Shown here: positions 1 to 64,000 of the stretch, piece after piece
Layout: each line of letters begins with the position of its first letter
Numbering within the stretch: the stretch's first letter is position 1
Source of the DNA: an uncultured Chloroflexaceae bacterium
GTDB lineage: Bacteria > Chloroflexota > Chloroflexia > Chloroflexales > Chloroflexaceae
DNA length: 64,000 nucleotides
Assembly: GCA_964575355.1 (NCBI GenBank)
Contig: CAZNQP010000007.1
Span: 5,038-69,037, forward strand
Reading direction: 5' to 3'
Notes under the pieces: generated by a model
Told to the model about the DNA's origin: nothing
Databases searched by the model: none
The model's input: only the letters and a program-made list of their open reading frames with translations
Made by a program: the position numbers and the translations under genes

Positions 1-30
1 CGCGAACTCGAAAGCACGCAGAGTGGGTGA
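1..30 (+). CDS. rpmC: ribosomal protein L29, C-terminal fragment (cut by window edge)
   Basis: Frame open from base 1, TGA at 28-30, directly upstream of S17 (canonical L29-S17 order). Only 9 codons are visible, so the call rests on synteny. Confidence 0.3.
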
Positions 31-46
31 TGTGGGAGAAAACGGA

Positions 47-325
47 ATGACAACAGCAGCAACAACGACCCATCGCCTGACGAAAACCGGGCGGGTGGTC
101 AGTGACAAAATGGATAAAACGGTGGTGGTTGCGGTAGACTATTTGAAGCCGCACCCGCTGTATCGCAAGATTATGCGGCGGACGAAAAAGTTTCATGCCC
201 ACGACGAAGACAATAGTTGCAAAGTCGGGGATGTGGTACGGATCGAAGAAACGCGCCCGCTGAGCCGCACCAAGCATTGGCGCGTTGTGGCGATTGTGCA
301 ACGGTCAGAGGAGGTCAAGTCGTGA
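47..325 (+). CDS. rpsQ: 30S ribosomal protein S17
   Basis: ORF 23-325. ATG at 47 follows GGGAG (33-37). [16 protein letters not shown] and [19 protein letters not shown] are typical S17. Start 23 versus 47 is unresolved. Confidence 0.9.
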
Positions 326-690
326 TCCAGCCACAAACCCGCCTGCGGGTTGCTGACAACACCGGGGCGAAAGAAATTATGTGTATCCGGGTGCTGGGTG
401 GTTCGCGCATGCGCTACGCACGGGTTGGCGACATGATTGTCGCCTCGGTGAAGGCTGCCGCCCCGAACGGCTCGGTGAAGAAGGGCGAGGTGGTACGTGC
501 CATTGTCGTCCGCACTGCCAAAGAGTACGGACGCGCCGACGGCTCGCACATCCGCTTCGATGACAACGCGGCTGTGATCGTGGGGCGCGAAAATAACCCG
601 CGCGGCACCCGTATCTTCGGACCGGTTGCCCGCGAATTGCGCGAGAAGCAACTGATGAAGATTGTGTCGCTTGCGCCGGAGGTCTTGTAA
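322..690 (+). CDS. rplN: 50S ribosomal protein L14
   Basis: GTG at 322 overlaps the S17 stop (GTGA). [27 protein letters not shown] is the canonical L14 N-terminus. Confidence 0.95.
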
Positions 691-1046
691 TGCATATACG
701 CTCAGGCGATGAAGTCTTGGTCATCACGGGGAAAGACAAAGGGAAACGCGGCAAGATCAAGCAGGCGTTGCCCAGCGAAAACCGCGTGGTGGTCGAAGGT
801 ATCAATATGGTCAAACGCCACATGCGCCCGCGGGGTCCGGGCAAGCCGGGGGGCATTATAGATATGGAAGCCCCACTGCAAGCCTCGAACGTCATGCTGA
901 TCTGCCCATCTTGTGGGCGGGCATCGCGCACCGGCAAGCGGTTTCTTGAAGAGATTGACCACAAGGGACGACCGCGTAAAGTGCGCTTTTGCAAGGCGTG
1001 CGATGCCGTGATCGAACCGCCGACCCCACCGAAGAAGAGGAGCTAA
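690..1046 (+). CDS. rplX: 50S ribosomal protein L24 (Cys4-containing form)
   Basis: TAATG overlap with rplN. KOW motif [19 protein letters not shown]-terminal half carries CPSCG...CKAC. Confidence 0.95.
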
Positions 1047-1053
1047 CGAGGCA

Positions 1054-1596
1054 ATGGCTACACGGCTGAAACAAAAATATTGGCAGGAAATCCAACCTGC
1101 CCTGCGCGATGAGCTTGGCTACGCCAGCCTGATGCAAGTGCCCCGTGTGACGAAAGTCGTCCTGAACATCGGGGTGGGCGAAGCCATCCAGAATGCCAAG
1201 TCGCTTGAGGCGGCGATGGGAGACCTCACGCTGATTGCGGGGCAGAAACCCATGATTACGCGGGCAAAGCGTTCGCTGGCAAGTTTTAAGTTGCGCGAAG
1301 GTATGGCAATCGGGACGATGGTCACGCTGCGGAATGACCGCATGTACGACTTCCTAGACCGCTTGATCAACCTCGCCCTGCCGCGCATCCGCGACTTTCG
1401 CGGGATCAGCCGTCGCTCGTTCGACGGGCGCGGCAACTATAGCTTGGGGCTGACCGAGCAGATCATGTTCCCGGAGATCGAGTATGACAAGGTGGACAAA
1501 GTGCGCGGGATGGAAGTTTCCATCGTGACTACCGCCCCCGACGATGCACAGGGGTACGCACTGCTCAAGCAATTCGGGATGCCGTTCCGCGACTGA
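1054..1596 (+). CDS. rplE: 50S ribosomal protein L5
   Basis: 180-aa ORF in the conserved position. LKQKYWQEI...[10 protein letters not shown]...[18 protein letters not shown] are typical L5. Confidence 0.95.
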
Positions 1597-1642
1597 GCGG
1601 GCGCGTCGCACAGGGAGAACACGACCCACAGGAGGGTGTGAA

Positions 1643-1828
1643 GTGGCGAAAAAATCTATGATAGTCAAGGCACAGACTCCGCAACGCTATCGCGTGCGGC
1701 AGTACAACCGCTGCAAAGTTTGCGGGCGGTCACGCTGGTACCTGCGGAAGTTTGGGATGTGCCGCATCTGTTTCCGTGAACACGCGCTCAAAGGGTTGAT
1801 CCCCGGCGTGACCAAATCGAGTTGGTAG
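1643..1828 (+). CDS. rpsZ: 30S ribosomal protein S14, short zinc-ribbon (type Z) form
   Basis: GTG at 1643 in frame with ORF 1544-1828. 61 aa with CKVCGR...CRIC. Lies between L5 and S8. Confidence 0.9.
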
Positions 1829-1903
1829 GACGGTACTGGGAATACGAGCAGAAGCTCCCCTGACAGGTGCAGTTGCCCTCAGGAGTCTGTGGAGGAGGAC
1901 GCT

Positions 1904-2305
1904 GTGAGCGTTGTTAGTGACCCGATAGGCGATATGCTGACGCGCATTCGCAATGCGTGTATGGCACGCCACACTGAAGTGGTGATACCGTCATCGAAAA
2001 TCAAGATCGCAATTGCTGATATTCTGAAGCGCGAAGGCTTCATTAAAGATTATACGATTGTCGCAGGCACGCCGTATGACACGATCCGGTTGGCGTTGAA
2101 ATACGATCAAGACCGCCGCCCGGTCATCACGGGCTTGAAGCGCGTCAGCAAGCCGGGGCTGCGTATCTACACTGGGCGGGCGGACATTCCGCGCGTGCGG
2201 GGTGGGCTGGGGCTGAGTATCCTGTCTACGCCGAAGGGCGTGCTCGCAGGGCACGAGGCGTGGCAGCAGCGCGTGGGCGGCGAGGTGCTGTGCTACGTTT
2301 GGTAG
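1904..2305 (+). CDS. rpsH: 30S ribosomal protein S8
   Basis: GTG at 1904 lies 5 nt after GGAGGAGG (1892-1899). [13 protein letters not shown] is the S8 signature. Confidence 0.93.
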
Positions 2306-2329
2306 TCAACGGACAGAGAGGAAGCGGGA

Positions 2330-2890
2330 ATGTCACGTATTGGAAAAAAACCTATTCCTGTACCGGCGAAGGTGACGGTCAGCATTGACGAAACCAATTG
2401 CGTTACCGTCAAGGGACCGAAGGGCGAACTGCAACAGGCACTCAGCCCAGAGATGGAAATCACGCAGGAGGACGGACAGATCACCGTCACGCGCCCCAGC
2501 GACAGCAAGATGCATCGCTCGCTCCATGGGCTAACGCGCACCCTGCTTTATAATATGATCGTCGGCGTGACGGATGGCTGGGAGCGGAAACTGGAAATCA
2601 ACGGCGTGGGCTACCGTGCCCAGCTTGAGGGTAAGACCCTCGTGTTGAACCTCGGCTTCTCGCACCCCATCCGTATGGAGCCGCCCGAAAATATTAGCTA
2701 TGTTGTGGGCGACCGCAAGAGCGCGAGCGACCCGCAGTTGCTGACCATCCAAGGCATCAATAAGCAGGTGGTGGGGCAGCAGGCGGCGCGTATCCGAGGT
2801 ATGCGCCCCCCAGAACCCTACAAGGGCAAGGGCGTAAAGTATTTGGAAGAACGTATTCGGCGCAAGGCAGGCAAGGCAGGCAAGAAGTAG
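2330..2890 (+). CDS. rplF: 50S ribosomal protein L6
   Basis: MSRIGKKPIPVPAKVTV...VKGPKGEL...GVGYRA are typical L6. Conserved order. Confidence 0.95.
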   Translation: MSRIGKKPIPVPAKVTVSIDETNCVTVKGPKGELQQALSPEMEITQEDGQITVTRPSDSKMHRSLHGLTRTLLYNMIVGVTDGWERKLEINGVGYRAQLEGKTLVLNLGFSHPIRMEPPENISYVVGDRKSASDPQLLTIQGINKQVVGQQAARIRGMRPPEPYKGKGVKYLEERIRRKAGKAGKK

Positions 2891-2959
2891 CCCCTGCCCG
2901 GCGCGGGGAACCAAACCTAGGCAGGGGATGGAATCCCTGCCGCACAAGGAGTATACCCA

Positions 2960-3325
2960 ATGGCAAAGATGACCCCACGCGAACAGCGTATCCGGCGGCA
3001 CCGCCGCATTCGCAAAAAGCTGTCGGGCAGCACCGAGCGTCCGCGCCTGTGTGTCTTTCGCAGCAACCAGCACATCTATGTGCAGATCATTGACGACGTA
3101 GTTGGGCGCACGCTGGTCGCCGCTTCGACGAAAGACCGCGCCGCCCGCGACCGGGTGACGGTCGCGAGCAAGACCGAAGCATCCACCGCCGTTGGCAAGC
3201 TGATTGCCGAGCGTGCCCTCGATGCGGGCATCAAGCAGGTGGTCTTTGACCGGGGGGGCTATCGCTATCACGGTCGGGTGAAAGCTGTTGCTGATGCAGC
3301 CCGCGAAGCTGGGTTGGATTTCTAA
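2960..3325 (+). CDS. rplR: 50S ribosomal protein L18
   Basis: [10 protein letters not shown]...RPRL.VFRSN.HIYVQ..DD and C-terminal [23 protein letters not shown] are typical L18. Confidence 0.95.
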
Positions 3326-3344
3326 GAGATAAGGATAGACAACT

Positions 3345-3929
3345 GTGGCACGCAATAGACGATTGGTAAGCCCGGAAACGCTCGAACTGACCGAGCGTGT
3401 TGTCCAAATCAACCGGGTGTCAAAAGTAGTGAAGGGCGGTCGTCGCTTTAGCTTCAGCACCATTGTGGTAGTGGGTGATGGCGACGGGCACGTTGGCGTG
3501 GGCATGGGCAAATCCGCCGAGGTGCCCGAGTCGATCCGTAAGGCAATTGAAGCCGCCAAGAAAAGTATGATCCGGGTGCCGATGGTCAACAGCACCATCC
3601 CGCACGAGGTCGTGAGCAAGTTTGCGTCGTCGAAGGTGATGCTGCGCCCTGCCGCCCCCGGTACGGGGGTCATCGCGGGGAGCGGGGTTCGTGCCGTGCT
3701 CGAAGCCGCTGGGGTGCGCGACATTCTGACCAAAGCCTACGGCAGCAACAATTCGGTCAACGTTGTGAAGGCAACCTATCAGGCACTGTCCGAGTTGGTA
3801 TCGCTCGAAGAAGTTGCCCGCAAGCGCGACCTCACGCCATACGAGTTGCGGATGCGCGTGTTCCGGCGCGAACTCCCGGCAGCCCCGGTGGTAACCGGCG
3901 CAGACGACGAGGAGACGAGCGATGAGTAA
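3345..3929 (+). CDS. rpsE: 30S ribosomal protein S5
   Basis: GTG start after [21 protein letters not shown]...VVGDG.G.VG.G.GKS.EV are typical S5. Modest C-terminal extension. Confidence 0.95.
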
Positions 3930-4449
3930 ACTACGGATTACCTATGTCAAAAGCAGCATTGGCTATGCGCGTGACCAGAAAGAGACCATCAAGGCACTTG
4001 GTCTACGCAAGCTGAACCACTATGTCGAACGCCCCGATAACCCGTCGGTGCGCGGCATGGTCGAGAAGGTGAAGCACCTCGTGCGCGTTGAGGATGCCGA
4101 CGCGGTGCCCGCACCCACCAAGCCTGTGACGCGCCGCCCTAGGGTGATAGCCACACCGGATGCGTCCGGCACGGCGGCACCCGTCGCCGCCGCGGACGAC
4201 GCGACACCCGTCGCCGATGCGGACGATGCGGCACCCGTCGCCGCCGCGGATGCAACGGCAGACGACAGCACAAGCAACGACGCGGGCGACACTGTACCCG
4301 TCGCCGATGCGGACGATGCGGCACCCGTCGCCGACGCGGACGCAACGGCTGATGACAGCACAAGCAACGACGCGAGCGGTGAAGACGCTAGCGGTGAAAC
4401 GGATAGCAAGCAGGACACGACGAAGGGGGCAGGTAATGAAACTGCATGA
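3922..4449 (+). CDS. rpmD: 50S ribosomal protein L30 with ~115-aa acidic repeat-containing C-terminal extension
   Basis: First ~60 aa are L30-like ([15 protein letters not shown]...[16 protein letters not shown]). The frame then stays open to TGA at 4447-4449. Overlaps S5 by 8 nt and L15 by 14 nt. Confidence 0.85.
4205..4384 (+). repeat. 90-bp tandem duplication (2 copies) inside the L30 tail
   Basis: 4205-4294 and 4295-4384 align with a few substitutions. Each encodes about [12 protein letters not shown](A/D)AD(A)[10 protein letters not shown]. Confidence 0.85.
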
Positions 4450-4966
4450 CCTGAAGCCAGCCGAAGGGTCACGCCAGACCAGCAAGCGCATCGGGCGCGG
4501 CTACGGTTCGGGCAAAGGCAAGACCGGCGGTAAAGGGATGATGGGGCAGAAGGCGCGTGCCGGACGCGGAGCCTACCGTACCTTTGAAGGTGGGCAGAAC
4601 CGTATCGTCAAGCGCATGCCCTTCAAGCGCGGATTCGTCAATATCTGGCGCACCGAATACCAAATTGTCAACGTCGAAACATTGCAAGGGTGGGCACCCG
4701 ACACCGAGGTGTCGCCCGCAACGTTGCTAGAAGCACGGGTTATTCGGAAAAAGCATGTGCCCGTGAAAATCCTTGGCGACGGCGACCTGTCGCAAAAGCT
4801 GACCGTGCGTGCCCATAAGTTTTCGGGCAACGCACGCGCCAAGATTGAAGCGGCGGGCGGCACTGTTGAAGAGTTGCCGCTCAACACCGAGCGACGCAGC
4901 CGCAGCAAGGGACCGAACCCGGCAATGCGGAAGCGGCGTATGGCTGAGCCGTCTTCGGGCGCGTAG
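4436..4966 (+). CDS. rplO: 50S ribosomal protein L15
   Basis: ATG at 4436. [32 protein letters not shown] is the canonical L15 N-terminus. Confidence 0.93.
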
Positions 4967-5017
4967 GCGGGCGATACACGATAGCGCGAGAGCCTTAACA
5001 GGAAGGAGCCACTGAGG

Positions 5018-6358
5018 ATGTTACAGGCGGTCACCAGAGCGATGCAACTGCCCGATGTCCGGGCACGCATTCTCTTCACGTTGAGTATGCTGTTGCTATT
5101 TCGCTTGATTGCCCATATCCCGGTACCAAATATCAACCCGCAAGCCCTTGGCGATTTGCAGCAAGCCCTGCAAAACAACCAGCTTGCCCAGTTGTTGAAT
5201 ATTTTTTCGGGTGGGGCGTTACAAAACTTTTCGGTGGCGGCAATGGGGGTCTATCCCTACATTACGGCGACCATCATCATTCAGTTGCTCCAGCCGGTTA
5301 TTCCGCACTTCGAAGAACTCGCCAAAGAAGGGGAGCAGGGGCGCATCAAGCTCAACCGCTACCAGATGTGGCTGACCATCCCGCTTGCGATGCTGCAAGC
5401 CTATGGGCAAACGCTCGCCCTCGAAAGTTCGTTAGGTGCGGGAACCTCGCTGTTCCGCTCGCCGTTCGACCTGTTTAACAACTTTCTGCCGACGTTCACC
5501 ATCATTATGTCAATGACGGGAGGGACAATGCTGCTGGTGTGGCTCGGTGAGTTGATCAACGAGCGCGGCATTGGCAACGGCATCTCGATTATCATCTTTG
5601 GCGGCATTGTCTCGCGCATCCCGGCGTTAGTCTGGGAAGGTGTGACTATTGGGCAAGCGGGCGGACCGGAAACGATCTTCGGGCTGTTCCTCTTCTTGCT
5701 GATAGGGTTGCTGACCATTGTCGGCATTGTCTACCTGAACGAAGGGCAACGGCGCATCCCGGTGCAGTATGCTAAGCGTGTACGTGGCAACAAGGTGTAT
5801 GGTGGGCAATCCAGCCACATTCCGCTCAAGGTGAACATGGCGGGCATGATCCCGCTCATCTTCGCCCAGAGCGTCATCATCTTTCCCGGCGTGGTGGCAT
5901 CGTGGTTCTACCGCCCCGGCGAAGAAGGCATCGGCAACGACATCGCGGGCTTCTTTTACAACACGTTCAACCCCACGGGGGTCGGCGGTGGTCTCGTCTA
6001 TTCGTTACTGCTGTTTCTACTGGTGGTGGGCTTCACCTACTTCTACACACTGGTTATCTTCCAGCAGCAGAATATCCCTGAGTCGTTGCAGCGTAACGGC
6101 GGGTTTATTCCGGGGCAACGTCCGGGCAAGCGCACCGAGGAATACCTGATGCGGATCGTCAACCGTATCACGCTGTTTGGAGCAGTATCGCTTGGGGTCA
6201 TTGCGGTTATGCCGTTTGTCACGCAGGCAATCACCGGGATACAGATCGGGCTGGGAGCTGCGGCACTCCTGATTGTTGTCGGGGTGGCAATTGACACCAT
6301 GCGGCAACTCGAAGCGCAACTGATCATGCGTAACTATGAAGGTTTCATCAACCGATAG
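5018..6358 (+). CDS. secY: preprotein translocase subunit SecY
   Basis: 446-aa polytopic membrane protein after L15. LGELINERGIGNGISIIIF and QRRIPVQYAKR are typical SecY. Confidence 0.97.
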   Translation: MLQAVTRAMQLPDVRARILFTLSMLLLFRLIAHIPVPNINPQALGDLQQALQNNQLAQLLNIFSGGALQNFSVAAMGVYPYITATIIIQLLQPVIPHFEELAKEGEQGRIKLNRYQMWLTIPLAMLQAYGQTLALESSLGAGTSLFRSPFDLFNNFLPTFTIIMSMTGGTMLLVWLGELINERGIGNGISIIIFGGIVSRIPALVWEGVTIGQAGGPETIFGLFLFLLIGLLTIVGIVYLNEGQRRIPVQYAKRVRGNKVYGGQSSHIPLKVNMAGMIPLIFAQSVIIFPGVVASWFYRPGEEGIGNDIAGFFYNTFNPTGVGGGLVYSLLLFLLVVGFTYFYTLVIFQQQNIPESLQRNGGFIPGQRPGKRTEEYLMRIVNRITLFGAVSLGVIAVMPFVTQAITGIQIGLGAAALLIVVGVAIDTMRQLEAQLIMRNYEGFINR

Positions 6359-6515
6359 ACGCGATAGACTACGGAAGCTACCGGGGCAGGCAGGGTTGCT
6401 TGCTGATTGGTAGGCGGTAACATAGGGAAGTGGGTGCCTTGAACGAAATGGTTCACCTGCAACACAGAGCAGTGTGGTTGCGACAGAGCGAACAACCACG
6501 CTAGGGAGTGGGACA

Positions 6516-7181
6516 ATGTACGTGATTTTGCTGGGACCTCCCGGCGCGGGCAAAGGGACGCAGGCGAAGGGGCTGAGCGAAGCGACGGGCATGGTGCATG
6601 TATCGAGCGGCGACCTGTTTCGGGCGGCACTACGCGATGGCACCGACCTCGGCATGCAAGCCAAGTCATACATGGACAAGGGCGAACTGGTGCCCGATGA
6701 CGTGGTGATTGGCATGATTCTGGAGCGCATCGCCCAACCTGACTGCCAAGCCGGGGGCGTGCTGTTCGACGGCTTCCCGCGCACGGCAGACCAAGCGCAG
6801 GCACTCGAAGTTGCGCTCGGCAAGCAGAACGTCAGCATTGATGCGGTGCTGCTGTTCGATGTACCGGACGAGGTACTGGTGAAGCGGGTGAGTGGGCGCA
6901 TCACGTCGCAGAGCACTGGCGAAGTGTACAACCGCTTCTTCAACCCGCCGCGTGACGCTGACGGCAACGACATTTCGGGCGACGCGGACTTTGTGCAGCG
7001 TCCTGACGACAACGCGGAGACGGTACAAAACCGCCTGCGCGTCTACCGCGAGCAGACGGAGCCGCTGATAGCCTACTATCGGGGCAAAGGGTTGTTGCGT
7101 GAGATCAATGGCGACCAAGGGCTGGATGAAGTCCGCGATGCCATGATAGTAGCCCTCGGTCTCGATAGCCAGAGCGCATAG
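6516..7181 (+). CDS. adk: adenylate kinase
   Basis: ATG at 6516 after GGGAG. P-loop [13 protein letters not shown]. The short LID region has no Cys4. Confidence 0.93.
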
Positions 7182-7209
7182 GGGCAAGCCACAGCGAGAA
7201 AGGGGCAGC

Positions 7210-7431
7210 ATGTCGAAAAGCAAGGACGTGATCGAGATGGAGGGGACGATTATCGAGCTGTTGCCAAATGCCCAGTTTAAAGTGGAACTGGAGAATGGGC
7301 ACGAAGTCTTAGCACACATTTCGGGCAAAATGCGGATGAACTACATCCGCATTCTCAAAGGTGATAAGGTGCTCGTTGAATTGTCGCCCTACGATCTGAA
7401 ACGCGGGCGCATCACCTACCGCTATAAATAA
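7210..7431 (+). CDS. infA: translation initiation factor IF-1
   Basis: 73 aa. [62 protein letters not shown]. Confidence 0.97.
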
Positions 7432-7493
7432 GCGATGGGGGGCGATTCGCCGCGTGATAGACCAAATAGGGTCTAGCACTCTGCCCCGTTTTG

Positions 7494-7502
7494 TGTCATA
7501 AT
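7494..7502 (+). promoter_or_regulatory. extended -10 element TGTCATAAT (candidate internal promoter for the alpha operon)
   Basis: TGn+CATAAT in the 139-bp infA-rpmJ spacer. Overlaps a 12-bp perfect palindrome, ATACCATGGTAT (7501-7512). Confidence 0.4.
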
Positions 7503-7570
7503 ACCATGGTATGCTTGCGCCCCATGCGGTTTGCTGTAGGGTGCGCTTCACTGTGAAGGGAGAAGCAGCG

Positions 7571-7687
7571 ATGAAAGTACGGGCATCGGTCAAGCCGCGC
7601 TGCGAGTACTGCAAGGTCATTAAGCGTCGGGGTATCATCCGGGTGATTTGTAGCCGGAACCCCAAACATAAGCAGCGTCAGGGCTAG
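7571..7687 (+). CDS. rpmJ: 50S ribosomal protein L36 (zinc-binding form)
   Basis: Not in the ORF track (38 aa). [38 protein letters not shown], hand-translated. GGGAG-containing SD upstream. Confidence 0.92.
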
Positions 7688-7739
7688 CGAGGCGGCACGC
7701 GCCCGCGTCGCGCCGCGACAGGAAAGAGGATAGACAACT

Positions 7740-8120
7740 ATGGCACGGATTGCGGGTGTTGATATTCCACGCAATAAGAAGCTCGAAATTGCCATCACCT
7801 ACATCTATGGCATGGGTCCGACCAACAGTGCCGAAGCGATTGCGCGGGCGAAGGTCAACCCGACAACGCGCGTGCGTGACCTGACCGAAGACGAAATCGG
7901 GCGGTTGCGCGAGGTGGTCGAAAAAGAATACCTCGTCGAGGGGGATTTGCGCCGCGAAGTCCAGATGAATATCAAGCGATTGATGGACATTGGGTGCTAC
8001 CGGGGTCTTCGTCACCGCAAGGGCTTGCCAGTCCACGGGCAACGGACGCGCACCAACGCGCGTACCCGGCGTGGGCGCAAGGGCACGGCAATCGGCATTA
8101 AGAAGAAGGTCAAGAAGTAA
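7740..8120 (+). CDS. rpsM: 30S ribosomal protein S13
   Basis: [13 protein letters not shown]...YRG.RHR.GLPV.GQRT.TNART. Confidence 0.96.
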
Positions 8121-8148
8121 GTAGTAGGCACAGCGAGGGAGAAACAGC

Positions 8149-8562
8149 ATGCCCCCGAAATCAAACAAGGGTGCTGCCGGGCGGCGGCAACGCGGTAAGC
8201 GCAAAGAGCGGAAAAATATACCGCGTGGTCAAGTGCATATTCAAAGCACGTTCAACAATACCATCGTGACCATCACCGACCCGCAGGGAGCGGTGGTGTG
8301 CTGGGCAAGTTCGGGGCAGTCGGGCTTCAAGGGGTCGCGCAAGAGTACCCCCTATGCCGCGCAGGTTGCTGCCGAATCGGCGGCTCGCAAGGCGATGGAA
8401 AACGGGATGCGCGAAGTCGAAGTCTTCGTGAAGGGTCCCGGTTCGGGGCGCGAAGCTGCGGTACGCTCGTTGCAGGCGGCTGGGTTGCAGGTCAAGGCGA
8501 TTACCGATGTTACGCCGCTGCCGCACAACGGGTGCCGCCCACCCAAGCGTCGCCGCGTCTGA
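8149..8562 (+). CDS. rpsK: 30S ribosomal protein S11
   Basis: [16 protein letters not shown]....[16 protein letters not shown]. Confidence 0.96.
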
Positions 8563-8636
8563 GCGCACAACCGTAGCGGTGCGGCGGGGTTCTGCCTGCC
8601 ATCGCTTCAGTCTTATAGGGAGGACAGACGAGCACT

Positions 8637-9257
8637 ATGTCACGCTATCGCGGACCAGTCGGCAAAGTGAGTCGGCGACTTGGGCTAGGCATCTCGGAGA
8701 AGGGGCAACGGGTATTGAACCGCCGCCCCACCCCGCCGGGGCAGCACGGACCAAACGCCCGTCGGCGGCAGGTTTCGGACTACGGGCTACAACTGCTGGA
8801 AAAGCAGAAAGCCCGCTATATGTATGGGGTACACGAGCGGCAATTCCGGCGGCTGTTTGCAAAAGCGAACCGCCAAGGTGGTGTCACAGGCGACAACCTG
8901 ATGAGCCTGCTCGAACGGCGGCTCGATAACACGGTGTATCGCTTGGGGTTGGCTGCCACACGCGCCCAAGCACGCCAGATTGTCAACCACGGGCACATTA
9001 CGATCAATGGGCGCAAGACGAACATCCCATCCTTCACCGTGCGCGTCGGCGACAAAATCGGTGTGCGTGAGCAGAGCCGCAGTCGTACCTACTTCAAGAA
9101 CTTGGTAGACAGCGGCGACCTCGCGCGGGCAAGCACCCCCGACTGGCTGTTTTTCAATGCCAGTGAAATGGTGGGCGATGTGGTAGCCCTGCCGAACCGT
9201 GACGATGCCGAAGCCGGCATTAACGAGCAGTTGATTGTTGAATATTATAGCCGCTAG
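8637..9257 (+). CDS. rpsD: 30S ribosomal protein S4
   Basis: MSRYRGP..K.SRRLG...EKQK.RY.YGV.ERQF, S4 domain LDN.VYRLG.A.TR.QARQ.V.HGHI..NG. Confidence 0.96.
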
Positions 9258-9362
9258 GCTGGGGCAGCACCCCTGCCGGGCGGGCAGCCACTGGCACACC
9301 AACCGCATCGCGGGCAGTCGGTGTGCAGGCTGCATTACCGTGATAGATAAAGGAGGCGATCC

Positions 9363-10475
9363 GTGCTAGACATCGCCATGCCAAAGATTGATGTTGTACA
9401 GGCGGCGGAAAACTATGGGCGGTTCAAAATCGAACCGCTTGATCCGGGCTATGGGCACACACTGGGCAACGCCCTGCGGCGCGTGCTCCTGTCGTCCATT
9501 CCGGGGTCAGCCATTACGAAAATCAAAATAGATACCGTCTTTCACGAGTTCTCGACCATTGAGGGGGTGCGGGAGGATGTGACGGAGATTGTGCTGAATG
9601 TCAAGGGCATTCGCCTGCGCTCGTATGCCGAGCGTCCCGTCAAAGTCACGCTATCGCGCACAGGTCCCGGTATGGTGCGGGCAGGCGATGCCGAACTGCC
9701 CAGCAACGTTGAGTTGGCAAACCCCGACCATTACATCTGTACGCTCGACTCGTCGTTTGCCCAGATTGAAATGGAGATGACGGTTGAGCGCGGGCGGGGC
9801 TATGTCCCCGCCGACCAGCGCGACGCGCTACCGATTGGCGAAATCCCGGTGGATGCCATCTTTACGCCCATCCCGCGTGTCAACTATGTGGTCGAAAACA
9901 CCCGCATCGGGCAGGTGACGGACTATGACCGCCTGCTGCTGGAAGTGTGGACCGACGGGACGGTGAAGCCGGGCGATGCCCTGAGCCACGCCGCGCAGGT
10001 GCTGGTGCAATACTATCAGGCAATCGCCGATTTCAACCGCATTGCGGTGGAGCCGGAACTGCCGACGGGTACGCCCGCAGGCTTGACCATCCCGCCCGAT
10101 GTGTACGATACCCCCATCGAAGACCTTGAGCTTTCGACGCGCACCTACAACTGCCTCAAGCGTGCCGACATTACGCGCATCGGGCAGGTCTTGCAGATGG
10201 ACGAAAAAGCATTGCTGTCGGTGCGGAACCTTGGGCAGAAGAGCATGGAAGAAATCCGTGACAAACTGGTCGAGCGGGGGTATATCAATGCACCGGATGG
10301 CGAGGCAAGCGACACTACCGACACCACCGACACCACCGACACCACCGACACCACCGACACCACCGACACTACCGATACTACCGACACTACCGAGGAGCGC
10401 GACACTGACACCACCACCGATGACCCTGTCGCCACCAAAGTCGAAGTCGCGGACGAAGCAGTAACACAAGAGTAG
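9363..10475 (+). CDS. rpoA: DNA-directed RNA polymerase subunit alpha with acidic D/T-repeat tail
   Basis: GTG 7 nt after AGGAGG. GHTLGNALRRVLLSS and alpha-CTD LELSTRTYNCLKRA.I..IG.L. About 55 extra C-terminal residues. Confidence 0.95.
   Translation: MLDIAMPKIDVVQAAENYGRFKIEPLDPGYGHTLGNALRRVLLSSIPGSAITKIKIDTVFHEFSTIEGVREDVTEIVLNVKGIRLRSYAERPVKVTLSRTGPGMVRAGDAELPSNVELANPDHYICTLDSSFAQIEMEMTVERGRGYVPADQRDALPIGEIPVDAIFTPIPRVNYVVENTRIGQVTDYDRLLLEVWTDGTVKPGDALSHAAQVLVQYYQAIADFNRIAVEPELPTGTPAGLTIPPDVYDTPIEDLELSTRTYNCLKRADITRIGQVLQMDEKALLSVRNLGQKSMEEIRDKLVERGYINAPDGEASDTTDTTDTTDTTDTTDTTDTTDTTDTTEERDTDTTTDDPVATKVEVADEAVTQE
10321..10401 (+). repeat. 9-bp microsatellite, 9 units (GAC ACY ACC = Asp-Thr-Thr) within rpoA
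   Basis: Units gacactacc / gacaccacc x5 / gacactacc / gatactacc / gacactacc, read directly. Confidence 0.95.
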
Positions 10476-10526
10476 CCAGCGCAGGGCGTGCGCCCGTGCT
10501 GTACATCGTGGGAGTAGAGCGAGAAG

Positions 10527-10877
10527 ATGCGACATCGCAAGGGAACAGTCAAACTAGGGCGCAGCTATGAGCACCGCAAGGCGTTGCTCCGCAACCAGAT
10601 GATCGCGTTGCTAGAGCATCGCAAAATCAAGACGACGCTGGCGAAAGCACGCGCCCTGCAACCGGAAGTCGAGCGGGTCATTTCGATTGCCCGCCACGAT
10701 ACGCCGCACGCGCGCCGCATGGTGCTGTCGAAGCTGGCAAGCAAGAAGGCGATGCGCCACGTCTTCACGTTCGTGCCCGAAGAATACGGGTCACGCAACG
10801 GCGGCTACACGCGCATTACCCGCATTGGCGTGCGCCCCGGCGACGCGGCGGAGATGGCAGTGATCGAACTGGTCTAG
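10527..10877 (+). CDS. rplQ: 50S ribosomal protein L17
   Basis: MRHRKG..KLGR...HRKALLRN....L..H..I.TT..KA... Confidence 0.95.
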   Translation: MRHRKGTVKLGRSYEHRKALLRNQMIALLEHRKIKTTLAKARALQPEVERVISIARHDTPHARRMVLSKLASKKAMRHVFTFVPEEYGSRNGGYTRITRIGVRPGDAAEMAVIELV

Positions 10878-10913
10878 GCGGGCAACCGGAGCCACGACGA
10901 GCACCACGAGCCA

Positions 10914-11717
10914 ATGCAACGACGGGTCGCTCTGCGGATAGCCTACGACGGTAGCGCATTTGTCGGGTCGCAGTGGCAACCCAACGGACGTTCCGTGCAG
11001 GGCGCGGTTGAGGCGGCGTGGGCGGCATTCAGTGGCGAAACGCGTCGGGTGACCTTTGCGGGGCGCACCGATGCCCACGTCCATGCAACGGGGCAGGTGG
11101 TGCATCTAGATACTGCCAACCAGCACCCCCCCGCAACCATCGCCCGTGCCCTCAATGCACGCTTGCCGCGCGATGTTGCGGTAGTCGGTGCGTGGGAGGT
11201 CACGAGCGGTTTTCACGCCCGCTTCGGGGCAACGTGGCGCAGGTATCGGTACCTGCTTGACCCCGCCCCCGTTGCGGCACCATTGTTACGCCACATGGTG
11301 GTGCCTGTAGCACCACCACCTGACGCAGCAGCGATACAGGCGGCACTCGAGATGCTCATCGGCGAGCACGACTTTGCCGGGTTTGCCAGCCAGCACCACG
11401 ATAGCCAGTCTACGGTGCGGCAATGCTACCGGGCACGGTGCGAGCCGGTTGTCTGGGAGGGGCGCAGGTTGCTGGCAATCGAACTGGTTGCCAATGCGTT
11501 TTTGCGCCATATGGTACGCACAATCGTCGGCACGGTGCTCGAAGTGGGGCATCATCGCCGCACGCTTGCAGCATTCGGTGCAGTGCTGCAAACTGCCGAC
11601 CGGCGGCAGGCTGGTCCGACGGCTGCACCACACGGATTGACGCTGGTTGCGGTAGGCTACCCTGCCAGCCTGATACCACCAGCAATGCACATAGCAATGG
11701 ATGAGGACGGGCAATGA
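10914..11717 (+). CDS. truA: tRNA pseudouridine(38-40) synthase
   Basis: IAYDGS.F.G.Q.Q and catalytic GRTDAHVHATGQV. Follows rplQ, as in many bacteria. Confidence 0.92.
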   Translation: MQRRVALRIAYDGSAFVGSQWQPNGRSVQGAVEAAWAAFSGETRRVTFAGRTDAHVHATGQVVHLDTANQHPPATIARALNARLPRDVAVVGAWEVTSGFHARFGATWRRYRYLLDPAPVAAPLLRHMVVPVAPPPDAAAIQAALEMLIGEHDFAGFASQHHDSQSTVRQCYRARCEPVVWEGRRLLAIELVANAFLRHMVRTIVGTVLEVGHHRRTLAAFGAVLQTADRRQAGPTAAPHGLTLVAVGYPASLIPPAMHIAMDEDGQ

Positions 11718-12172
11718 CTAAAAACTATTTGATGCGAACCTATTCGCAAAAAGCGGCGGAAGTGCAGCGCGACTGGCACGTCATAGACGCAACCGACATG
11801 GTGCTGGGGCGGCTCGCCACCCAGATAGCCACGCTGCTGCGCGGGAAACACAAGCCAACCTACACACCCTCGCTCGATGGCGGTGACTTTGTGGTTGTCG
11901 TCAACGTAGAGAAAATCCGCGTGACGGGGCGCAAAGCCGAGCAGAAGGTCTACTACCGCCACACGGGCTATCCGGGCGGTATCCGCGCGACCCCGTACAA
12001 GATGATGCTCGAACGCCACCCCGACCGCATTCTGCGGCTGGCAGTCAAGCGGATGCTGCCCAAGGGACGGCTTGGGCGTGCCCAGTTGCTCAAGCTCCGC
12101 CTATATCGCGGACCGAGCCACCCGCACGCCGGACAGCATCCGAAAGTCTATGAGCCGCGCCCGCGTGGGTAG
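11714..12172 (+). CDS. rplM: 50S ribosomal protein L13
   Basis: ATGA overlap with truA. W.VIDA...VLGRLA..IA..LRGKHKP.YTP..D.GD.VVV.N. Confidence 0.96.
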   Translation: MTKNYLMRTYSQKAAEVQRDWHVIDATDMVLGRLATQIATLLRGKHKPTYTPSLDGGDFVVVVNVEKIRVTGRKAEQKVYYRHTGYPGGIRATPYKMMLERHPDRILRLAVKRMLPKGRLGRAQLLKLRLYRGPSHPHAGQHPKVYEPRPRG

Positions 12173-12203
12173 CGTAGCGATCAGTGCAAAAGGATAAGCA
12201 AGC

Positions 12204-12614
12204 ATGACAGATATGGCAATTGAGAAAGCCTATTTTCAGGGCACCGGGCGACGCAAAACCGCTGTCGCACGGGTACGCCTCTACCCCGGCGACGGGCAAT
12301 TCATTGTGAACGGGCTGCCAGTCCAAGACTACTTCCCGATGCGCGACCTGCTGTTGCAACAGGTGCAGTACCCGCTGGTCATCACCGAAACGCTCGGCAC
12401 CTTCAACGTGATGGTGAAGGTGCGCGGCGGCGGAATGTCGAGCCAAGCGGGGGCGGTGCGCCACGGTGTCGCGCGTGCGCTGATTGATGCCGACAGCGAA
12501 CTGCGCCCGCCCTTGAAACAAGCCGGGATGCTGACCCGCGATGCCCGCGTGAAAGAGCGTAAGAAAGTGGGGCTGAAGCGTGCCCGCAAACGCCCGCAGT
12601 ACACCAAGCGGTAG
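12204..12614 (+). CDS. rpsI: 30S ribosomal protein S9
   Basis: GTGRRK.AVARV.L.PG.G...NG and C-terminal RD.R.KERKK.GL.RARK.PQ..KR. Confidence 0.96.
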
Positions 12615-12618
12615 CATG

Positions 12619-12647
12619 TTGTCGCGTGCCACGAGGCATGTTACAAT
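12619..12647 (+). promoter_or_regulatory. sigma70-type promoter TTGTCG-17-TACAAT upstream of rsmD
   Basis: -35 at 12619-12624, 17-nt spacer, -10 at 12642-12647, in the 69-bp rpsI-rsmD spacer. Confidence 0.5.
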
Positions 12648-12683
12648 CAGGGGAACAAGCAGCAACCGGATGGATACGTAGCC

Positions 12684-13343
12684 ATGCGCGTGATTACTGG
12701 CTCGGCACGCGGGCACCGCCTGAAAGCACCCCGCAGCACGACCACACGCCCGATGCTTGATCGGGTGAAAGAGTCGTTGTTTTCGGTACTCGAAAGCTAT
12801 GGTGCGATACGGGGCGACGTGGTTGACCTGTATGCAGGCACGGGATCGCTTGGCATCGAATGTTTGTCACGCGGAGCAGCGTGGGCAGACTTTGTTGAAA
12901 TGCGTTCGCACGTCTGCGGTATCATCCGACACAACCTAGCACATACTCGCCTCGACGGTCGTGCCCGTGTGCATTGCATGCCCGTTGAACGCTACCTGAA
13001 AACAGTCGCGGGGAGCCAGCGGTACGCCATGGTCATTCTTGACCCACCATACGCCGACCCTCAGATCGAGGCAACGCTCCGTGCCACTGACACCGCCGAC
13101 ATCGCGGCAGCGGGCGGCTTGCTGATCATCGGGCATTCGCCGCGCGTTGTGCTTGGCGATAGCTATGGACGCTGGGAGCGCGTGAAGTGGCGGCAAATCG
13201 GCGACTCGTGCTTTTCGATCTATCGCCAGCAGGCACCCGGAGCCGATGATACGGGCGCCCCCCATGCGAGCGTGGTACGGGGTGGCGCGGGGGCAGTTGG
13301 CATGGGGGCAGGTGACGTGGGGGCAGCAGAGGGAGTAGCATAA
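12684..13343 (+). CDS. rsmD: 16S rRNA (guanine966-N2)-methyltransferase RsmD with Gly/Ala-rich C-terminal extension
   Basis: RVI.G..RG..L..P....TRP..DRVKESLF..L and the DPPY motif. About 35 extra C-terminal residues. Confidence 0.88.
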   Translation: MRVITGSARGHRLKAPRSTTTRPMLDRVKESLFSVLESYGAIRGDVVDLYAGTGSLGIECLSRGAAWADFVEMRSHVCGIIRHNLAHTRLDGRARVHCMPVERYLKTVAGSQRYAMVILDPPYADPQIEATLRATDTADIAAAGGLLIIGHSPRVVLGDSYGRWERVKWRQIGDSCFSIYRQQAPGADDTGAPHASVVRGGAGAVGMGAGDVGAAEGVA

Positions 13344-13346
13344 CTG

Positions 13347-13832
13347 ATGAAAATCGCACTCTACCCCGGTAGCTTCGACCCCGTGACCAACGGGCACCTT
13401 GATACTGCCGTCCGGGCGATGCGGCTTGTGGATACCCTCGTGATAGGTGTCTTCGACCGCCCCCAGCGCAACCTGCTGTTTAATACTGCTGAACGTGTTG
13501 ACTTCATTGAAGCCGCCGTCGCGGACTACCCCGGCATTCGGGTGATGTCCTACAACACGCTCACTGTCGAGTTTGCAGCAACTATCGGGGCAGACCTGAT
13601 CATCCGCGGGCTACGCGATAGCCTTGACTTTGAGCGGGAGTTCCAAACTGCCCAAGTCAACCAGACCCTCGCACCCGACATAGATATGGTATTGTTTATG
13701 GCAAGCCATAAATATACGTTTCTCAGTGCGAGCACAGTGCGCGAGATTGCGTCACTCGGAGGAAGCGTAGACGCATTTGTACCAGCCCACGTCGCAGCCG
13801 CGTTGCAGCGCAAGTTCGCCAGCACAGCCTAG
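13347..13832 (+). CDS. coaD: phosphopantetheine adenylyltransferase
   Basis: MKIALYPGSFDPVTNGHLD and ISSS-like SASTVREIA. Classic rsmD-coaD pairing. Confidence 0.95.
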   Translation: MKIALYPGSFDPVTNGHLDTAVRAMRLVDTLVIGVFDRPQRNLLFNTAERVDFIEAAVADYPGIRVMSYNTLTVEFAATIGADLIIRGLRDSLDFEREFQTAQVNQTLAPDIDMVLFMASHKYTFLSASTVREIASLGGSVDAFVPAHVAAALQRKFASTA

Positions 13833-13862
13833 CACCCACCCGGTAGCAGGCAACTGAAGGGG

Positions 13863-14288
13863 GTGAATGCCATCGAACAGCTAGATAACCTAATTGACGA
13901 ACTGGAAGATGTGCTTGCCGAGGGAACACGGGTGCCGGTTGTCAACCGCCTGATGGTAGATGAAGACCGCACGCTCGACATTATTGACCGGATGCGGGCA
14001 GCCATTCCGGATGAACTCAAGCAAGCGCGGCGCGTCTTGAGCGAACAAGACCGCCTGCTGGCTGATGCCCGCACACGGGTGCAACAACTGATGGATGAAC
14101 AAGGCTTCACGGCAGCAATCGAAGCGGAACGACAACACATCTTGCACCTTGCCGAGCAAGAAGCCGCCGATGTCCGTGCCGGTGCCGATGACTATGCACG
14201 GGAGGTGTTGCAGCAACTCGACGAGCACCTGCTCAAGTTGCTGTCGAACGTGCGAAATGGGCTGGAAGCACTGACAGACTCGGACTAG
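13863..14288 (+). CDS. hypothetical acidic coiled-coil protein
   Basis: GTG after GAAGGGG. 141 aa rich in E/D/L/R heptad-like sequence. High GC3. Sits between coaD and the yceD-like gene. No family name I can support. Confidence 0.7.
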   Translation: MNAIEQLDNLIDELEDVLAEGTRVPVVNRLMVDEDRTLDIIDRMRAAIPDELKQARRVLSEQDRLLADARTRVQQLMDEQGFTAAIEAERQHILHLAEQEAADVRAGADDYAREVLQQLDEHLLKLLSNVRNGLEALTDSD

Positions 14289-14325
14289 CCGTTCGGGTGG
14301 TTGCTGCCACAAGGGGGGTGCGACC

Positions 14326-14871
14326 ATGACAATAATCCGGTTTAATGTGGCGCAGTTGTTGCGCGAGGAGATCGGCGCACGCCGAGCGCACCAGTTCGCC
14401 GAGCCAACGCTGCCGCTCGACGACAGCCTAACCCTCCGCACGATCACGGGCGACGTGCGCTTTACCCGGACGGCAACGGGCGTGTATGCCCAAGTGACCG
14501 CCCACGGCACCGTCACGCTGACCTGTGTGCGTTCACTCGAACCGTTTGACTATCCGGTCAGCGTGACGTTTGCGGATGAGTTTCATTCGCTGGTAGACGT
14601 GATCACGAGCACGCGGCTTGCCAAGCCCACCGAAGAAGACCCGTTTATGCTCACCGAGTCACACATGGCAGACGTGGGCGAGGCAATACGCGAATATACC
14701 TTGCTGGCATTGCCGATCAAGCCGGTCAGCCCTGCCCATGCGGACGCGCCGGTGCAATATACGATACAGACCGCCAGCGACGACGAGACGGACGACGACG
14801 AGATTGATGTACGCCTGCGGGCATTGAAAAACTGGTCAGCAGGCGCATCAGGGAACGAAACCAACCAGTAA
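14326..14871 (+). CDS. YceD/DUF177-family protein (ribosome-biogenesis associated)
   Basis: Immediately upstream of rpmF, as in the conserved yceD-rpmF pair. Acidic C-terminus. Confidence 0.8.
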   Translation: MTIIRFNVAQLLREEIGARRAHQFAEPTLPLDDSLTLRTITGDVRFTRTATGVYAQVTAHGTVTLTCVRSLEPFDYPVSVTFADEFHSLVDVITSTRLAKPTEEDPFMLTESHMADVGEAIREYTLLALPIKPVSPAHADAPVQYTIQTASDDETDDDEIDVRLRALKNWSAGASGNETNQ

Positions 14872-14886
14872 AGCGAGGATTGAACA

Positions 14887-15087
14887 ATGGGTGCCGTACC
14901 GAAGCATAAAGTGTCGCGCCACCAGCGTGGCAACCGCCGCCGCAACCAACTGTTGCGGACACCAGACCTGACCCGCTGCAAGAACTGCGGCGACCTGATG
15001 CAGCAGCATCGGGCGTGCAAGACATGTGGACAGTATCGAGGGCGGCAGATACTTGCCGTGAAGAACCACGACGCAGACGACGAATAA
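14887..15087 (+). CDS. rpmF: 50S ribosomal protein L32 (Cys4 form)
   Basis: MGAVPKHKVSR..RGNRR and CKNCG...CKTCG. Confidence 0.95.
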   Translation: MGAVPKHKVSRHQRGNRRRNQLLRTPDLTRCKNCGDLMQQHRACKTCGQYRGRQILAVKNHDADDE

Positions 15088-15105
15088 ACGACCGAGCAGG
15101 TACCG

Positions 15106-16128
15106 ATGACGACGCAACGGGCACGCTATGCCGCCATTACCGGATGGGGGATGGCAGTGCCCGACCGTGTTGTCACCAATGCCGAACTTGCCCACACCCT
15201 CGACACGTCGGACGAGTGGATACGGAGCCGCACGGGTATCGCCGAGCGGCGCATTGCTGCCCCCACTGAACCCACCTCACTGTTTGCCACCCGCGCCGCC
15301 CGTGCCGCGCTTGCGGCGGCAGGCATAGACCCCGCACAGGTAGACCTCGTGATTGTGGCAACCTGTACGCCCGATCTCCCCTTCCCGGCGACGGCGTGCC
15401 GCGTCCAAGCCGACCTCGGCAGCAGGCACGCGGGCGCGTTCGACGTGGTGGCGGCATGCAGTGGCTTCGTGTATGGGCTGAGTGTCGCCACCAGCATGAT
15501 CCAGAGTGGTGCCCACGATACGGTTGTACTGGTCGGGGCTGATCTGTTTAGCCGTATCCTCAATTGGCAAGACCGCGCCACCTGTGTCCTGTTTGGCGAC
15601 GGCGCAGGTGCGGTGGTGCTAGAGGCAAGCACCGCCCCAGCGGGTGCCCTGCACACGCTTCTGCGTTCGCGCGGCGAGGACGAGAGCCTGATGGAAATTG
15701 CGGCAGGCGGCACACGGTTGCCGCTCACACCAGAGCTATTCGCGGCGCAACAGCACACGTTCACCATGCAGGGGCGTGAGGTGTTTCGCTTTGCGGTGCG
15801 CGAGATGGCAGACCTCGCCCTAGAGACACTCGCCCAAGCCGATGTCAGCCTCGCCGATGTGCGCCTTGTTGTGCCCCACCAAGCCAACCTCCGCATCTTA
15901 GACGCATTGGCGAAGCGGCTCGCCCTGCCACCTGAACGCATCGTAGCGAACCTCGACCGCTACGGCAACACCTCGGCGGCATCCATCCCCATCGCACTCC
16001 ACGAAGCCGCCGCCAGCGGGCGACTGGCGGCGGGAGACTTGCTGCTGTTGTTGGCAGCTGGTGGCGGGCTAACGTGGGGGGCATCGCTGGTGCGCTGGAC
16101 TGCGCCCACCTCACCGCACCAAGCATAA
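15106..16128 (+). CDS. fabH: 3-oxoacyl-ACP synthase III
   Basis: TSDEWI..RTGI..R, active-site AACSGF, PHQAN.RI, GNTSAAS. Confidence 0.95.
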   Translation: MTTQRARYAAITGWGMAVPDRVVTNAELAHTLDTSDEWIRSRTGIAERRIAAPTEPTSLFATRAARAALAAAGIDPAQVDLVIVATCTPDLPFPATACRVQADLGSRHAGAFDVVAACSGFVYGLSVATSMIQSGAHDTVVLVGADLFSRILNWQDRATCVLFGDGAGAVVLEASTAPAGALHTLLRSRGEDESLMEIAAGGTRLPLTPELFAAQQHTFTMQGREVFRFAVREMADLALETLAQADVSLADVRLVVPHQANLRILDALAKRLALPPERIVANLDRYGNTSAASIPIALHEAAASGRLAAGDLLLLLAAGGGLTWGASLVRWTAPTSPHQA

Positions 16129-16139
16129 CCCAATAGCTA

Positions 16140-16609
16140 AGCTACAGAAGACCCACCTGCATAGCACCATCAACTGAACAGGTAGGGCAGTGACCTTCTG
16201 ACAGGTGTCACTCGTGTGTATCGTGACACGCCTGTGAGAGAGATGTCGTTCTCGACCTCGCGGCATTGTTGTTGCGCCTACGCTCGAACTTTGCTGCCCC
16301 GTTGCACCGTATCACAGGTCTTGCGTGCAAAGCAGTGGTACTGTCAGAAACCGTACTTCAGCTTCCACTTTTGTGCAGGAGAGCTAAACGTCGCTCGCCG
16401 TACAAACCGTACTCCAACTCATACTCCGGGGTGTCAGTCACACCTCCGGTTATCGCTTCATCCGTTAGCCGGGTCTTCACATCGGCTTACCTACTTCTGC
16501 ACCATACTTGCTACTCGTTTTGTTTCTCTTGATCCGAAAGCCTTGCGGGACTGGTGCGGTGCGTCCTGTTCAGTTGTTAAGGTGTGTGCTGTGGTGTTCT
16601 TCTGTAGCT
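16140..16609. other. inverted-repeat-closed non-coding element (candidate large structured RNA or MITE)
   Basis: 16140-16151 is the exact reverse complement of 16598-16609, and 16171-16182 of 16565-16576. Internal hairpins present. G+C visibly lower. Only nonsense ORFs. Lies between convergent genes. Confidence 0.45.
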
Positions 16610-16650
16610 TGGTAGTAGTATAGCACCCACCCACACCCCCATGCAAGCAT

Positions 16651-18168
16651 CTATCGTGCTTTAACGATTATGGACGCAAGCGCACGCCCCGACAGCAACG
16701 CCAGCGGAATACCGCCGCCGGGGTGGGTGCCGCCGCCCACAAAATAGAGGTTGGCAACGTCGCGGGCACGCTGCGGCGGGCGCAAAAACGCGGCAAAGCG
16801 GTTGTTCGATGCCAGCCCATAGATCGCCCCCGCCGACGCGTTGTAGCGCGTGGCAAGGTCAGCAGGGGTTCGGATGACCTCATGCGTGATATGCTGGCGC
16901 AGGTCGTGTAGCCCCATCTGCTCGAGGCGGCGCAGCACCACATCCCGATAGGCGGGAGCTTCGCGCTCCCAGTTGACCCGCCCGTTCAGGGCGGGGGCAT
17001 TCACCAGCACAAACATATTCATGTGTCCCGGCGGGGCGTGCTCCGCATCGGTGATGGACGAGGTACACACATAGATTGTCGGGTTGGCGGCGGGCACACC
17101 GTGCGCGAACAGCGCGGCAAACTCGCCGGGGTAGTCGCGGCTGAAAAAAATGCTGTGGTGCGCCAATTGCTCATACTGGCGAGCTACCCCTAGCAGCAGC
17201 ACAAAGCCACTACACGACGGCTCTTGCTGCACCAGCCGCCGCGCCCACGGCTGCGGGGTGGGCAACATCTGCTCGTACACATAGCGCGGGTCGGCATTGG
17301 CAACCACCACATCGGCAACGTGGTGCTGCCCCGCCACCGTGACAGCACCCGTCACGCGCCCCTGCTGCTGCACCAGTTGCTGCACCGGGGTATTCAGTTG
17401 CACGTCCACACCGAGGTCGCCCGCGAGTTGTTGCAACGCCTCAGCTAGGCGATACATACCGCCCCGGATGTACCACCCGCCCGTCGCAAACTCGATGAAG
17501 GCAATCACATTGAAGGTCGCCGGGGTCAGGTAGGGCGACGAGCCATTGTAGGTAGCGTAGCGGTTGAAGACCTGCCGCAGGTAGGGGCTGGTAAAGAAGC
17601 TCTGCACCGCTTGATCGAGCGTGCGGAAGGCATCAATACGCGGACCGTCGCGCATGAGGCGCGGGTTGAACATGCTGCGGAACCCGGCGAACGGCTGGTA
17701 CAGAAATGGCTCGCTCACACTGTCGTATATCTGGCTGGCATACGCAAGAAAGCGCAGCATCCCGTTCACATCGGCGGGGCTGATGCGCTCGATCTCGTGT
17801 AGCAGGCGCGGCAGGCTCTGCCATGCGTCAAACTGCGTCCCATCGTCCCAGAAGTAGCGGCAAGTCGGCTCGACAGGCACAATGTCGAGGTAGTCGTCGG
17901 CATTGCGCCCCGCCAGCGCGAACAGGTCGCGCACAACCCACGGCATCGTAAAGAGTGACGGACCGGTATCGTAGGTATAGCCTGCCTGCTGGTAGATGTC
18001 GAGCTTGCCACCGACGCGCTCATTCTTTTCGAGCACGGTAACGGCATAGCCCGCCACCGCAAGATGGATCGCCGCCGACAAGCCACCCAACCCTGCCCCG
18101 ATGACAAGGGCAGTAGGACGGGCGGGGGGCGTGTACGCACCACGGGGGGGGGCGTGTGTTTCAATCAC
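16651..18168 (-). CDS. phytoene desaturase (CrtI) family FAD-dependent oxidoreductase
   Basis: GTG after AGGAG. N-terminal Rossmann motif VIGAGLGGLSAAIHLA..G..V.VLEKN...GGK. 505 aa. C-terminal FVGGGTHPGGG. Confidence 0.88.
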   Translation of the reverse strand: MIETHAPPRGAYTPPARPTALVIGAGLGGLSAAIHLAVAGYAVTVLEKNERVGGKLDIYQQAGYTYDTGPSLFTMPWVVRDLFALAGRNADDYLDIVPVEPTCRYFWDDGTQFDAWQSLPRLLHEIERISPADVNGMLRFLAYASQIYDSVSEPFLYQPFAGFRSMFNPRLMRDGPRIDAFRTLDQAVQSFFTSPYLRQVFNRYATYNGSSPYLTPATFNVIAFIEFATGGWYIRGGMYRLAEALQQLAGDLGVDVQLNTPVQQLVQQQGRVTGAVTVAGQHHVADVVVANADPRYVYEQMLPTPQPWARRLVQQEPSCSGFVLLLGVARQYEQLAHHSIFFSRDYPGEFAALFAHGVPAANPTIYVCTSSITDAEHAPPGHMNMFVLVNAPALNGRVNWEREAPAYRDVVLRRLEQMGLHDLRQHITHEVIRTPADLATRYNASAGAIYGLASNNRFAAFLRPPQRARDVANLYFVGGGTHPGGGIPLALLSGRALASIIVKAR

Positions 18169-18242
18169 CGCTTGCTCCTATCGTCGTATTGCTGTTCTTG
18201 CTGAAGAGTAGTGTACCGAGGAATGGAGCGGGGGGCAAGCTC

Positions 18243-18279
18243 GCAACGGGCTACCAGCCGTATCCCAGTAGCCCGTTGC
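18243..18279 (-). terminator. perfect 12-bp-stem hairpin downstream of the cpaF-like gene (no U-tract)
   Basis: GCAACGGGCTAC (18243-18254) pairs with GTAGCCCGTTGC (18268-18279), 13-nt loop. Begins 23 nt past the stop. Confidence 0.45.
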
Positions 18280-18301
18280 AGTCGGCGCGGCAAGTCTACG
18301 C

Positions 18302-19711
18302 TTAGCGTTTGCCGAGGTTCATGCCGAACACGCTCGGCGGCAACTTGAAGCCACTCGCCTCAAGCTTGTTGGTGAAACTCGGGCGCACGCCCGTCGGCCT
18401 CAGTTCGGTGATGTATTTGCCGTCAGGTCCCTTGCCCTTGATGTCGAGCAAGAAGATGTCTTGCAACACAATCGTGTTGCCTTCCATCCCCTGCACCTCG
18501 GTGATGTGCGATACCTTACGGCTCCCGTCATCAAGGCGCGTCTGCTGCACAATCAGGTGGATTGCCGAAGCAATCTGCTGCCGGATAACATCAAGCGGTA
18601 TATCCATCCCTGCCATCATAGACATTGTTTCAAGGCGGGCAAGTGCGTCGCGTGGCGTGTTGGCGTGCAGCGTCGTCAGCGAGCCGTCGTGCCCGGTGTT
18701 CATTGCCTGCAACATGTCGAGTGCCTCACCCGAACGACACTCGCCAACCACAATCCGCTCAGGGCGCATACGCAGCGAGTTAGTCACAAGGTCGCGGATG
18801 GCAACCTTCCCCGACCCGTCAATCTCGGCAGGCTTGGCTTCGAGGCGCACCACGTGATCCTGTGCCAATTGTAGTTCGGCACTGTCCTCAATCGTCACGA
18901 TGCGCTCACCGGGGGGCACGAAGTTCGACAGCACGTTCAGCAACGTGGTTTTCCCCGAACCCGTCCCACCCGACACCACAATGTTGAGGTGGCTCACCAC
19001 GCAGGCTTCGAGGAACTCAGCCATCTGGGGCGTGATACTGCCAAACTTGACGAGGTCGGATATTTGCAAGCGGTTCTTCGCGAACTTACGAATGGTGATG
19101 GTCGAGCCGTCAATCGCGCAGGGCGGAATGATAGCGTTGACGCGGCTCCCGTCCGGGAGGCGGGCATCCACCATGGGCCACTTGCGGTCAACGCGCCGCC
19201 CCAGCGGGCGGATGATACGGTCAATCACGCGCTGGACGTGCTCATCGTTGGCAAACCTGACATCCGATAGGGTCAGTTTCCCCTTACGCTCGACATAGAT
19301 ACGCTGAGGACCATTGACCATCACCTCCGAGACGCTGTCATCGTTGAGCAGCACCTGAATAGGACCAAAGCCCGTCAACTCGTGATAGACCATCTGGTAC
19401 AGCCGCTTGACCTCATTTTCGCTCAGGTTCATGTTAGTCTGGCGGTACAACTGGGCGAAGCGATCCTGAATCATCTTCTCCGCCTCGTCACCTTCCGGCA
19501 ACTGCCCCTGTTGCCCCACCGATGCCTGAATACGGTCGGCGATCCAGAGTGAGGCTTCCGTCATCTTGACAAGCAACTCGGGGTCAATCGCGGTGGTTTC
19601 GGTTGTGGCGGGGGCTACCGGTGCAGGGGCTGCCGCGCCGTTGCCTTCGGGGGGCATAGGCGGTGATCCCGCTTTCTTTTGCTCCTGCCCTTTATTCAGT
19701 CGCTTCAACAT
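18302..19711 (-). CDS. cpaF: CpaF/TadA-family type II/IV secretion ATPase
   Basis: Walker A GGTGSGKTT, RIVVGECRSGEALDML, His box GHDGSLTTLHAN. AAGGAG SD 8 nt upstream. Confidence 0.92.
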   Translation of the reverse strand: MLKRLNKGQEQKKAGSPPMPPEGNGAAAPAPVAPATTETTAIDPELLVKMTEASLWIADRIQASVGQQGQLPEGDEAEKMIQDRFAQLYRQTNMNLSENEVKRLYQMVYHELTGFGPIQVLLNDDSVSEVMVNGPQRIYVERKGKLTLSDVRFANDEHVQRVIDRIIRPLGRRVDRKWPMVDARLPDGSRVNAIIPPCAIDGSTITIRKFAKNRLQISDLVKFGSITPQMAEFLEACVVSHLNIVVSGGTGSGKTTLLNVLSNFVPPGERIVTIEDSAELQLAQDHVVRLEAKPAEIDGSGKVAIRDLVTNSLRMRPERIVVGECRSGEALDMLQAMNTGHDGSLTTLHANTPRDALARLETMSMMAGMDIPLDVIRQQIASAIHLIVQQTRLDDGSRKVSHITEVQGMEGNTIVLQDIFLLDIKGKGPDGKYITELRPTGVRPSFTNKLEASGFKLPPSVFGMNLGKR

Positions 19712-19748
19712 AGGCTATCTCCTTATGGGGTTTGGTCATGTCAGGGTC

Positions 19749-21176
19749 TCACGACAGCTTGACAAAGTAGGCTTCACACGCCCGGTCAAGCAGGGGGCGG
19801 CTCATCTCCGGGGTAATCCCGCGATACTTCGCTTCGTCGAGTATCTGGTCGCACAGGTCACGCGGGTGGCACGCCCGCAGGTCGCGCCCCGTCTTCATGT
19901 AATGCTCCTGAATGAGGTAGCGCAGACCTTCGTCACTATACGGGATGTTCTTCACTTTCGCAACAATCTTGAAGATTTCACGAAACTCGTTGGGCGAGGG
20001 GTTGGGCACCTCGATCTTGTGCCGGATACGTCGCAAGAACGCATCGTCTACTAAGTCGCTGGGGGATAGGTTGGTCGAGATGATGATGAGCACATCGAAC
20101 GGCACCGAAATCTTCTTGCCGTTTTGCAGGGCAAGGTAGTCTTCGCGCTTCTCCAGCGGCACGATCCAGCGGTTGAGCAGGTCTTGTGGGCGGCACTGCT
20201 GCCGTCCGAAGTCGTCAATCAGGAACAGCCCACCGTTGGCCTTCATCTGAAAGGGAGCTTCGTACACCTTTGAGATGGGGTCGAAGATCAACTCTAGTTG
20301 CTCAAGAATAAGCTCGCCCCCCACCACCACGCGCGGACGCTGAATGACCACCCAGCGAGCATCCGGAATATCGGTGCTTTGGGCGGTCGCGTTCCCAAAG
20401 GGGTCGCTCTCCTCTGAGACGGCCTTATTCTCTTTCAGCACCTTGTGGTTGAGCGGGTCGAACAACTTGATGACCTGCCCATCAATCTCGATGGCATATG
20501 GCACGATGATTGCGCCGCCCAACATTGCCGCCAGTCCGTCGGCGATGGTCGTCTTGCCGTTGCCCGGCGGACCGTACAGGAACAACGAACGCGCCGAGTT
20601 TGCCGCCGGACCAATGCGGTCGAGCATACGCTCGCTGATGACGATGTGACTAAACGCCTGCCGGATGGTCGGCTTGTCAACCACAAGGTCTTTGATGGTC
20701 TGGGCTTTCGTCATTTCGATATACTGGTGGAACGGTACGGGTGCCGGACCGGCATACAGTGTGCGGTCGAGCACCTCATTGACCTTGGCACGCCCCTTGC
20801 CCGCAATGATGTACTGATAGTTGCGCGGACCACCGAAGCCACCCGCGTCAGCCCCGATAATGTCTATGTATTCTTCCAGTTTGAGGAAGTCAAGGATTTT
20901 GTCGAGCACATTGAGAAACGGCAGGCGCGTCATCTCTTCCAGCCGTTGCCCGGTAATGTTCCCACTGAAGTAGATCACCTTCAACACAAGGTCGTTGAGA
21001 AACCCGACATTCAGCCCGGTTTCTTCTATCGAGCGGGGTTGCGACGGGATTGCCACCGACAGTTGCCGATTCTGGTTGGCGGGCGGTGAGGGTGCCGCCG
21101 GGAGCGGCGGGGCGGCAGGTTGTCCTTGCGCCGGTTGGGCACCCGCAGGGACAAATGGATTCAAGCGCGAACTCAT
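19749..21176 (-). CDS. classical AAA+ ATPase with unassigned ~190-aa N-terminal domain
   Basis: GPPGNGKTT (Walker A), LFLIDDFGRQ (Walker B), IIISTN (sensor 1), DDAFLRRIRHKIEV (Arg finger region). P/A/Q-rich N-terminus. Confidence 0.88.
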   Translation of the reverse strand: MSSRLNPFVPAGAQPAQGQPAAPPLPAAPSPPANQNRQLSVAIPSQPRSIEETGLNVGFLNDLVLKVIYFSGNITGQRLEEMTRLPFLNVLDKILDFLKLEEYIDIIGADAGGFGGPRNYQYIIAGKGRAKVNEVLDRTLYAGPAPVPFHQYIEMTKAQTIKDLVVDKPTIRQAFSHIVISERMLDRIGPAANSARSLFLYGPPGNGKTTIADGLAAMLGGAIIVPYAIEIDGQVIKLFDPLNHKVLKENKAVSEESDPFGNATAQSTDIPDARWVVIQRPRVVVGGELILEQLELIFDPISKVYEAPFQMKANGGLFLIDDFGRQQCRPQDLLNRWIVPLEKREDYLALQNGKKISVPFDVLIIISTNLSPSDLVDDAFLRRIRHKIEVPNPSPNEFREIFKIVAKVKNIPYSDEGLRYLIQEHYMKTGRDLRACHPRDLCDQILDEAKYRGITPEMSRPLLDRACEAYFVKLS

Positions 21177-21278
21177 ACTTACTCCTCGGCTTGTGTGACA
21201 TCTCGCTCAAGGTACGGTACGCAACGATACGCAGCAGAGGCATTGACAAGCAGGCGACTGCGCCGCCGCGACAGCTTC

Positions 21279-21307
21279 AGTATACCCTGTGGCTTGCAAT
21301 CGTGCAA
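21279..21307 (-). promoter_or_regulatory. sigma70-type promoter TTGCAC-17-TATACT for the AAA+/cpaF operon
   Basis: Minus strand reads TTGCAC gattgcaagccacaggg TATACT, in the 147-bp spacer after the RluA-family gene. Confidence 0.55.
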
Positions 21308-21323
21308 TAGTACCAACGTTATA

Positions 21324-22331
21324 CTAGTGTGGTAGCCACGTCTGCCATGCGGCACCCGCCCCACCAAGCACCGCCTGCATGTCGGGCGGCGGTGGCGCGA
21401 GCAGCACGGTGGGCTGTGCGGTGACGGGGTGGGGTAGTGCCATACGGACGGCGTGCAGCATCTGGCGTGGCACCGCCTGCCCGCGCCACGCGGGTTGCCC
21501 GCCATACTTCGCATCGCCCAGCAGGGGGTACCCGATGTGCGCGGCATGCAGGCGTATCTGGTGGGTGCGCCCAGTGTGCAGCGTCGCCAGCAACACCGCC
21601 GCCCCTGCCAGCCGTTGCACCACCACGAACGTCGTGTGGGCAAACCGCACGCGACTGCCGTTCGGCAGTGCCATGCCCACCTCATCGGTGCGGTACAGCC
21701 GCCAGCGTCCGCGTGCGCCGCGCCCGTGCCCAGTCTGCACATCATAGCTCGCAGCGGGGGGATCGCCGCCTACAAGACACAGGTAATGCTTGACCACCGC
21801 GCCCGTATTGAACAGCAGTTGCATCGCCCCGTTGAGGGCAGGGTCAAGCGTACAGAGTAGCACCCCCGACGTGTCGCGGTCAAGCTGGTGGGTTAGGTGC
21901 AACGGCGGCGGCGACGGCTCGGTAGCGTGCAGCCACGCAGTCAGCGCAACCCGCAGGTTGCCGTGGACATCCCATGGGGTGGGGGTACTGTACCAGCCGG
22001 GTTGCTTGTTCACTGCTAGCAACCACGGGTCGCGGTAGCATAGATCGGCAGCCGTGATGGTAATGTGACGGTACTGCTGGTCGGGCGGGCGGTGCAGCAC
22101 GAGTTGGTCGCCTGCTGCGAGCGGCTGTGTGTAGGCAACGGGCAACACGCGCCGCCCGTTGCACCACACCCCCTGATGCTGCAACACGGCGGCGGCGGCA
22201 ACCGCCCCTAGCCGTGCCACCACCACCGCTCGCAACGACGCGCCCGCCTGCTGTGCGTCTATCGTGAGCTGAATATAGCTGTCGTAGCTTTCGTACGCCG
22301 CCGAGGGTTGCGCCGTGTCATTGTCGCCCAT
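21324..22331 (-). CDS. RluA-family pseudouridine synthase with N-terminal S4-like domain
   Basis: Catalytic motif HQLDRDTSGVLL and HTGRTHQIR. Confidence 0.9.
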   Translation of the reverse strand: MGDNDTAQPSAAYESYDSYIQLTIDAQQAGASLRAVVVARLGAVAAAAVLQHQGVWCNGRRVLPVAYTQPLAAGDQLVLHRPPDQQYRHITITAADLCYRDPWLLAVNKQPGWYSTPTPWDVHGNLRVALTAWLHATEPSPPPLHLTHQLDRDTSGVLLCTLDPALNGAMQLLFNTGAVVKHYLCLVGGDPPAASYDVQTGHGRGARGRWRLYRTDEVGMALPNGSRVRFAHTTFVVVQRLAGAAVLLATLHTGRTHQIRLHAAHIGYPLLGDAKYGGQPAWRGQAVPRQMLHAVRMALPHPVTAQPTVLLAPPPPDMQAVLGGAGAAWQTWLPH

Positions 22332-22337
22332 ACGCCG

Positions 22338-23690
22338 CTACTGAATGCGTTCGAGGTCGGGGTTATCGCACGCCTGCCGCCCAACCTTCGCCATGTCGTA
22401 CCACGCGCCGTTGACCTGCACCCGCACAATGTCGGCGGTGAAGTCGTTGTTGGTACCGTCGCTACTGCTGTTGCTATACAACGACGACCCCACCCCATAA
22501 ATGTCCACAGGCACGCCCAGTGCCTCGAAGCGCGTAATCTTCTCGCGGTCGAAGCCGCCCGTGGCAACCAGTTGCACATTGCGGCACCACGCACGGGCAC
22601 GGTCGTGCCAGCTTTCCGGCACATCCCAGCGTTGCCACGCCGTGTTGATCGCCTCGCGCAACGTAAACATCAGGCGCGGGGTCACGCCCATGTCGGTCTG
22701 CTTAAGACCCAGCGGCGGCACACTCACGTCGCGCAATGCCCCGCTCGTGTCGGGGCGCACCGCCGCCAACACATAACGGCGGGCGTTGGCGTGGTCGCCC
22801 GCGTCGGTCAGTTCGCGGTAGCGGGCGAACATGGCATCCATCACCGCCAGCGTGGTGCCAACACAGTCATTGTCGAAGTCTACTAACGCAGTCCGCATGA
22901 CCGCCGGGTCAATCGCGGCAGCAAACGCCAGCATCACCGCCGGGGTGTCACCGAGGAAGGCGGCAATGCCTGCGTGTGCCATGGTGCCGCTCCCCGTGCC
23001 GCCCCACCACGCACCCTGCGCCGCCGTCGAGACGATGACCGGGGCTTGCTTACCGCTGTCGTGGTTGTAGCGTTGCACCCCGATGCGGTAGGCATAGCCG
23101 TCGGCAGCCTGCACGGAGTATGCGTCGAAGCGTGCCGGGAAAAACAACACGGGCTTCCCGCGTGCCGCCTGCATCGTCAGGTAGACGTTGGTGGCAATGC
23201 GGGATGCCCGCCCTAGCGCACCCAGCGTGGTCGTTTCGAGCATGGCAAAGTCGCGGTAGCGTCCGCGCACCTTCAGGACGGGGCGCACCGCACGCGGGTC
23301 GCCGTCGTAGGGCACCAGCACGCCATCATGCACCGCCTCGACGGCAAGGTTGTGGTAGGTATTGACGAACTGACCATCGGCGAAATAGCCCGTCGCCACG
23401 CGCAGCATCGCTAGGGCTTCGTCTACGCCTGCCACCACCGTGCAGGGCGCACGGCGCGTAAACCACTGCATTTCCACCACTCCATCGCCCACCGGTAGCC
23501 CGCCCGCATCCACGCCCTGTGCCGCCAGCCGCGCTGAATGTCCGGCGAAGCGTGCATCGTGGTTGGCAGTATGCTCAAGCAGACGTACAATGTTCACGAA
23601 GTACTGGTCTGTGTAGTAGCCCTGCTGGAGACGGGGCACATCGAGGGCAAGCACCTCTTCCGCCAGTCGTGCTTGGTCAAAGATACTCAT
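22338..23690 (-). CDS. pncB: nicotinate phosphoribosyltransferase
   Basis: ATG at 23690 follows GGAGG. MSIFDQ...QQGYYTDQYF is a NAPRTase-type N-terminus. About 450 aa. The upstream 28 codons of the ORF were discarded. Confidence 0.8.
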   Translation of the reverse strand: MSIFDQARLAEEVLALDVPRLQQGYYTDQYFVNIVRLLEHTANHDARFAGHSARLAAQGVDAGGLPVGDGVVEMQWFTRRAPCTVVAGVDEALAMLRVATGYFADGQFVNTYHNLAVEAVHDGVLVPYDGDPRAVRPVLKVRGRYRDFAMLETTTLGALGRASRIATNVYLTMQAARGKPVLFFPARFDAYSVQAADGYAYRIGVQRYNHDSGKQAPVIVSTAAQGAWWGGTGSGTMAHAGIAAFLGDTPAVMLAFAAAIDPAVMRTALVDFDNDCVGTTLAVMDAMFARYRELTDAGDHANARRYVLAAVRPDTSGALRDVSVPPLGLKQTDMGVTPRLMFTLREAINTAWQRWDVPESWHDRARAWCRNVQLVATGGFDREKITRFEALGVPVDIYGVGSSLYSNSSSDGTNNDFTADIVRVQVNGAWYDMAKVGRQACDNPDLERIQ

Positions 23691-23730
23691 TGCTGCCTCC
23701 TCACGGCAAATAGTGTCATACTGACAATAA

Positions 23731-23759
23731 ATTATAGGCGCGAACGGGCTACCTGTCAA
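23731..23759 (-). promoter_or_regulatory. consensus sigma70 promoter TTGACA-17-TATAAT for pncB
   Basis: Minus strand reads TTGACA ggtagcccgttcgcgcc TATAAT. The palindrome TGTCAgtaTGACA (23714-23726) sits at the predicted start site. Confidence 0.7.
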
Positions 23760-23826
23760 GCACACCCGACACACCCGGCAGGCTCAGCAATACACCACGC
23801 ACCCGCCCAGAAAGCCGAGGGGTGCG

Positions 23827-23835
23827 TGGTATAAT
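23827..23835 (+). promoter_or_regulatory. extended -10 TGGTATAAT upstream of radA
   Basis: 48 nt before the radA ATG. Overlaps the 3' arm of an 11-bp perfect inverted repeat (23794-23804 / 23820-23830). Confidence 0.5.
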
Positions 23836-23883
23836 GCAAAGAGGCACATAGTCAGCAACTGCCGAGGGCAGGCGGCAACATAC

Positions 23884-25266
23884 ATGGCAAAAACACGAAC
23901 CCATTTTATCTGTCAACAATGCGGGGCGCGGTTTGCGCGCTGGCAGGGGCGGTGCTCGGAATGTGGCACATGGGACAGCCTCGTCGAAGAAGTTATTGCG
24001 CTGCGCGGCGGTACCGCCGCCCCCACGACCACCAGCATTGAGCAACCCGTTGCCTTACGCAACGTCTCGTCCTCCGAAGATGCCCGCCTCCCCGTGTTTA
24101 GTAGCGAACTGGCACGAGTGCTCGGCGGCGGGGTTGTCCCCGGCTCGGTGGTACTCATTGGCGGCGACCCCGGCATCGGCAAGTCCACGCTCCTCACCCA
24201 GATGGGCGCGGTCTTCGCGCAGCAGGTGGGCAAAACGCTGTACATCAGTGCCGAGGAGTCCGCCCGCCAAATCAAACTGCGGGCGCAACGACTCAACCTC
24301 GACCCTGCCGACCTGTACATCTCCTCGGAAACCTCGCTCGACCTGATTGTGCAGCAGGTGCAACAACTCGAACCGCACCTCGTCATTGTCGACTCGATCC
24401 AGACGGTCTACCTTGAAAGCATCAGTTCGGCGGCAGGCAGCGTCAGTCAGGTGCGCGAGTGTGCGCTCCGCCTGATGCAACTTGCCAAGCACAGCGGCAT
24501 CCCGGTCTTTCTGGTGGGGCATGTCACGAAAGAGGGCGCAATCGCCGGACCGCGTGTGCTCGAACATATCGTGGATGCGGTGCTCTACCTCGAGGGCGAC
24601 CGCTTTCACCACTACCGCCTGCTACGCGGGGTCAAAAACCGCTTTGGCAGCACCAACGAGGTGGGCGTATTCGAGATGACGCAGGACGGTATGCGCGAAG
24701 TCGCCAACCCGTCGCAGGCGTTCATTGCGGAGCGGAGTGCAGGCTCGCCCGGCTCGATGGTGGCGGTGATGCTCGAAGGGACGCGCCCGCTACTGGTGGA
24801 GGTACAAGCCCTCACGTCGTATACCAGCAGTGCCCAGCCACGCCGCACCGCCAACGGCTTCGACCCCAACCGCCTGCTCATGCTGGTGGCGGTGCTCTCG
24901 AAGCGTGTGGGGCTGACGCTTTATAACCAAGATATTTATGTCAACATTGTGGGCGGGCTACGCATTGGCGAGCCTGCCGCTGACCTCGCGGTTGCGCTGG
25001 CAATTGCCTCGTCCTTCCGTAACGCCCGCATCGAGCCGACACTGGTGTGTATAGGCGAGGTGGGGCTGTCGGGCGAGTTACGGAGCGTCAGCCAACTTGA
25101 CCAACGGCTAGGCGAAGCTGCCCGGCTTGGCTTTACGCAGGCATTGGTGCCGATCCGTGACAAACTCCCGCACGTGGATGGACTGACGGTCGTTGCAGTC
25201 CGTTCACTCGCCGATGTGGTCGCGCAGGTGCTGCGGCAGACGCAACCGGAAAGTTCAGCCTCATGA
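23884..25266 (+). CDS. radA: DNA repair protein RadA/Sms
   Basis: Zinc finger CQQCG...CSECG, Walker A GGDPGIGKST, KNRFG motif, Lon-like C-terminal domain. Confidence 0.96.
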   Translation: MAKTRTHFICQQCGARFARWQGRCSECGTWDSLVEEVIALRGGTAAPTTTSIEQPVALRNVSSSEDARLPVFSSELARVLGGGVVPGSVVLIGGDPGIGKSTLLTQMGAVFAQQVGKTLYISAEESARQIKLRAQRLNLDPADLYISSETSLDLIVQQVQQLEPHLVIVDSIQTVYLESISSAAGSVSQVRECALRLMQLAKHSGIPVFLVGHVTKEGAIAGPRVLEHIVDAVLYLEGDRFHHYRLLRGVKNRFGSTNEVGVFEMTQDGMREVANPSQAFIAERSAGSPGSMVAVMLEGTRPLLVEVQALTSYTSSAQPRRTANGFDPNRLLMLVAVLSKRVGLTLYNQDIYVNIVGGLRIGEPAADLAVALAIASSFRNARIEPTLVCIGEVGLSGELRSVSQLDQRLGEAARLGFTQALVPIRDKLPHVDGLTVVAVRSLADVVAQVLRQTQPESSAS

Positions 25267-26402
25267 CCATGAGTACGCGCCTTTTCATCCGGCTGGTAGG
25301 CATGCTCCTGCTTGGCTATGCCGGGGGCTGGGTCGGCACTGCCCTCGCTGGCAGTACCATCACCGCTACCGAACAGCAAGCCATCTGGTTGCTCATTCTG
25401 TCTGGGGCGGGACTCGGGTTGATCGTTGCACCGCGCCTCACCATCGAGCCACTTGACACCCTGCTCCAGCGTATCCGGCAGATGTCGCTGATTGACTTTT
25501 TCTTTACCGTGGGCGGCGGCTTCGGCGGCTTGCTCTTCGCGGTGCTGTGGGCGGTGCCGCTCGCGCTGTTGCCGCCCCCGCTGAACCAGTTTCTGCCGCT
25601 GGTTGTCACGGCGGCGTGTGTGTATGTCGGGGCGGCGGCATGCTACCAGAGCCGCGAGACGCTCCACAACGGGCTGCGGGCACTGCGCCACAATGCCCAC
25701 GAACTGCTCGACGAAGCCCGCCACCTTGTGGGGCAAGAGGCGACCACTAGCAACCGCCACTTCCTGATTGACACCAGTGCCATCATTGATGGGCGCATCC
25801 TCGAAGTAGTCCAGACGGGCTTTATGGACGGGGTGCTGGTGGTGCCGCAGTTTGTGCTGCACGAATTACAAACCCTCGCCGACTCAAGCGACGACCTGCG
25901 GCGTGCCAAAGGACGACGTGGGCTTGAGTTGCTCAAGCAGATGCAAGAAGAGCCAATCTTACCCGTTGAAATCCTCGATGTCGAGGCAAGTGCTAGCAAC
26001 CGGGTAGACGACAGCTTGGTGGTGCTTGCCCGCCAGAATGACTGGGCGATCATTACCAACGACTTCAACCTCAACCGCGTCGCTGGCTTGCAGGGCGTGC
26101 AGGTACTCAGCCTCAACGCCCTGAGCGATGCCGTGCGCCCGCCCGTCGTCCAAGACCAGCAACTCAAGGTGCTGATACGCAACGAGGGCAACACGCGCCA
26201 GCAAGGAGTAGGCTACCTCGAAGATGGCACGCCCGTTGTGGTGGAAGAAGCCCGGAGCCTGATCGGGCAGACGGTGGACGTGGTTGTGACGCGCCTGTTG
26301 CAAACCCAGAGCGGACGGCTCGTGTTTGCCCAACTTGATGACGGCAGTCCGCCGGTCTATCGCGGCAGCGACAGCGGGCGTTCGTCGGCACAGGGGGGCT
26401 AG
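25263..26402 (+). CDS. membrane-anchored PIN/TRAM domain protein (YacL-like)
   Basis: ATGA overlap with radA. 3-4 N-terminal TM helices, PIN core ([13 protein letters not shown]...TNDFNL), C-terminal TRAM-like beta domain. radA-yacL synteny as in Firmicutes. Confidence 0.85.
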
Positions 26403-26406
26403 GCAC

Positions 26407-26916
26407 ATGCGGGCACTGCTCCAGCGCGTGCGCTCGGCATCAGTGACGGTAGACGATACCGTTGTTGGCGCAATAGACCACGGTTTGCTTGTGCTCCTTG
26501 GCGTGTGCAGCGACGACACCCACGCGACTGCCGCGCTCCTTGCCGACAAAACGGCCCACCTGCGTATCTTCAGTGCTGCCGACGGACGCTTTCAGCACTC
26601 GCTGCACGACGTAGGCGGCGCGGCACTGGTGGTATCACAGTTTACGCTGTATGCCGACACGCGCAAGGGGCGCAGACCGTCGTTCGTCGCCGCCGCACCG
26701 CCCGACCACGCCGCGCCGCTCGTCGCACACTTCGCCGCGACACTACGCGCACAGGGCATCGGTGTGGCAACTGGGCAGTTTGGAGCCATGATGCAGGTCG
26801 CCCTCGTCAATGACGGTCCGGTTACTATCTGGCTCGACAGTGCAACGTGGCAGCAACCCCGCAACGGCGGCGACCCAACCAACCCCGCTAGCAACCCGCA
26901 CGAGGCAACCGCATGA
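26407..26916 (+). CDS. dtd: D-aminoacyl-tRNA deacylase
   Basis: ATG at 26407. [32 protein letters not shown]. Confidence 0.93.
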
Positions 26917-27368
26917 CGGATAGCACCCTGCCAAGCCCGCTTGTCTGCGCGATTAGCCGCGGAGTAGACGTATACGTTGCGATGGGCTACGGGCGCGACC
27001 TCGCCATACAACTGGGGTTTGACCCCGTGAACCGCACCCGTATCGAAATTGCTATTCTCGAATTGACCCGCAACCTGCTTGCTCACGCCGGCGGGGGCAC
27101 CATTCAACTCGCCGTTGTGCGCGACCCCACCGCCGGTACCGGGGTAGCCCTCGATGTACACGATAACGGACCGGGCATCGCCGACATCACGCTCGCCATG
27201 CGCGACGGCTACAGCACCACCGCCACACTTGGCGCAGGGTTGCCCGCTGTACAACGCCTGATGGACGAGTTCAGCCTGACCTCCGAGGTCGGACACGGCA
27301 CGCACGTCCGTGCCATCAAATGGCTGACGAGCCGCCCATCCGCTTACGACAAGGAACAAGAGGTATGA
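26913..27368 (+). CDS. rsbT: RsbT-like GHKL serine kinase / switch protein
   Basis: ATGA overlap with dtd. [20 protein letters not shown], and [38 protein letters not shown] match my memory of B. subtilis RsbT closely. Confidence 0.85.
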
Positions 27369-27955
27369 CCATAGTCTGTGGTATCGCCGCCCGCCCCAAA
27401 GAAGGCGCAACCATTAGCGGAGATAGCTATGCCTACGCCAGCAGCGCAACCGGTATCACGCTGGTTGCCGTCATAGACGGGCTGGGGAGCGGTGAACTAG
27501 CCAACCTTGCCGCCCGCACCGCCGCCGAGATACTGCAAGCCGCCCCCGAACGCCCACTTGAGGTGTTGCTGAAGCAGGCGCACACCGCCCTCAACCACAC
27601 GCGCGGAGCCGTGATCGGCGCACTCCGCCTCGAACACCGCACCCGCACCGCCCGCTACATGGGGGTGGGCAACATTGGCATTCACGTCTATGGCAACCCG
27701 TCCATCCGTCCCATCTCAAAGAACGGCATCCTTGGCTATCGGCTTCCCACATTGCTTGAACTGAGCTACCAATACAATTTTGGCGATACCTTCGTTCTTT
27801 ACAGTGATGGCGTGGCATCACGCTTTTTTGCCACCGCCGACCCACAGCAGCCTGATGCGCCGCAAGCACTCGCCGACTACATACTGGAACACTATGGCAA
27901 ACGCAACGACGATGCAACAGTCGTGGTTATCCGCGAAGACGCGCTGGAACAATAG
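27365..27955 (+). CDS. rsbX: RsbX-like small PP2C (SpoIIE-type) phosphatase
   Basis: ATGA overlap with the rsbT-like gene. SGDSY, IDGLGSGELA (compare RsbX ADGLGSGSLA), GVGN, YSDG, NDDATVV. Confidence 0.82.
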   Translation: MTIVCGIAARPKEGATISGDSYAYASSATGITLVAVIDGLGSGELANLAARTAAEILQAAPERPLEVLLKQAHTALNHTRGAVIGALRLEHRTRTARYMGVGNIGIHVYGNPSIRPISKNGILGYRLPTLLELSYQYNFGDTFVLYSDGVASRFFATADPQQPDAPQALADYILEHYGKRNDDATVVVIREDALEQ

Positions 27956-27969
27956 GATGATAGAGGCAT

Positions 27970-30738
27970 ATGGCACGCAAGGTACCTGACCTGCTGCGCT
28001 GGCTTGAAGACCACCACGAAGCCCTCGTGACAAACGGGTATGGGGTGGGTAGCACGCGCCCTGACAGCACCACCGCGCTACAGGCGGCAACGACGATTGC
28101 CCCCGCGTTTGCCGTTGCCGAGCATTTGTATCAGGCACTGCTGGCGGGTGCCGCCCACCACCACGACCAGATGCAGACGACATTGCGCGAACTGACCCAC
28201 CGTACCGCGCGGACTGCCGCCGAACTACACGACATGATAGCCTTGGTGCAGCATATCCGCCAGAGCAGTATCACGCTCCTTCAGCAGGGCAACCTTGATG
28301 CCGACGCACGCTTCACCCTGCTGCTTGACCTCGACACCCTCCTCGATGAGACCATCGTCTGTGTGACCGACGCGTGGGCAACCACCAGCGAAGCCACCAC
28401 GCAAGCGCAGGTAGCGGATGCCGAGTTTATCGCGGCGGGCACGCACGCGGCACTGGCAGAAGCTGACCAGAGTACCATGAAACTTGCCCTGCTCAATGAC
28501 ATTAGTCGGCGGCTCTCTGCCAGCCTTGAGCAGTCCGACCCGACCGATATTATCACTTTTGTTGGCAGCAAACTGCACGACGTACTCGCGGTGTCACACA
28601 TATCGTTCTGGCTCCCCGTACCCGACGAGCAGCATACCATCCGCATCGAAGCGCATCAGGCGTGGAGCAGCAGTAGCTACGCCCCGGTACCCACCAACTT
28701 TGTGCCGTGCGTGTGCAGCGGCACGCACCCCGACGATTTGCTGCTGACTGCCTACCGCACCGGCTCCGTGCAAGCAACCACCACCCCACTTGATACAGCC
28801 ACACAGGGCGAGTGGTACATTGCCGGGCAGCATGTGCTGGCGATCCCCCTGATGGTAAACGAGCAAGCCACGGGTGTGGTTGCACTGCAAGACGACAGCC
28901 TGAATGAAAAGCTCTCTCTTGCAAGCCGCGACACCCTGCAAACCATCATTACCCAGATGGCAATTGCCCTTGATAATGCACGTCTCTACGGCGAGGTGCA
29001 ACGCTTCAACAGTGACCTAGAGCAACTGGTCACGCAGCGGTCTGGCGAATTAAAAGCCGAGAAAGAACGCCTCGAAACCCTTTACATGGTTGCATCGGAA
29101 GTCAGTAGTACACTTGACCTCGATAGCTTGCTCAACCGCTCGTTGCAGGTGCTCGCAAGCATGATCGGCGTGCATTACGGGTCTATTATGCTGCTCGACC
29201 TCGAAACCGAGCACCTTGTGCCCCGCGCCAAACTGGGCGGCACCCCACCCGATCCCAACGCCTTCAATGGCTTTCCGCTGGGGCACGGCGTAGCAGGCTG
29301 GGTTGCCCGCCACAAAGAACCCGCCCTGATTGGCGATGTGACCGTAGACGAACGCTGGGTACCGGGGATGTTCGAGGAGGTGACCACCCAGACCAAACGC
29401 GCTGGCTCGATGCTGGCAGTGCCGCTGATCGCGCACGACGAACGGCTCGGTGTCCTAACACTGTCCCACGAAGAAAGCCATTTCTTCCACGATGGGCACC
29501 TACGCCTGATGATGGCGAGTGCGGGGACAATCGCCATGGGCATTTACAATGCCCGCATGTACAACACGATTTTGGACAGCGTCGAGCAACGGAGCGAGCG
29601 TCTGCGCAAGCAGCAGTTTGAAACCAGCACCATCAATGCCATTCTGCAAAGCCTCGCGGATGGTGTGATTGTGTGCGACATTGACGGCTCCATCCTTACC
29701 GCCAACCCGGCAGGTGCGACGATCCTCAACCGCCCCGTCGAGACGCTCATCCTTGCGAACATGCACGACCTGCTGCCCGAACTGCTGATGGGGCGCGTGG
29801 ATGCCATGCCACTGGATGACCTGTTGCAACGCCCCACCGACAGCCGGGACAACCCGCGCATGTTTGAGTATACCCTGCAACAGACGCTCCGCACGATCAA
29901 GCTCTTGCTCGGTCCGGTGCTGCGCGAGGACGGCGAACTGGTGGGGGCACTGCTGACCCTGCGCGACATCTCGCGTGAGACCGAAGCCGACCGCCTGAAG
30001 AGCGAGTTCATTGGTACGATGTCGCACGAACTGCGTACCCCCATGACCTCGATCAAGGGCTTCACGCAACTGCTGGCAATGGGCGGGCTGGGTCCACTCA
30101 ACGATACCCAGCGCGAGTTTGTGCAGACCATCCAGACAAACGCAGAGCGGATGATTTCGCTGATCAACGACGTGATGGAACTCAACAAGATTGAGTCGGG
30201 CAATATCCAGCTTGAGTTCCGCCCACTCCACCTTGCCGAGGTGCTCAGTGGGGTGGTGAGTGAGGTACAGCAACTTGCCACCAAGCGCGACATCGCCCTT
30301 GATCTGGAGATCCCCCCCGGTCTGCCGCTGGTGTATGCCGACGCGACCCGGCTGCATCAGGTGCTCTACAACTTGCTCTCGAATGCGGTGAAGTATACCC
30401 CCGGTGGCGGGGCGGTGCGGGTCGTCGCGCACGAAACCCACGGCGAAGACCTGCCGCCAACGATCCGCGACCGCGTGATTGCCGACCGCCGCTACACCCA
30501 GATAGACGTACAAGACACCGGGGTGGGCATTGCACCCGCAGACCTTGGGCGCATCTTCGACCGCTTCTACCGCACCGAGAATGCCCTCAAGGTGGAGGCA
30601 GGTGGCACCGGGCTGGGGCTGTCGCTCGCCCGCCCCCTGATCCAGATGCAAGGCGGGAGTATCTGGGCTGAAAGCGAAGAAGGTGTGGGGTCTACCTTCA
30701 GCTTTATTCTGCCTGCGGTAGACCAGACCCCGCGCTAA
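27970..30738 (+). CDS. cytoplasmic multi-domain sensor histidine kinase (N-terminal helical domain, 2 GAF-like, PAS, HisKA, HATPase_c)
   Basis: H-box FIGTMSHELRTPMTSI, N-box LLSNAVKYT, DTGVGI, GGTGLGLS. No TM segments seen. Confidence 0.92.
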   Translation: MARKVPDLLRWLEDHHEALVTNGYGVGSTRPDSTTALQAATTIAPAFAVAEHLYQALLAGAAHHHDQMQTTLRELTHRTARTAAELHDMIALVQHIRQSSITLLQQGNLDADARFTLLLDLDTLLDETIVCVTDAWATTSEATTQAQVADAEFIAAGTHAALAEADQSTMKLALLNDISRRLSASLEQSDPTDIITFVGSKLHDVLAVSHISFWLPVPDEQHTIRIEAHQAWSSSSYAPVPTNFVPCVCSGTHPDDLLLTAYRTGSVQATTTPLDTATQGEWYIAGQHVLAIPLMVNEQATGVVALQDDSLNEKLSLASRDTLQTIITQMAIALDNARLYGEVQRFNSDLEQLVTQRSGELKAEKERLETLYMVASEVSSTLDLDSLLNRSLQVLASMIGVHYGSIMLLDLETEHLVPRAKLGGTPPDPNAFNGFPLGHGVAGWVARHKEPALIGDVTVDERWVPGMFEEVTTQTKRAGSMLAVPLIAHDERLGVLTLSHEESHFFHDGHLRLMMASAGTIAMGIYNARMYNTILDSVEQRSERLRKQQFETSTINAILQSLADGVIVCDIDGSILTANPAGATILNRPVETLILANMHDLLPELLMGRVDAMPLDDLLQRPTDSRDNPRMFEYTLQQTLRTIKLLLGPVLREDGELVGALLTLRDISRETEADRLKSEFIGTMSHELRTPMTSIKGFTQLLAMGGLGPLNDTQREFVQTIQTNAERMISLINDVMELNKIESGNIQLEFRPLHLAEVLSGVVSEVQQLATKRDIALDLEIPPGLPLVYADATRLHQVLYNLLSNAVKYTPGGGAVRVVAHETHGEDLPPTIRDRVIADRRYTQIDVQDTGVGIAPADLGRIFDRFYRTENALKVEAGGTGLGLSLARPLIQMQGGSIWAESEEGVGSTFSFILPAVDQTPR

Positions 30739-31618
30739 TGCGCCACAACTCCTGCGCGACAGCATCCCACTCGGTCGTACTCAAAGTCTCGGCACGGCGC
30801 GTGCCCGCCACACCTGCTGCTGCCAGCACTGCCTGCACCTGCGTGCGGTCGGCGGGTACCCCCATTGCCGCCAGTCCCCCCACCAACCCATTCGCCAGTT
30901 TCTTGCGGGCGTGCAAGAAGCCCGCCTTCACAACCCGGAGCATTGCTTCGGGGTGCGCCACCATAGGCGACGGGCGTACCCACAGGCGCATAATCGCCGA
31001 GTCTACGGCGGGGGCGGGCAGAAAGCTGTGTGCTGGCACACGCGCGATCACTTCCGGCTCGGCGTAGACCTGAATGGAATGGGCAAGCACGCTCATGTCG
31101 CCGGGCTGCGCCACAATACGTTGCGCGACTTCCCACTGCACTAGCACCACCAGCAGCACGGGCGGCACACGCGCAGTAAGAAAATGGCGCAGCACGGGCG
31201 AGGTAATCGCGTAGGGCAGGTTGGCGATCACTTTGTAGGGCGGGCAGGCTGTCGGGGCACCATCGGGGCAGACGAGCGTGCGCGGCGCGATGGTAAGAAT
31301 GTCGCCCTGCACCAGCCGTAGCGTGCCACTCCCGCGCAGGGTCTGCTGCTGCTCTTCGAGCAGGCGGGCGTGCAGCCGCTTGTCTAACTCGACTGCGACT
31401 ACCGCCGCGCCGCGTTGCAACAACTCCCACGTCAACACCCCCATGCCCGGTCCCACCTCGACTATCTGCTCACCGGGTTGGAGATTACCAGCAGCGACAA
31501 TCGCCGTGAGTGCGTCGGGGTCTACCAAAAAGTTCTGCCCCATCCCACGGGTCGGGCGCAGGTTGAGCGAACTCAGCACGGCACGCACGCGGGCAGGGGT
31601 CAGGTATGGGTTGTTCAC
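30704..31618 (-). CDS. rsmA: 16S rRNA (adenine1518/1519-N6)-dimethyltransferase
   Basis: GQNFLVD and VEVGPGMGVLT. GTG start overlaps the upstream stop (GTGA). The 3' end overlaps the convergent kinase gene by 35 bp. Confidence 0.93.
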   Translation of the reverse strand: MNNPYLTPARVRAVLSSLNLRPTRGMGQNFLVDPDALTAIVAAGNLQPGEQIVEVGPGMGVLTWELLQRGAAVVAVELDKRLHARLLEEQQQTLRGSGTLRLVQGDILTIAPRTLVCPDGAPTACPPYKVIANLPYAITSPVLRHFLTARVPPVLLVVLVQWEVAQRIVAQPGDMSVLAHSIQVYAEPEVIARVPAHSFLPAPAVDSAIMRLWVRPSPMVAHPEAMLRVVKAGFLHARKKLANGLVGGLAAMGVPADRTQVQAVLAAAGVAGTRRAETLSTTEWDAVAQELWRISAGSGLPQAE

Positions 31619-33399
31619 GCCACGACAGTCGTTTCAAGGGGGACATAGACCGTGACCGTCGTGCCGTTACCGGGCGACGACTGCACATCGGTTACACCGC
31701 CCACCGCCGTGGCGCGGTCAGTCAGGTTTGATAGCCCATACGAGCCACGATCTTTGGCTTGTGTGCGACCCTGTTCCACATCGAAGCCCTTGCCATTGTC
31801 GTGAATGGTCATCGTCAAGCGGTCTTTTTCGCGTACCACCTGCACCGTAATATCGCTTGCTTCGGCATACTTGAGAGCGTTGTTCAGCGACTCTTGGGCA
31901 ATCATCCATAGTGCGCTACGGGCATCGGGGGGCAAGGTCAGCCCCGCGGTACCACGTGCCTCAAAGTGAAACGTCATCTGTTGGTGCGAGATACGGAGCC
32001 GGTCTACATATTCTTGCAGGGCAGCCGGCAAGCCCTTGGTATCAAGGGTGGTCGGCTTCAATTCGCCCAGCAACGTCCGGACATCATGGTTCGCCCGCTT
32101 GTACAAGTCATTCAGCCGCTCCAGTTCTTTGCGGGCTTCGTCGGGTTGGCTGTCCATCTGCTTACGAATAATCTCGGTGTTCATCGTCATCGCCGCGAGC
32201 TTCTGTGCCAGCCCGTCATGGATTTCGCGTGCCAGCCAGTGGCGGGCGCGTTCTTCGGCATGCAGCAGGTCTACCCGCTCCTTGCGCGTTTCGGCGGTCA
32301 GGTCGCTATTGAGCAGGGCAACCGTCCCGAACGTCGCCAGCGTTGCCAATGCCTGACACTGCTCACCCGTCATAACCTTGCCGCCTTTTCGCAACACAAC
32401 CAGTAACCCATACACCTGCATGTTCGCCCGCAACGGCACCAGACAGCCATGCTTGTGATCGCGCACCGTCGAGAGGGTCGCCAACTCCGGGTAGCTACTG
32501 AAGTCGTTCACTGGTTGCGGGGCAGCATCGGGCAAGAACATTGGCATCAACCCACTCGACGCAGCCACGCGCACGATGCCCCCGCGGTCGGTCAGGTTCA
32601 GGTTGTAGCCGTCGGGGATGTGCAACTCGCCGGGCGGTCCCTTCGGCAGCAGCACGAAGCCCGCATCGTAGGGGACGACGCGCGGTCCTTCTGCGAGCAG
32701 AGCCGTGAGCACCCGGTCGCTTTGCAGGTTGGTTGCCAATACCTCACCAACCGCAACGAATGCATTCTGCTGCTTGTCAGTGCTCGCCGCGCCCTTGCTG
32801 CTGCCGCTGGCAAGCACCGATGCTGCCGCCCCTGCTTCGTTGCGTGTGAGCAACGTGCTCGCCACCCCCGCGACGGCTACCAACCCGATCACCTGCACAA
32901 CCAGCGTTGCCCAGCCCTGCGCCCCATCGGGGAAGCCACCCGTCACGATGGTGCCACCCGCATACAGCAGGGCGGCGAGGGCACCCAACCCCAGACTCGT
33001 GACCGGACCGAAGTGTGCCGCCAATGCCATCAATGGCAGCAAGAGGAGCGGAAAGAACAGGGGCACCAGCGTGCTGCTTGCCAGCATGAGCACGAGCAGC
33101 AACACCACATCTACGAGGGGCGCAAACTTAAACAGCGGAGCCATGGGGGGGACAAACAGTGCAATGGTATTGATGAGGGCAAACACCGCAAAGACAATCG
33201 TGGCGATTTGCACCGGATTGGTGATTGCAATGGGGGCGAAGGGCGTGTCGAGCACCAGACGAAACGCCACCACTAGCCCGGCAACCAGCAACCAACGTCC
33301 GATGACATGCACGCCTTCACGGGCAACCAACGCACGCACTGCCCCGCGATAGCCGCGCAGTGCCGGGGTTGCCTCTGTTGTTTCAGTCGTAATGGTCAT
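31615..33399 (-). CDS. membrane sensor histidine kinase (multi-TM N-terminus, GAF, HisKA_3, HATPase_c)
   Basis: ATG at 33399. H-box REIHDGLAQKL (NarX/DegS type), NALKYA, DNGKGF. Confidence 0.9.
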   Translation of the reverse strand: MTITTETTEATPALRGYRGAVRALVAREGVHVIGRWLLVAGLVVAFRLVLDTPFAPIAITNPVQIATIVFAVFALINTIALFVPPMAPLFKFAPLVDVVLLLVLMLASSTLVPLFFPLLLLPLMALAAHFGPVTSLGLGALAALLYAGGTIVTGGFPDGAQGWATLVVQVIGLVAVAGVASTLLTRNEAGAAASVLASGSSKGAASTDKQQNAFVAVGEVLATNLQSDRVLTALLAEGPRVVPYDAGFVLLPKGPPGELHIPDGYNLNLTDRGGIVRVAASSGLMPMFLPDAAPQPVNDFSSYPELATLSTVRDHKHGCLVPLRANMQVYGLLVVLRKGGKVMTGEQCQALATLATFGTVALLNSDLTAETRKERVDLLHAEERARHWLAREIHDGLAQKLAAMTMNTEIIRKQMDSQPDEARKELERLNDLYKRANHDVRTLLGELKPTTLDTKGLPAALQEYVDRLRISHQQMTFHFEARGTAGLTLPPDARSALWMIAQESLNNALKYAEASDITVQVVREKDRLTMTIHDNGKGFDVEQGRTQAKDRGSYGLSNLTDRATAVGGVTDVQSSPGNGTTVTVYVPLETTVVA

Positions 33400-33447
33400 G
33401 CCGTTTGCTCTTCCTGTCCGTTCTGCTTCCACTCGCCCACCACAGCT

Positions 33448-33456
33448 ATTATAACA
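33448..33456 (-). promoter_or_regulatory. extended -10 TGTTATAAT for the membrane histidine kinase gene
   Basis: Minus strand TGTTATAAT, enclosed by a 10-bp perfect inverted repeat GCCCACCACA (33435-33444) / TGTGGTGGGC (33480-33489). Confidence 0.5.
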
Positions 33457-33495
33457 CCGCTATGATACCGCCCCTCTCGTGTGGTGGGCAGCAAT

Positions 33496-33537
33496 GTGCC
33501 CCGGCACGGTGCCCCCCGGCACGGTGCCCCCCGGCAC
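33496..33537. repeat. three tandem GTGCC-N(2-4)-GGCAC palindromes
   Basis: 33496-33507, 33509-33522 and 33524-33537. Adjacent units also form GGCAC-g-GTGCC palindromes. Confidence 0.9.
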
Positions 33538-33541
33538 GGAA

Positions 33542-33573
33542 ATGCCCCGCCTGCACGTCGGCAGGCAGGGCAT
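33542..33573 (-). terminator. 13-bp-stem hairpin 24 nt downstream of mdh
   Basis: ATGCCCCGCCTGC / GCAGGCAGGGCAT. The single non-Watson-Crick position is G-U only on the minus (mdh) transcript. Weak U-tail (UUU). Confidence 0.5.
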
Positions 33574-33596
33574 CGGGAGTAGCACACACAGACGGG

Positions 33597-35385
<1,789 letters not shown>

Positions 35386-35408
35386 CCCGACCCACGAAAG
35401 GGGACATT

Positions 35409-36179
35409 GTGGTAACAATCGCCGAGATACAGGCATGGGCATACGCGGCGGGCGACATTGCGCGCCATTACTTCGGGCGAGCCACCGCCACCCGTAAAGC
35501 CGACAACAGTTTCGTCACGCAGGCAGACACCGAGATCGAGCAGATGCTCCGCGAGCGTATCACGACGACCTACCCCGACCACGGCATGCTGGGGGAAGAA
35601 CACGGTGCCTACCAGCTAGACCGCCCGTATGTGTGGGTGGTAGACCCGATAGACGGCACTGCCAGCTTCGTGGCGGGCTTGCCAGTGTGGGGCATTGCGA
35701 TTGGGTTGCTCCACCACGGCACCCCGGCGATGGGCGTGTTCTATCTTCCCGTCACCAACGAATGCTACTGGAGCGACGGTGCGGGGCGTGCCTTCTGCAA
35801 TGACCACCCGCTCACCGTCAGCGACCCGCCCAGCTTCGATAGCGAACACGGCATACTGGTGCCCTCCGAAGCACACCGCCGCTACCACATTGATTTCCTT
35901 GGCAAAACCCGCTCGACGGGCAGTTCGGCGGCACACTGTTGCTTCGTCGCCAACGGTGGACATATCGCGGCACTGCTGGGGTATGCCCACCTGTGGGACA
36001 TCGCCGCCGTGATGCCGATTGTCGCGGGGGCAGGTGGCACCATGCAGATGCTCAACGGCGACCCGCCCGATGCGCGTACCCTGCTGCACGCGCCCACCGT
36101 GCCATCGCCCGTGCTGGTGGGCGCACCCGCCGTCATCGAGCGGCTACGCCCCCACATTGCCCAACTCCCACTGGCATAG
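35409..36179 (+). CDS. inositol monophosphatase family protein
   Basis: GEE and WVVDPIDGTASF motifs. 256 aa. GTG start. Confidence 0.88.
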   Translation: MVTIAEIQAWAYAAGDIARHYFGRATATRKADNSFVTQADTEIEQMLRERITTTYPDHGMLGEEHGAYQLDRPYVWVVDPIDGTASFVAGLPVWGIAIGLLHHGTPAMGVFYLPVTNECYWSDGAGRAFCNDHPLTVSDPPSFDSEHGILVPSEAHRRYHIDFLGKTRSTGSSAAHCCFVANGGHIAALLGYAHLWDIAAVMPIVAGAGGTMQMLNGDPPDARTLLHAPTVPSPVLVGAPAVIERLRPHIAQLPLA

Positions 36180-36180
36180 G

Positions 36181-36260
36181 CGGGCATTAGCCCTGCCCCT
36201 TGCCTTGCTCGCGCACGAGGCGGGCGTTAGCCCTGCCCCTTGCCTTGCTCGCGCACGAAG
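36181..36260. repeat. 40-bp tandem duplication (2 copies, 38/40 identical) spanning the dinB-family stop codon
   Basis: 36181-36220 versus 36221-36260. The copy at 36221-36260 contains the last 10 sense codons plus TAA of the minus-strand gene. The other copy fills the convergent spacer. Confidence 0.9.
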
Positions 36261-36736
36261 AAGTGAAAGTCAATCCAACCCGGCGAGTGCCCGAACGAAG
36301 TCAGCATTGCGGCTATCTCACTGTGGTGCTGCATACTATGCAACAGCAGTTGCATAAACCCCTGCCAACACTGCAAGGCGTGCTGGTTGCCCGCCGTGTC
36401 GGTGTAGCGCACCATGCCCGCGAGGTCTTCGGGGGACAGCGTGGCGGCATAGGCAAGCATCGCCTGCCGCTCCGCATCCCAAAAGGCGTGCAGGGCGGCG
36501 AGGTCGGCAAAGTCGTCGCCAGTGTGCAGGCGGCTGGGCGAGGTGCCCGACTGAAGCCGTTGCCGCCACACCCACCGCGCACTGCACGTGTGCGCCAGCG
36601 TGTTGTACAGCGTCCCAAAGCTGTGTCCAGTATCCTGCTGCAACTGTTCGGGCGATACCTGCGTTGCTTGGGCAAACAACCGGGTATCCACCCAATAGCT
36701 ATAATCAAGCAACTGACGGATTTCGGCAGGCTGCAT
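36227..36736 (-). CDS. DinB/YfiT-family metal-dependent protein (not the polymerase)
   Basis: ATG at 36736, 6 nt after AAGGAG. Four-helix DinB-like pattern with His residues (LAHTCSA...LLLHSMQHHSE). Confidence 0.8.
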   Translation of the reverse strand: MQPAEIRQLLDYSYWVDTRLFAQATQVSPEQLQQDTGHSFGTLYNTLAHTCSARWVWRQRLQSGTSPSRLHTGDDFADLAALHAFWDAERQAMLAYAATLSPEDLAGMVRYTDTAGNQHALQCWQGFMQLLLHSMQHHSEIAAMLTSFGHSPGWIDFHFFVREQGKGQG

Positions 36737-36758
36737 ACAGTTCTCCTTGCTTCCTTCT

Positions 36759-36782
36759 TGCCTAGTACCTTGCCTAGTACGA
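36759..36782. repeat. 12-bp perfect tandem duplication CTTGCCTAGTAC x2
   Basis: 36759-36770 and 36771-36782, just upstream of the dinB-family SD on the minus strand. Confidence 0.9.
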
Positions 36783-36885
36783 GTGTTCATCACGCCCTAG
36801 TTGTGCAGGCGGTCGCGTCGCCGCCCGTGGGCGCACGGTGCGCCCGGTGGCACTATTGTACGCGATAGACGCACGCAACGGTTGC

Positions 36886-36914
36886 TTGACACCCCGTGCT
36901 GCCAAATCTATACT
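36886..36914 (+). promoter_or_regulatory. sigma70 promoter TTGACA-17-TATACT upstream of the aminotransferase
   Basis: -35 at 36886-36891, -10 at 36909-36914, about 73 nt before the ATG at 36988. Confidence 0.65.
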
Positions 36915-36987
36915 GGCAACAGCATAAGACCGAAAGCAACCGCCGCGCAACGCACACCACAGCACTAGCGGCAGAGAGGACAGCACG

Positions 36988-38223
36988 ATGAGCAGTGTGG
37001 TAGAGCACTACCCGTTGAGTAGCCGGATGGCACGCTTGCAGCCATCTGCAACCGTTGGTCTGCTCGCACGGGTCAAACAGATGAAGACCGACGGCTTGCC
37101 CGTTATTTCGTTCGGGCAGGGCGAACCTGACTTTCCGACACCGATACCGATCAAGGTTGCGGCGTTCGAGGCTATCGAGCGCAACCAGACCAAGTATACC
37201 CCGGCGGGCGGCACCCCCGAATTGCGCGAACGCATCGCGGCACGCCTCGCTGCCGACACTGGGGTGACGTATAGCGTCGCGCAAATTACCGTGACCAACG
37301 GCGTGAAAGAAGCCTTGTTTTTGCTCTTCCAAGCGATCTGTGAGGCAGGCGATGAGGTGATTATTCCCGCCCCCTACTGGGTAAGTTATGTCGAGCAGGT
37401 GAACGTGGCAGGCGCAACGCCGGTGGTGGTGGCTGCCAGCGAAGCCCACAACTTCAAGCTGACCGCCGCCGAACTTGCCGCCGCCCTGACCCCGGCAACC
37501 CGTGCTTTCGTGCTGACTACACCGAGCAACCCGACCGGGGCGGTCTACACTGCCGACGAACTCGCGGCACTCGCCGACGTGCTGCGCCAGCACCAGCAGG
37601 CACACGGCAGCATGCCCTACATCATCACCGACGAAATCTACGATGGCGTGTGTTACATCCCCTATGCACGCTGGCTGTGCGTCGCACCCGACCTTGCGCC
37701 CTACACGCTGGTGCTCAACGGGCTGTCGAAGACCTTCGCCATGACGGGTTGGCGCATTGGCTACCTTGCGGGGGCGCAACCTGTGGTTGCGGCGGTGCGT
37801 TCGCTTCAGAGCCATTCGACTACGCACCCGTCGTCTATCTCGCAATATGCTGCCATTGCCGCCTACACCCCCTCAACCGAACTTACTGCCACCGTGACGG
37901 GGATGGTGAGGGCATTCCAGCAACGGCGCGACCTCGTGCTCGCCGCGCTAGCAGACATCCCCGGCGTGACCTGCACCGTGCCCGACGGCGCGTTCTATGT
38001 CTTCCCGAATGTGCAGGGCTTGTTGGGCACACCGCTTGCCGATGGCACCGTTGTGCAGTCCAGCTTCGCGCTCGCCGACTACCTCCTCAACACGGCGTAC
38101 ATCGCTTTTGTCCCCGGCGAGGCATTTGGGGCGGCGGGCTATGTCCGCATTGCGTATGCCCAAAGCGAAGCCCAACTGACCGAAGGCATGCAACGCTTCC
38201 GGCAGGCGGTGGTGGGTGCATAA
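36988..38223 (+). CDS. class I pyridoxal-phosphate aminotransferase (aspartate aminotransferase-like)
   Basis: SKTFAMTGWRIGY (PLP Lys), NP.NPTG. 411 aa. Confidence 0.9.
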   Translation: MSSVVEHYPLSSRMARLQPSATVGLLARVKQMKTDGLPVISFGQGEPDFPTPIPIKVAAFEAIERNQTKYTPAGGTPELRERIAARLAADTGVTYSVAQITVTNGVKEALFLLFQAICEAGDEVIIPAPYWVSYVEQVNVAGATPVVVAASEAHNFKLTAAELAAALTPATRAFVLTTPSNPTGAVYTADELAALADVLRQHQQAHGSMPYIITDEIYDGVCYIPYARWLCVAPDLAPYTLVLNGLSKTFAMTGWRIGYLAGAQPVVAAVRSLQSHSTTHPSSISQYAAIAAYTPSTELTATVTGMVRAFQQRRDLVLAALADIPGVTCTVPDGAFYVFPNVQGLLGTPLADGTVVQSSFALADYLLNTAYIAFVPGEAFGAAGYVRIAYAQSEAQLTEGMQRFRQAVVGA

Positions 38224-39238
38224 CCCGCCGCTTGCCGCCGCCGTCGCACGGCTGGCGGGCTGGCGCGTGCTAGTCGTGGGCGACCTCACCCTCGATGAAT
38301 ACCTGTTTGGGCAACCTACACGCCTCTCGCGCGAGGCACCCGTCCCCGTGCTCGAACTGCGCGAACGACAGTACATTCTGGGCGGGGCAGCCAACCCCGC
38401 CCGCAATATTGTTGCGCTGGGCAGCACCGCCGTGCAGGTGGGCGTGGTGGGCGACGACCACGAGGGCGACCACATGCGGGCGGCGTTTGCGGCGGCGACC
38501 ATTGACGCTACCGGGGTAGTCACCCTGCCCGACCGCCCCACCACCGTTAAGACGCGCATTATGGCGCACGAGCCACCCCGCCTGCCGCAACAACTTGCCC
38601 GCCTCGACCGCCTGCAACGCGGCGCACTGAATCCTGCCGACGGTGCGCGGGTACTGGCAACCATCACACGGCTACTGCCCACCGTAGATGCCGTGCTCTG
38701 TTCAGACTATCAACTGGGCTTACTGTCAGCCGACGTGGTGGCGGCAATTCGGGCGGCGTGTCGGGCACGCGGTATCTTGCATACGGTAGACGCACAGGGC
38801 AACGCCGACTACTACCACGGCATAGACCTATTCCGCTGCAACGACCGCGAAGCCGCCGCCACCTTGGGGGTGCCGCTTCGGAGCGAGGACGACTTCCGGC
38901 GGGGGCTACGTGCGCTCCACGAGCGGTTGCAGGCGCGGCTTGTCATTGTGACCCGCGGACCAGATGGGCTGTCGCTTCAGACTGACACGGGGGAGTACCA
39001 CCACATCGCGGCGCACAATACGAGCGAGGTGTACGACACAACGGGGGCAGGCGATACTTTTATTGCGGTGGTGACACTGGGGCTGGTGGCGGGCTTGTCA
39101 CCCATCACAGCCGCGCAGGTTGCGACGGTAGCCGCGGGGCAAGTGGTACAACGGCTCGGCAATGCCGTCGTTACCCCTGCCGAATTGATGGAGGCGTGTG
39201 CGCGTCCGCCCGTGTTACGCACCCGCCCCCCCGATTGA
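38216..39238 (+). CDS. PfkB-family sugar kinase, RfaE domain I / heptose-7-phosphate kinase-like
   Basis: VLVVGD..LDEY..G...R.SREAPVPVL N-terminus and GAGDTF motif. 8-nt overlap with the upstream gene. Confidence 0.8.
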   Translation: MHNPPLAAAVARLAGWRVLVVGDLTLDEYLFGQPTRLSREAPVPVLELRERQYILGGAANPARNIVALGSTAVQVGVVGDDHEGDHMRAAFAAATIDATGVVTLPDRPTTVKTRIMAHEPPRLPQQLARLDRLQRGALNPADGARVLATITRLLPTVDAVLCSDYQLGLLSADVVAAIRAACRARGILHTVDAQGNADYYHGIDLFRCNDREAAATLGVPLRSEDDFRRGLRALHERLQARLVIVTRGPDGLSLQTDTGEYHHIAAHNTSEVYDTTGAGDTFIAVVTLGLVAGLSPITAAQVATVAAGQVVQRLGNAVVTPAELMEACARPPVLRTRPPD

Positions 39239-39251
39239 CCGTCATTCCCCG

Positions 39252-39671
39252 CTACTGCGTACCCGAATCCGATGGACGCGGGGCACTCGCGGCATCTGTG
39301 GGGGCAACATCCGGGGCATCCGCACTGAAGTGCTGCAATGCCTCGGCTTCATCCTGATAGATGTCGGCATAGCCAGATAGCCCGACCATGCGGAATATCT
39401 TTTGGAAATGCTGCGACAACCCACTGAAGGCAAGCCGTTGCTTATTGTTGTTGACTTCGTTCACGATGCCAATCAGAATGGCAATACCCGCACTGTTGAT
39501 ATAGTCGTTCGCGCGGAAATTGAACAGGATCAGCTTTAGCCCCTGTTGCGTCGCTTCTTGGTATGCACCATTGATTTTCTCTTCTGCAAACGTCGTCACA
39601 TCGCCAACCAGATCAATAATCGCAATCGTATCGTGCTGGCGTAGATTGACGGTCAGTTCGTCTTCGAGCAT
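39252..39671 (-). CDS. STAS-domain anti-sigma-factor antagonist (SpoIIAA/RsbV/RsbS-like)
   Basis: DL.G...A......Y......I.NF....YINSAGIA.L with a conserved Ser. P/A/D-rich 30-aa tail. Confidence 0.88.
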   Translation of the reverse strand: MLEDELTVNLRQHDTIAIIDLVGDVTTFAEEKINGAYQEATQQGLKLILFNFRANDYINSAGIAILIGIVNEVNNNKQRLAFSGLSQHFQKIFRMVGLSGYADIYQDEAEALQHFSADAPDVAPTDAASAPRPSDSGTQ

Positions 39672-39692
39672 GCAGTCCCTCCCCAGATGATA

Positions 39693-40151
39693 TTAGACGG
39701 GCGGTGCGCCCTCGGAAGCCACCGGTGTCGGTGGGCGGTTCCAGATGAGCCGCAGGTTACGGCGGTTCGGCGCGATCACGGCAAGGCGTAGGTCATCGGC
39801 AAGCTGTTGCATCAAGAGCCAGCCAAGTTCACGGTAGGTCGGCGTGGTCGGCAACATCGTCATCGGCGGGGCAGTCTGGTAGGTGAGCAGAGTCGCCGGT
39901 TCGCCATAGCACACATCCACTGCGAGTTGATAGCCATCAAAGGAACAGTCAATTACGATTGGCGTATCACTCTCTGAGACAATCCGGTCAAGCACCGCGA
40001 GGAACGCCTCGCCCAGTGCCGACGTAATGTCAGCGACGCGGCTACCCTGAAACCCCACACACCGCGCATAGGCGGCAACACTCTTGCGGGCAATACGCTC
40101 AAAGGCGCGATCGGCAGGAAGCGAGAGCGTTAACTGGTCGTGTTTATTCAC
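39693..40151 (-). CDS. degenerate GHKL (RsbW-like) paralogue lacking N-box Asn
   Basis: Same length and layout as the upstream gene, but the N-box reads ALGEAFLAVLDRI and the G-boxes are eroded. ATGA-type overlap with the upstream gene. Confidence 0.7.
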   Translation of the reverse strand: MNKHDQLTLSLPADRAFERIARKSVAAYARCVGFQGSRVADITSALGEAFLAVLDRIVSESDTPIVIDCSFDGYQLAVDVCYGEPATLLTYQTAPPMTMLPTTPTYRELGWLLMQQLADDLRLAVIAPNRRNLRLIWNRPPTPVASEGAPPV

Positions 40152-40609
40152 TGCTCGTCTTGCTCCAGATGGATCACCATACGCACCTGATTACCACCCG
40201 ACGGAGCGGTGGTAAACTCGACTTCATCCACAAGTTCGCGGATGAGCCAGATACCCCACCCCCCTTTGTCCTCACGCTCAAGTGCCGCTTCAATCGTCGG
40301 CGTGTGGGTGAGCGCGTCGGGGTCTATGGTTCTCTTCCCGTGGTCGGTAATACTGACCAGCAAGCGATTATCCCGTACCATCAAGACAACCACCACCTTC
40401 ATGGCTTCGTCGTGCTGGTTGCCATGCTCGATAGCGTTGGTCACTGCCTCACTGATGGCAGTCTTGAGCGACGCAATACGCCCTTCTTCAAAGCCCATGC
40501 GTGCCGCTATAGATGACGCTGCATCCATCGCTACCCGCTCATACCCCAGACGACTGGGCAGGCGCAACTCAATTACTTTTTGGTCGGGTGCGGGGGTTTC
40601 GTCGCCCAT
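40148..40609 (-). CDS. RsbW/SpoIIAB-like anti-sigma regulatory serine kinase
   Basis: N-box ISEAVTNAIEHGN, G2 GGWGIWLIRELVDEVEF. 153 aa. Confidence 0.88.
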   Translation of the reverse strand: MGDETPAPDQKVIELRLPSRLGYERVAMDAASSIAARMGFEEGRIASLKTAISEAVTNAIEHGNQHDEAMKVVVVLMVRDNRLLVSITDHGKRTIDPDALTHTPTIEAALEREDKGGWGIWLIRELVDEVEFTTAPSGGNQVRMVIHLEQDEQ

Positions 40610-40790
40610 CCCTACGCTGTCCTTTATTGTCTGTCTGTATACCCGTTATCATCTACGACAGCAAGACGTACTTCTTGAAATCAGCCACTCTTGGTTCGTC
40701 GCACTACCTAGAACGACGACACTACGCAATTTTGCGCTTGCAGCGGCGAGTCATCACTATTCTGATAGCGGGCATATCCCAACAACTTCC

Positions 40791-40799
40791 AGTATACCA
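40791..40799 (-). promoter_or_regulatory. extended -10 TGGTATACT, giving a ~175-nt leader for the partner-switching operon
   Basis: Minus strand TGGTATACT in the 242-bp spacer after the M23 peptidase gene. Confidence 0.4.
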
Positions 40800-40851
40800 T
40801 ATTCTCTTTACGGTGCACGGTATGCCCCACCGCGCAATGCAAAGAACACGA

Positions 40852-42837
40852 CTATTTGGTGGCGGCGGTGGGCGGTGCGGCATCATCGGCATCAGCCACG
40901 GGCACCCACGCGACAGCATCAGCCCACAGCCCCCGCCCGTTATCGCCTGCCAGCGTGCTGAGGATCACGCGCGACTGGTCGCCCGCCGCGAAGTCATAGG
41001 TGCCCAGATCAGCCCAGAAGTTGGCGTGCTGCTCAGCGTTGATCGTCGTGGCGGCGTGTGTGGTGCCTGCCTGCACGACATAGCGCACTGCCCGCGAGTC
41101 GTCCATGCCGTTGAGCACATAAGGGACATACGCGAGCACGCGGTAGCGTCCGTCGGTCGGGAATGTGGTTTCCCACACCGCGACGGCGGGGGTCTCGGCA
41201 ACAACCCGCACCTCGCCTGCCCGCCCACGCGGTGCCCCAAAGGTCGAGGCGGTAAACAACGCGCCACCACCGTACCCAAGGGGGCTACTCTGCCACTCGC
41301 CCTGCGTCTTGAAGCCGGGGGACGTGTTGTCTACCAGCAACGTACCGGGCGGCGGTGGCGCACACGGGCACGGCATGTCCGCCCAGAGCCAGTGACTTTC
41401 GTTGCCTGCCGGGTTGGTCGCCCACGGCGAGTCCGCGTTCCCACACCAACCATACGGGTCAACATCACGCCCGTGGTACTGCACCTGAAAGTGCAGGTGC
41501 GGACCAAAGGCGCACCCCGTCGCGCCCGCCATGCCAAGCTGGTCGCGGGCGGCAACCTCCTGCCCAATCTCGACATCAACGCGACTGAAGTGCCAGTAGA
41601 GCGTGCGATAGCCGTTACCGTGCTCGATAATGACCGCCCCGGCGGGTGTGGCGCACCCGTCGTCCGAATTGCCCGCGAACACAACAGTGCCGGGTGCCGC
41701 CGCCAGAATAGCATCGGTATCGAACATGCCGTAATCCCAGCCGGTGTGCCCATCATACGACAGTTGCGCGTCGGTGATGCCCCAGAATGCCGTGACAGTA
41801 CCGTTCGGTTGCAACAATGGCGTGTCGTGGTCGAAGAATGACGTGACCCGGATGGGACGCTCCATGGGCATCACCAAAAACGGCGCGGCGGGGGCGTGCC
41901 AATCGTCGGGCACGGTGCGCGGGTCGCCAAACATGCGGGCATAGGTCGTGACAAAGCGGTTCATGGCGGCATCCAGTCCACCGGGGTTAACAGTCCGTGC
42001 CAGCGTCCGCGCCAGCGCATATTCTGCCAAGCCCATGCTGCTCGTCACCTCTACCTTGCTCCCGTCGGCATATTCGAGCGGGGGCAACGGCGCACCACGC
42101 GCGTGCAGCGCGTAATCGCGCAGGGCACCGCGCAACGCAAACATACCCCACCGCAACTGGCTAAACAACCCTGCCTGACTACCATTGTCACCATAGAAGC
42201 CCATCGCCCACTGCGTCTGTTCGGGCGACGGTTGCGCGGTCGTCACCAGTGCGCTCTGGCTCTCCAGCAGTGCCAGCCCAATTGCGGGGCTAACGCTGTA
42301 CAGGCTCGCCATGCTCACCAGCACATCGGCAAAACTATGCGAACGACTACCCACCTGAAAGCGGACGTTGAGCAAGCTACTGTTGTTCTGGCTCAACAGG
42401 GCATTGATTTCAGGCTGGTAGAAATCGGGGATGTAGCTAAAACGGCGCGGATGAAAGAAGTCGTCGGGCGGCTCGCGGAACACGGCGTAGCGTGGCACTG
42501 GCTCTGGTGCTGGGGCGGCACCCGTCACCGGGGCAAGCGGGGACAGTGTTGCAGTGGGGAAGCTCACCGCCTGCGGCGTGCCAGCCAGCGCAGTAGGGGT
42601 GGCAGTCACGGCGGTGGGCATAGTGGCGTGCGCCCCGTTCGGCTCAGGCGCGGTCGTGGGCGATACTGCCACCGCGTTGCCCGGTGCAGGCGACTGCGCC
42701 AGAAACCACCCCGCCACCCCACCGATCACGGCGGCGACGAGCAGCAACACCCCCGCCGTCACGAGCGGCGAAGGCGTGCGCTGTTTGCGGGCATGGTCGC
42801 GGGCGCGGCGGGCGCGGCGCGGCGTGTTGTCGTTCAC
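40852..42837 (-). CDS. membrane-anchored M23 (LytM) family peptidoglycan metalloendopeptidase with large extra domains
   Basis: HTGWDYG (HxxxD) and GPHLHFQV (HxH). N-terminal TM helix. 661 aa. Confidence 0.9.
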   Translation of the reverse strand: MNDNTPRRARRARDHARKQRTPSPLVTAGVLLLVAAVIGGVAGWFLAQSPAPGNAVAVSPTTAPEPNGAHATMPTAVTATPTALAGTPQAVSFPTATLSPLAPVTGAAPAPEPVPRYAVFREPPDDFFHPRRFSYIPDFYQPEINALLSQNNSSLLNVRFQVGSRSHSFADVLVSMASLYSVSPAIGLALLESQSALVTTAQPSPEQTQWAMGFYGDNGSQAGLFSQLRWGMFALRGALRDYALHARGAPLPPLEYADGSKVEVTSSMGLAEYALARTLARTVNPGGLDAAMNRFVTTYARMFGDPRTVPDDWHAPAAPFLVMPMERPIRVTSFFDHDTPLLQPNGTVTAFWGITDAQLSYDGHTGWDYGMFDTDAILAAAPGTVVFAGNSDDGCATPAGAVIIEHGNGYRTLYWHFSRVDVEIGQEVAARDQLGMAGATGCAFGPHLHFQVQYHGRDVDPYGWCGNADSPWATNPAGNESHWLWADMPCPCAPPPPGTLLVDNTSPGFKTQGEWQSSPLGYGGGALFTASTFGAPRGRAGEVRVVAETPAVAVWETTFPTDGRYRVLAYVPYVLNGMDDSRAVRYVVQAGTTHAATTINAEQHANFWADLGTYDFAAGDQSRVILSTLAGDNGRGLWADAVAWVPVADADDAAPPTAATK

Positions 42838-42871
42838 TCGGTCAATCTCCCGCTAGGGTCTCGTGTGGTGG

Positions 42872-43846
42872 TCAGGCTTCCGGTAGCAACAAGAGCTTGC
42901 CCGCCGTCTTACGGCTTTCCAGTGCGACGTGCGCGGCGGCGGCTTCGGCAAGCGGGTATTCGTGATCCACGCGCACCGTGAGCGAGCCATCGAGGAGCGC
43001 GTTAAACACGTCGCTCGAACGAGTCGCCAGTTCGTGCGGGGTCGCAATATAGGTGCCGAGCGAGGGGCGCGTCACGAACAATGAACCTTTCGCGTTGAGG
43101 ACTTGCAGGTCAATCGGCGGCACTGCGCCACTGCTCTGCCCATATAATACCATCATGCCGCGCGGCTTCAGGCAGTCCAGCCCACCGGCAAACGTCGTCT
43201 GCCCCACCGAGTCATACACCACGTCTACGCCCGCGCCGTTGGTCAGTAGGCGTACCTGCTCAACAAAGTCGTGCTGGGTGTAGATGATAATCTCGTCGGC
43301 ACCCAACCCCAGTGCAATCGTGCCCTTTTCACTCGTCGAGACCGTGCCGATCACCCGCGCATTGTGCCGCTTTGCCATCTGGACTACCAGTTGCCCGGTT
43401 GCGCCTGCCGCCGCGTGTACCAACGCAGTGTGCGCCGGACCAAGCGGGAAGGTGCTGTGGGTCAGGTAGTGGGCAGTCATGCCCTGCAACAGCACCGCCG
43501 CCGCCAGCTTGAGATCGAGCGCGGCGGGCACATGCACAGCTTTCACGGCAGGGATACAGCTATATTCGGCATACGCGCCGGGATGAAAGCCACAGGCTAC
43601 ATGGTCGCCCACCTTGAAGTCGAGGACACCCTCGCCCACAGCATCTACCACCCCTGCCAGCTCGACCCCCGGCGTGAAGGGCAACGGCATTGGGTAGCTC
43701 CCGCTCCGGTGGTACGTATCTATAAAGTTCACCCCGGCGGCAACCACCTTCACCCGCAGTTCGTTGCGCTGCGGTTCAGGCACAGCCACATCAGTATACA
43801 CAAGGGCTTCAGGTCCGCCGGGTTGCTGTATCTGAATCGCTTTCAT
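42872..43846 (-). CDS. NADPH:quinone oxidoreductase (MDR/zeta-crystallin family)
   Basis: MKAIQIQQPGGPE.L, AAGVNFIDTY.R.G, HAAAGATG. Start 43846 versus 43867 is unresolved. Confidence 0.88.
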   Translation of the reverse strand: MKAIQIQQPGGPEALVYTDVAVPEPQRNELRVKVVAAGVNFIDTYHRSGSYPMPLPFTPGVELAGVVDAVGEGVLDFKVGDHVACGFHPGAYAEYSCIPAVKAVHVPAALDLKLAAAVLLQGMTAHYLTHSTFPLGPAHTALVHAAAGATGQLVVQMAKRHNARVIGTVSTSEKGTIALGLGADEIIIYTQHDFVEQVRLLTNGAGVDVVYDSVGQTTFAGGLDCLKPRGMMVLYGQSSGAVPPIDLQVLNAKGSLFVTRPSLGTYIATPHELATRSSDVFNALLDGSLTVRVDHEYPLAEAAAAHVALESRKTAGKLLLLPEA

Positions 43847-43863
43847 TGCTCCCATGCATGTGC

Positions 43864-44910
43864 TCACTTTCGTGTCTCTGCTACTGCTTGCTGCCCGTTA
43901 TTATCCCTGTTCAGGGCAGGCGCGTCAAATGGTTGGGGGGGCGGGTGCGCCACCTGCCCGTATGCCCACAGGTTGGCACGCAGGGTCGCACGCGGCAACC
44001 GCCCGCGCCCGTGCTGCCACCAATCGTGCAGGGTCAGGCGCAGCATGCCCGCCCGCGTGATGGCACGATGCAGCGCAAGTTGGTGCGGTGTGCGGTGTTG
44101 CTGCAAAAACCGCTCGCGGCTGCGGTGCAACGCGACCAGCATACGCGGGCGCACCTGCCCCGTGGCGGCACCGCCCACATGCACGACCTGCGCCTGTGGC
44201 ACCTGCCAGATCGCCCAGCCTGCCTGCCGAATGCGCCAGCACCATTCAATTTCTTCGCTATACATAAAGTAGCCTTCATCGAACAGACCCACCTCATCGG
44301 CGACCGCACGGCGCACCAGCATGCACGCCCCAAGCGGGTGATCTATCGGGAAGGGGCGCGGCGACGCGGCACGCTCGGCGGGGTATCGCCCGTGCCACCA
44401 CGAATTGTGCAGCCGCCCCGGCAGCACGTCGCCGGGGGGGAACATATCGAGCAGGCTCATGCTCAGCGTCGGGAACCGGAATGCGCCGCTCTGGATGCTG
44501 CCGTCCGGGTTGAGGAGGCGCGGTGCGACCATGCCCACACGCGGGTGCGCCTGCAAGAATGCCACTAGTATTTCAATGGCACCCGGCTGCACAACGGTAT
44601 CGGGGTTGAGCAGCAACACGAACGGCGGCAGCGGCATGCGTGTCGTCCTGTCTGCCTCGCGGAGCAACCGCATCCCGATGTTATTTGCCGCCGCAAAGCC
44701 AACATTCCGCGGCAGGGTTACCACTTCGGCAGCAGGCGCAACCTGCCGCGCACGCTGCACGCTGTCATCGGCAGAGGCATTGTCCACGACCACGACCTGC
44801 AACGAGAGGCGACACGTTTGCAGCGAGCACAGGCACGCTGCGAGCAAATCGGCGGTGTTGTACGATACAATCACGACCCGTACCACGGGCGCGGAAACTG
44901 GTGTATGCAT
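43864..44910 (-). CDS. family 2 glycosyltransferase
   Basis: VVIVSYNT, VVDNASADDS, LLLNPDT. ATG at 44910 chosen. The upstream 43 ORF codons were discarded. Confidence 0.85.
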   Translation of the reverse strand: MHTPVSAPVVRVVIVSYNTADLLAACLCSLQTCRLSLQVVVVDNASADDSVQRARQVAPAAEVVTLPRNVGFAAANNIGMRLLREADRTTRMPLPPFVLLLNPDTVVQPGAIEILVAFLQAHPRVGMVAPRLLNPDGSIQSGAFRFPTLSMSLLDMFPPGDVLPGRLHNSWWHGRYPAERAASPRPFPIDHPLGACMLVRRAVADEVGLFDEGYFMYSEEIEWCWRIRQAGWAIWQVPQAQVVHVGGAATGQVRPRMLVALHRSRERFLQQHRTPHQLALHRAITRAGMLRLTLHDWWQHGRGRLPRATLRANLWAYGQVAHPPPQPFDAPALNRDNNGQQAVAETRK

Positions 44911-44916
44911 GCCCGG

Positions 44917-44945
44917 ATTGTACCCGCAAGTGCTGCTTCTGTCAT
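44917..44945 (-). promoter_or_regulatory. promoter ATGACA-17-TACAAT placed for a leaderless GT2 mRNA
   Basis: Minus strand reads ATGACA gaagcagcacttgcggg TACAAT ccgggc ATG. The A of the ATG is the 7th nt after the -10. Confidence 0.5.
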
Positions 44946-45047
44946 CTGGGCAGAGCAGGCGGCGACGCGGGCAGGGGCGCACGACAGATGCAACGCCCCC
45001 CACCGACGCGCCTGTAACCGGGGGCGTGTAGCCCTGCAACCGGTGTA

Positions 45048-45056
45048 TGCTATAAT
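45048..45056 (+). promoter_or_regulatory. extended -10 TGCTATAAT upstream of mreB
   Basis: About 104 nt before the mreB ATG. A second TATAAT sits at 45142-45147. Confidence 0.5.
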
Positions 45057-45159
45057 GACGTGTGGTTATAGGTGGTCATAGATAGATCGAACAATGCGTC
45101 GTATGCCGTGGCATACCGCGTGCGGGAGCAGAACGGTGGCATATAATCCTTTAAACACC

Positions 45160-46215
45160 ATGTACGGTGCCTTCAGCCGCGACCTTGGCATTGACCTTGG
45201 CACGGCAAACACGCTGGTACACGTGCGGGGCAAAGGTATTGTAATTAGCGAACCTTCGGTGGTGGCAATTGACATGCGGACGCGCCAAGTGTACGCCGTT
45301 GGCGCGGAAGCCAAAGCCATGCTGGGCAAAACGCCCGCCAACATCGTGGCGGTACGCCCCCTCAAGGATGGCGTGATTGCCGACTTTGCCGTCGTCGAGA
45401 AGATGCTCGACTACTTCATCAAGAAAGCCCACGAAAACAGCGTCACCCTGCTGCCGCCCCGCCCGCGTGTGGTGGTGGGGGTGCCCTCTGGCGTGACCGA
45501 AGTGGAAAAACGCGCCGCCCGTGATGCAACCCTCAACGCCAACGCCCGTGAAGCCTACATCCTTGAAGAACCGATGGCTGCCGCGATTGGTGCCGGGCTT
45601 CCCGTTGAGGAGCCGATTGGCAGCATGATCGTGGACATCGGCGGGGGCACAACGGAGGTGGCGGTAATCTCGCTCGGCGGCATCGTCATCAACCACTCAA
45701 TCCGCACGGCAGGCGACGAGATAGACGAGTCGATCATCCAGTTTGCCCGCCGCGAATACAACCTGCTGATCGGCGAGCGCATGGCTGAACGTGCCAAAAT
45801 TATGGCGGGCAGTGCCTACCCGCTCGACGAAGAAATTAAGGTGGTGTTGCGTGGGCGCGACCTGCTGACCGGGCTACCCAAAGCCGTTGAGGTCAGTAGC
45901 GTCGAAATCCGTGAGGGCATCGCCGGTCCGATCAACCTCATCGTGCAAGAGGTACGCAACGCGCTGGAAGAAACGCCGCCCGAACTAGTCGCCGACATCA
46001 TGGAGCACGGCATCACGCTCGCAGGCGGCGGTGCACTGCTCCACGGTCTCGACCGCCGCATCGCGGCAGAAACACGCATGCCGGTCTACATCGCCGAAGA
46101 CCCGCTGTCGTGTGTGGCACGCGGTGCAGGCAAAATGATTGAGGACTTCGACAACTCGATCTACCGCAACATTCTGCTGCAAACCCAGAGCCAACGGCGT
46201 ATCAAGCGGGTGTAG
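45160..46215 (+). CDS. mreB: rod-shape-determining protein MreB
   Basis: ATG at 45160. FSRDLGIDLGTANTLV, DIGGGTTEVAV, actin-fold motifs. Confidence 0.95.
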   Translation: MYGAFSRDLGIDLGTANTLVHVRGKGIVISEPSVVAIDMRTRQVYAVGAEAKAMLGKTPANIVAVRPLKDGVIADFAVVEKMLDYFIKKAHENSVTLLPPRPRVVVGVPSGVTEVEKRAARDATLNANAREAYILEEPMAAAIGAGLPVEEPIGSMIVDIGGGTTEVAVISLGGIVINHSIRTAGDEIDESIIQFARREYNLLIGERMAERAKIMAGSAYPLDEEIKVVLRGRDLLTGLPKAVEVSSVEIREGIAGPINLIVQEVRNALEETPPELVADIMEHGITLAGGGALLHGLDRRIAAETRMPVYIAEDPLSCVARGAGKMIEDFDNSIYRNILLQTQSQRRIKRV

Positions 46216-46259
46216 CGGGGGAGGGCACCGCCCCCCCCAACGCACGCGGAACGGACGTT

Positions 46260-47168
46260 ATGCGCGAATATCTTGACCGTAGCCGACTAAAACTGCGCCG
46301 CAACCGCACCACCAGCGACGGTATCCGCTGGGCACTGGTGCTGGCGGCGGTGCTGGCAGTCGCCATGATCGGGCTGTTCTGGCTCGACACCAGCGGCATC
46401 GCCCGCCCGGTGCACAGCCTGACCGACCGTGCCCTCAGCCCGTTGGCAGGCGGCACCCAGTTCGTCAGCAACGGGGTGAATAACACGGCGGGCGACCTGA
46501 CCACATGGGGGAGCCTCGCAGACGAAAACGAGCAACTGCGCCAGCGCATCAGCCAGCTTGAAGCCGACATCATCGAACTGGAGCAAGCCCGCGTCGAAAA
46601 CGAACAGCTACGCCAGCAACTTGACTTGGAGACGCGCAACCCATGGCGTACCGTCGGGGCAGAGGTGCTGATGCATTCGCCCGATGCCGGACACCGCACG
46701 CTCACCATTGCTGCCGGACGCGCCAGCAACCTTGCAACCGGCATGGCAGTGCTGGGGCAGACCGGCACGGGACCCGTTGCACTGGTCGGGGTCGTCGAAG
46801 AGGTGAACGACACCACCGCGACCGTGCTGCTCATCACCGACCTGAACAGCCGCCTGAGCACCCGCATCATCTGGGATGGCGAGTCGGCACTGGGGCTGAT
46901 GCAGGGGCAATGGCAGCAGGGCGCACGCCTGCGGCTCGAACAGGTCAACTATGACAATGTGATGCAGCCAGATGCTATCGTCGTCAGTGCCGGACTGACG
47001 GGCAACCTTGACCTCCCACTCCCGCTTGCGACGCTGCCGGCGGACATCCCAATCGGCACGCTGGTCAATGTACGCCGCGAGGGTACCGGGCAGGTTGCCG
47101 ACATCAACCCCTATGCCGACCCAGATCAGGTACGCTATGTATGGGTGATACGCGACCACGGCGGCTAG
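46260..47168 (+). CDS. mreC: rod-shape-determining protein MreC
   Basis: N-terminal TM helix, coiled coil (ENEQLRQRISQLE), beta-rich C-terminus. Follows mreB. Confidence 0.88.
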   Translation: MREYLDRSRLKLRRNRTTSDGIRWALVLAAVLAVAMIGLFWLDTSGIARPVHSLTDRALSPLAGGTQFVSNGVNNTAGDLTTWGSLADENEQLRQRISQLEADIIELEQARVENEQLRQQLDLETRNPWRTVGAEVLMHSPDAGHRTLTIAAGRASNLATGMAVLGQTGTGPVALVGVVEEVNDTTATVLLITDLNSRLSTRIIWDGESALGLMQGQWQQGARLRLEQVNYDNVMQPDAIVVSAGLTGNLDLPLPLATLPADIPIGTLVNVRREGTGQVADINPYADPDQVRYVWVIRDHGG

Positions 47169-47674
47169 AAGAACGGCTCCTGCGCGAAGTCGGGCTGATT
47201 GCGCTGTTGCTGCTGGTTGCGTTGCTGCAAACGTCGCTCGCCCGCACCCCCGCCGGGTTGCCGGTGCCGCTCGTGCTCGTGCTGGTCATCTGCCGTGCCG
47301 TGCTTGGGCTCGATACGAGCAGCAACTTCAGTACCGACGGTGCGCTCCGCTGGGCACTGTACGGCGGGCTGTCGCTCGACCTGATCGGCAACACACCGCT
47401 TGGGGTGCATGTGCTGGCACTGCTGCCGGGTGTGGTTGTCGCCCTGATAGTTGCCCGCACCTTCCAGAACAGCGGCGCAGTCGTGCCGTTGCTCTGTGTC
47501 GCAATTGCTGCTACCATATACGAGGTATTACTCGCGGCGACCTATCACATTATGGTTACGCCGCTCGACTGGCAACCCTACAGTACCTATATTTTGCTGC
47601 CCGCCGTGTTGCTTGCGCTCATCCCAACATTGCCCGTGTTCCACCTGATGCGCTGGCAGGGGCGACGCGGCTAA
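47141..47674 (+). CDS. mreD: rod-shape-determining protein MreD
   Basis: 177-aa polytopic hydrophobic protein after mreC. Start uncertain (28-nt overlap). Confidence 0.75.
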   Translation: MGDTRPRRLEERLLREVGLIALLLLVALLQTSLARTPAGLPVPLVLVLVICRAVLGLDTSSNFSTDGALRWALYGGLSLDLIGNTPLGVHVLALLPGVVVALIVARTFQNSGAVVPLLCVAIAATIYEVLLAATYHIMVTPLDWQPYSTYILLPAVLLALIPTLPVFHLMRWQGRRG

Positions 47675-47715
47675 CGGCGACAGCCGATACACACATGCAT
47701 CAGTAAGAAGGACGT

Positions 47716-50064
47716 ATGTTCCGTACTTGGATATTGCGCGGCATTCTCGTGGTGACGCTCGCCCTGCTCATTGGGCGGCTCTATCAGCTCCAACTCACCG
47801 ACAGCGACGATGCCCAACGCTACGGCACCGAAAGCATTGACGTGATTACCACGCGCTATGTGCTGGTCTCGCCGCGCCGGGGGGCAATAGTGGCGCGTGA
47901 CGGGCAAACGTTGCTGGCGCAGAGTATGCCCGTGTACAACGTCGCGGTGCGCCCCGGTAGCCTGCCCCCCGCCGATGACCCCGCGCGTGCCACCATTCTG
48001 GGGCGCATGGCGCAGGTACTCACCCTCACCAGTACGCTGACGCTCTCGCCCACGCTTGCCGCCCAACCCGCCACCCCCACCACGCCCGATGCACCTATCT
48101 GGGCAGACCTCGCCGCCGCTGGCGTGCCGATCACCGAACGCCCTGCCGCCGCCGAATGGGAGGTGCCGCCTGCCCGCACGCTCGACGTGCTGCGCGTCAC
48201 CGAACGCTACAGCAACGTGCTGCGGCTCAACAACCCAATTGAAGAACGGCTACGTACGGGGCAGATTTCCAATTACCAGACCCTCACCATCAAAGAAGAC
48301 ATATCGCGTGACCTTGCGCTGGCACTGGCGGAAAACAGCACCTACCTCCCCGGTGTGGTCATCCTCGAAGACTACCGCCGCACCTACCCCCAGAGCGCAA
48401 CAGTCCCGTCGCTGTCGCACCTGATCGGCTACATCGGGCGCATCAACCGCTGCGAACTTGCGGCAACCAACCCCACGGGTACATGGCTGACCGCCGTCAG
48501 CGATATTGTGACCCACGCCGCCGAGTGTGGCGTGGTCAGCAAAGATATTGCCAGCACCCGCAACCGCCCGGTCAACATCCCCATCTATCAGCCCGATGAC
48601 CGCATCGGCAAAGACGGGCTAGAAGCAGGCTACGAAGACGTGTTGCGCGGCAACCTTGGCGTGAACACCCTTGGCGTAGACGCACTCAACCGCCCGATCA
48701 GCGATGCCCGCGTGATGCAGCCCGTACAGGACGGCTACAACCTCGTCACCACCATTGACCTTGCCTTTCAACAAGAGGTACAAACCATTCTGCAACGCTG
48801 GATTGACGAAGGCGAACGCCGCCGCGCAGCCACCACCGACCACCGCAACGACTACAAGCCGATTGTCGCAGGCTCGGCGGTGGTGCTCGATGTCAAGACG
48901 GGCGAAGTGCTCGCAATGGTCAGCCTCCCGACCTACGATAACAACGTCTGGGTAGACCCCGACCGCGCCACAGACCTGCAAAACCTACTCGCGCCCGCCG
49001 ACCCGGAAGCCCTCGCCGAACTCATCCGGCAAGCCCCCCTGACCAACCGCGCCATCGCCGGACGCTACCCGCCCGGCTCAACGCTCAAGCCGTTTATCGG
49101 GGCAGTGGCACTACAACAAGGGGTCATCACAGCCGACACCGAACTGCGCGACCCCGGCGAAATTAGTATCGCGCAGAAAGACGGCACGCTCTTCACGTTG
49201 CCCAACTCGCTGCGCCGCGACAACGGCGAGATTGACCTCTCTGAGGCACTGCGCGTATCATCGAACGTCTTCTTCGCTGCCATTGCGGGCGGCAACGACC
49301 AAGCAACCAATCTGGGCGAAGACTACACCAAAGTGACCGGCATACAAATTGACAACCTTGCCACTGGGCTAAACGGGTTCGGGATGGGCGAACCCACCGG
49401 CATCCAACTCCCCGGCGAAACAGGCGGGCGCGTGCCGACCCCCGGCTGGAAAGCCCACACGCTCCGCGAACCGTGGACGACCGGCGATACCTTCAATGCC
49501 TCGATTGGGCAGGGCTACCTCGAAATGACCCCCCTGCAACTGGCAGACGCGCTGAGTGCGATTGCCAACAATGGCTACCTGCTGGAGCCACGGCTGGTGC
49601 GTGCCACCACCGACCGCCTCGGCAACGTCGTTGAGGAGTACGCCCCAGTGGTACGTGCCACTGTACCAATTGACCCGCAGCACTACTATGTGCTGCGCGA
49701 AGGCATGCGCCGCTCCGTGACCGACGGGGCAAACATCGCGGCACGCGACGACTGCTCAGGGCTGGCAATCGCGGGCAAGACGGGTACCGCCGAGTTCGGA
49801 CCTGTCATTGAAGTGGGCGACCGCCAGAGCCGCCAGAGCCACGCATGGTTCGCGGGCTTTGCCCCCTACGACGACCCGCAGATTGCCGTGGTGGTGCTCG
49901 TCGAAGGAGTCGGCGACCTCGACGACGGCTCGGCAACGATTGCCGTGCCTGCCGTCACGCAGGTGATGCAGGCATACTTCAACATCGCGCCGCCCACCGG
50001 CGAAGCCCGCGATGCGGAAGGGCGACCACTGCCGCCAGCCGGTTGCCCACTGTTGCCACAGTGA
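47716..50064 (+). CDS. mrdA: penicillin-binding protein 2 (elongasome transpeptidase)
   Basis: SxxK (GSTLKP), SxN (SSN), KTG (KTGTA). N-terminal TM. 782 aa with insertions. Confidence 0.93.
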   Translation: MFRTWILRGILVVTLALLIGRLYQLQLTDSDDAQRYGTESIDVITTRYVLVSPRRGAIVARDGQTLLAQSMPVYNVAVRPGSLPPADDPARATILGRMAQVLTLTSTLTLSPTLAAQPATPTTPDAPIWADLAAAGVPITERPAAAEWEVPPARTLDVLRVTERYSNVLRLNNPIEERLRTGQISNYQTLTIKEDISRDLALALAENSTYLPGVVILEDYRRTYPQSATVPSLSHLIGYIGRINRCELAATNPTGTWLTAVSDIVTHAAECGVVSKDIASTRNRPVNIPIYQPDDRIGKDGLEAGYEDVLRGNLGVNTLGVDALNRPISDARVMQPVQDGYNLVTTIDLAFQQEVQTILQRWIDEGERRRAATTDHRNDYKPIVAGSAVVLDVKTGEVLAMVSLPTYDNNVWVDPDRATDLQNLLAPADPEALAELIRQAPLTNRAIAGRYPPGSTLKPFIGAVALQQGVITADTELRDPGEISIAQKDGTLFTLPNSLRRDNGEIDLSEALRVSSNVFFAAIAGGNDQATNLGEDYTKVTGIQIDNLATGLNGFGMGEPTGIQLPGETGGRVPTPGWKAHTLREPWTTGDTFNASIGQGYLEMTPLQLADALSAIANNGYLLEPRLVRATTDRLGNVVEEYAPVVRATVPIDPQHYYVLREGMRRSVTDGANIAARDDCSGLAIAGKTGTAEFGPVIEVGDRQSRQSHAWFAGFAPYDDPQIAVVVLVEGVGDLDDGSATIAVPAVTQVMQAYFNIAPPTGEARDAEGRPLPPAGCPLLPQ

Positions 50065-50109
50065 GTTGTCACAGTAATACGGTACCCTGTTCCTTTCTGG
50101 TCATTCGTC

Positions 50110-50118
50110 TGCTATAAT
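50110..50118 (+). promoter_or_regulatory. extended -10 TGCTATAAT upstream of minC
   Basis: 35 nt before the minC ATG, in the 88-bp spacer. Confidence 0.5.
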
Positions 50119-50152
50119 AAGGCACTATACCCGTTTAAGTAGTAACAGGCAT

Positions 50153-50833
50153 ATGCAGCAGGTTGTAACGATCAAAGGTGGTAAAGATGGACTCCGCCTA
50201 CACATTGCCGATGATGCTGAATGGCAGCAGGTCATGCGTGCGCTGCAAGAGCAATTTGTACAGGGGCAACAGTTTTTTAGCGGCGCACGGCTGCACCTTG
50301 ATGTGGGGGAGCGCACCCTGACCGATGCCCAACTTGCTGAAGTCCTAGGGCTGATGAGTAGCCACGGCATCGTGCCGCAACACCTGATCGCCGCCGACCG
50401 TGACAGCCGCGACCGTGCCCGTGCTGCCGGCTTGACGGTACGGGTGGCACCAGAAACACGCCCCGCCGCTGGCACACCCACCGTGGCACCCGCGCCAGAG
50501 GCAACCTTGCTGGTACGCACGGTGCGTTCGGGGCAGGTCATTCGCCACGCTGGGCACGTCACGCTGATTGGCGATGTGAACGCGGGTGCCGAGATTATCG
50601 CGGGGGGGAGTGTAGTGGTGTGGGGGCGGCTCCGGGGTCTCGTCCACGCGGGCGCAATGGGCGACCGTACCGCCGTGATCGCCGCGCTCGAACTGCGCCC
50701 CACCCAGTTGCGTATCGCCAACTTGATCGCACGCACGCCGGAAGACGCAACCGCCGGGCAGACAGTGCCCGAAGTTGCCTCGGTAGAAGATGACCATATT
50801 TTGGTCGAGACGTGGGCAGTCTATCGTAAATAG
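50153..50833 (+). CDS. minC: septum site-determining protein MinC
   Basis: C-terminal beta-helix repeats GHVTLIGDVNAGAEIIAGGSVVVWG.LRG.VHAG. Confidence 0.9.
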   Translation: MQQVVTIKGGKDGLRLHIADDAEWQQVMRALQEQFVQGQQFFSGARLHLDVGERTLTDAQLAEVLGLMSSHGIVPQHLIAADRDSRDRARAAGLTVRVAPETRPAAGTPTVAPAPEATLLVRTVRSGQVIRHAGHVTLIGDVNAGAEIIAGGSVVVWGRLRGLVHAGAMGDRTAVIAALELRPTQLRIANLIARTPEDATAGQTVPEVASVEDDHILVETWAVYRK

Positions 50834-50852
50834 CAGAAGGGCAGGAAGCCGT

Positions 50853-51656
50853 ATGGGGCGGGTCATCACGATTACATCTGGCAAAGGGGGCGTAGGGAAA
50901 ACCACAACCACCGCCAACCTCGGCACCGCACTTGCATTGCAAGGGGCGCGGGTCGTCGCGCTTGATGCCGACATTGGGCTACGCAACCTCGATGTGGTGA
51001 TGGGGCTAGAAAACCGCATTGTCTACGATCTCGTAGATGTGGTGGAGGGGCGCGTGCCCGCCCGCAAAGCCTTGATTAAAGACAAGCGGTTGCCCGAACT
51101 GTACCTGCTGCCCGCCGCCCAGACGCGCGACAAGGACGCGGTGAATGCACAGGATATGATCAACCTGACCAACGACCTCCGCACAACCCACGACTTTGTG
51201 CTGATTGACTGCCCCGCCGGGATCGAGTCGGGCTTCCGCAATGCCATTGCCGGTGCCGATGAAGTCTACATCGTCACCACGCCCGAAGTATCGGCGGTGC
51301 GCGATGCCGACCGTGTCGTGGGGTTGGTAGAAGCCGCCGACAAGGGACCGCCGCGCCTCATTGTCAACCGCCTCAACCCGCGCCTCGTCGCAAAGGGCGA
51401 GATGATGTCTATGGACGATGTATTACAAGTTCTCTCGATCAATCCGCTTGGCGCAGTGCCCGAAGACCCCAGCGTGTTGGCATCATCCAACCGGGGCGAA
51501 GCAGCCGTGTTTATGGCAGAGTCCCTTGCCGGACGCGCCTACATGCATATTGCGCGGCGCGTGCAGGGCGAAGACCTGCCCATGCTGCAATTTGAGGAGC
51601 CGCAACCCGGCGTACTTGACCGCTTACTGGGCGGGCTGTTCGGGCGGCGGGTGTAA
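50853..51656 (+). CDS. minD: septum site-determining ATPase MinD
   Basis: ATG at 50853. deviant Walker A SGKGGVGKTT. C-terminal amphipathic LGGLFGRR. Confidence 0.96.
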   Translation: MGRVITITSGKGGVGKTTTTANLGTALALQGARVVALDADIGLRNLDVVMGLENRIVYDLVDVVEGRVPARKALIKDKRLPELYLLPAAQTRDKDAVNAQDMINLTNDLRTTHDFVLIDCPAGIESGFRNAIAGADEVYIVTTPEVSAVRDADRVVGLVEAADKGPPRLIVNRLNPRLVAKGEMMSMDDVLQVLSINPLGAVPEDPSVLASSNRGEAAVFMAESLAGRAYMHIARRVQGEDLPMLQFEEPQPGVLDRLLGGLFGRRV

Positions 51657-51685
51657 ACCCTTTACCAGACAACAGGGAGCATACT

Positions 51686-51979
51686 GTGGGTATTTTCGAT
51701 ATGTTTCGCGGCAAAAGTCAGCCCCCCACCAGCGCACGCGTCGCGCGTGACCGCCTGCTGACGGTACTTGTCCACGACCGCGTGAAGCTGTCGCCCGAAC
51801 TGCTCGAACAAATGCGGAACGAACTTGCGGCAGTCATTCTGCGCTACGTGCCGTCGGTCAACCCGGAAGAGATCGAAGTCACCCTGCTGCGCGGCGAAGG
51901 CGGCGAAAGTGCCGACCGCCTGAAAGCCGATGTGCCGTTGCGCCGCGTGCAAGACGACACCGCCTATCCACACTCATGA
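51686..51979 (+). CDS. minE: cell division topological specificity factor MinE
   Basis: GTG start. FDMFRGK...SA..A..RL..VL.HDR. Confidence 0.9.
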   Translation: MGIFDMFRGKSQPPTSARVARDRLLTVLVHDRVKLSPELLEQMRNELAAVILRYVPSVNPEEIEVTLLRGEGGESADRLKADVPLRRVQDDTAYPHS

Positions 51980-52022
51980 CCAGCACCCTACGCCAGCCAC
52001 CCACCACCCACCACGACGCTAG

Positions 52023-52055
52023 CCCGTTGGCACCCATTGCCACGGGACTTTTATT
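52023..52055 (+). terminator. Rho-independent terminator after minE
   Basis: CCCGT(T)GGCA / TGCCACGGG stem (one bulge), 5-nt loop, then ac-TTTTATT. Confidence 0.65.
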
Positions 52056-52070
52056 GCCCGGAGACACGCC

Positions 52071-53084
52071 GTGACAAACGACGACCTGCACCTGAACGAC
52101 ACCCCGCCCCCCCCCGATGCCACGCCACCGGGCGACGTTGCCCCACCCACCGCTGACCACGACGCTACCGTCAGTGCGCTGGTACCGCCCATGCCCGCTA
52201 TGCGCGTCGGCTTTGTGGCACTGGTGGGCAAACCGAACGTCGGCAAGAGTACGCTCTTAAATGGCTTGCTGGGGCAGAAGGTCGCGATTGTGTCGCACCG
52301 CCCGCAAACCACCCGCGTACCATTACGCGGCATCGTCAACCGTGCCGACGCACAGGTCATCTTCATTGATACCCCCGGCATTCATCAGGCACAGAACGAA
52401 CTCGGACGCTTTATGGTGCGGCTGGCGCAGCAAGCGATCCCAAACGCCGATGTGGTGTGCATGATGGTAGACATCAGCAAGCCGCCGTCGCGCCTCGACA
52501 TCAGCATCGCCCAAGAGGTGCGCCGCGCCCGTATCCCGCGCCTGCTCGTGCTCAACAAGGTAGACCTACCCGGCGGTGACCCCAAACACGTCGCCGCCTT
52601 CCGTGAACTTGGCGAGTGGGACATGGAGATAGCGGTATCGGCACTGAAGGGCAAGGGACTCGCTGGGCTGATGGACGAGATTGTCGCCCGCCTGCCACAG
52701 GGCATTCCGCTCTATCCCACCGACTGGCTGACCGACCAGCAAGTACAGTACCTCGCGGGCGAGATGGTGCGCGAGCAAATCCTCAAGTACACCAACCAAG
52801 AGGTACCCCACGCCGTCGCCGTCGAGGTGGAAGAGTGGGACCCACGCGAGCACGTCATCTATGTACGCATGACGATTTATGTCGAGCGCGACAGCCAGAA
52901 GGGTATTATTATCGGGGCAGGCGGCGTGACGCTCAAGCGCATTGGGCAAGCCGCCCGCCGCAATATCGAACAACTGACAGACCAGCAGATTTACCTCGAC
53001 CTGCACGTCAAGACGCGCCCCAATTGGCGCAACGACACCGCCTCGATGGGCTGGCTCGGCTACCGCTACAAAGACTGGCAGTAG
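52071..53084 (+). CDS. era: GTPase Era (possible Pro-rich N-terminal extension)
   Basis: GFVALVGKPNVGKSTL, DTPG, NKVD, C-terminal KH domain. Start is GTG 52071 or ATG 52191/52200. Confidence 0.9.
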   Translation: MTNDDLHLNDTPPPPDATPPGDVAPPTADHDATVSALVPPMPAMRVGFVALVGKPNVGKSTLLNGLLGQKVAIVSHRPQTTRVPLRGIVNRADAQVIFIDTPGIHQAQNELGRFMVRLAQQAIPNADVVCMMVDISKPPSRLDISIAQEVRRARIPRLLVLNKVDLPGGDPKHVAAFRELGEWDMEIAVSALKGKGLAGLMDEIVARLPQGIPLYPTDWLTDQQVQYLAGEMVREQILKYTNQEVPHAVAVEVEEWDPREHVIYVRMTIYVERDSQKGIIIGAGGVTLKRIGQAARRNIEQLTDQQIYLDLHVKTRPNWRNDTASMGWLGYRYKDWQ

Positions 53085-53111
53085 CCCGCCCACTGCAACC
53101 CGCACCCCCCT

Positions 53112-53151
53112 GCCAGCGTCATGGTACTATAGCCAGCGTCATGGTACTATA
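53112..53151. repeat. 20-bp perfect tandem duplication GCCAGCGTCATGGTACTATA x2
   Basis: 53112-53131 equals 53132-53151. Each copy carries TGGTACTAT. A third -10-like TATACT follows at 53157-53162. Confidence 0.92.
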
Positions 53152-53204
53152 GAAGGGTATACTGTACACGCGGGCACACCCACCCGCCACAGCCGCAGGA
53201 AGTT

Positions 53205-55118
53205 ATGGTCGCAGCATCCGCATCCATCTGGTTTGAACTTGCCGTCCTCATCACCGTTGCCGTCGGCAGCATCCTTGCGGGCATCCTCGGCATTGTGCCG
53301 GGGGTGCGGGCGTTGTTCCAGCGTGCCCTGACCACCAACCCCGAACAGCGCACGACACAGGGTTACCTTGCCCTACACCTGCTCGCGCCCGCCCTCAATG
53401 CGCTGGGGACACTCCTCACGCTACTGGTTGTCCCGATCCTGTTGTTTCTCCTGCTGCCTCCCGTGTTCATTGCACTCGCAGTCGTGCTCTTCATTTTCCG
53501 GCATGCGGTCCTACGCTGGAGCAAGCGCGGGGTGAGTTTCTGGCTTGTAGGCACGGTAGTCGCCCGCGTCGCCAGCAACCTGCTGGCGATGCTGCTGTTT
53601 GGCATCGCCTCGACGAATACGCTCAACGGTAGCGGGTTCCTCGCCCTGTTCAGCCTGACGCTCCCAGCGGCAATCTTGCTGCTGCCCGCCTATGGAGCAG
53701 GCACGCACCTGCACCATAGCACCTACCGCGCCATCAACCGCACGCTCACGCTCGCGGGGGCATTGCGCTGGCTCGCCGCAGCCGTTGCCGCCGTGACCTT
53801 CTACGGGGTCTATACAAACACCCCACTCTTCGCCAGCGACCTAGCCGTCCTGATCGGCTTTGTGGCAGGCATCACCCATGTGGGCATTGCTGCCACCACT
53901 GCCCTCTATGCCAACCAGACGTTGCAGAGTGGCGCACTCGCCCTGCACCGTGCCACGCCAAGCAGCACCAACCCGCCGCCGCCACGCCGCCCAGCAGTTG
54001 CCACGCCACGGTATAATAGACACCAGCGTACCGCGCCACCGCCACCTACGCCCACTTCTCCCGTTGCGGGGGCGCAGGCAGCCCGCGCTGCCGCCAGCAG
54101 TGGCTTGCAGAGTAACACACAGGTGATCAACAACGCCCCACAACCCGCCGCGTCTGCCCAGCAACCCGTTCCAACCGGCACCCCGACGGGCAATCTGGTG
54201 TACTGCCCCGTCTGCCAGACGGCTGCCGACCTGTCCGACGAGGAATGCCCATCGTGTGGCTTGCTGTTTGCCAGCCGCATCCCGGCACAACTGCGAACCC
54301 TACCCGACTATACGATAGTGCGCCCGCTCGGCGACGGCGGCATGAGTAGTGTCTATCTCGCCCGCACACGCTTTCGGGACGAACTAGTCGTCCTCAAGAC
54401 GCTGGTAGGCGTGGAGCAGCAGGACAGTACGTGGCGCAGCGAAGCAACGCGCTGCCTCCGCCGAGAAGCCACGCTCTTGCAGCAACTCGACCACCCGCAC
54501 ATTGCCCGCATGCGTTCGTGGTATAGCGGCGCACAGGTAGACGTGCTCGTGCTCGACTATGTGCCCGGTGCCACGCTGGCGCAACACCTGACCCGCGACG
54601 ACGGCAGTGGCACGCGCGTGCCGGGTACACCGCTGCCGCGCTTGCAGGCTTTGCAGCACGGCATCACGGTGACAACCATCCTTGACCACCTCGCGCACCT
54701 GCCGCAACCTGTCATTCACCACGACATCAAGCCCGCCAACCTGATCGTCCACGCCGACACCGAGCGGCTCATGCTGGTAGACTTCGGGAGCGCGGTACTG
54801 CCCCACAGTGGCAGCAGCACAGTGCGCTTCGATAGCTACGGCACCCCCGGCTATGCCGCCCCCGAACAGTATCAGGGCATGTCATCGCCCGCCAGCGACG
54901 TGTACGGGCTGGCTGCCACGCTGTACCACCTGCTGACCGACGACGACCCGACCGCCCACCCGTTGCAGTTTCCGCAGATGCACACGCTACCGACGCGCCT
55001 TGCGGCGACCCTCACCGCCGCGCTCGACAACGACCCAGCCCGCCGCCCGTCTGCGCGCCGCTTCCGTAGCGACCTTGAGGCATTGCTCCGGGCTGAAAAG
55101 ATTGCACAGGCTGCATGA
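53205..55118 (+). CDS. Ser/Thr protein kinase with N-terminal polytopic membrane domain and zinc ribbon
   Basis: About 6 TM helices, Pro-rich linker, CPVC...CPSC. Kinase domain has LGDGGMSSVY, VVLK, HHDIKPANL, DFG, APE. Confidence 0.9.
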   Translation: MVAASASIWFELAVLITVAVGSILAGILGIVPGVRALFQRALTTNPEQRTTQGYLALHLLAPALNALGTLLTLLVVPILLFLLLPPVFIALAVVLFIFRHAVLRWSKRGVSFWLVGTVVARVASNLLAMLLFGIASTNTLNGSGFLALFSLTLPAAILLLPAYGAGTHLHHSTYRAINRTLTLAGALRWLAAAVAAVTFYGVYTNTPLFASDLAVLIGFVAGITHVGIAATTALYANQTLQSGALALHRATPSSTNPPPPRRPAVATPRYNRHQRTAPPPPTPTSPVAGAQAARAAASSGLQSNTQVINNAPQPAASAQQPVPTGTPTGNLVYCPVCQTAADLSDEECPSCGLLFASRIPAQLRTLPDYTIVRPLGDGGMSSVYLARTRFRDELVVLKTLVGVEQQDSTWRSEATRCLRREATLLQQLDHPHIARMRSWYSGAQVDVLVLDYVPGATLAQHLTRDDGSGTRVPGTPLPRLQALQHGITVTTILDHLAHLPQPVIHHDIKPANLIVHADTERLMLVDFGSAVLPHSGSSTVRFDSYGTPGYAAPEQYQGMSSPASDVYGLAATLYHLLTDDDPTAHPLQFPQMHTLPTRLAATLTAALDNDPARRPSARRFRSDLEALLRAEKIAQAA

Positions 55119-56095
55119 CACCTGCTGTCTACATCACCCAACAGATGCCCGCCGCGGTGCTGGCAATCCTTGCGCCAGCCTGCCGCTATGCCCAGTGGCA
55201 GCACCCCACCTCTGCCCCGCGCGATGAACTGCTCGCCGCCGTGGGTGACATAGCGGGGCTGTTCTGCACTATCAGCGACCGCATAGACGAAGAACTGTTG
55301 GCTGCCGCCCCCCACCTGCGGATTGTGGCGAATGCTGCGGTGGGCTACGATAACATTGACGTAGCCGCCGCCACCCGGCGCGGTGTGCTCGTCACCAACA
55401 CGCCCGGTGTCGTCACCGAGGCAACCGCCGACATGGCATGGGCACTGATGCTGGCGACGGCGCGGCGCGTAGTCGAAGGCTACCACAGCATTGCCAACGA
55501 TGGCTGGGGCGCGTGGTCGCTGACGTATATGCTGGGGCACGGCACGGCGGGCAAGACCCTCGGCGTGGTGGGCGCGGGGCGCGTGGGGGCGGCAATCTTA
55601 CGGCGTGGTGTGGGCTTTGATATGCAGCTCCTCTACCATAACCGCAAGCCGAGCAGCGAGCTAGAGATGCTGACCGGGGCACAGTATGCCCCCCTCGCTG
55701 ACCTGTTGCAGCAAGCGGACTATGTGGTTGTAGCGGTACCGCTCACCGCCGAAACACGCGGCATGTTTGGCGCGGCACAGTTCGCCCAGATGAAAGACAC
55801 CGCCGTGTTCGTCAACGTGGCACGCGGCGCGGTGGTAGACGAAGACGCGCTGTACGCTGCACTGCAACAGGGGCGACCGTGGGCGGCGGGGCTAGACGTA
55901 TTCGCGCACGAGCCGATTAAACACGACCACCCGCTCTTGACACTGCCCAACGTGACCGCCGCCCCGCACAGTGGTAGCGCAACGTGGGAGACACGGCTAG
56001 CAATGGCGACGCTCGCCGCCGAAAACCTCGCAGGCTTTTTGCAACACGGCATACCCCAATCGCCCGTCAACCCGGAAGTGCTTCAGCGCGGCTAG
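55115..56095 (+). CDS. D-isomer-specific 2-hydroxyacid dehydrogenase (glyoxylate/hydroxypyruvate reductase-like)
   Basis: ATGA overlap. GVVGAGRVG NAD motif, RG.VVDE.AL, catalytic His in APHSGSAT. Confidence 0.9.
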   Translation: MTPAVYITQQMPAAVLAILAPACRYAQWQHPTSAPRDELLAAVGDIAGLFCTISDRIDEELLAAAPHLRIVANAAVGYDNIDVAAATRRGVLVTNTPGVVTEATADMAWALMLATARRVVEGYHSIANDGWGAWSLTYMLGHGTAGKTLGVVGAGRVGAAILRRGVGFDMQLLYHNRKPSSELEMLTGAQYAPLADLLQQADYVVVAVPLTAETRGMFGAAQFAQMKDTAVFVNVARGAVVDEDALYAALQQGRPWAAGLDVFAHEPIKHDHPLLTLPNVTAAPHSGSATWETRLAMATLAAENLAGFLQHGIPQSPVNPEVLQRG

Positions 56096-58101
56096 CCACC
56101 GAGCAGTAGCCACACCACCACACCCACTACGGCGAGCACCGCTAGCACCGCCAGCACCGCCGCCAGAGCGACGCGCTCCATGTTGTACAGGTCGCCGCGT
56201 GCGCCGTGCAGTTCGCGTTCGTCGCCCACAATTTGCAGCAGGCGCGGCGCACTGTCGTTCAGCGAATACTCCACTTCAGTCAATGGCACCCCACGGAGCG
56301 ACAAGTCGGTGCGTACAATGCGCGTCTGGGTGTCGCTCACCTCCTCAATGGCTACCTGCACCAACTCGGCAAGCTGCGGCACGCTGTTCCACAGCCCGTT
56401 GTAGGGGTCAATCGTTGTGGTGCAGATGGGCACCGTATGCCGCTCTAGCACCGCCCGTGGCGGCAGGTCGTCGAAGTCGTCGGTGTCGGTGGTGAGAAAC
56501 TGGCGTGCCCGCCGTGACCACTCGAAGAGTTGCTCCTCAACCAGATTACCGTTGCCCTCGCAGAGATCGCAGTCTTGTAAGCCGTAGCCCCGACAGGTGT
56601 CACACTGCTTGGTCAGGTGCTCAATGGTGGTGGTGCCGTCGGGGTTGCGTATCTTCTGCGTGCGCTCGATCTCACCGCGCCCCCGGCAAGTCTGGCATTC
56701 GGTGCGCCCGTTGCCACCACACTGCGGGCAGGCAAACACATACACCGACTCAGGGATCACAATCGTCTGCGCCTTAACCGTAGCCAGTTCGTCATCTATC
56801 GGTAAATCCATCTCCCACACGTCCGGCGGCGTGACCTGCGAGGTGCGGTCATCGAGCGTGGGGGTGCGCCGCCGCGTGCGCGGGAGGGTGCGCGTCTCAT
56901 ACACCACTTTGAGTTCGTAGAAGTAGAGGTTGTAGCTACTCATCTGCTTCAGGTCGAGCAACCGCCCCAGCAACCGCCGCCGGAAAAACCCGTCACGGCT
57001 CCACTGGTTGAGCATACGGCGCACCGTGTTGGCGCGGTGTAGCTCGTTGGCACGCGCCCGGCTTTCGTTCAAGAACTGCTCGAATGCCTGCAATGCCTCG
57101 CGGTCATGCGCGAGGTCAACCCCCGGCAAGGCAGCAGGCGCGTCATCGGCACGCTGCACGCGCTGGCTCAGCAGGTCGCTCAGCACCACCTCAAGCGGGT
57201 TTTCCAGCCAGTTGGCAGTTGTTTCCCACGTTGACTCCTCAAGGTCGGGCGTGGCTTCGTCCACCTGCACGCGCAACGCCTGCCGGAGCGGGGGCACCGC
57301 CGCACTCGCCGTGGCATAGCGGTCGGCGGGGTTGGCAGCCATCATCTGGCGCAGCACTGGCTCGGTCGCGGCAAGGTCAGGCAGCAGTGCGCCGAAAGGC
57401 GGCAACGGGGTGCCCGGCGGTGGCGGCAGGTCGCCCGTGAACATGTGAAATGCCACTGCCCCAAGGCTATATACATCGAGGGTCGGGGTAGCGGTGCCGT
57501 CATCAAGGTGTTGCTCTGGTGCGGTATACGCCGTGAGGTAGTCGAGGTCAGCATCGGTGTCGCCATCGGTGGGCGTGCCATCAGGGGCGGCGGCAAGGCT
57601 CAGGTTGGTGAGGTAGGCGAGCCACTGCGGGGTGACAAGAATGTTGGCGGGCTGCACGTCGCGGTGGATGATCTGCTGGCTATGCAGATAGTCGAGTGCG
57701 CCGCCGATCTGCTCGACAATCTTGAGGGCACGCACCGGCTCAAGCCGCCCCTTGTGCAGCAGGTCGCTTAGTGGGCGGGCTTCGAGCATGGGGAAAATCA
57801 AGTAGTCGCCCAATTGCTCATCGTGCCCCGCGTCAATCACGGGCAGCAGGTGCGGGTGGGTCAGCCGCCCCGCCAGCTTTGCCATCAACTTGAAGCGGCT
57901 CGCAGACACGCGGTCGTGGCGGCGCAAGATAGCCACCTGCACCGGGCGATCCAGCATCTCGTGCGTGGCGGCATACACGGTCGCAAGCCCATCTTGTGAG
58001 ACGCGCTTGTCGAGCCGATAGTTATGCAGGTCTGACCGCGACGTATCCGGCAATGCAGACCGGGTGCGGCTCTTGCTGTTGCTGCGAGTGCCAGTAGACA
58101 C
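56092..58101 (-). CDS. pseudokinase fused to a DnaJ-type (CxxCxGxG)x4 zinc finger and a C-terminal TM anchor
   Basis: Kinase fold with eroded catalytic motifs (VAIL, HRDVQPAN, NLS for DFG). CPQCGGNG, CQTCRGRG, CDTCRGYG, CDLCEGNG. Tail LAAVLAVLAVLAVVGVVVWLLLGG. Confidence 0.85.
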   Translation of the reverse strand: MSTGTRSNSKSRTRSALPDTSRSDLHNYRLDKRVSQDGLATVYAATHEMLDRPVQVAILRRHDRVSASRFKLMAKLAGRLTHPHLLPVIDAGHDEQLGDYLIFPMLEARPLSDLLHKGRLEPVRALKIVEQIGGALDYLHSQQIIHRDVQPANILVTPQWLAYLTNLSLAAAPDGTPTDGDTDADLDYLTAYTAPEQHLDDGTATPTLDVYSLGAVAFHMFTGDLPPPPGTPLPPFGALLPDLAATEPVLRQMMAANPADRYATASAAVPPLRQALRVQVDEATPDLEESTWETTANWLENPLEVVLSDLLSQRVQRADDAPAALPGVDLAHDREALQAFEQFLNESRARANELHRANTVRRMLNQWSRDGFFRRRLLGRLLDLKQMSSYNLYFYELKVVYETRTLPRTRRRTPTLDDRTSQVTPPDVWEMDLPIDDELATVKAQTIVIPESVYVFACPQCGGNGRTECQTCRGRGEIERTQKIRNPDGTTTIEHLTKQCDTCRGYGLQDCDLCEGNGNLVEEQLFEWSRRARQFLTTDTDDFDDLPPRAVLERHTVPICTTTIDPYNGLWNSVPQLAELVQVAIEEVSDTQTRIVRTDLSLRGVPLTEVEYSLNDSAPRLLQIVGDERELHGARGDLYNMERVALAAVLAVLAVLAVVGVVVWLLLGG

Positions 58102-58122
58102 ACATTATCCCATCGTTAAAAC

Positions 58123-58140
58123 AATACGAATGTTCGTATT
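58123..58140. promoter_or_regulatory. 18-bp perfect palindrome AATACGAA-TG-TTCGTATT (candidate operator)
   Basis: Read directly. Abuts or overlaps the minus-strand extended -10 TGGTATAAT (58138-58146) and the sirtuin stop codon. Confidence 0.5.
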
Positions 58141-58146
58141 ATACCA
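58138..58146 (-). promoter_or_regulatory. extended -10 TGGTATAAT upstream of the pseudokinase gene
   Basis: Minus strand TGGTATAAT, about 37 nt before the GTG at 58101. Confidence 0.45.
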
Positions 58147-58900
58147 CATCTGCCGGAGTGCCGTAGGCAGCGCGCACCAGCGCGGGCAACACGGTGCCCG
58201 CCTTGCCGTTCACCTGATGCACCCGCCCACGGCTACCGGGGGGGACATCAAGGTTGATAATCGCCACTGTCGCGCCATTGCGGGCGGCATATTCCGTCAA
58301 CGAGGCTGCCGGCTCAACTACGCCCGACGTGCCAATGGACAGAAACAGGTCACACGTCACGGCTGCCATGGCTGCCGCATTCCACGCCGTTTCGGGCAGC
58401 ACCTCACCAAACAGTACCACCGCCGGACGGATGAACGCCCCGGTACGCGGGCAGTAGGGGGCGTGCTCGCGCCATTCGGCTTCGCTCAGGGGCAAGCCAT
58501 CGCCCATGCTGTACACCTGAAAGATGGTACCGTGCAGTTCGTGGACGTTGCGGCTGCCCGCCCGCTGGTGCAAGCCGTCTATGTTTTGGGTTGCCAGCGT
58601 AAACTGGGCAACGCGCTGCTCAATCGTTACGAGGGCGCGGTGCGCGGCGTTGGGGGCGGCGCGTTCCATAGCATCGCGCAGGTCGGCAAACCAGTCCCAC
58701 ACCACATCGGGGTGGCGCAGCAGTGCCGCTGTCGTCACGAGGTCTTCGAGGTCGTAGCGTTCCCACAGCCCAGTCAGGCGGTCACGAAAGGTGGGTAGCC
58801 CGCTTTCAGCAGAGATGCCCGCCCCAGTGAGGACAGCTACCCGCTGCGCGTCGCGCAGAGCGGCAACGAGGTCGGCGGGCAATGACAGTGGCTCAGACAT
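58139..58900 (-). CDS. cobB: NAD-dependent protein deacylase (sirtuin, CobB-like) lacking the Cys4 zinc module
   Basis: GAGISAESGLPTFR, QNIDGLH, catalytic ELHG. Only one Cys lies in the region where CxxC...CxxC is normally found. Confidence 0.88.
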   Translation of the reverse strand: MSEPLSLPADLVAALRDAQRVAVLTGAGISAESGLPTFRDRLTGLWERYDLEDLVTTAALLRHPDVVWDWFADLRDAMERAAPNAAHRALVTIEQRVAQFTLATQNIDGLHQRAGSRNVHELHGTIFQVYSMGDGLPLSEAEWREHAPYCPRTGAFIRPAVVLFGEVLPETAWNAAAMAAVTCDLFLSIGTSGVVEPAASLTEYAARNGATVAIINLDVPPGSRGRVHQVNGKAGTVLPALVRAAYGTPADVV

Positions 58901-58905
58901 TGCGG

Positions 58906-60252
58906 CTATTCCACCGTCAGCGCGTCTGGCTCGGCAGCGAGCGGCGGCGGCTCTTCGCCGTTGGTCAGCAGGCGGAGCGCATAGTACAACTGGGCATCGG
59001 TACAGCTTGCCGAGCCATCGGGGGGCGTGGTAGTTTCGGTGCAGGGCACCGCATACCGTGCGTCGCTGACCGCCGGCACCAGATAGTCGGGCGTAATGCC
59101 CACTTCGTGGATCGCCGCGCCGTCGGGGGTGAACCAGTGCGCCACCGTAATCCGCACGCTACTGCCGTCGCTCAGGCGGTGGATGTTCTGCACGGAGCCT
59201 TTACCGAAACTGGTCGCCCCCAACAACAGAGTGTCGGCACGCTCGACACGCAACGCCCCCGCGACAATCTCGGCGGCACTCGCTGAGCCTTCGTCGAGCA
59301 GCACCAGCAATGGCACATCGAAGGCTTGGACACCCGCAGGCGATGCTATTGTCTGCATCTCAATGGTGGTGGTAGTGTTCTTCTCTTCGTACAGGGCAAT
59401 GCCGTTGTAGAAGCGACCCAGTACCTCTTGCGCGGTGGTGAGGAAGCCACCGGGGTTGTTGCGGACATCAAGCACCAATGCCCGCATCTGCTGCTGTTGC
59501 AGTGCCAGCAGTGCCGCGTCCAGTTCGCGGGCGGTGTTCGCCTTGAACTCGGTAATCTGAATATAGCCGATGTCGTCGGGCAGCATCTGGTGGTACACAC
59601 TGAACAGCGGCACCTCGTCGCGCACAATCGCAAGGTCGAAGGGGGCAGGCTCGCCCGCCCGCTCCAGCGTCAGCACCACCTCGCTGCCCTTCGGTCCGCG
59701 CAGCAAGCCACTGACGGTGCCCATGCTGTCGGCATCGCGCTGGTCGTGCAGCACATCGGCGAGCAGGATGCCGTCAATTGCGACAATAACATCGCCCGCC
59801 TGCACCCCTGCTTGCATTGCGGGGGACTCTTTGATGGGGCGCGTGATGAGAACCTGCCCGTGCTCGACGCGCATGTACACGCCGATACCCTCGAAACGCC
59901 CGCTCAGCACATCGCGGGTGCGGGCGGTGTCGTCCGGCTCTTCAAAGATGGTGTATTCGTCGTCGAGGGTTGCCAGCATACCCCGGATTGCGCCATAGGT
60001 CAGTTGCTGCTGGTCGAGCGGGTCAGTGCGGTAGAACTCGTCGTCCAGCAGGGCGCGGACATCGTGCAGCACAGCAAACTGTGCCACATCTGCGGCAGTG
60101 GCATAGGCACCGGGGGGCGTGCCGCTGCGTACCGCCGCCGGGGTGGGAACAGCAGGTTGCTGCGCGAGCGACCACCCCGCGAGAAATGCGATGATGCCCA
60201 CGAAACAGGCTACGCCTGTTAGGATGAGCACTGCCGGTTGCCAGCGTATCAT
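58906..60252 (-). CDS. S41 family carboxy-terminal processing peptidase
   Basis: N-terminal TM, PDZ domain, catalytic GATSFGKGSVQ and downstream Lys region. Confidence 0.9.
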   Translation of the reverse strand: MIRWQPAVLILTGVACFVGIIAFLAGWSLAQQPAVPTPAAVRSGTPPGAYATAADVAQFAVLHDVRALLDDEFYRTDPLDQQQLTYGAIRGMLATLDDEYTIFEEPDDTARTRDVLSGRFEGIGVYMRVEHGQVLITRPIKESPAMQAGVQAGDVIVAIDGILLADVLHDQRDADSMGTVSGLLRGPKGSEVVLTLERAGEPAPFDLAIVRDEVPLFSVYHQMLPDDIGYIQITEFKANTARELDAALLALQQQQMRALVLDVRNNPGGFLTTAQEVLGRFYNGIALYEEKNTTTTIEMQTIASPAGVQAFDVPLLVLLDEGSASAAEIVAGALRVERADTLLLGATSFGKGSVQNIHRLSDGSSVRITVAHWFTPDGAAIHEVGITPDYLVPAVSDARYAVPCTETTTPPDGSASCTDAQLYYALRLLTNGEEPPPLAAEPDALTVE

Positions 60253-61052
60253 GACGACTCACTCTCTGCGCGTGTGCCCGGCTGCCGGGTGTCATATTCG
60301 TAGCCATACACGGCGGCTGCCATGATGGGCGCAGTCTCGGCACGCAAGATACGTGCGCCGAGCGATACAGGTATGATACCACGCGCGTGCGCGGCTGTCA
60401 GTTCGGCGGGCGCGATGCCGCCCTCGGCACCGCTACACACCAGCACGCGCCCCCCGTCTGCGAGCGGCGGCTGTGCCCGCAACCAGTCGCGCAACAACGG
60501 CGGTTGCACGGTCGGGCTACCTTCGTACAGCAGGAGCACGTGGTCATAGTCGGGGCGCATCGCAAACACAGCAGCGGCGGGCTGCGGCGCAGACAGGGCG
60601 GGCAGGTACCCCCGGCACGACTGCTCGGCGGCTTCGCGGATGATGCGCTGCCAGCGTTCGTACTTGGCGGGGCTGACCGTATCGCCGCCTTCGCTACGCT
60701 GCCACAGCACCGGCACAAAGTGCGTCACGCCTAGCTCGGTGCCCTTCTGCAGGAGCCACTCGAAGCGTTCGCCCCGCAGCAGAGCAACCGCCAGCGTCAA
60801 CTGCACGGGCAGTTCGCCGCCCGCTCCCTGCCGTGCGCGAACCTGCCCGTGTATCGCTCGCCGCTCGATGTGCGTCACTTCAACGACACACGCGCTACCT
60901 GCGCCGTCGAGCAGCAGCAGGTGCGCCCCCACTTGCACGCGCAGCACGCGGCTCAACTGGTGGAGCAACCCGCTATCGGTAAGCGTCACATCATCCGTCG
61001 TGAGGAGCGCAGGCGGCACGAAAAAGCGGTAGGTGTTAGGAATATCAGCCAT
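60249..61052 (-). CDS. rsmE: 16S rRNA (uracil1498-N3)-methyltransferase
   Basis: ATG at 61052. YRFFVP.....D.V.L.......H...VLR, C-terminal SPOUT knot LG.RILR.ETA. Confidence 0.88.
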   Translation of the reverse strand: MADIPNTYRFFVPPALLTTDDVTLTDSGLLHQLSRVLRVQVGAHLLLLDGAGSACVVEVTHIERRAIHGQVRARQGAGGELPVQLTLAVALLRGERFEWLLQKGTELGVTHFVPVLWQRSEGGDTVSPAKYERWQRIIREAAEQSCRGYLPALSAPQPAAAVFAMRPDYDHVLLLYEGSPTVQPPLLRDWLRAQPPLADGGRVLVCSGAEGGIAPAELTAAHARGIIPVSLGARILRAETAPIMAAAVYGYEYDTRQPGTRAESESS

Positions 61053-62091
61053 CGCCCGCATCGGGCACGTACACACGCAGTAGCTCGCAGGGGGCGGTGG
61101 TCGGCGCGAGCGTGTATGCCCCTAGCACGGCAGGCAACACAACCGCATCGCCTGCCCGAAGTGCGCGTGCGGTGCCGCCTGTATGCAATACCACGGTGCC
61201 CTGCGTCACCGTCAAGATTTCGAGGCTACGCGGGTCGGTGTGGGCACTGAGCGCAGTCGCCAGCGTCCAACGTTCGAGCGCGAAGTAGTTGCACTGGGTC
61301 AGCAGGTGGCGCGAGCCATCGGCGGCAAGCGGTTGCGGCGTGAGAGGGCGACACGGTGCCGCCGTGTAGTTGATCACGGCGAGGGCTTTGTCGAGGTGCA
61401 ACGCCCGTGGCTGTCCGGTCGCGTTGTCTACGCGCCCATAGTCATACACGCGGTAGGTCAGGTCGGACTTCTCCTGTACCTCGAACAGCACCAACCCCGC
61501 GTTGATGGCATGCACGGTGCCTGCCGGGATAAAGAGCGTATCGCCCGCCTGCACGGGCTGGTAGTGGAGCAAATCCTCGACTGTGCCCGCCGTGACTGCC
61601 GCAGCGAAGGCGGCACGGGTGGTGGGCTGGCGCAAGCCACTAATGACCAGTGCATCAGGGGTGGCGGAGAGGACGTACCACGCTTCGTTCTTGCCGTGAA
61701 AGCCGGTATGTGCTTCGTGCTGGTGGGCATAGACATCGTCAGGGTGAACCTGAATGGACAGGCGGTCGGTGGCATCAAGTAGCTTGAGCAACAGCGGGAA
61801 ATCGTGCCCGTAGCGGGCAAATGAGCGCGTGCCCACGAGGTCTGCGCCCCACAGCCGCGTGACGGCTGCCAACGACAACCCGGCACACGCGCCGTCACGT
61901 ACCACGTTATCGTCATAGACCAGCCAGCATTCGCCCGTGCGCGGCGGGCAGGTGCTGCCCGGCGGTAGCCACGTTGCAAGCCGTTCGCCGCCCCAGATAC
62001 GTTCAACCAGCCGTTGTGCCAGCAGCAACGGATACGGGGCAGGGGCGGTGGTCGCAGGTCGGGGGCTAACAGTCGGGTGTGTCCTCGTCAT
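61045..62091 (-). CDS. manA: class I mannose-6-phosphate isomerase (cupin)
   Basis: ATG at 62091, 6 nt after GAGGA. ERIWGG, LSIQVHPDD, GKNEAWYVL, AGTVHAI. The upstream 134 ORF codons were discarded. Confidence 0.85.
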   Translation of the reverse strand: MTRTHPTVSPRPATTAPAPYPLLLAQRLVERIWGGERLATWLPPGSTCPPRTGECWLVYDDNVVRDGACAGLSLAAVTRLWGADLVGTRSFARYGHDFPLLLKLLDATDRLSIQVHPDDVYAHQHEAHTGFHGKNEAWYVLSATPDALVISGLRQPTTRAAFAAAVTAGTVEDLLHYQPVQAGDTLFIPAGTVHAINAGLVLFEVQEKSDLTYRVYDYGRVDNATGQPRALHLDKALAVINYTAAPCRPLTPQPLAADGSRHLLTQCNYFALERWTLATALSAHTDPRSLEILTVTQGTVVLHTGGTARALRAGDAVVLPAVLGAYTLAPTTAPCELLRVYVPDAGDG

Positions 62092-62144
62092 CGGCATTCC
62101 TCGCAGTGTGTCGTGCCCGCTCGCTACGGGCGCGTTCTGCGCTG

Positions 62145-62153
62145 ATTGTAGCA
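62145..62153 (-). promoter_or_regulatory. extended -10 TGCTACAAT upstream of manA
   Basis: Minus strand TGCTACAAT, about 54 nt before the manA ATG. Confidence 0.45.
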
Positions 62154-62169
62154 CACAATAGCCAGCCAG

Positions 62170-62201
62170 CGGTGACGCGCTCAGCCGGGGGCGCGTCGCC
62201 G
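62170..62201 (-). terminator. GC-rich hairpin downstream of the small membrane-protein gene
   Basis: GACGCGC (62174-62180) / GCGCGTC (62191-62197), extendable by 3 more pairs past one mismatch. No U-tract. Confidence 0.35.
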
Positions 62202-62207
62202 CAAGCA

Positions 62208-62621
62208 TTACACGACATTGACGATGAGCGCGACGATAGCTATGATCAGCAGGAGCACGCCCAACAAAATACCGAGGAGCTTCGCCTGTTCCGCCGACCG
62301 CCGCGCGGCAAGTTGCTGGCGCGAGCTTTCGGCGTAGGGCACGTCGGGTTGCTCGCCCAGCAAGATTTGCCCAAGGTTGCCGGGGTTGGTGCGTACCGCC
62401 GTGACTACGCCGTGCCACAGGTCGCCCAGCGTCACCAGCGGCGGTGCCCAATAGACTTGCCCCTCCGGGATGGGTTCCCCGGTGAGGCTGCACAGCAGAG
62501 GTTCCCCCGTGTCGCTCCGGGCGATTGCGTTATCGTTATCGTTATTGCCATCGCCCGCCGACACAGGCGCACCCTCACGAGCGGTCGGGTTTGGCGGCGA
62601 ATTGTCCGACGTTGCGGACAT
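62208..62621 (-). CDS. hypothetical tail-anchored membrane protein
   Basis: 137-aa ORF with an acidic/Asn-rich N-terminus and a single C-terminal TM helix (LLGILLGVLLLIIAIVALIV). Its 5' end overlaps the upstream aminotransferase by 47 nt, so the start is uncertain. Confidence 0.6.
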   Translation of the reverse strand: MSATSDNSPPNPTAREGAPVSAGDGNNDNDNAIARSDTGEPLLCSLTGEPIPEGQVYWAPPLVTLGDLWHGVVTAVRTNPGNLGQILLGEQPDVPYAESSRQQLAARRSAEQAKLLGILLGVLLLIIAIVALIVNVV

Positions 62622-63816
62622 GGTGCGGTACTCCCCCCGAACCGGCAGTCGGCAACCAGCCTTGGCGTGCCAAGAAGGTTTCCAGCCGGGTCAGCATAGC
62701 TTCGAGATTCTCCATTGACGATGCGTATGATACACGCTGGAAGCCCTCGCCGTACACCCCGAAAGCATTGCCGGGGACAATCGCTACGGCCATGGTTTGC
62801 AGCAACCCCATGGCAAAGTCGCGGCTACTCACCCCGAACTGGCTGGTTTGCGGGAAGGCATAGAACGCGCCCTTCGGCATCACAGTGGGCAAGCCCAACG
62901 CATTCAGCCCACCGACGAGAAAGCGGCGGCGGCGGTCATATTCCTGTCGCATCCGTTCGACATCGGCATCTGCCGAGCGCAGGGCTTCGAGTGCGGCGTA
63001 CTGCCCCATCGTCGGTGCCGACAGAATGCCGTACTGGTGTACCTGCGTCGCCGCGCTGATCAAGTCGGCGGGACCCGCCATATACGCGACGCGCCAGCCA
63101 GTCATGGCATAGTTCTTCGAGAAGCCGCCCAGCAACACGGTCCGGTTCTGGGCACCCGGCAGAGCGGCAATACACGTATGCTCGCCTTCGTACACAATAC
63201 GGTCGTAGATTTCATCCGACAGGATCAGCAGGTCGTGGCGTTCGGCAAGGTCAACAATCGCCTGTAACCCTGCGCGGCTCATCACCGCTCCGGTCGGGTT
63301 GTTGGGGTAGCCGAGCAGAATGGCGCGGGTGTGTGGCGTGATAGCAGCTTCGATGGCTTCTGCCGTGACCTCAAAGTTGTTGCTGGCATAGGCAGGCACA
63401 AACACAGGGACTGCCCCCGCCAGACGCATACACCCCATATAGGCAACATAGTAGGGATCAGCCATAATAACTTCGTCGCCGGGGTCGAACAGCCCAAGCG
63501 CGGCACTTTCCAGCCCTTCGCTCACCCCCACCGTAATGAGGATTTCGCGGTTCGGGTCGTAGCGTACCCCATATCGCTCTGCGAGGTGATCAGCGACTGC
63601 AACACGCAATTCAAACAGCCCTTGATTGGAGGTGTACGCCGTAGACTGTTCGATGGACTGGTGGGCGGCTTCGCGCACCTGCGGCGGGGTCGCAAAATCG
63701 GGTTCGCCAACGCTGAGGGAGATGACATCGTCCATCGTTTCGGCGATGTCAAAGAACTCGCGTATGCCAGACGGGGGCATCGAGCGAATGCGGCTCGAAA
63801 TACGCTGCTGTGACAT
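62575..63816 (-). CDS. class I/II pyridoxal-phosphate aminotransferase
   Basis: ATG at 63816, 9 nt after AAGGAG. FSKNYAMTGWRVAY (PLP Lys), NNPTG. Confidence 0.9.
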   Translation of the reverse strand: MSQQRISSRIRSMPPSGIREFFDIAETMDDVISLSVGEPDFATPPQVREAAHQSIEQSTAYTSNQGLFELRVAVADHLAERYGVRYDPNREILITVGVSEGLESAALGLFDPGDEVIMADPYYVAYMGCMRLAGAVPVFVPAYASNNFEVTAEAIEAAITPHTRAILLGYPNNPTGAVMSRAGLQAIVDLAERHDLLILSDEIYDRIVYEGEHTCIAALPGAQNRTVLLGGFSKNYAMTGWRVAYMAGPADLISAATQVHQYGILSAPTMGQYAALEALRSADADVERMRQEYDRRRRFLVGGLNALGLPTVMPKGAFYAFPQTSQFGVSSRDFAMGLLQTMAVAIVPGNAFGVYGEGFQRVSYASSMENLEAMLTRLETFLARQGWLPTAGSGGVPHHVRNVGQFAAKPDRS

Positions 63817-63863
63817 GGAAATAGGCTCCTTCAAATCAGGTCTTATGCCGTGCTGATCCCAGA

Positions 63864-63884
63864 GACTGGACAAGGTGTCCAGTC
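63864..63884. promoter_or_regulatory. 9-bp perfect inverted repeat GACTGGACA-agg-TGTCCAGTC at the predicted 5' end of the aminotransferase mRNA
   Basis: Read directly. Begins about 7 nt downstream (minus sense) of the duplicated -10. Confidence 0.5.
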
Positions 63885-63890
63885 CGAAAC

Positions 63891-63906
63891 ATTATACCAT
63901 TATACC
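63891..63906 (-). promoter_or_regulatory. tandemly duplicated -10 element (GGTATAAT x2)
   Basis: Plus strand ATTATACC ATTATACC. Minus strand reads TGGTATAATGGTATAATG. Confidence 0.5.
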
Positions 63907-64000
63907 AGCAGTACAAACAGCTCGTATGACAGGCTACGGGCAATCTGCGGCACTGATGGGTGGCAACCCCACCCCGGTGCAGAACCATTGGGTAGCGGAT

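Follow-up and report, generated by a model that had tools for sequence, protein, structure and literature searches.

A stand-alone gene for a large structured RNA is predicted between convergent fab and crtI-like genes in Chloroflexales-like bacteria

Two genes that converge on one another share no need for upstream sequence between them, and a preliminary description of the stretch of DNA analysed here (64,000 nucleotides, hereafter the window) accordingly held that the spacer between fabH and an amine-oxidase/phytoene-desaturase-family (crtI-like) gene needs no promoter, so the question raised by this locus is what its 522 bp are for. Both stops lie where that description placed them, at 16128 for fabH (plus strand) and at 16651 for the crtI-like gene (minus strand), and on a crude gene map the gap between them is the widest in the window. 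The spacer is also poorer in G+C than its surroundings, as had been claimed (0.529 compared to 0.618 for the 64-kb window; a recount of 16321-16380 again gives 29 G+C). The identical 522 bp recurs in L013, a Logan assembly made independently from run SRR7048223, so the spacer is no assembly artefact. The preliminary description offered two candidates for its content, a large structured RNA or a MITE, and the features on which our analysis bears are collected in Table 1.

Table 1. Positions of the features discussed, in window coordinates unless a relative's locus is named, with the spacers of the relatives. RNA strands are given as the predicted transcript.
Feature	Position	Strand	Remarks
fabH	15106-16128	+	ACP_syn_III domains
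Spacer between two 3' ends	16129-16650		522 bp
Amine-oxidase/phytoene-desaturase-family (crtI-like) gene	16651-18168	-	convergent on fabH
Palindrome ATCGTTAAAGCACGAT (ATCG-N8-CGAT)	16653..16668	.	6 nt upstream of -35 box; candidate regulator-binding site
-35 box TTGCAT	16641..16646	-	18-nt spacer
Extended -10 box TGcTATACT	16617..16625 (-10 16617-16622)	-	ends 6 nt before P1
Predicted ncRNA gene, 472 nt	16139..16610	-	5' end ~16610; final paired base 16139
P1 5' strand AAGCUACAGAAGA	16598..16610	-	outer block of the preliminary description
P2 region, 5' strand	16577..16597	-	interrupted: C, CCAC, GCA, CACC; then conserved unpaired UUAA
P3 5' strand CAACUGAACAGG	16565..16576	-	homologous to CAGCC(GAA) of relatives; inner block of the preliminary description
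P4 5' strand GCACCGCAC	16554..16562	-	closes central domain
P4 3' strand (GUG...CGGUGC)	16304..16315	-	closes central domain
3' domain with conserved blocks CAGCAAAGUUCGA and CGAGAACGA	16165..16298	-	covariance model R1 match
Junction helix of 3' domain, 5' strand GGGGCAG	16294..16300	-	
P8 5' strand GUUC	16286..16289	-	relatives GCUC
P8 3' strand GAAC	16248..16251	-	relatives GAGC
Junction helix of 3' domain, 3' strand CUGCCCU	16184..16190	-	
P3 3' strand CCUGUUCAGUUG	16171..16182	-	homologous to (AGUA)GGCUG of relatives; inner block of the preliminary description
P2 region, 3' strand	16152..16170	-	GGUG, UGC, GUGG, G
P1 3' strand UCUUCUGUAGCUU	16139..16151	-	outer block of the preliminary description
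GAA/AGUA flanks of P3	L015:3504-3511 + 3836-3844		same positions in L016, L017, L022
L014			spacer 529 bp; fab-side gene fabH
L015			spacer 830 bp; fab-side gene fabD
L016			spacer 673 bp; fab-side gene fabD
L017 (same as L018-L020)			spacer 556 bp; fab-side gene fabG
L022			spacer 738 bp; fab-side gene fabG
L023			spacer 794 bp; fab-side gene fabG

The spacer contains two nested long-range inverted repeats. The outer one is perfectly complementary, as first described, but its arms (the P1 strands of Table 1) extend one base further than the 12 nt given then, to 13 nt at 100% complementarity, while the inner one (the P3 strands; 12 nt, 100% complementary) was recovered by our repeat search exactly as reported. 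Dinucleotide shuffles of the 522-bp spacer gave a long-range inverted repeat of at least 12 nt in 7 of 1000 cases and two such repeats in none of 1000, and neither motif occurs a further time within the 64-kb window. The partial pairing that had been proposed for the 19/21 nt between the blocks was upheld, with runs of 1+4+3+4 bp that join the two repeats into an interrupted closing helix of 37 bp.

Our search for the same arrangement elsewhere used contigs retrieved via relatives of the CrtI-like protein and yielded seven distinct sequences including the window. In all seven lineages the crtI-like gene converges on the 3' end of a fab operon across a long spacer, and a homologous element of 400-470 nt is present in this same spacer in the six other, Chloroflexales-like lineages, whose CrtI-like and FabH proteins are 62-69% and 60-65% identical, respectively, to those of the window. 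Each relative's spacer holds a long-range inverted repeat enclosing 370-445 nt, and several of these spacers share significant nucleotide similarity. The window copy is the most divergent of the seven sequences. An nhmmer model built from the six relatives without the window nevertheless had its sole match within the 64 kb at 16515-16672 on the minus strand (E=1.5e-9), a stretch that includes the palindrome and promoter, the 5' strands of P1-P3 and the beginning of the central domain, and a covariance model of the six relatives' 3' domain (R1) likewise had a single, full-length match in the window (16165-16298, minus strand, 20 bits, E=1.3e-3). The closest FabH and CrtI-like proteins outside the window's organism are only ~70% identical, which makes the lineage a rather isolated one; named matches from the Chloroflexales came from Oscillochloris, Chloroploca, Viridilinea, Kouleothrix and Chloroflexaceae.

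The fab genes next to the element differ between lineages. The adjoining operon consists of fabH only in the window and L014, of fabH-fabD in L015 and L016 and of fabD-fabG-fabG in L017, L022 and L023, and neither fabD nor fabG was found elsewhere within the 64-kb window. The pattern suggests that fab genes were repeatedly lost or relocated at the junction with the RNA while the RNA gene stayed in place. At a locus where the crtI-like gene faces rpmF and no fab gene is present (L021) the element was not found, and the RNA models had no match at the locus of a canonical fabH-fabD-fabG-fabG operon (L001). The latter belongs to the genome (L001/L002, GCA_964626155.1) that carries the closest FabH (70% identity) and derives from the same run, SRR7048223, as the window's organism; its fab operon is followed by Uma2-family and BglII restriction-modification genes. 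In two relatives, tandem repeats or hairpins of ~25 nt lie directly 3' of the RNA's 3' arm (L022:5031-5100, L023:5153-5222; an example of the unit, TTGCTTGTGGTCAAGCA, is present twice), and such repeats are absent from the window.

The ends of the element pair with each other in every lineage. When the first 50-55 nt of each element were folded against its last 60-80 nt, an interrupted terminal duplex of 29-37 bp was obtained in all seven (z=-5.8 to -8.4 compared to shuffles). In a hand alignment P1 is paired at 10 of 10 positions in each of the seven lineages, and every one of these 10 columns has at least two Watson-Crick pair types across lineages, and the P1 sequences fall into at least four unrelated versions (CUACAGAAGA, ACAGGCAGAC, GUCCUGAGAG and GCCUYAAGRG). 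The preliminary description had proposed covariation of the closing helices as a check, and all 10 outer-helix columns do covary across the seven lineages, as a count and not as a formal R-scape result. P3 reads CAGCC/GGCUG in five lineages, AGUUGAAC/GUUCAACU in L014 and CAACUGAACAGG/CCUGUUCAGUUG in the window, the last two differing by double compensatory changes in two columns. Covariation thus shows that the first ~46 nt and the last ~44 nt of the element pair to form a terminal stack, P1-P2-P3, which in the window is interrupted and 37 bp long. The flanks of P3 in L015, L016, L017 and L022, GAA on the 5' strand and AGUA on the 3' strand, are the sequence signature of the sarcin-ricin/loop-E (bulged-G) module; the window and L014 have plain Watson-Crick pairs (GAAC/GUUC) at these positions.

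The complete structure was pieced together from an RNAalifold consensus of the four best-aligning sequences, the covariance model of the 3' domain, the folding of the end duplexes and hand-aligned P1, P3 and P4; a MAFFT and RNAalifold analysis of the three most divergent sequences (window, L014 and L023) misaligned the ends and was left out. The four-sequence consensus has 91 pairs in 14 helices, with 93.4% of cells paired. The covariation counts rest on seven distinct related sequences and are indicative rather than formal phylogeny-aware R-scape statistics: in the four-sequence consensus both sides have changed in 27 of the 91 pairs, compared to 11.9±2.5 in column shuffles (0 of 500 reach the observed count), and only 4-7 double-changed pairs are found when the partners are slid by 1-3 columns. 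Aligning all seven sequences to the covariance model of the 3' domain gave 92.1% paired cells, and 8 of 23 pairs have changed on both sides, a number reached by 0 of 500 shuffles; in the junction helix of this domain 4 of 5 pairs are double-changed. P4 is paired 6/6 in all seven lineages although all six columns vary, and P8 carries a compensatory C-G to U-A change that is unique to the window (GCUC/GAGC to GUUC/GAAC). Several unpaired or junction strands are near-invariant, namely YUNAA before P3, CAGCAAAGCUCGA, CGAGAGCGAAGCC and GGAUACUG.

Folding the window RNA alone recovered P1-P3, P4, the junction helix and P8, and the minus-strand fold has a z-score of -4.88. Three of the four local hairpins described earlier (16201-16235, 16426-16449 and 16467-16487) are present in the minimum-free-energy fold; the fourth, at 16301-16329, is not, its sequence pairing long-range instead. 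The direct repeat that had been noted at 16348 and 16404 was found again (16348-16363 / 16404-16419; 16 nt, 88% identity). On the RNA strand it corresponds to two copies of AGUACGGUUU, each placed by the minimum-free-energy prediction in a local stem of the central domain. L014 and L023 have a counterpart for the second copy alone (GGUUUCU), which makes the first look like a duplication specific to this lineage.

Outside the 5' arm, 6-11 nt before it, all seven loci carry a TG-extended sigma-70 promoter on the crtI-sense (window minus) strand, with the consensus -35 TTGAYT (TTGCAT in the window), a 17-18-nt spacer and an extended -10 of TGnTATRMT. The view that this spacer needs no promoter therefore does not stand, as the motifs conserved at all seven loci indicate a promoter that would belong to the RNA gene itself. 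Among random 80-mers taken from these sequences, just 2.5% contain a TG-extended promoter of equal quality. A promoter scan independently called the L017 and L023 promoters; it did not call that of the window, where the -35 box (TTGCAT) is weak. Another 6-7 nt upstream of the -35 box, all seven loci have an ATCG-N8-CGAT palindrome. In the window and L014 the palindrome overlaps the last five codons and the stop of the crtI-like ORF; at the other loci the crtI-like stop lies more than 100 nt before it. The strand is also indicated by the fold, since the consensus reaches -87.8 kcal/mol and 91 pairs in the sense direction compared to -67.8 kcal/mol and 75 pairs in the antisense direction, and the helices contain 32 G·U cells compared to 7 A·C cells. 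Judged by these signals, the RNA is encoded on the minus strand, in the same sense as the crtI-like gene, and runs from ~16610 to ~16139 (predicted ends), its start being placed at the first P1 base by the position of the -35 box (16641-16646) and of the TG and -10 elements (16617-16625). No intrinsic terminator was called after the 3' arm in the window, nor is this arm followed there by the U-run that L015 and L017 have.

As far as comparison of the seven loci can establish it, the element is single-copy, syntenic and non-coding, 400-470 nt long, and has a conserved promoter and an extensively covarying multi-helix fold. Its homologues share what is generally found in structured non-coding RNAs, a common fold with compensatory changes and no conserved reading frame. 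Of the two candidates first put forward, the large structured RNA has the support of shared position in the relatives, covariation, the conserved promoter and the absence of coding signal, and we consider it highly probable that the spacer harbours a stand-alone minus-strand gene for a large, highly structured non-coding RNA. The best reading is that this RNA would be independently transcribed and previously uncatalogued, making it a candidate for a new class of large bacterial RNA.

Transcription would begin at ~16610 from the TG-extended sigma-70 promoter, as the conserved sequence suggests, and the ATCG-N8-CGAT palindrome upstream of the -35 box is probably bound by a regulator, that is, a candidate operator. 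In the predicted structure the terminal stack would open to a three-way junction with two arms, one being the central domain closed by P4 and the other the 3' domain, closed by a covarying helix of 5-7 bp and bearing the near-invariant strands CAGCAAAGCUCGA and CGAGAGCGAAGCC. With both ends buried in a long helix the RNA may be protected from exonucleases in the way that other stable RNAs are, and the conserved junction nucleotides may together make up a tertiary core, either a binding site for a protein or ligand or itself catalytic. The RNA would be expected to act in trans, given that it has no co-oriented gene downstream and faces different fab genes in different lineages. From its size, its invariant junctions and a regulated promoter of its own, our best guess is that it serves as a ribonucleoprotein scaffold, with a catalytic RNA as a minority possibility. 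A more specific proposal, that the element represents a new large-RNA class whose three-way-junction core is catalytic or self-assembling, either a ribozyme or an RNA-only architecture resembling the ROOL/GOLLD cages, appears to us unlikely.

The position of the element also invites the explanation that it serves its convergent neighbours in cis, as a bidirectional terminator or insulator, as an extended 3' UTR belonging to the crtI-like gene or as an antisense regulator reading into the fab operon. It is enclosed by two convergent 3' ends, with 10 nt separating it from the stop of fabH in the window and 3 nt from that of fabG in L017, and it adjoins the crtI-like gene at all seven loci. Since no terminator follows it in the window, antisense read-through to fabH is possible. 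We regard this explanation as improbable all the same. The element has its own conserved promoter with a predicted start at the 5' arm and so is not merely a crtI 3' UTR, its more than 90 conserved base pairs and invariant junctions far exceed what termination or antisense action would need, and the facing fab gene varies (fabH, fabD or fabG), which leaves no constant antisense target. A 10-nt perfect inverted repeat (CACCGCACCA/TGGTGCGGTG) connects the 3' end of fabH (16112-16121) with the 5' strand of P4 (16552-16561); as both RNAs carry this sequence in the same sense, they could pair only via read-through of the ncRNA antisense to fabH, and the repeat may be a chance match.

A stand-alone RNA gene might still belong to a family already known, having diverged so far that Rfam misses it, and RNase P RNA, a 6S/Ms1-like RNA, tmRNA and SRP RNA were considered for this reason. 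Typical size, a strong promoter, a terminal helix and housekeeping surroundings at the end of a ribosomal-protein/fab supercluster would all suit such an RNA. The preliminary description had recommended a search of Rfam, and with Rfam 15 no family was matched in the whole window at the gathering score, only chance miRNA-type matches (E ~1-10) appeared in 16000-16800 at E up to 10, and the loci of the seven relatives had no match at E up to 0.1. ARAGORN found no tRNA or tmRNA in the window and none in eight loci. The failure of the preliminary description to recognise RNase P, tmRNA, 6S or a group II intron is thereby borne out by Rfam and ARAGORN, and the Rfam models of 6S, SRP RNA, OLE, ROOL, GOLLD, HEARO and raiA were likewise unmatched in the window or its relatives. 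RNase P RNA (rnpB) resembles the element in size, own promoter, paired ends, multi-domain core and housekeeping neighbourhood. The P4 strands of RNase P are GAGGAAAGUCC and ACAGAAxCCGGCUUA. These strands are absent from the element, the RNase P covariance models (RF00010/RF00011) have no match, and both strands of the terminal stack, the 3' strand included, are continuous, in contrast to the P1/P2/P4 arrangement of RNase P, which the P4 3' strand interrupts. For tmRNA, neither ARAGORN nor Rfam detected a tRNA-like acceptor and T-arm with a tag frame. 6S RNA and Ms1 share with the element a long interrupted closing stem formed from both ends and a strong sigma-70 promoter, but the element is two to three times longer and matches no Rfam model, and in place of the single open-promoter-like bubble of the 6S rod its centre consists of two folded domains. 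A divergent member of a known family thus seems very improbable, and no description of such an RNA was found in the literature.

The second of the original candidates was a MITE or transposon relic, in which the 44-nt imperfect arms would be terminal inverted repeats for a transposase. The shape fits, as the element is ~470 bp long and non-coding with inverted ends and a G+C content below that of its surroundings, and it sits at a break in fab-operon synteny. The copy number and target-site duplications, which the preliminary description had wished to see checked, speak against it: there is one copy in the window and no duplication, the flanks being ...CCAATAGCT and GGTAGTAGT... (...AATAGCT/AAGCTAC... 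and ...GTAGCTT/GGTAGTA...). A scan for the terminal pattern GCTACAGAAGAN{15,25}CAACTGAACA in one genome per species (185,579) and 241 million metagenome records gave 2 genome and 8 metagenome matches, all of them single arms in unrelated AT-rich DNA and none a true copy, and blastn of the spacer against plasmids and phages gave no match. Scanning viral contigs with the conserved motif of the 3' domain produced one match, which lies inside a phage ORF and was rejected as chance. A MITE would also not explain vertical inheritance at one locus in seven lineages, interior helices that covary or a conserved promoter, and the arms differ in sequence yet stay complementary, the opposite of a transposase-binding repeat, whose sequence would be kept. 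We therefore reject the MITE, to which we give next to no probability. Equally remote is the possibility that the spacer encodes a small protein or is a degenerate pseudogene, for instance what is left of fabD. Plus-strand ORFs of 135 and 88 aa do exist in it, and fabH is not followed by fabD or fabG. However, none of the ORFs matches Pfam, tblastn with the L001 FabD, FabG and following hypothetical protein found nothing in the spacer, the seven homologues differ in where their longest ORFs lie and in the frame and strand of these, tblastx similarity is distributed equally over all frames, and the indels between homologues are not multiples of three.

The reading that we prefer, a separate gene for a large non-coding RNA, would add to a small group, as large bacterial RNAs this rich in conserved structure are rare and the known classes (RNase P, tmRNA, group I/II introns, OLE, ROOL, GOLLD, raiA and HEARO) each opened new biochemistry. 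The predicted gene model is clear: besides a promoter and a candidate operator it has a start, a terminal stack and two domains, and its place on the chromosome is fixed in filamentous anoxygenic phototroph-like Chloroflexales. The element also shows that a seemingly "empty" spacer at the end of a ribosomal-protein/fab supercluster is under selection while the neighbouring fab genes have repeatedly been lost or moved.

Among the known systems, the msr-msd ncRNA of retrons is similar in that promoter-proximal and distal inverted repeats (a1/a2 in the retron) bracket a structured RNA. No reverse-transcriptase gene follows the element, however, the downstream gene being the convergent fabH and the neighbours encoding FabH and an amine-oxidase-family protein, and the element is about twice the usual length of a retron ncRNA. 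The element also resembles OLE, ROOL, GOLLD, raiA and HEARO, which likewise exceed 400 nt, have many covarying helices and invariant junction nucleotides, contain no ORF, are restricted in phylogenetic range and were found as unusually long, G+C-poor intergenic regions. The element matches none of their Rfam models and comes from a different phylum (Chloroflexales-like bacteria). Whereas ROOL and GOLLD are phage- or tRNA-associated, it is chromosomal, single-copy and syntenic, and it is without the IS200/605 genes beside which HEARO is found. What sets it apart from all five is a layout of its own, in which a terminal stack of ~35 bp leads into a three-way junction.

Follow-up and report, generated by a model that had tools for sequence, protein, structure and literature searches.

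Two adjacent genes, one encoding a CpaF/TadA-family ATPase designated CpaF2 and the other an AAA+ ATPase with a winged helix-turn-helix (wHTH) domain, probably constitute a conserved module that works for a Tad (type IVc) pilus machine whose own genes lie in other parts of the genome. The pair lies in a window of 64,000 nucleotides, the whole stretch of DNA that was analysed, within contig C7, and is flanked there by housekeeping genes. The original prediction had described it as an autonomous two-ATPase operon. A conserved two-gene unit was indeed found, whereas the presence of a single pilus platform in the genome, the paralogy of CpaF2 with the Tad-locus motor, the AAA homologues embedded in Tad loci and the co-occurrence of the AAA family with CpaF speak against its autonomy. 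Because of these observations, the pair looks like a Tad accessory acting in trans.

Layout and signals of the two-gene unit

Both open reading frames are intact, and the AAA+ gene is followed by the CpaF2 gene after a spacer of 37 nt (19712-19748). The lengths and motifs of the two proteins, the 37-nt gap with its AAGGAG sequence and the perfect 12-bp stem of the hairpin beyond the CpaF2 gene were all read as originally predicted. The features of the unit and its surroundings are as follows.

18243..18279, minus strand: hairpin, 22 nt past the CpaF2 stop, without a U-tract
18302..19711, minus strand: gene for CpaF2, a CpaF/TadA-family ATPase of 469 aa (open reading frame and PF00437 match)
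19719..19724, minus strand: Shine-Dalgarno sequence AAGGAG of CpaF2, in the 37-nt spacer, 7 nt before the ATG
19749..21176, minus strand: gene for the wHTH-AAA+ ATPase of 475 aa (open reading frame, AF2 model, Foldseek)
20229..20513, minus strand: conserved beta-rich insert between Walker A and Walker B of the AAA+ protein, residues ~222-316 (95 residues)
20769..21008, minus strand: winged helix-turn-helix of the AAA+ protein, residues 57-136 (AF2 model, N-domain model, MarR/PadR matches)
21182..21187, minus strand: Shine-Dalgarno sequence GAGGAG of the AAA+ gene, 5 nt before the ATG (direct sequence reading)
21279..21307, minus strand: sigma-70-like candidate promoter TTGCAC-17-TATACT, lying in the spacer (147 nt) behind the RluA-family gene

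The spacer that holds the putative promoter is preceded by a gene for an RluA-family pseudouridine synthase (21324-22331). The predicted promoter sequence is present, but only 8 of its 12 positions agree with the consensus, with 3 of 6 in the -35 box, and a consensus promoter scan, whose threshold it does not reach, left it out; as a putative promoter it is weak, no better than chance. At the other end of the unit, the hairpin forms 15 pairs on folding, and a 77-nt stretch here folds at -35.7 kcal/mol (z = -2.66). Most relatives have a strong hairpin past the CpaF2 stop as well, with unrelated sequences. The hairpin probably marks the end of the transcription unit.

CpaF2 and the Tad machinery of the genome

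CpaF2 matched PF00437 (T2SSE) at 1.4e-68 in a profile search, scoring 231.7 bits against a curated cut-off of 24.9. It contains GGTGSGKTT, RIVVGECRSGEALDML and GHDGSLTTLHAN, and its Walker A, Asp box (IEDSAEL), Walker B/catalytic Glu (VVGECR) and His box are intact; in an alignment, GGTGSGKTT, TIEDSAEL, RIVVGECR and GHDGSLTTLHAN line up with the corresponding segments of Tad-locus and outgroup CpaFs. In a full-length alignment, CpaF2 shared 54% identity with its Tad-locus counterpart in this genome, and only five fixed residues separate CpaF2 from Tad-locus CpaF. As judged from its sequence, CpaF2 is a paralogue of the Tad-locus motor with all catalytic motifs preserved. No retraction-motor signature was found in CpaF2, considering the five fixed differences and a TIGR01420 (PilT) score of 47.1 bits against a cut-off of 319.1, which places it outside the PilT family.

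A complete Tad locus (tadE/G…rcpC-cpaE-cpaF-tadB-tadC), with its own CpaF, is located on contig C13. This contig carries all T2SSF genes of the genome, its sole other T2SSE gene and the TadE, RcpC and CpaE genes, and an A24 peptidase is encoded on C40. None of the genes sought genome-wide (T2SSF, A24 peptidase, TadE, RcpC, CpaE) was found on C7, in keeping, for these genes, with the earlier statement that Tad partners are absent from the neighbourhood of the pair. CpaF2 is not encoded with TadB/TadC platform genes, and a platform is available to it only in trans.

CpaFs linked to AAA genes group in a single clade of 36 rows with an SH-aLRT support of 100, and 23 Tad-locus CpaFs from these genomes stand apart from it. 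The AAA-linked clade, which arose by an old duplication within Chloroflexota, is sister to the 23 Chloroflexia Tad-locus CpaFs, with the outgroup Tad CpaFs of other phyla lying outside both. Like the CpaF/TadA proteins of characterized Tad (type IVc, Flp) pili, such as Caulobacter crescentus CpaF and Aggregatibacter TadA, CpaF2 belongs to PF00437 and has the four ATPase boxes; unlike them, it is encoded away from cpaE/tadB/tadC, always stands behind a wHTH-AAA+ gene and falls in a distinct clade in which R176 and D298 are fixed.

Comparison of gene neighbourhoods, which had been proposed as a check on the pairing, revealed that the AAA+ gene precedes the CpaF2 gene on one strand in all sampled genomes of four Chloroflexia families (f1, f2, f5 and f8). 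The same order recurs in two Anaerolineae-type loci (L042 and L043) and in G074, which is outside Chloroflexia. The genes around the pair vary among relatives, and the genome from which the window comes shows a rearrangement of its own; downstream of the pair, L042 has tadE-like, prepilin peptidase and DUF192 genes. Literature searches found no described Tad-associated AAA+ protein or second CpaF and no paper on the AAA-CpaF pair, which agrees with the claim that this architecture is undescribed.

In some relatives, DUF6812 and TPR/acidic-tail genes are situated upstream of the AAA gene, outside the minimal unit. They were considered as obligatory third and fourth partners and rejected: DUF6812 is absent here, and the gene for the TPR protein has relocated to C13.

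The AAA+ partner, its family and competing explanations

The AF2 model of the AAA+ protein (pLDDT 89, pTM 0.85) comprises a disordered P/A/Q-rich N-terminus (residues 1-43), a MarR/PadR-like winged helix (57-136) and an AAA+ module (~182-475). The winged helix lies in a domain that had originally been left unnamed, with structure prediction suggested as the means of identifying it; its MarR fold matches are weak (Foldseek E ~1e-3, TM ~0.5). The recognition-helix position is acidic/hydrophobic, and among 28 homologues the median net charge of the domain is 0 and the pI ~6.4.

The AAA+ module matched known AAA+ folds with a Foldseek probability of 1.0 and has the alpha/beta core and helical lid of the superfamily. 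Residues invariant in 50 homologues include the Walker A lysine (K208), the acidic pair D321/D322, the sensor-1 residue N369 and the arginine finger R382/R383, and the HPRD sequence in the lid suggests a sensor-2 arginine. The insert separates Walker A (GPPGNGKT, 202-209) from Walker B (LFLIDD, 317-322); it contains a loop at 240-274 that is disordered by secondary structure and pLDDT in the AF2 model, invariant residues P226, D240, H244, D272, R274 and P281, and nearly invariant residues G233, W275 and G286-L289. Walker B has the form hhhhDD, without a catalytic glutamate, which suggests a slow, switch-like ATPase.

Assignment to the classical AAA clade, as originally claimed, is contradicted by this Walker B, by the 95-residue insert and by a fold that is nearer to LonB, BchI and MoxR than to Cdc48 or FtsH. 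The PF00004 match is restricted to residues 199-224 (27.7 bits), and the NSF and VCP profiles match it nowhere but at Walker A and in the RR region. Among the fold matches, Q8U0N8 of Pyrococcus furiosus (PDB 8p49), an uncharacterised protein, ranks first, aligned over ~400 columns (E = 2e-13, TM 0.46/0.62); its solved structure is a hexameric ring whose N-terminal domain is flexible, but it shares only 13-15% identity with the AAA+ protein. Next come the AAA+ module of LonB and the H2-insert clade (BchI, MoxR-type NorQ/CbbQ), and archaeal LonB also has an insertion between Walker A and Walker B. In contrast to these ATPases, the AAA+ partner has a DD Walker B, no protease domain and no VWA partner in the unit, and its MoxR and Mg-chelatase Pfam scores are under the cut-offs (bpMoxR, 18.7 against 27; Mg_chelatase, 19.8 against 20.3, over 29 residues only).

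The AAA family is a recurrent accessory of Tad loci. In other phyla, homologues are found inside full Tad loci in at least four distant branches, often directly after tadC; these distant homologues have 35-44% identity, and the branches on which they occur are 2.2-2.8 substitutions per site apart. The gene order is secretin-cpaE-T2SSE-T2SSF-T2SSF-OmpA-AAA in L088, while L091 ends in T2SSF-A24-VWA/FHA-AAA with a 4-nt overlap. A second T2SSF (tadC-like) gene directly precedes the AAA gene in L157, L163 and L168, and in L226 the AAA gene is surrounded by GGDEF, TadE, RcpC, T2SSE and T2SSF genes. Among 151 Chloroflexota genomes, CpaF is present in 61 of the 64 that bear an AAA gene and in 43 of the 87 that are free of it (Fisher p = 2.8e-10, not fully corrected for phylogeny); at the level of families the figures are 18/18 and 17/24, respectively (p = 0.014).

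The family as a whole is large (780 clusters at 50% identity, E ≤ 1e-30) and occurs in Chloroflexota, Acidobacteriota, Omnitrophota and other groups. It has no Pfam family of its own, no described function was found for it, and its current labels are generic or wrong ('ATP-binding protein', 'DNA polymerase III delta prime'). Members that adjoin Tad genes are a minority; those encoded apart from Tad genes include most of the Anaerolineae, the Acidobacteriaceae clade in its entirety and another paralogue from contig C5 of the present genome. Since most members lie away from Tad genes, the function of the family is not obligately tied to Tad in cis.

The many stand-alone AAA homologues would also fit a machine unrelated to pili, in which CpaF-type and AAA+ hexamers carry out platform-independent translocation of nucleic acids or proteins, by analogy with the platform-less VirB11/TadA-like ATPases of conjugative or helicase-linked systems. 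Other observations in its favour are the lack of a platform or peptidase gene on C7, the location of the pair between housekeeping genes, and the winged helix, which could in principle bind DNA. Moreover, the best NCBIfam match of CpaF2 is TIGR03819, a TadA-family conjugal-transfer-associated ATPase of helicase/secretion neighbourhoods, which is likewise an orphan TadA-like ATPase outside classical Tad operons. However, the score of 330 bits is under the cut-off of 373.15, and CpaF2 has no helicase neighbour. Such an independent machine is unlikely in view of the sister relationship of CpaF2 to Tad-locus CpaFs, the recurrence of the AAA family in full Tad loci and its near confinement to genomes with CpaF, the tadE and prepilin peptidase genes adjoining the pair in L042, and the non-basic character of the winged helix.

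The winged helix also bears on a second alternative, which we consider quite unlikely, namely that the AAA+ protein controls transcription of tad or cpaF2 in an ATP-dependent manner, with DNA binding by the winged helix coupled to an AAA+ switch, and that CpaF2 is simply a reserve motor or one for particular conditions. The MarR/PadR-like fold of residues 57-136, the labelling of one homologue as a MarR-family regulator by one source, and the position of the AAA gene at the edge of Tad operons are consistent with this role, as is the DD Walker B, which resembles that of DnaA, DnaC and other AAA+ proteins of the switch type. Against it stand the acidic/hydrophobic recognition-helix position with a domain net charge of ~0, MarR E-values of only ~1e-3, and an AAA+ module that is like LonB, MoxR and the uncharacterised hexamer rather than sigma-54 activators or initiators.

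It is highly improbable that a relocated pilus ATPase lies by chance beside an unrelated AAA+ gene, or that the two genes form an anti-phage Iet-like module: the adjacency is kept over four families and beyond; a tad locus elsewhere without its own ATPase, which the original prediction had named as grounds for reading CpaF2 as relocated, is ruled out by the CpaF at the C13 locus; and the weak, partial IteA/IetA matches of the AAA+ protein (NCBIfam 2.9e-08, PADLOC 6.4e-11) are local, covering ~60 residues around Walker A, and reach 33 bits against an NCBIfam cut-off of 510, with CpaF2 lacking a PADLOC match and standing as the neighbour in place of an IetS-like protease partner.

A possible role in Tad pilus dynamics

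For a module that serves the Tad machine in trans, a mechanism can be proposed. Since CpaF2 has no platform genes of its own, it would most likely form a hexamer that docks on the only TadB/TadC platform as an alternative to the Tad-locus motor. From there it could drive retraction, or else pilus dynamics in a second mode or under a second condition. The ring-forming wHTH-AAA+ protein may regulate, load or exchange the CpaF-type motor, and its non-basic winged helix may act as a protein-binding module. Binding between the two proteins and use of the TadB/TadC platform by CpaF2 are inferred, as is whether CpaF2 would extend or retract the pilus.

Known systems offer partial parallels. In type IVa pili, motor duplication gave rise to PilB and PilT, a case like the present one in that a second hexamer without its own platform has its gene at a distance from those for assembly; the two CpaF paralogues are far less diverged, and CpaF2 is not of the PilT family. 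The archaellum motor ArlI (FlaI) is a TadA-related hexamer regulated by a second P-loop NTPase, ArlH (FlaH). This arrangement of a motor and a second NTPase is similar, and CpaF2 has FlaI among its NCBIfam matches, whereas ArlH is RecA/KaiC-like rather than a winged-helix AAA+ protein and has no homology to the AAA+ partner.

Caulobacter CpaF is bifunctional by itself, and a second motor is therefore not required in principle. A more specific proposal, a two-motor Tad pilus in filamentous gliding Chloroflexia in which CpaF extends and CpaF2 retracts the pilus, or the reverse, with the AAA+ ring swapping or gating the motors on TadB/TadC, is doubtful and is put forward tentatively. Elsewhere, Tad systems are described as driven by a single, bifunctional ATPase (10.1101/616128). 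In the Chloroflexales, Tad pili are the only pili; a role for them in driving motility has been proposed, and they have no known retraction ATPase (PMC7332563). The motor for surface motility of filamentous Chloroflexota is still unassigned. For this motility, and for the switch of Tad pili, now treated as single-motor devices, between extension and retraction, the pair supplies two candidate parts, which may be a second motor in its own right and an ATPase that regulates or exchanges motors. If the two-motor proposal is true, the AAA+ family would be a general, unrecognised Tad component in several phyla and a functional analogue of ArlH.

A very large AAA family, with hundreds of clusters at 50% identity, also gains a testable context. 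Beside its stand-alone members, other neighbours recur whose functional signal is unclear: a GDPD phosphodiesterase gene is often found downstream of the AAA gene in Anaerolineae, and the AAA genes of Acidobacteriaceae have a TPR-secretin gene 3-5 kb upstream and a sugar transferase gene downstream.

A second CpaF in a conserved two-gene unit

In the window, an intact CpaF paralogue (CpaF2) follows the gene of a wHTH-AAA+ ATPase, predicted with high confidence, and the pair, which ends in a hairpin, is conserved among relatives. Open reading frame and sequence reading bore out the original prediction of two intact frames, 37 nt apart, with an AAGGAG ribosome-binding sequence.

Features of the unit and its neighbours
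21324-22331: upstream gene, RluA-family pseudouridine synthase-like (HQLDRDTSGVLL motif in the translation)
21279-21307, reverse: candidate promoter TTGCAC-17-TATACT, 8/12 consensus positions
19749-21176, reverse: wHTH-AAA+ gene, 475 aa, intact
19719-19724, reverse: AAGGAG Shine-Dalgarno of CpaF2, 7 nt ahead of the second ATG
18302-19711, reverse: CpaF2 gene, 469 aa, intact
18243-18279, reverse: hairpin, 22 nt past the CpaF2 stop codon
16651-18168: downstream gene, phytoene-desaturase-like oxidoreductase (from translation only)

The promoter-like sequence originally proposed is present, but agrees with the consensus at just 8 of 12 positions, and a consensus scan missed it; it counts as no more than a candidate. 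The hairpin was confirmed as a perfect 12-bp stem, extended to 15 pairs on folding, and a 77-nt stretch folds at -35.7 kcal/mol (z = -2.66). It has no U-tract; in most relatives, too, CpaF2 is followed at that point by a strong hairpin, unrelated in sequence and in some cases with a U-tract, and this shared placement fits the end of a transcription unit. In one Chloroflexia family (loci L198-L201), 4-7 tandem GAAACGU heptamers just past the stop codon replace the hairpin.

CpaF2 keeps every CpaF/TadA box, as first noted, and matches PF00437 at 1.4e-68 in a profile search. Its best NCBIfam match is TIGR03819 (score 330, under the cut-off of 373), while scores against PilT-family and GspE models lie far under their cut-offs. 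A maximum-likelihood tree of 65 CpaFs, including Tad CpaFs of other phyla, gathers the AAA-linked CpaFs into one clade (36 rows, SH-aLRT 100) that includes those of the Anaerolineae-type loci L042 and L043. The 23 Tad-locus CpaFs of the same genomes fall apart from this clade, and those of other phyla lie outside both groups. The AAA-linkage label requires 2 changes on the tree versus ~22 when shuffled, which indicates that an ancient duplication inside Chloroflexota gave rise to CpaF2. The paralogues show fixed differences at just five positions; with polarity set by outgroups, the derived states are R176 and D298 on the CpaF2 side, and the Asp-box N and the F at position 450 on the side of the Tad-locus copy. 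Both keep all catalytic residues, and no sign of extension or retraction as the direction of work is apparent in the CpaF2 sequence.

The Tad locus and the conservation of the pair

The 3.7-Mb, 96%-complete assembly, in which the window is C7:5038-69037, contains exactly two T2SSE motor genes, one in the window and one on contig C13, and exactly two T2SSF platform genes, both on C13, where a canonical Tad locus lies. The C13 CpaF and CpaF2 share 54% identity over their full length and 62.6% over the core.

Tad genes outside the window
C13:14872 and C13:15552: tadE-like genes
C13:18748: tadG-like gene
C13 Tad region: weakly VWA-like protein and Kelch-repeat protein
C13 Tad locus: RcpC/CpaB; receiver-CpaE/TadZ fusion; CpaF, 498 aa; TadB and TadC; DUF192
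C40: A24 prepilin peptidase

Platform, CpaE and the set of pilin-like genes each occur just once in the genome, none of them at the AAA-CpaF2 unit. The original prediction had allowed that a Tad locus elsewhere might lack an ATPase, making CpaF2 a relocated pilus motor; this reading is ruled out because the C13 locus has its own CpaF. A run of N (L086, C13:~25150-25320), which hides small genes, interrupts that locus between the Kelch-repeat protein and rcpC. Contig C5 carries a second wHTH-AAA+ paralogue (L087, C5:35816-37105; 47-49% identity, longer N-terminal extension), which is adjoined by transporter genes, with no T2SSE or pilus genes nearby; this same paralogue, likewise stand-alone, occurs in most Chloroflexaceae and Roseiflexaceae-like genomes.

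With the AAA protein as query, a scan of species-representative genomes gave 80 loci, every one in Chloroflexota. Nearly all Chloroflexia loci with enough downstream sequence have a same-strand CpaF directly downstream (64-80% identity), an arrangement shared by L042 and L043 and missing from most Anaerolineae, Thermoflexia and Ardenticatenia loci. The neighbourhood comparison suggested with the original prediction, extended by whole-genome searches of 61 Chloroflexia genomes, found the pairing kept at L042, L043 and throughout several families.

AAA and CpaF genes by family (f1-f11) within Chloroflexia
f1, f2, f5, f8: AAA-CpaF pair in all sampled genomes; second CpaF in rcpC-cpaE-cpaF-tadB-tadC in all
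f4, f11: both genes present, unlinked; single detected CpaF in a cpaE-cpaF-tadB-tadC locus (L217, L218, L221)
f6, f7, f9: no AAA gene; CpaF only
f10: neither gene of the pair; no second CpaF

The genes flanking the pair vary. In Chloroflexus-like genomes it is preceded by a block encoding an unknown protein, a MiaB-like protein and a TPR protein with an acidic tail; in the window's genome this block (unknown protein of 214 aa) lies at C13:11563-14766, beside the Tad locus at its tadE end; this implies a rearrangement that left AAA and CpaF2 together. In six relatives (L007, L010, L024, L030, L042, L043), both Anaerolineae loci with the pair among them, the gene just ahead of AAA encodes DUF6812 (PF20660, ~105-130 aa). 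The window's genome lacks it (best E = 0.8; C13:11851-11919 region), and a literature search found no paper mentioning it.

The wHTH-AAA+ partner and its family

The AAA+ partner has only local Pfam and NCBIfam matches, around Walker A and the RR region. An AlphaFold2 model from a 50-sequence alignment (pLDDT 89, pTM 0.85) resolves its predicted architecture.

Domains of the AAA+ partner in the AlphaFold2 model
1-43: disordered N-terminus
57-136: winged helix
149-194: linker helices
~182-475: AAA+ module
222-316: beta-rich insert, conserved, that separates Walker A (GPPGNGKT) from Walker B (LFLIDD), with a disordered loop at 240-274

Family-invariant residues in the alignment include K208, D321, D322, G324, R325, Q326, N369 (sensor 1), R382 and R383; the invariant D321 and D322 make Walker B a DD, missing the usual catalytic Glu. 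A DD Walker B is found in slow, switch-like AAA+ proteins, e.g., DnaA, DnaC and IstB. The best Foldseek PDB match, 8p49 (E = 2e-13), is a hexamer from Pyrococcus furiosus, itself uncharacterised, whose N-domain is flexible; it is the closest solved relative, and is followed at ranks 2-5 by the archaeal LonB AAA+ module (4zpx, 3k1j), BchI, RuvB, and MoxR-type NorQ and CbbQ. With these matches and the DD Walker B, the "classical AAA" label first applied does not fit. Structure prediction of the N-domain alone, also proposed at the outset, gave a winged helix (pLDDT 92) weakly resembling those of MarR/PadR (E ~1e-3, TM ~0.5). The recognition-helix position is acidic/hydrophobic and the domain uncharged on average, a hint that it may bind protein in place of DNA.

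An exhaustive profile-free search yielded 780 family clusters at 50% identity (E <= 1e-30). Among the best 150 matches listed, nearly all full-length proteins align over about residues 43-474, so that wHTH and AAA+ are conserved as one. Family members turn up in MAGs with the labels Dehalococcoidia, Omnitrophota, Hinthialibacter and Acidobacteriaceae; the names that their sources give them are generic or wrong, and most have no Pfam domain. Several distant members (35-44% identity), which branch far from one another in the family tree, are embedded in full Tad loci.

Gene order at Tad-embedded loci
L088 (Omnitrophota): secretin, REC-CpaE, T2SSE, T2SSF, T2SSF, OmpA, AAA
L091: TadG, RcpC, REC-CpaE, T2SSE, T2SSF, T2SSF, A24 peptidase, VWA/FHA, AAA (4-nt overlap), LysM
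L226: two short T2SSE, kinase, receivers, two GGDEF, AAA, CHASE2, TadE, TadE, RcpC, T2SSE, T2SSF
L157, L161/L162, L163, L168: (secretin) CpaE, T2SSE, T2SSF, T2SSF, AAA

At L226 (a GCA_041694835.1 contig; AAA at 9001-10359, upstream T2SSE genes of 356 aa each), the GGDEF and CHASE2 genes and extra T2SSE genes hint at possible c-di-GMP-linked control and multi-ATPase Tad systems. Stand-alone members include the proteins P0121, P0272 and P0278, the whole sampled Acidobacteriaceae clade and most Anaerolineae, so that linkage to Tad is recurrent, not universal. On four Acidobacteriaceae-type metagenome contigs (L110, L111, L113, L115), the stand-alone homologue has a gene for a TPR-secretin (PF00263, 4e-18) ahead of it at a distance of 3-5 kb and one for a Bac_transf sugar transferase behind it, and at L135 and L137 a sigma-54 activator lies directly downstream of a stand-alone homologue.

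Across 151 Chloroflexota genomes, CpaF is present in 61/64 with the AAA gene versus 43/87 without it (Fisher p = 2.8e-10); by family the counts are 18/18 versus 17/24 (p = 0.014), with shared ancestry only partly corrected. Each of the three genomes with the AAA gene but no CpaF is a fragmented assembly or has CpaF-bearing congeners. Gene order in several phyla and this phyletic pattern tie the AAA family to Tad.

Possible roles of the second motor

The Tad pilus system here appears to have two extra, conserved, uncharacterised parts. CpaF2 would use the single TadB/TadC platform as an alternative motor, and the AAA+ ring, acting as a slow switch-type ATPase that binds the motor through its winged helix, would govern how the motor is assembled, docked or exchanged. 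Motors that work with a further NTPase have precedents, among them ArlI-ArlH of archaella, the PilB/PilT exchange of type IVa pili, and CpaE/TadZ. Elsewhere, Tad pili are regarded as driven by one bifunctional ATPase (10.1101/616128). Chloroflexales have Tad pili only, the proposed driver of their surface motility, with no known retraction ATPase (PMC7332563), which makes a second motor attractive; a 2026 review (PMC13104615) still lists the Chloroflexus and Herpetosiphon gliding machineries without a mechanism. Presence of the AAA-CpaF2 pair may coincide with filamentous gliding lineages. That CpaF2 is the retraction motor is a minority hypothesis, held at rather low probability. In the literature searched, neither an AAA+ gene as an accessory of Tad loci nor a second, conserved CpaF paralogue of Chloroflexota was described, although absence there is no proof.

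A pilus-independent machine of two ATPases has a low probability, slightly under that of the retraction motor; for it, the many family members unlinked to Tad and the setting of the pair in housekeeping DNA can be cited. It is a little less probable still that the wHTH-AAA+ protein regulates transcription, since its helix is non-basic and its fold neighbours, from 8p49 and LonB to BchI, RuvB and NorQ/CbbQ, speak against this role. A defence module is effectively excluded, as is chance adjacency of AAA and CpaF2, given a pairing kept across families and a single CpaF clade.
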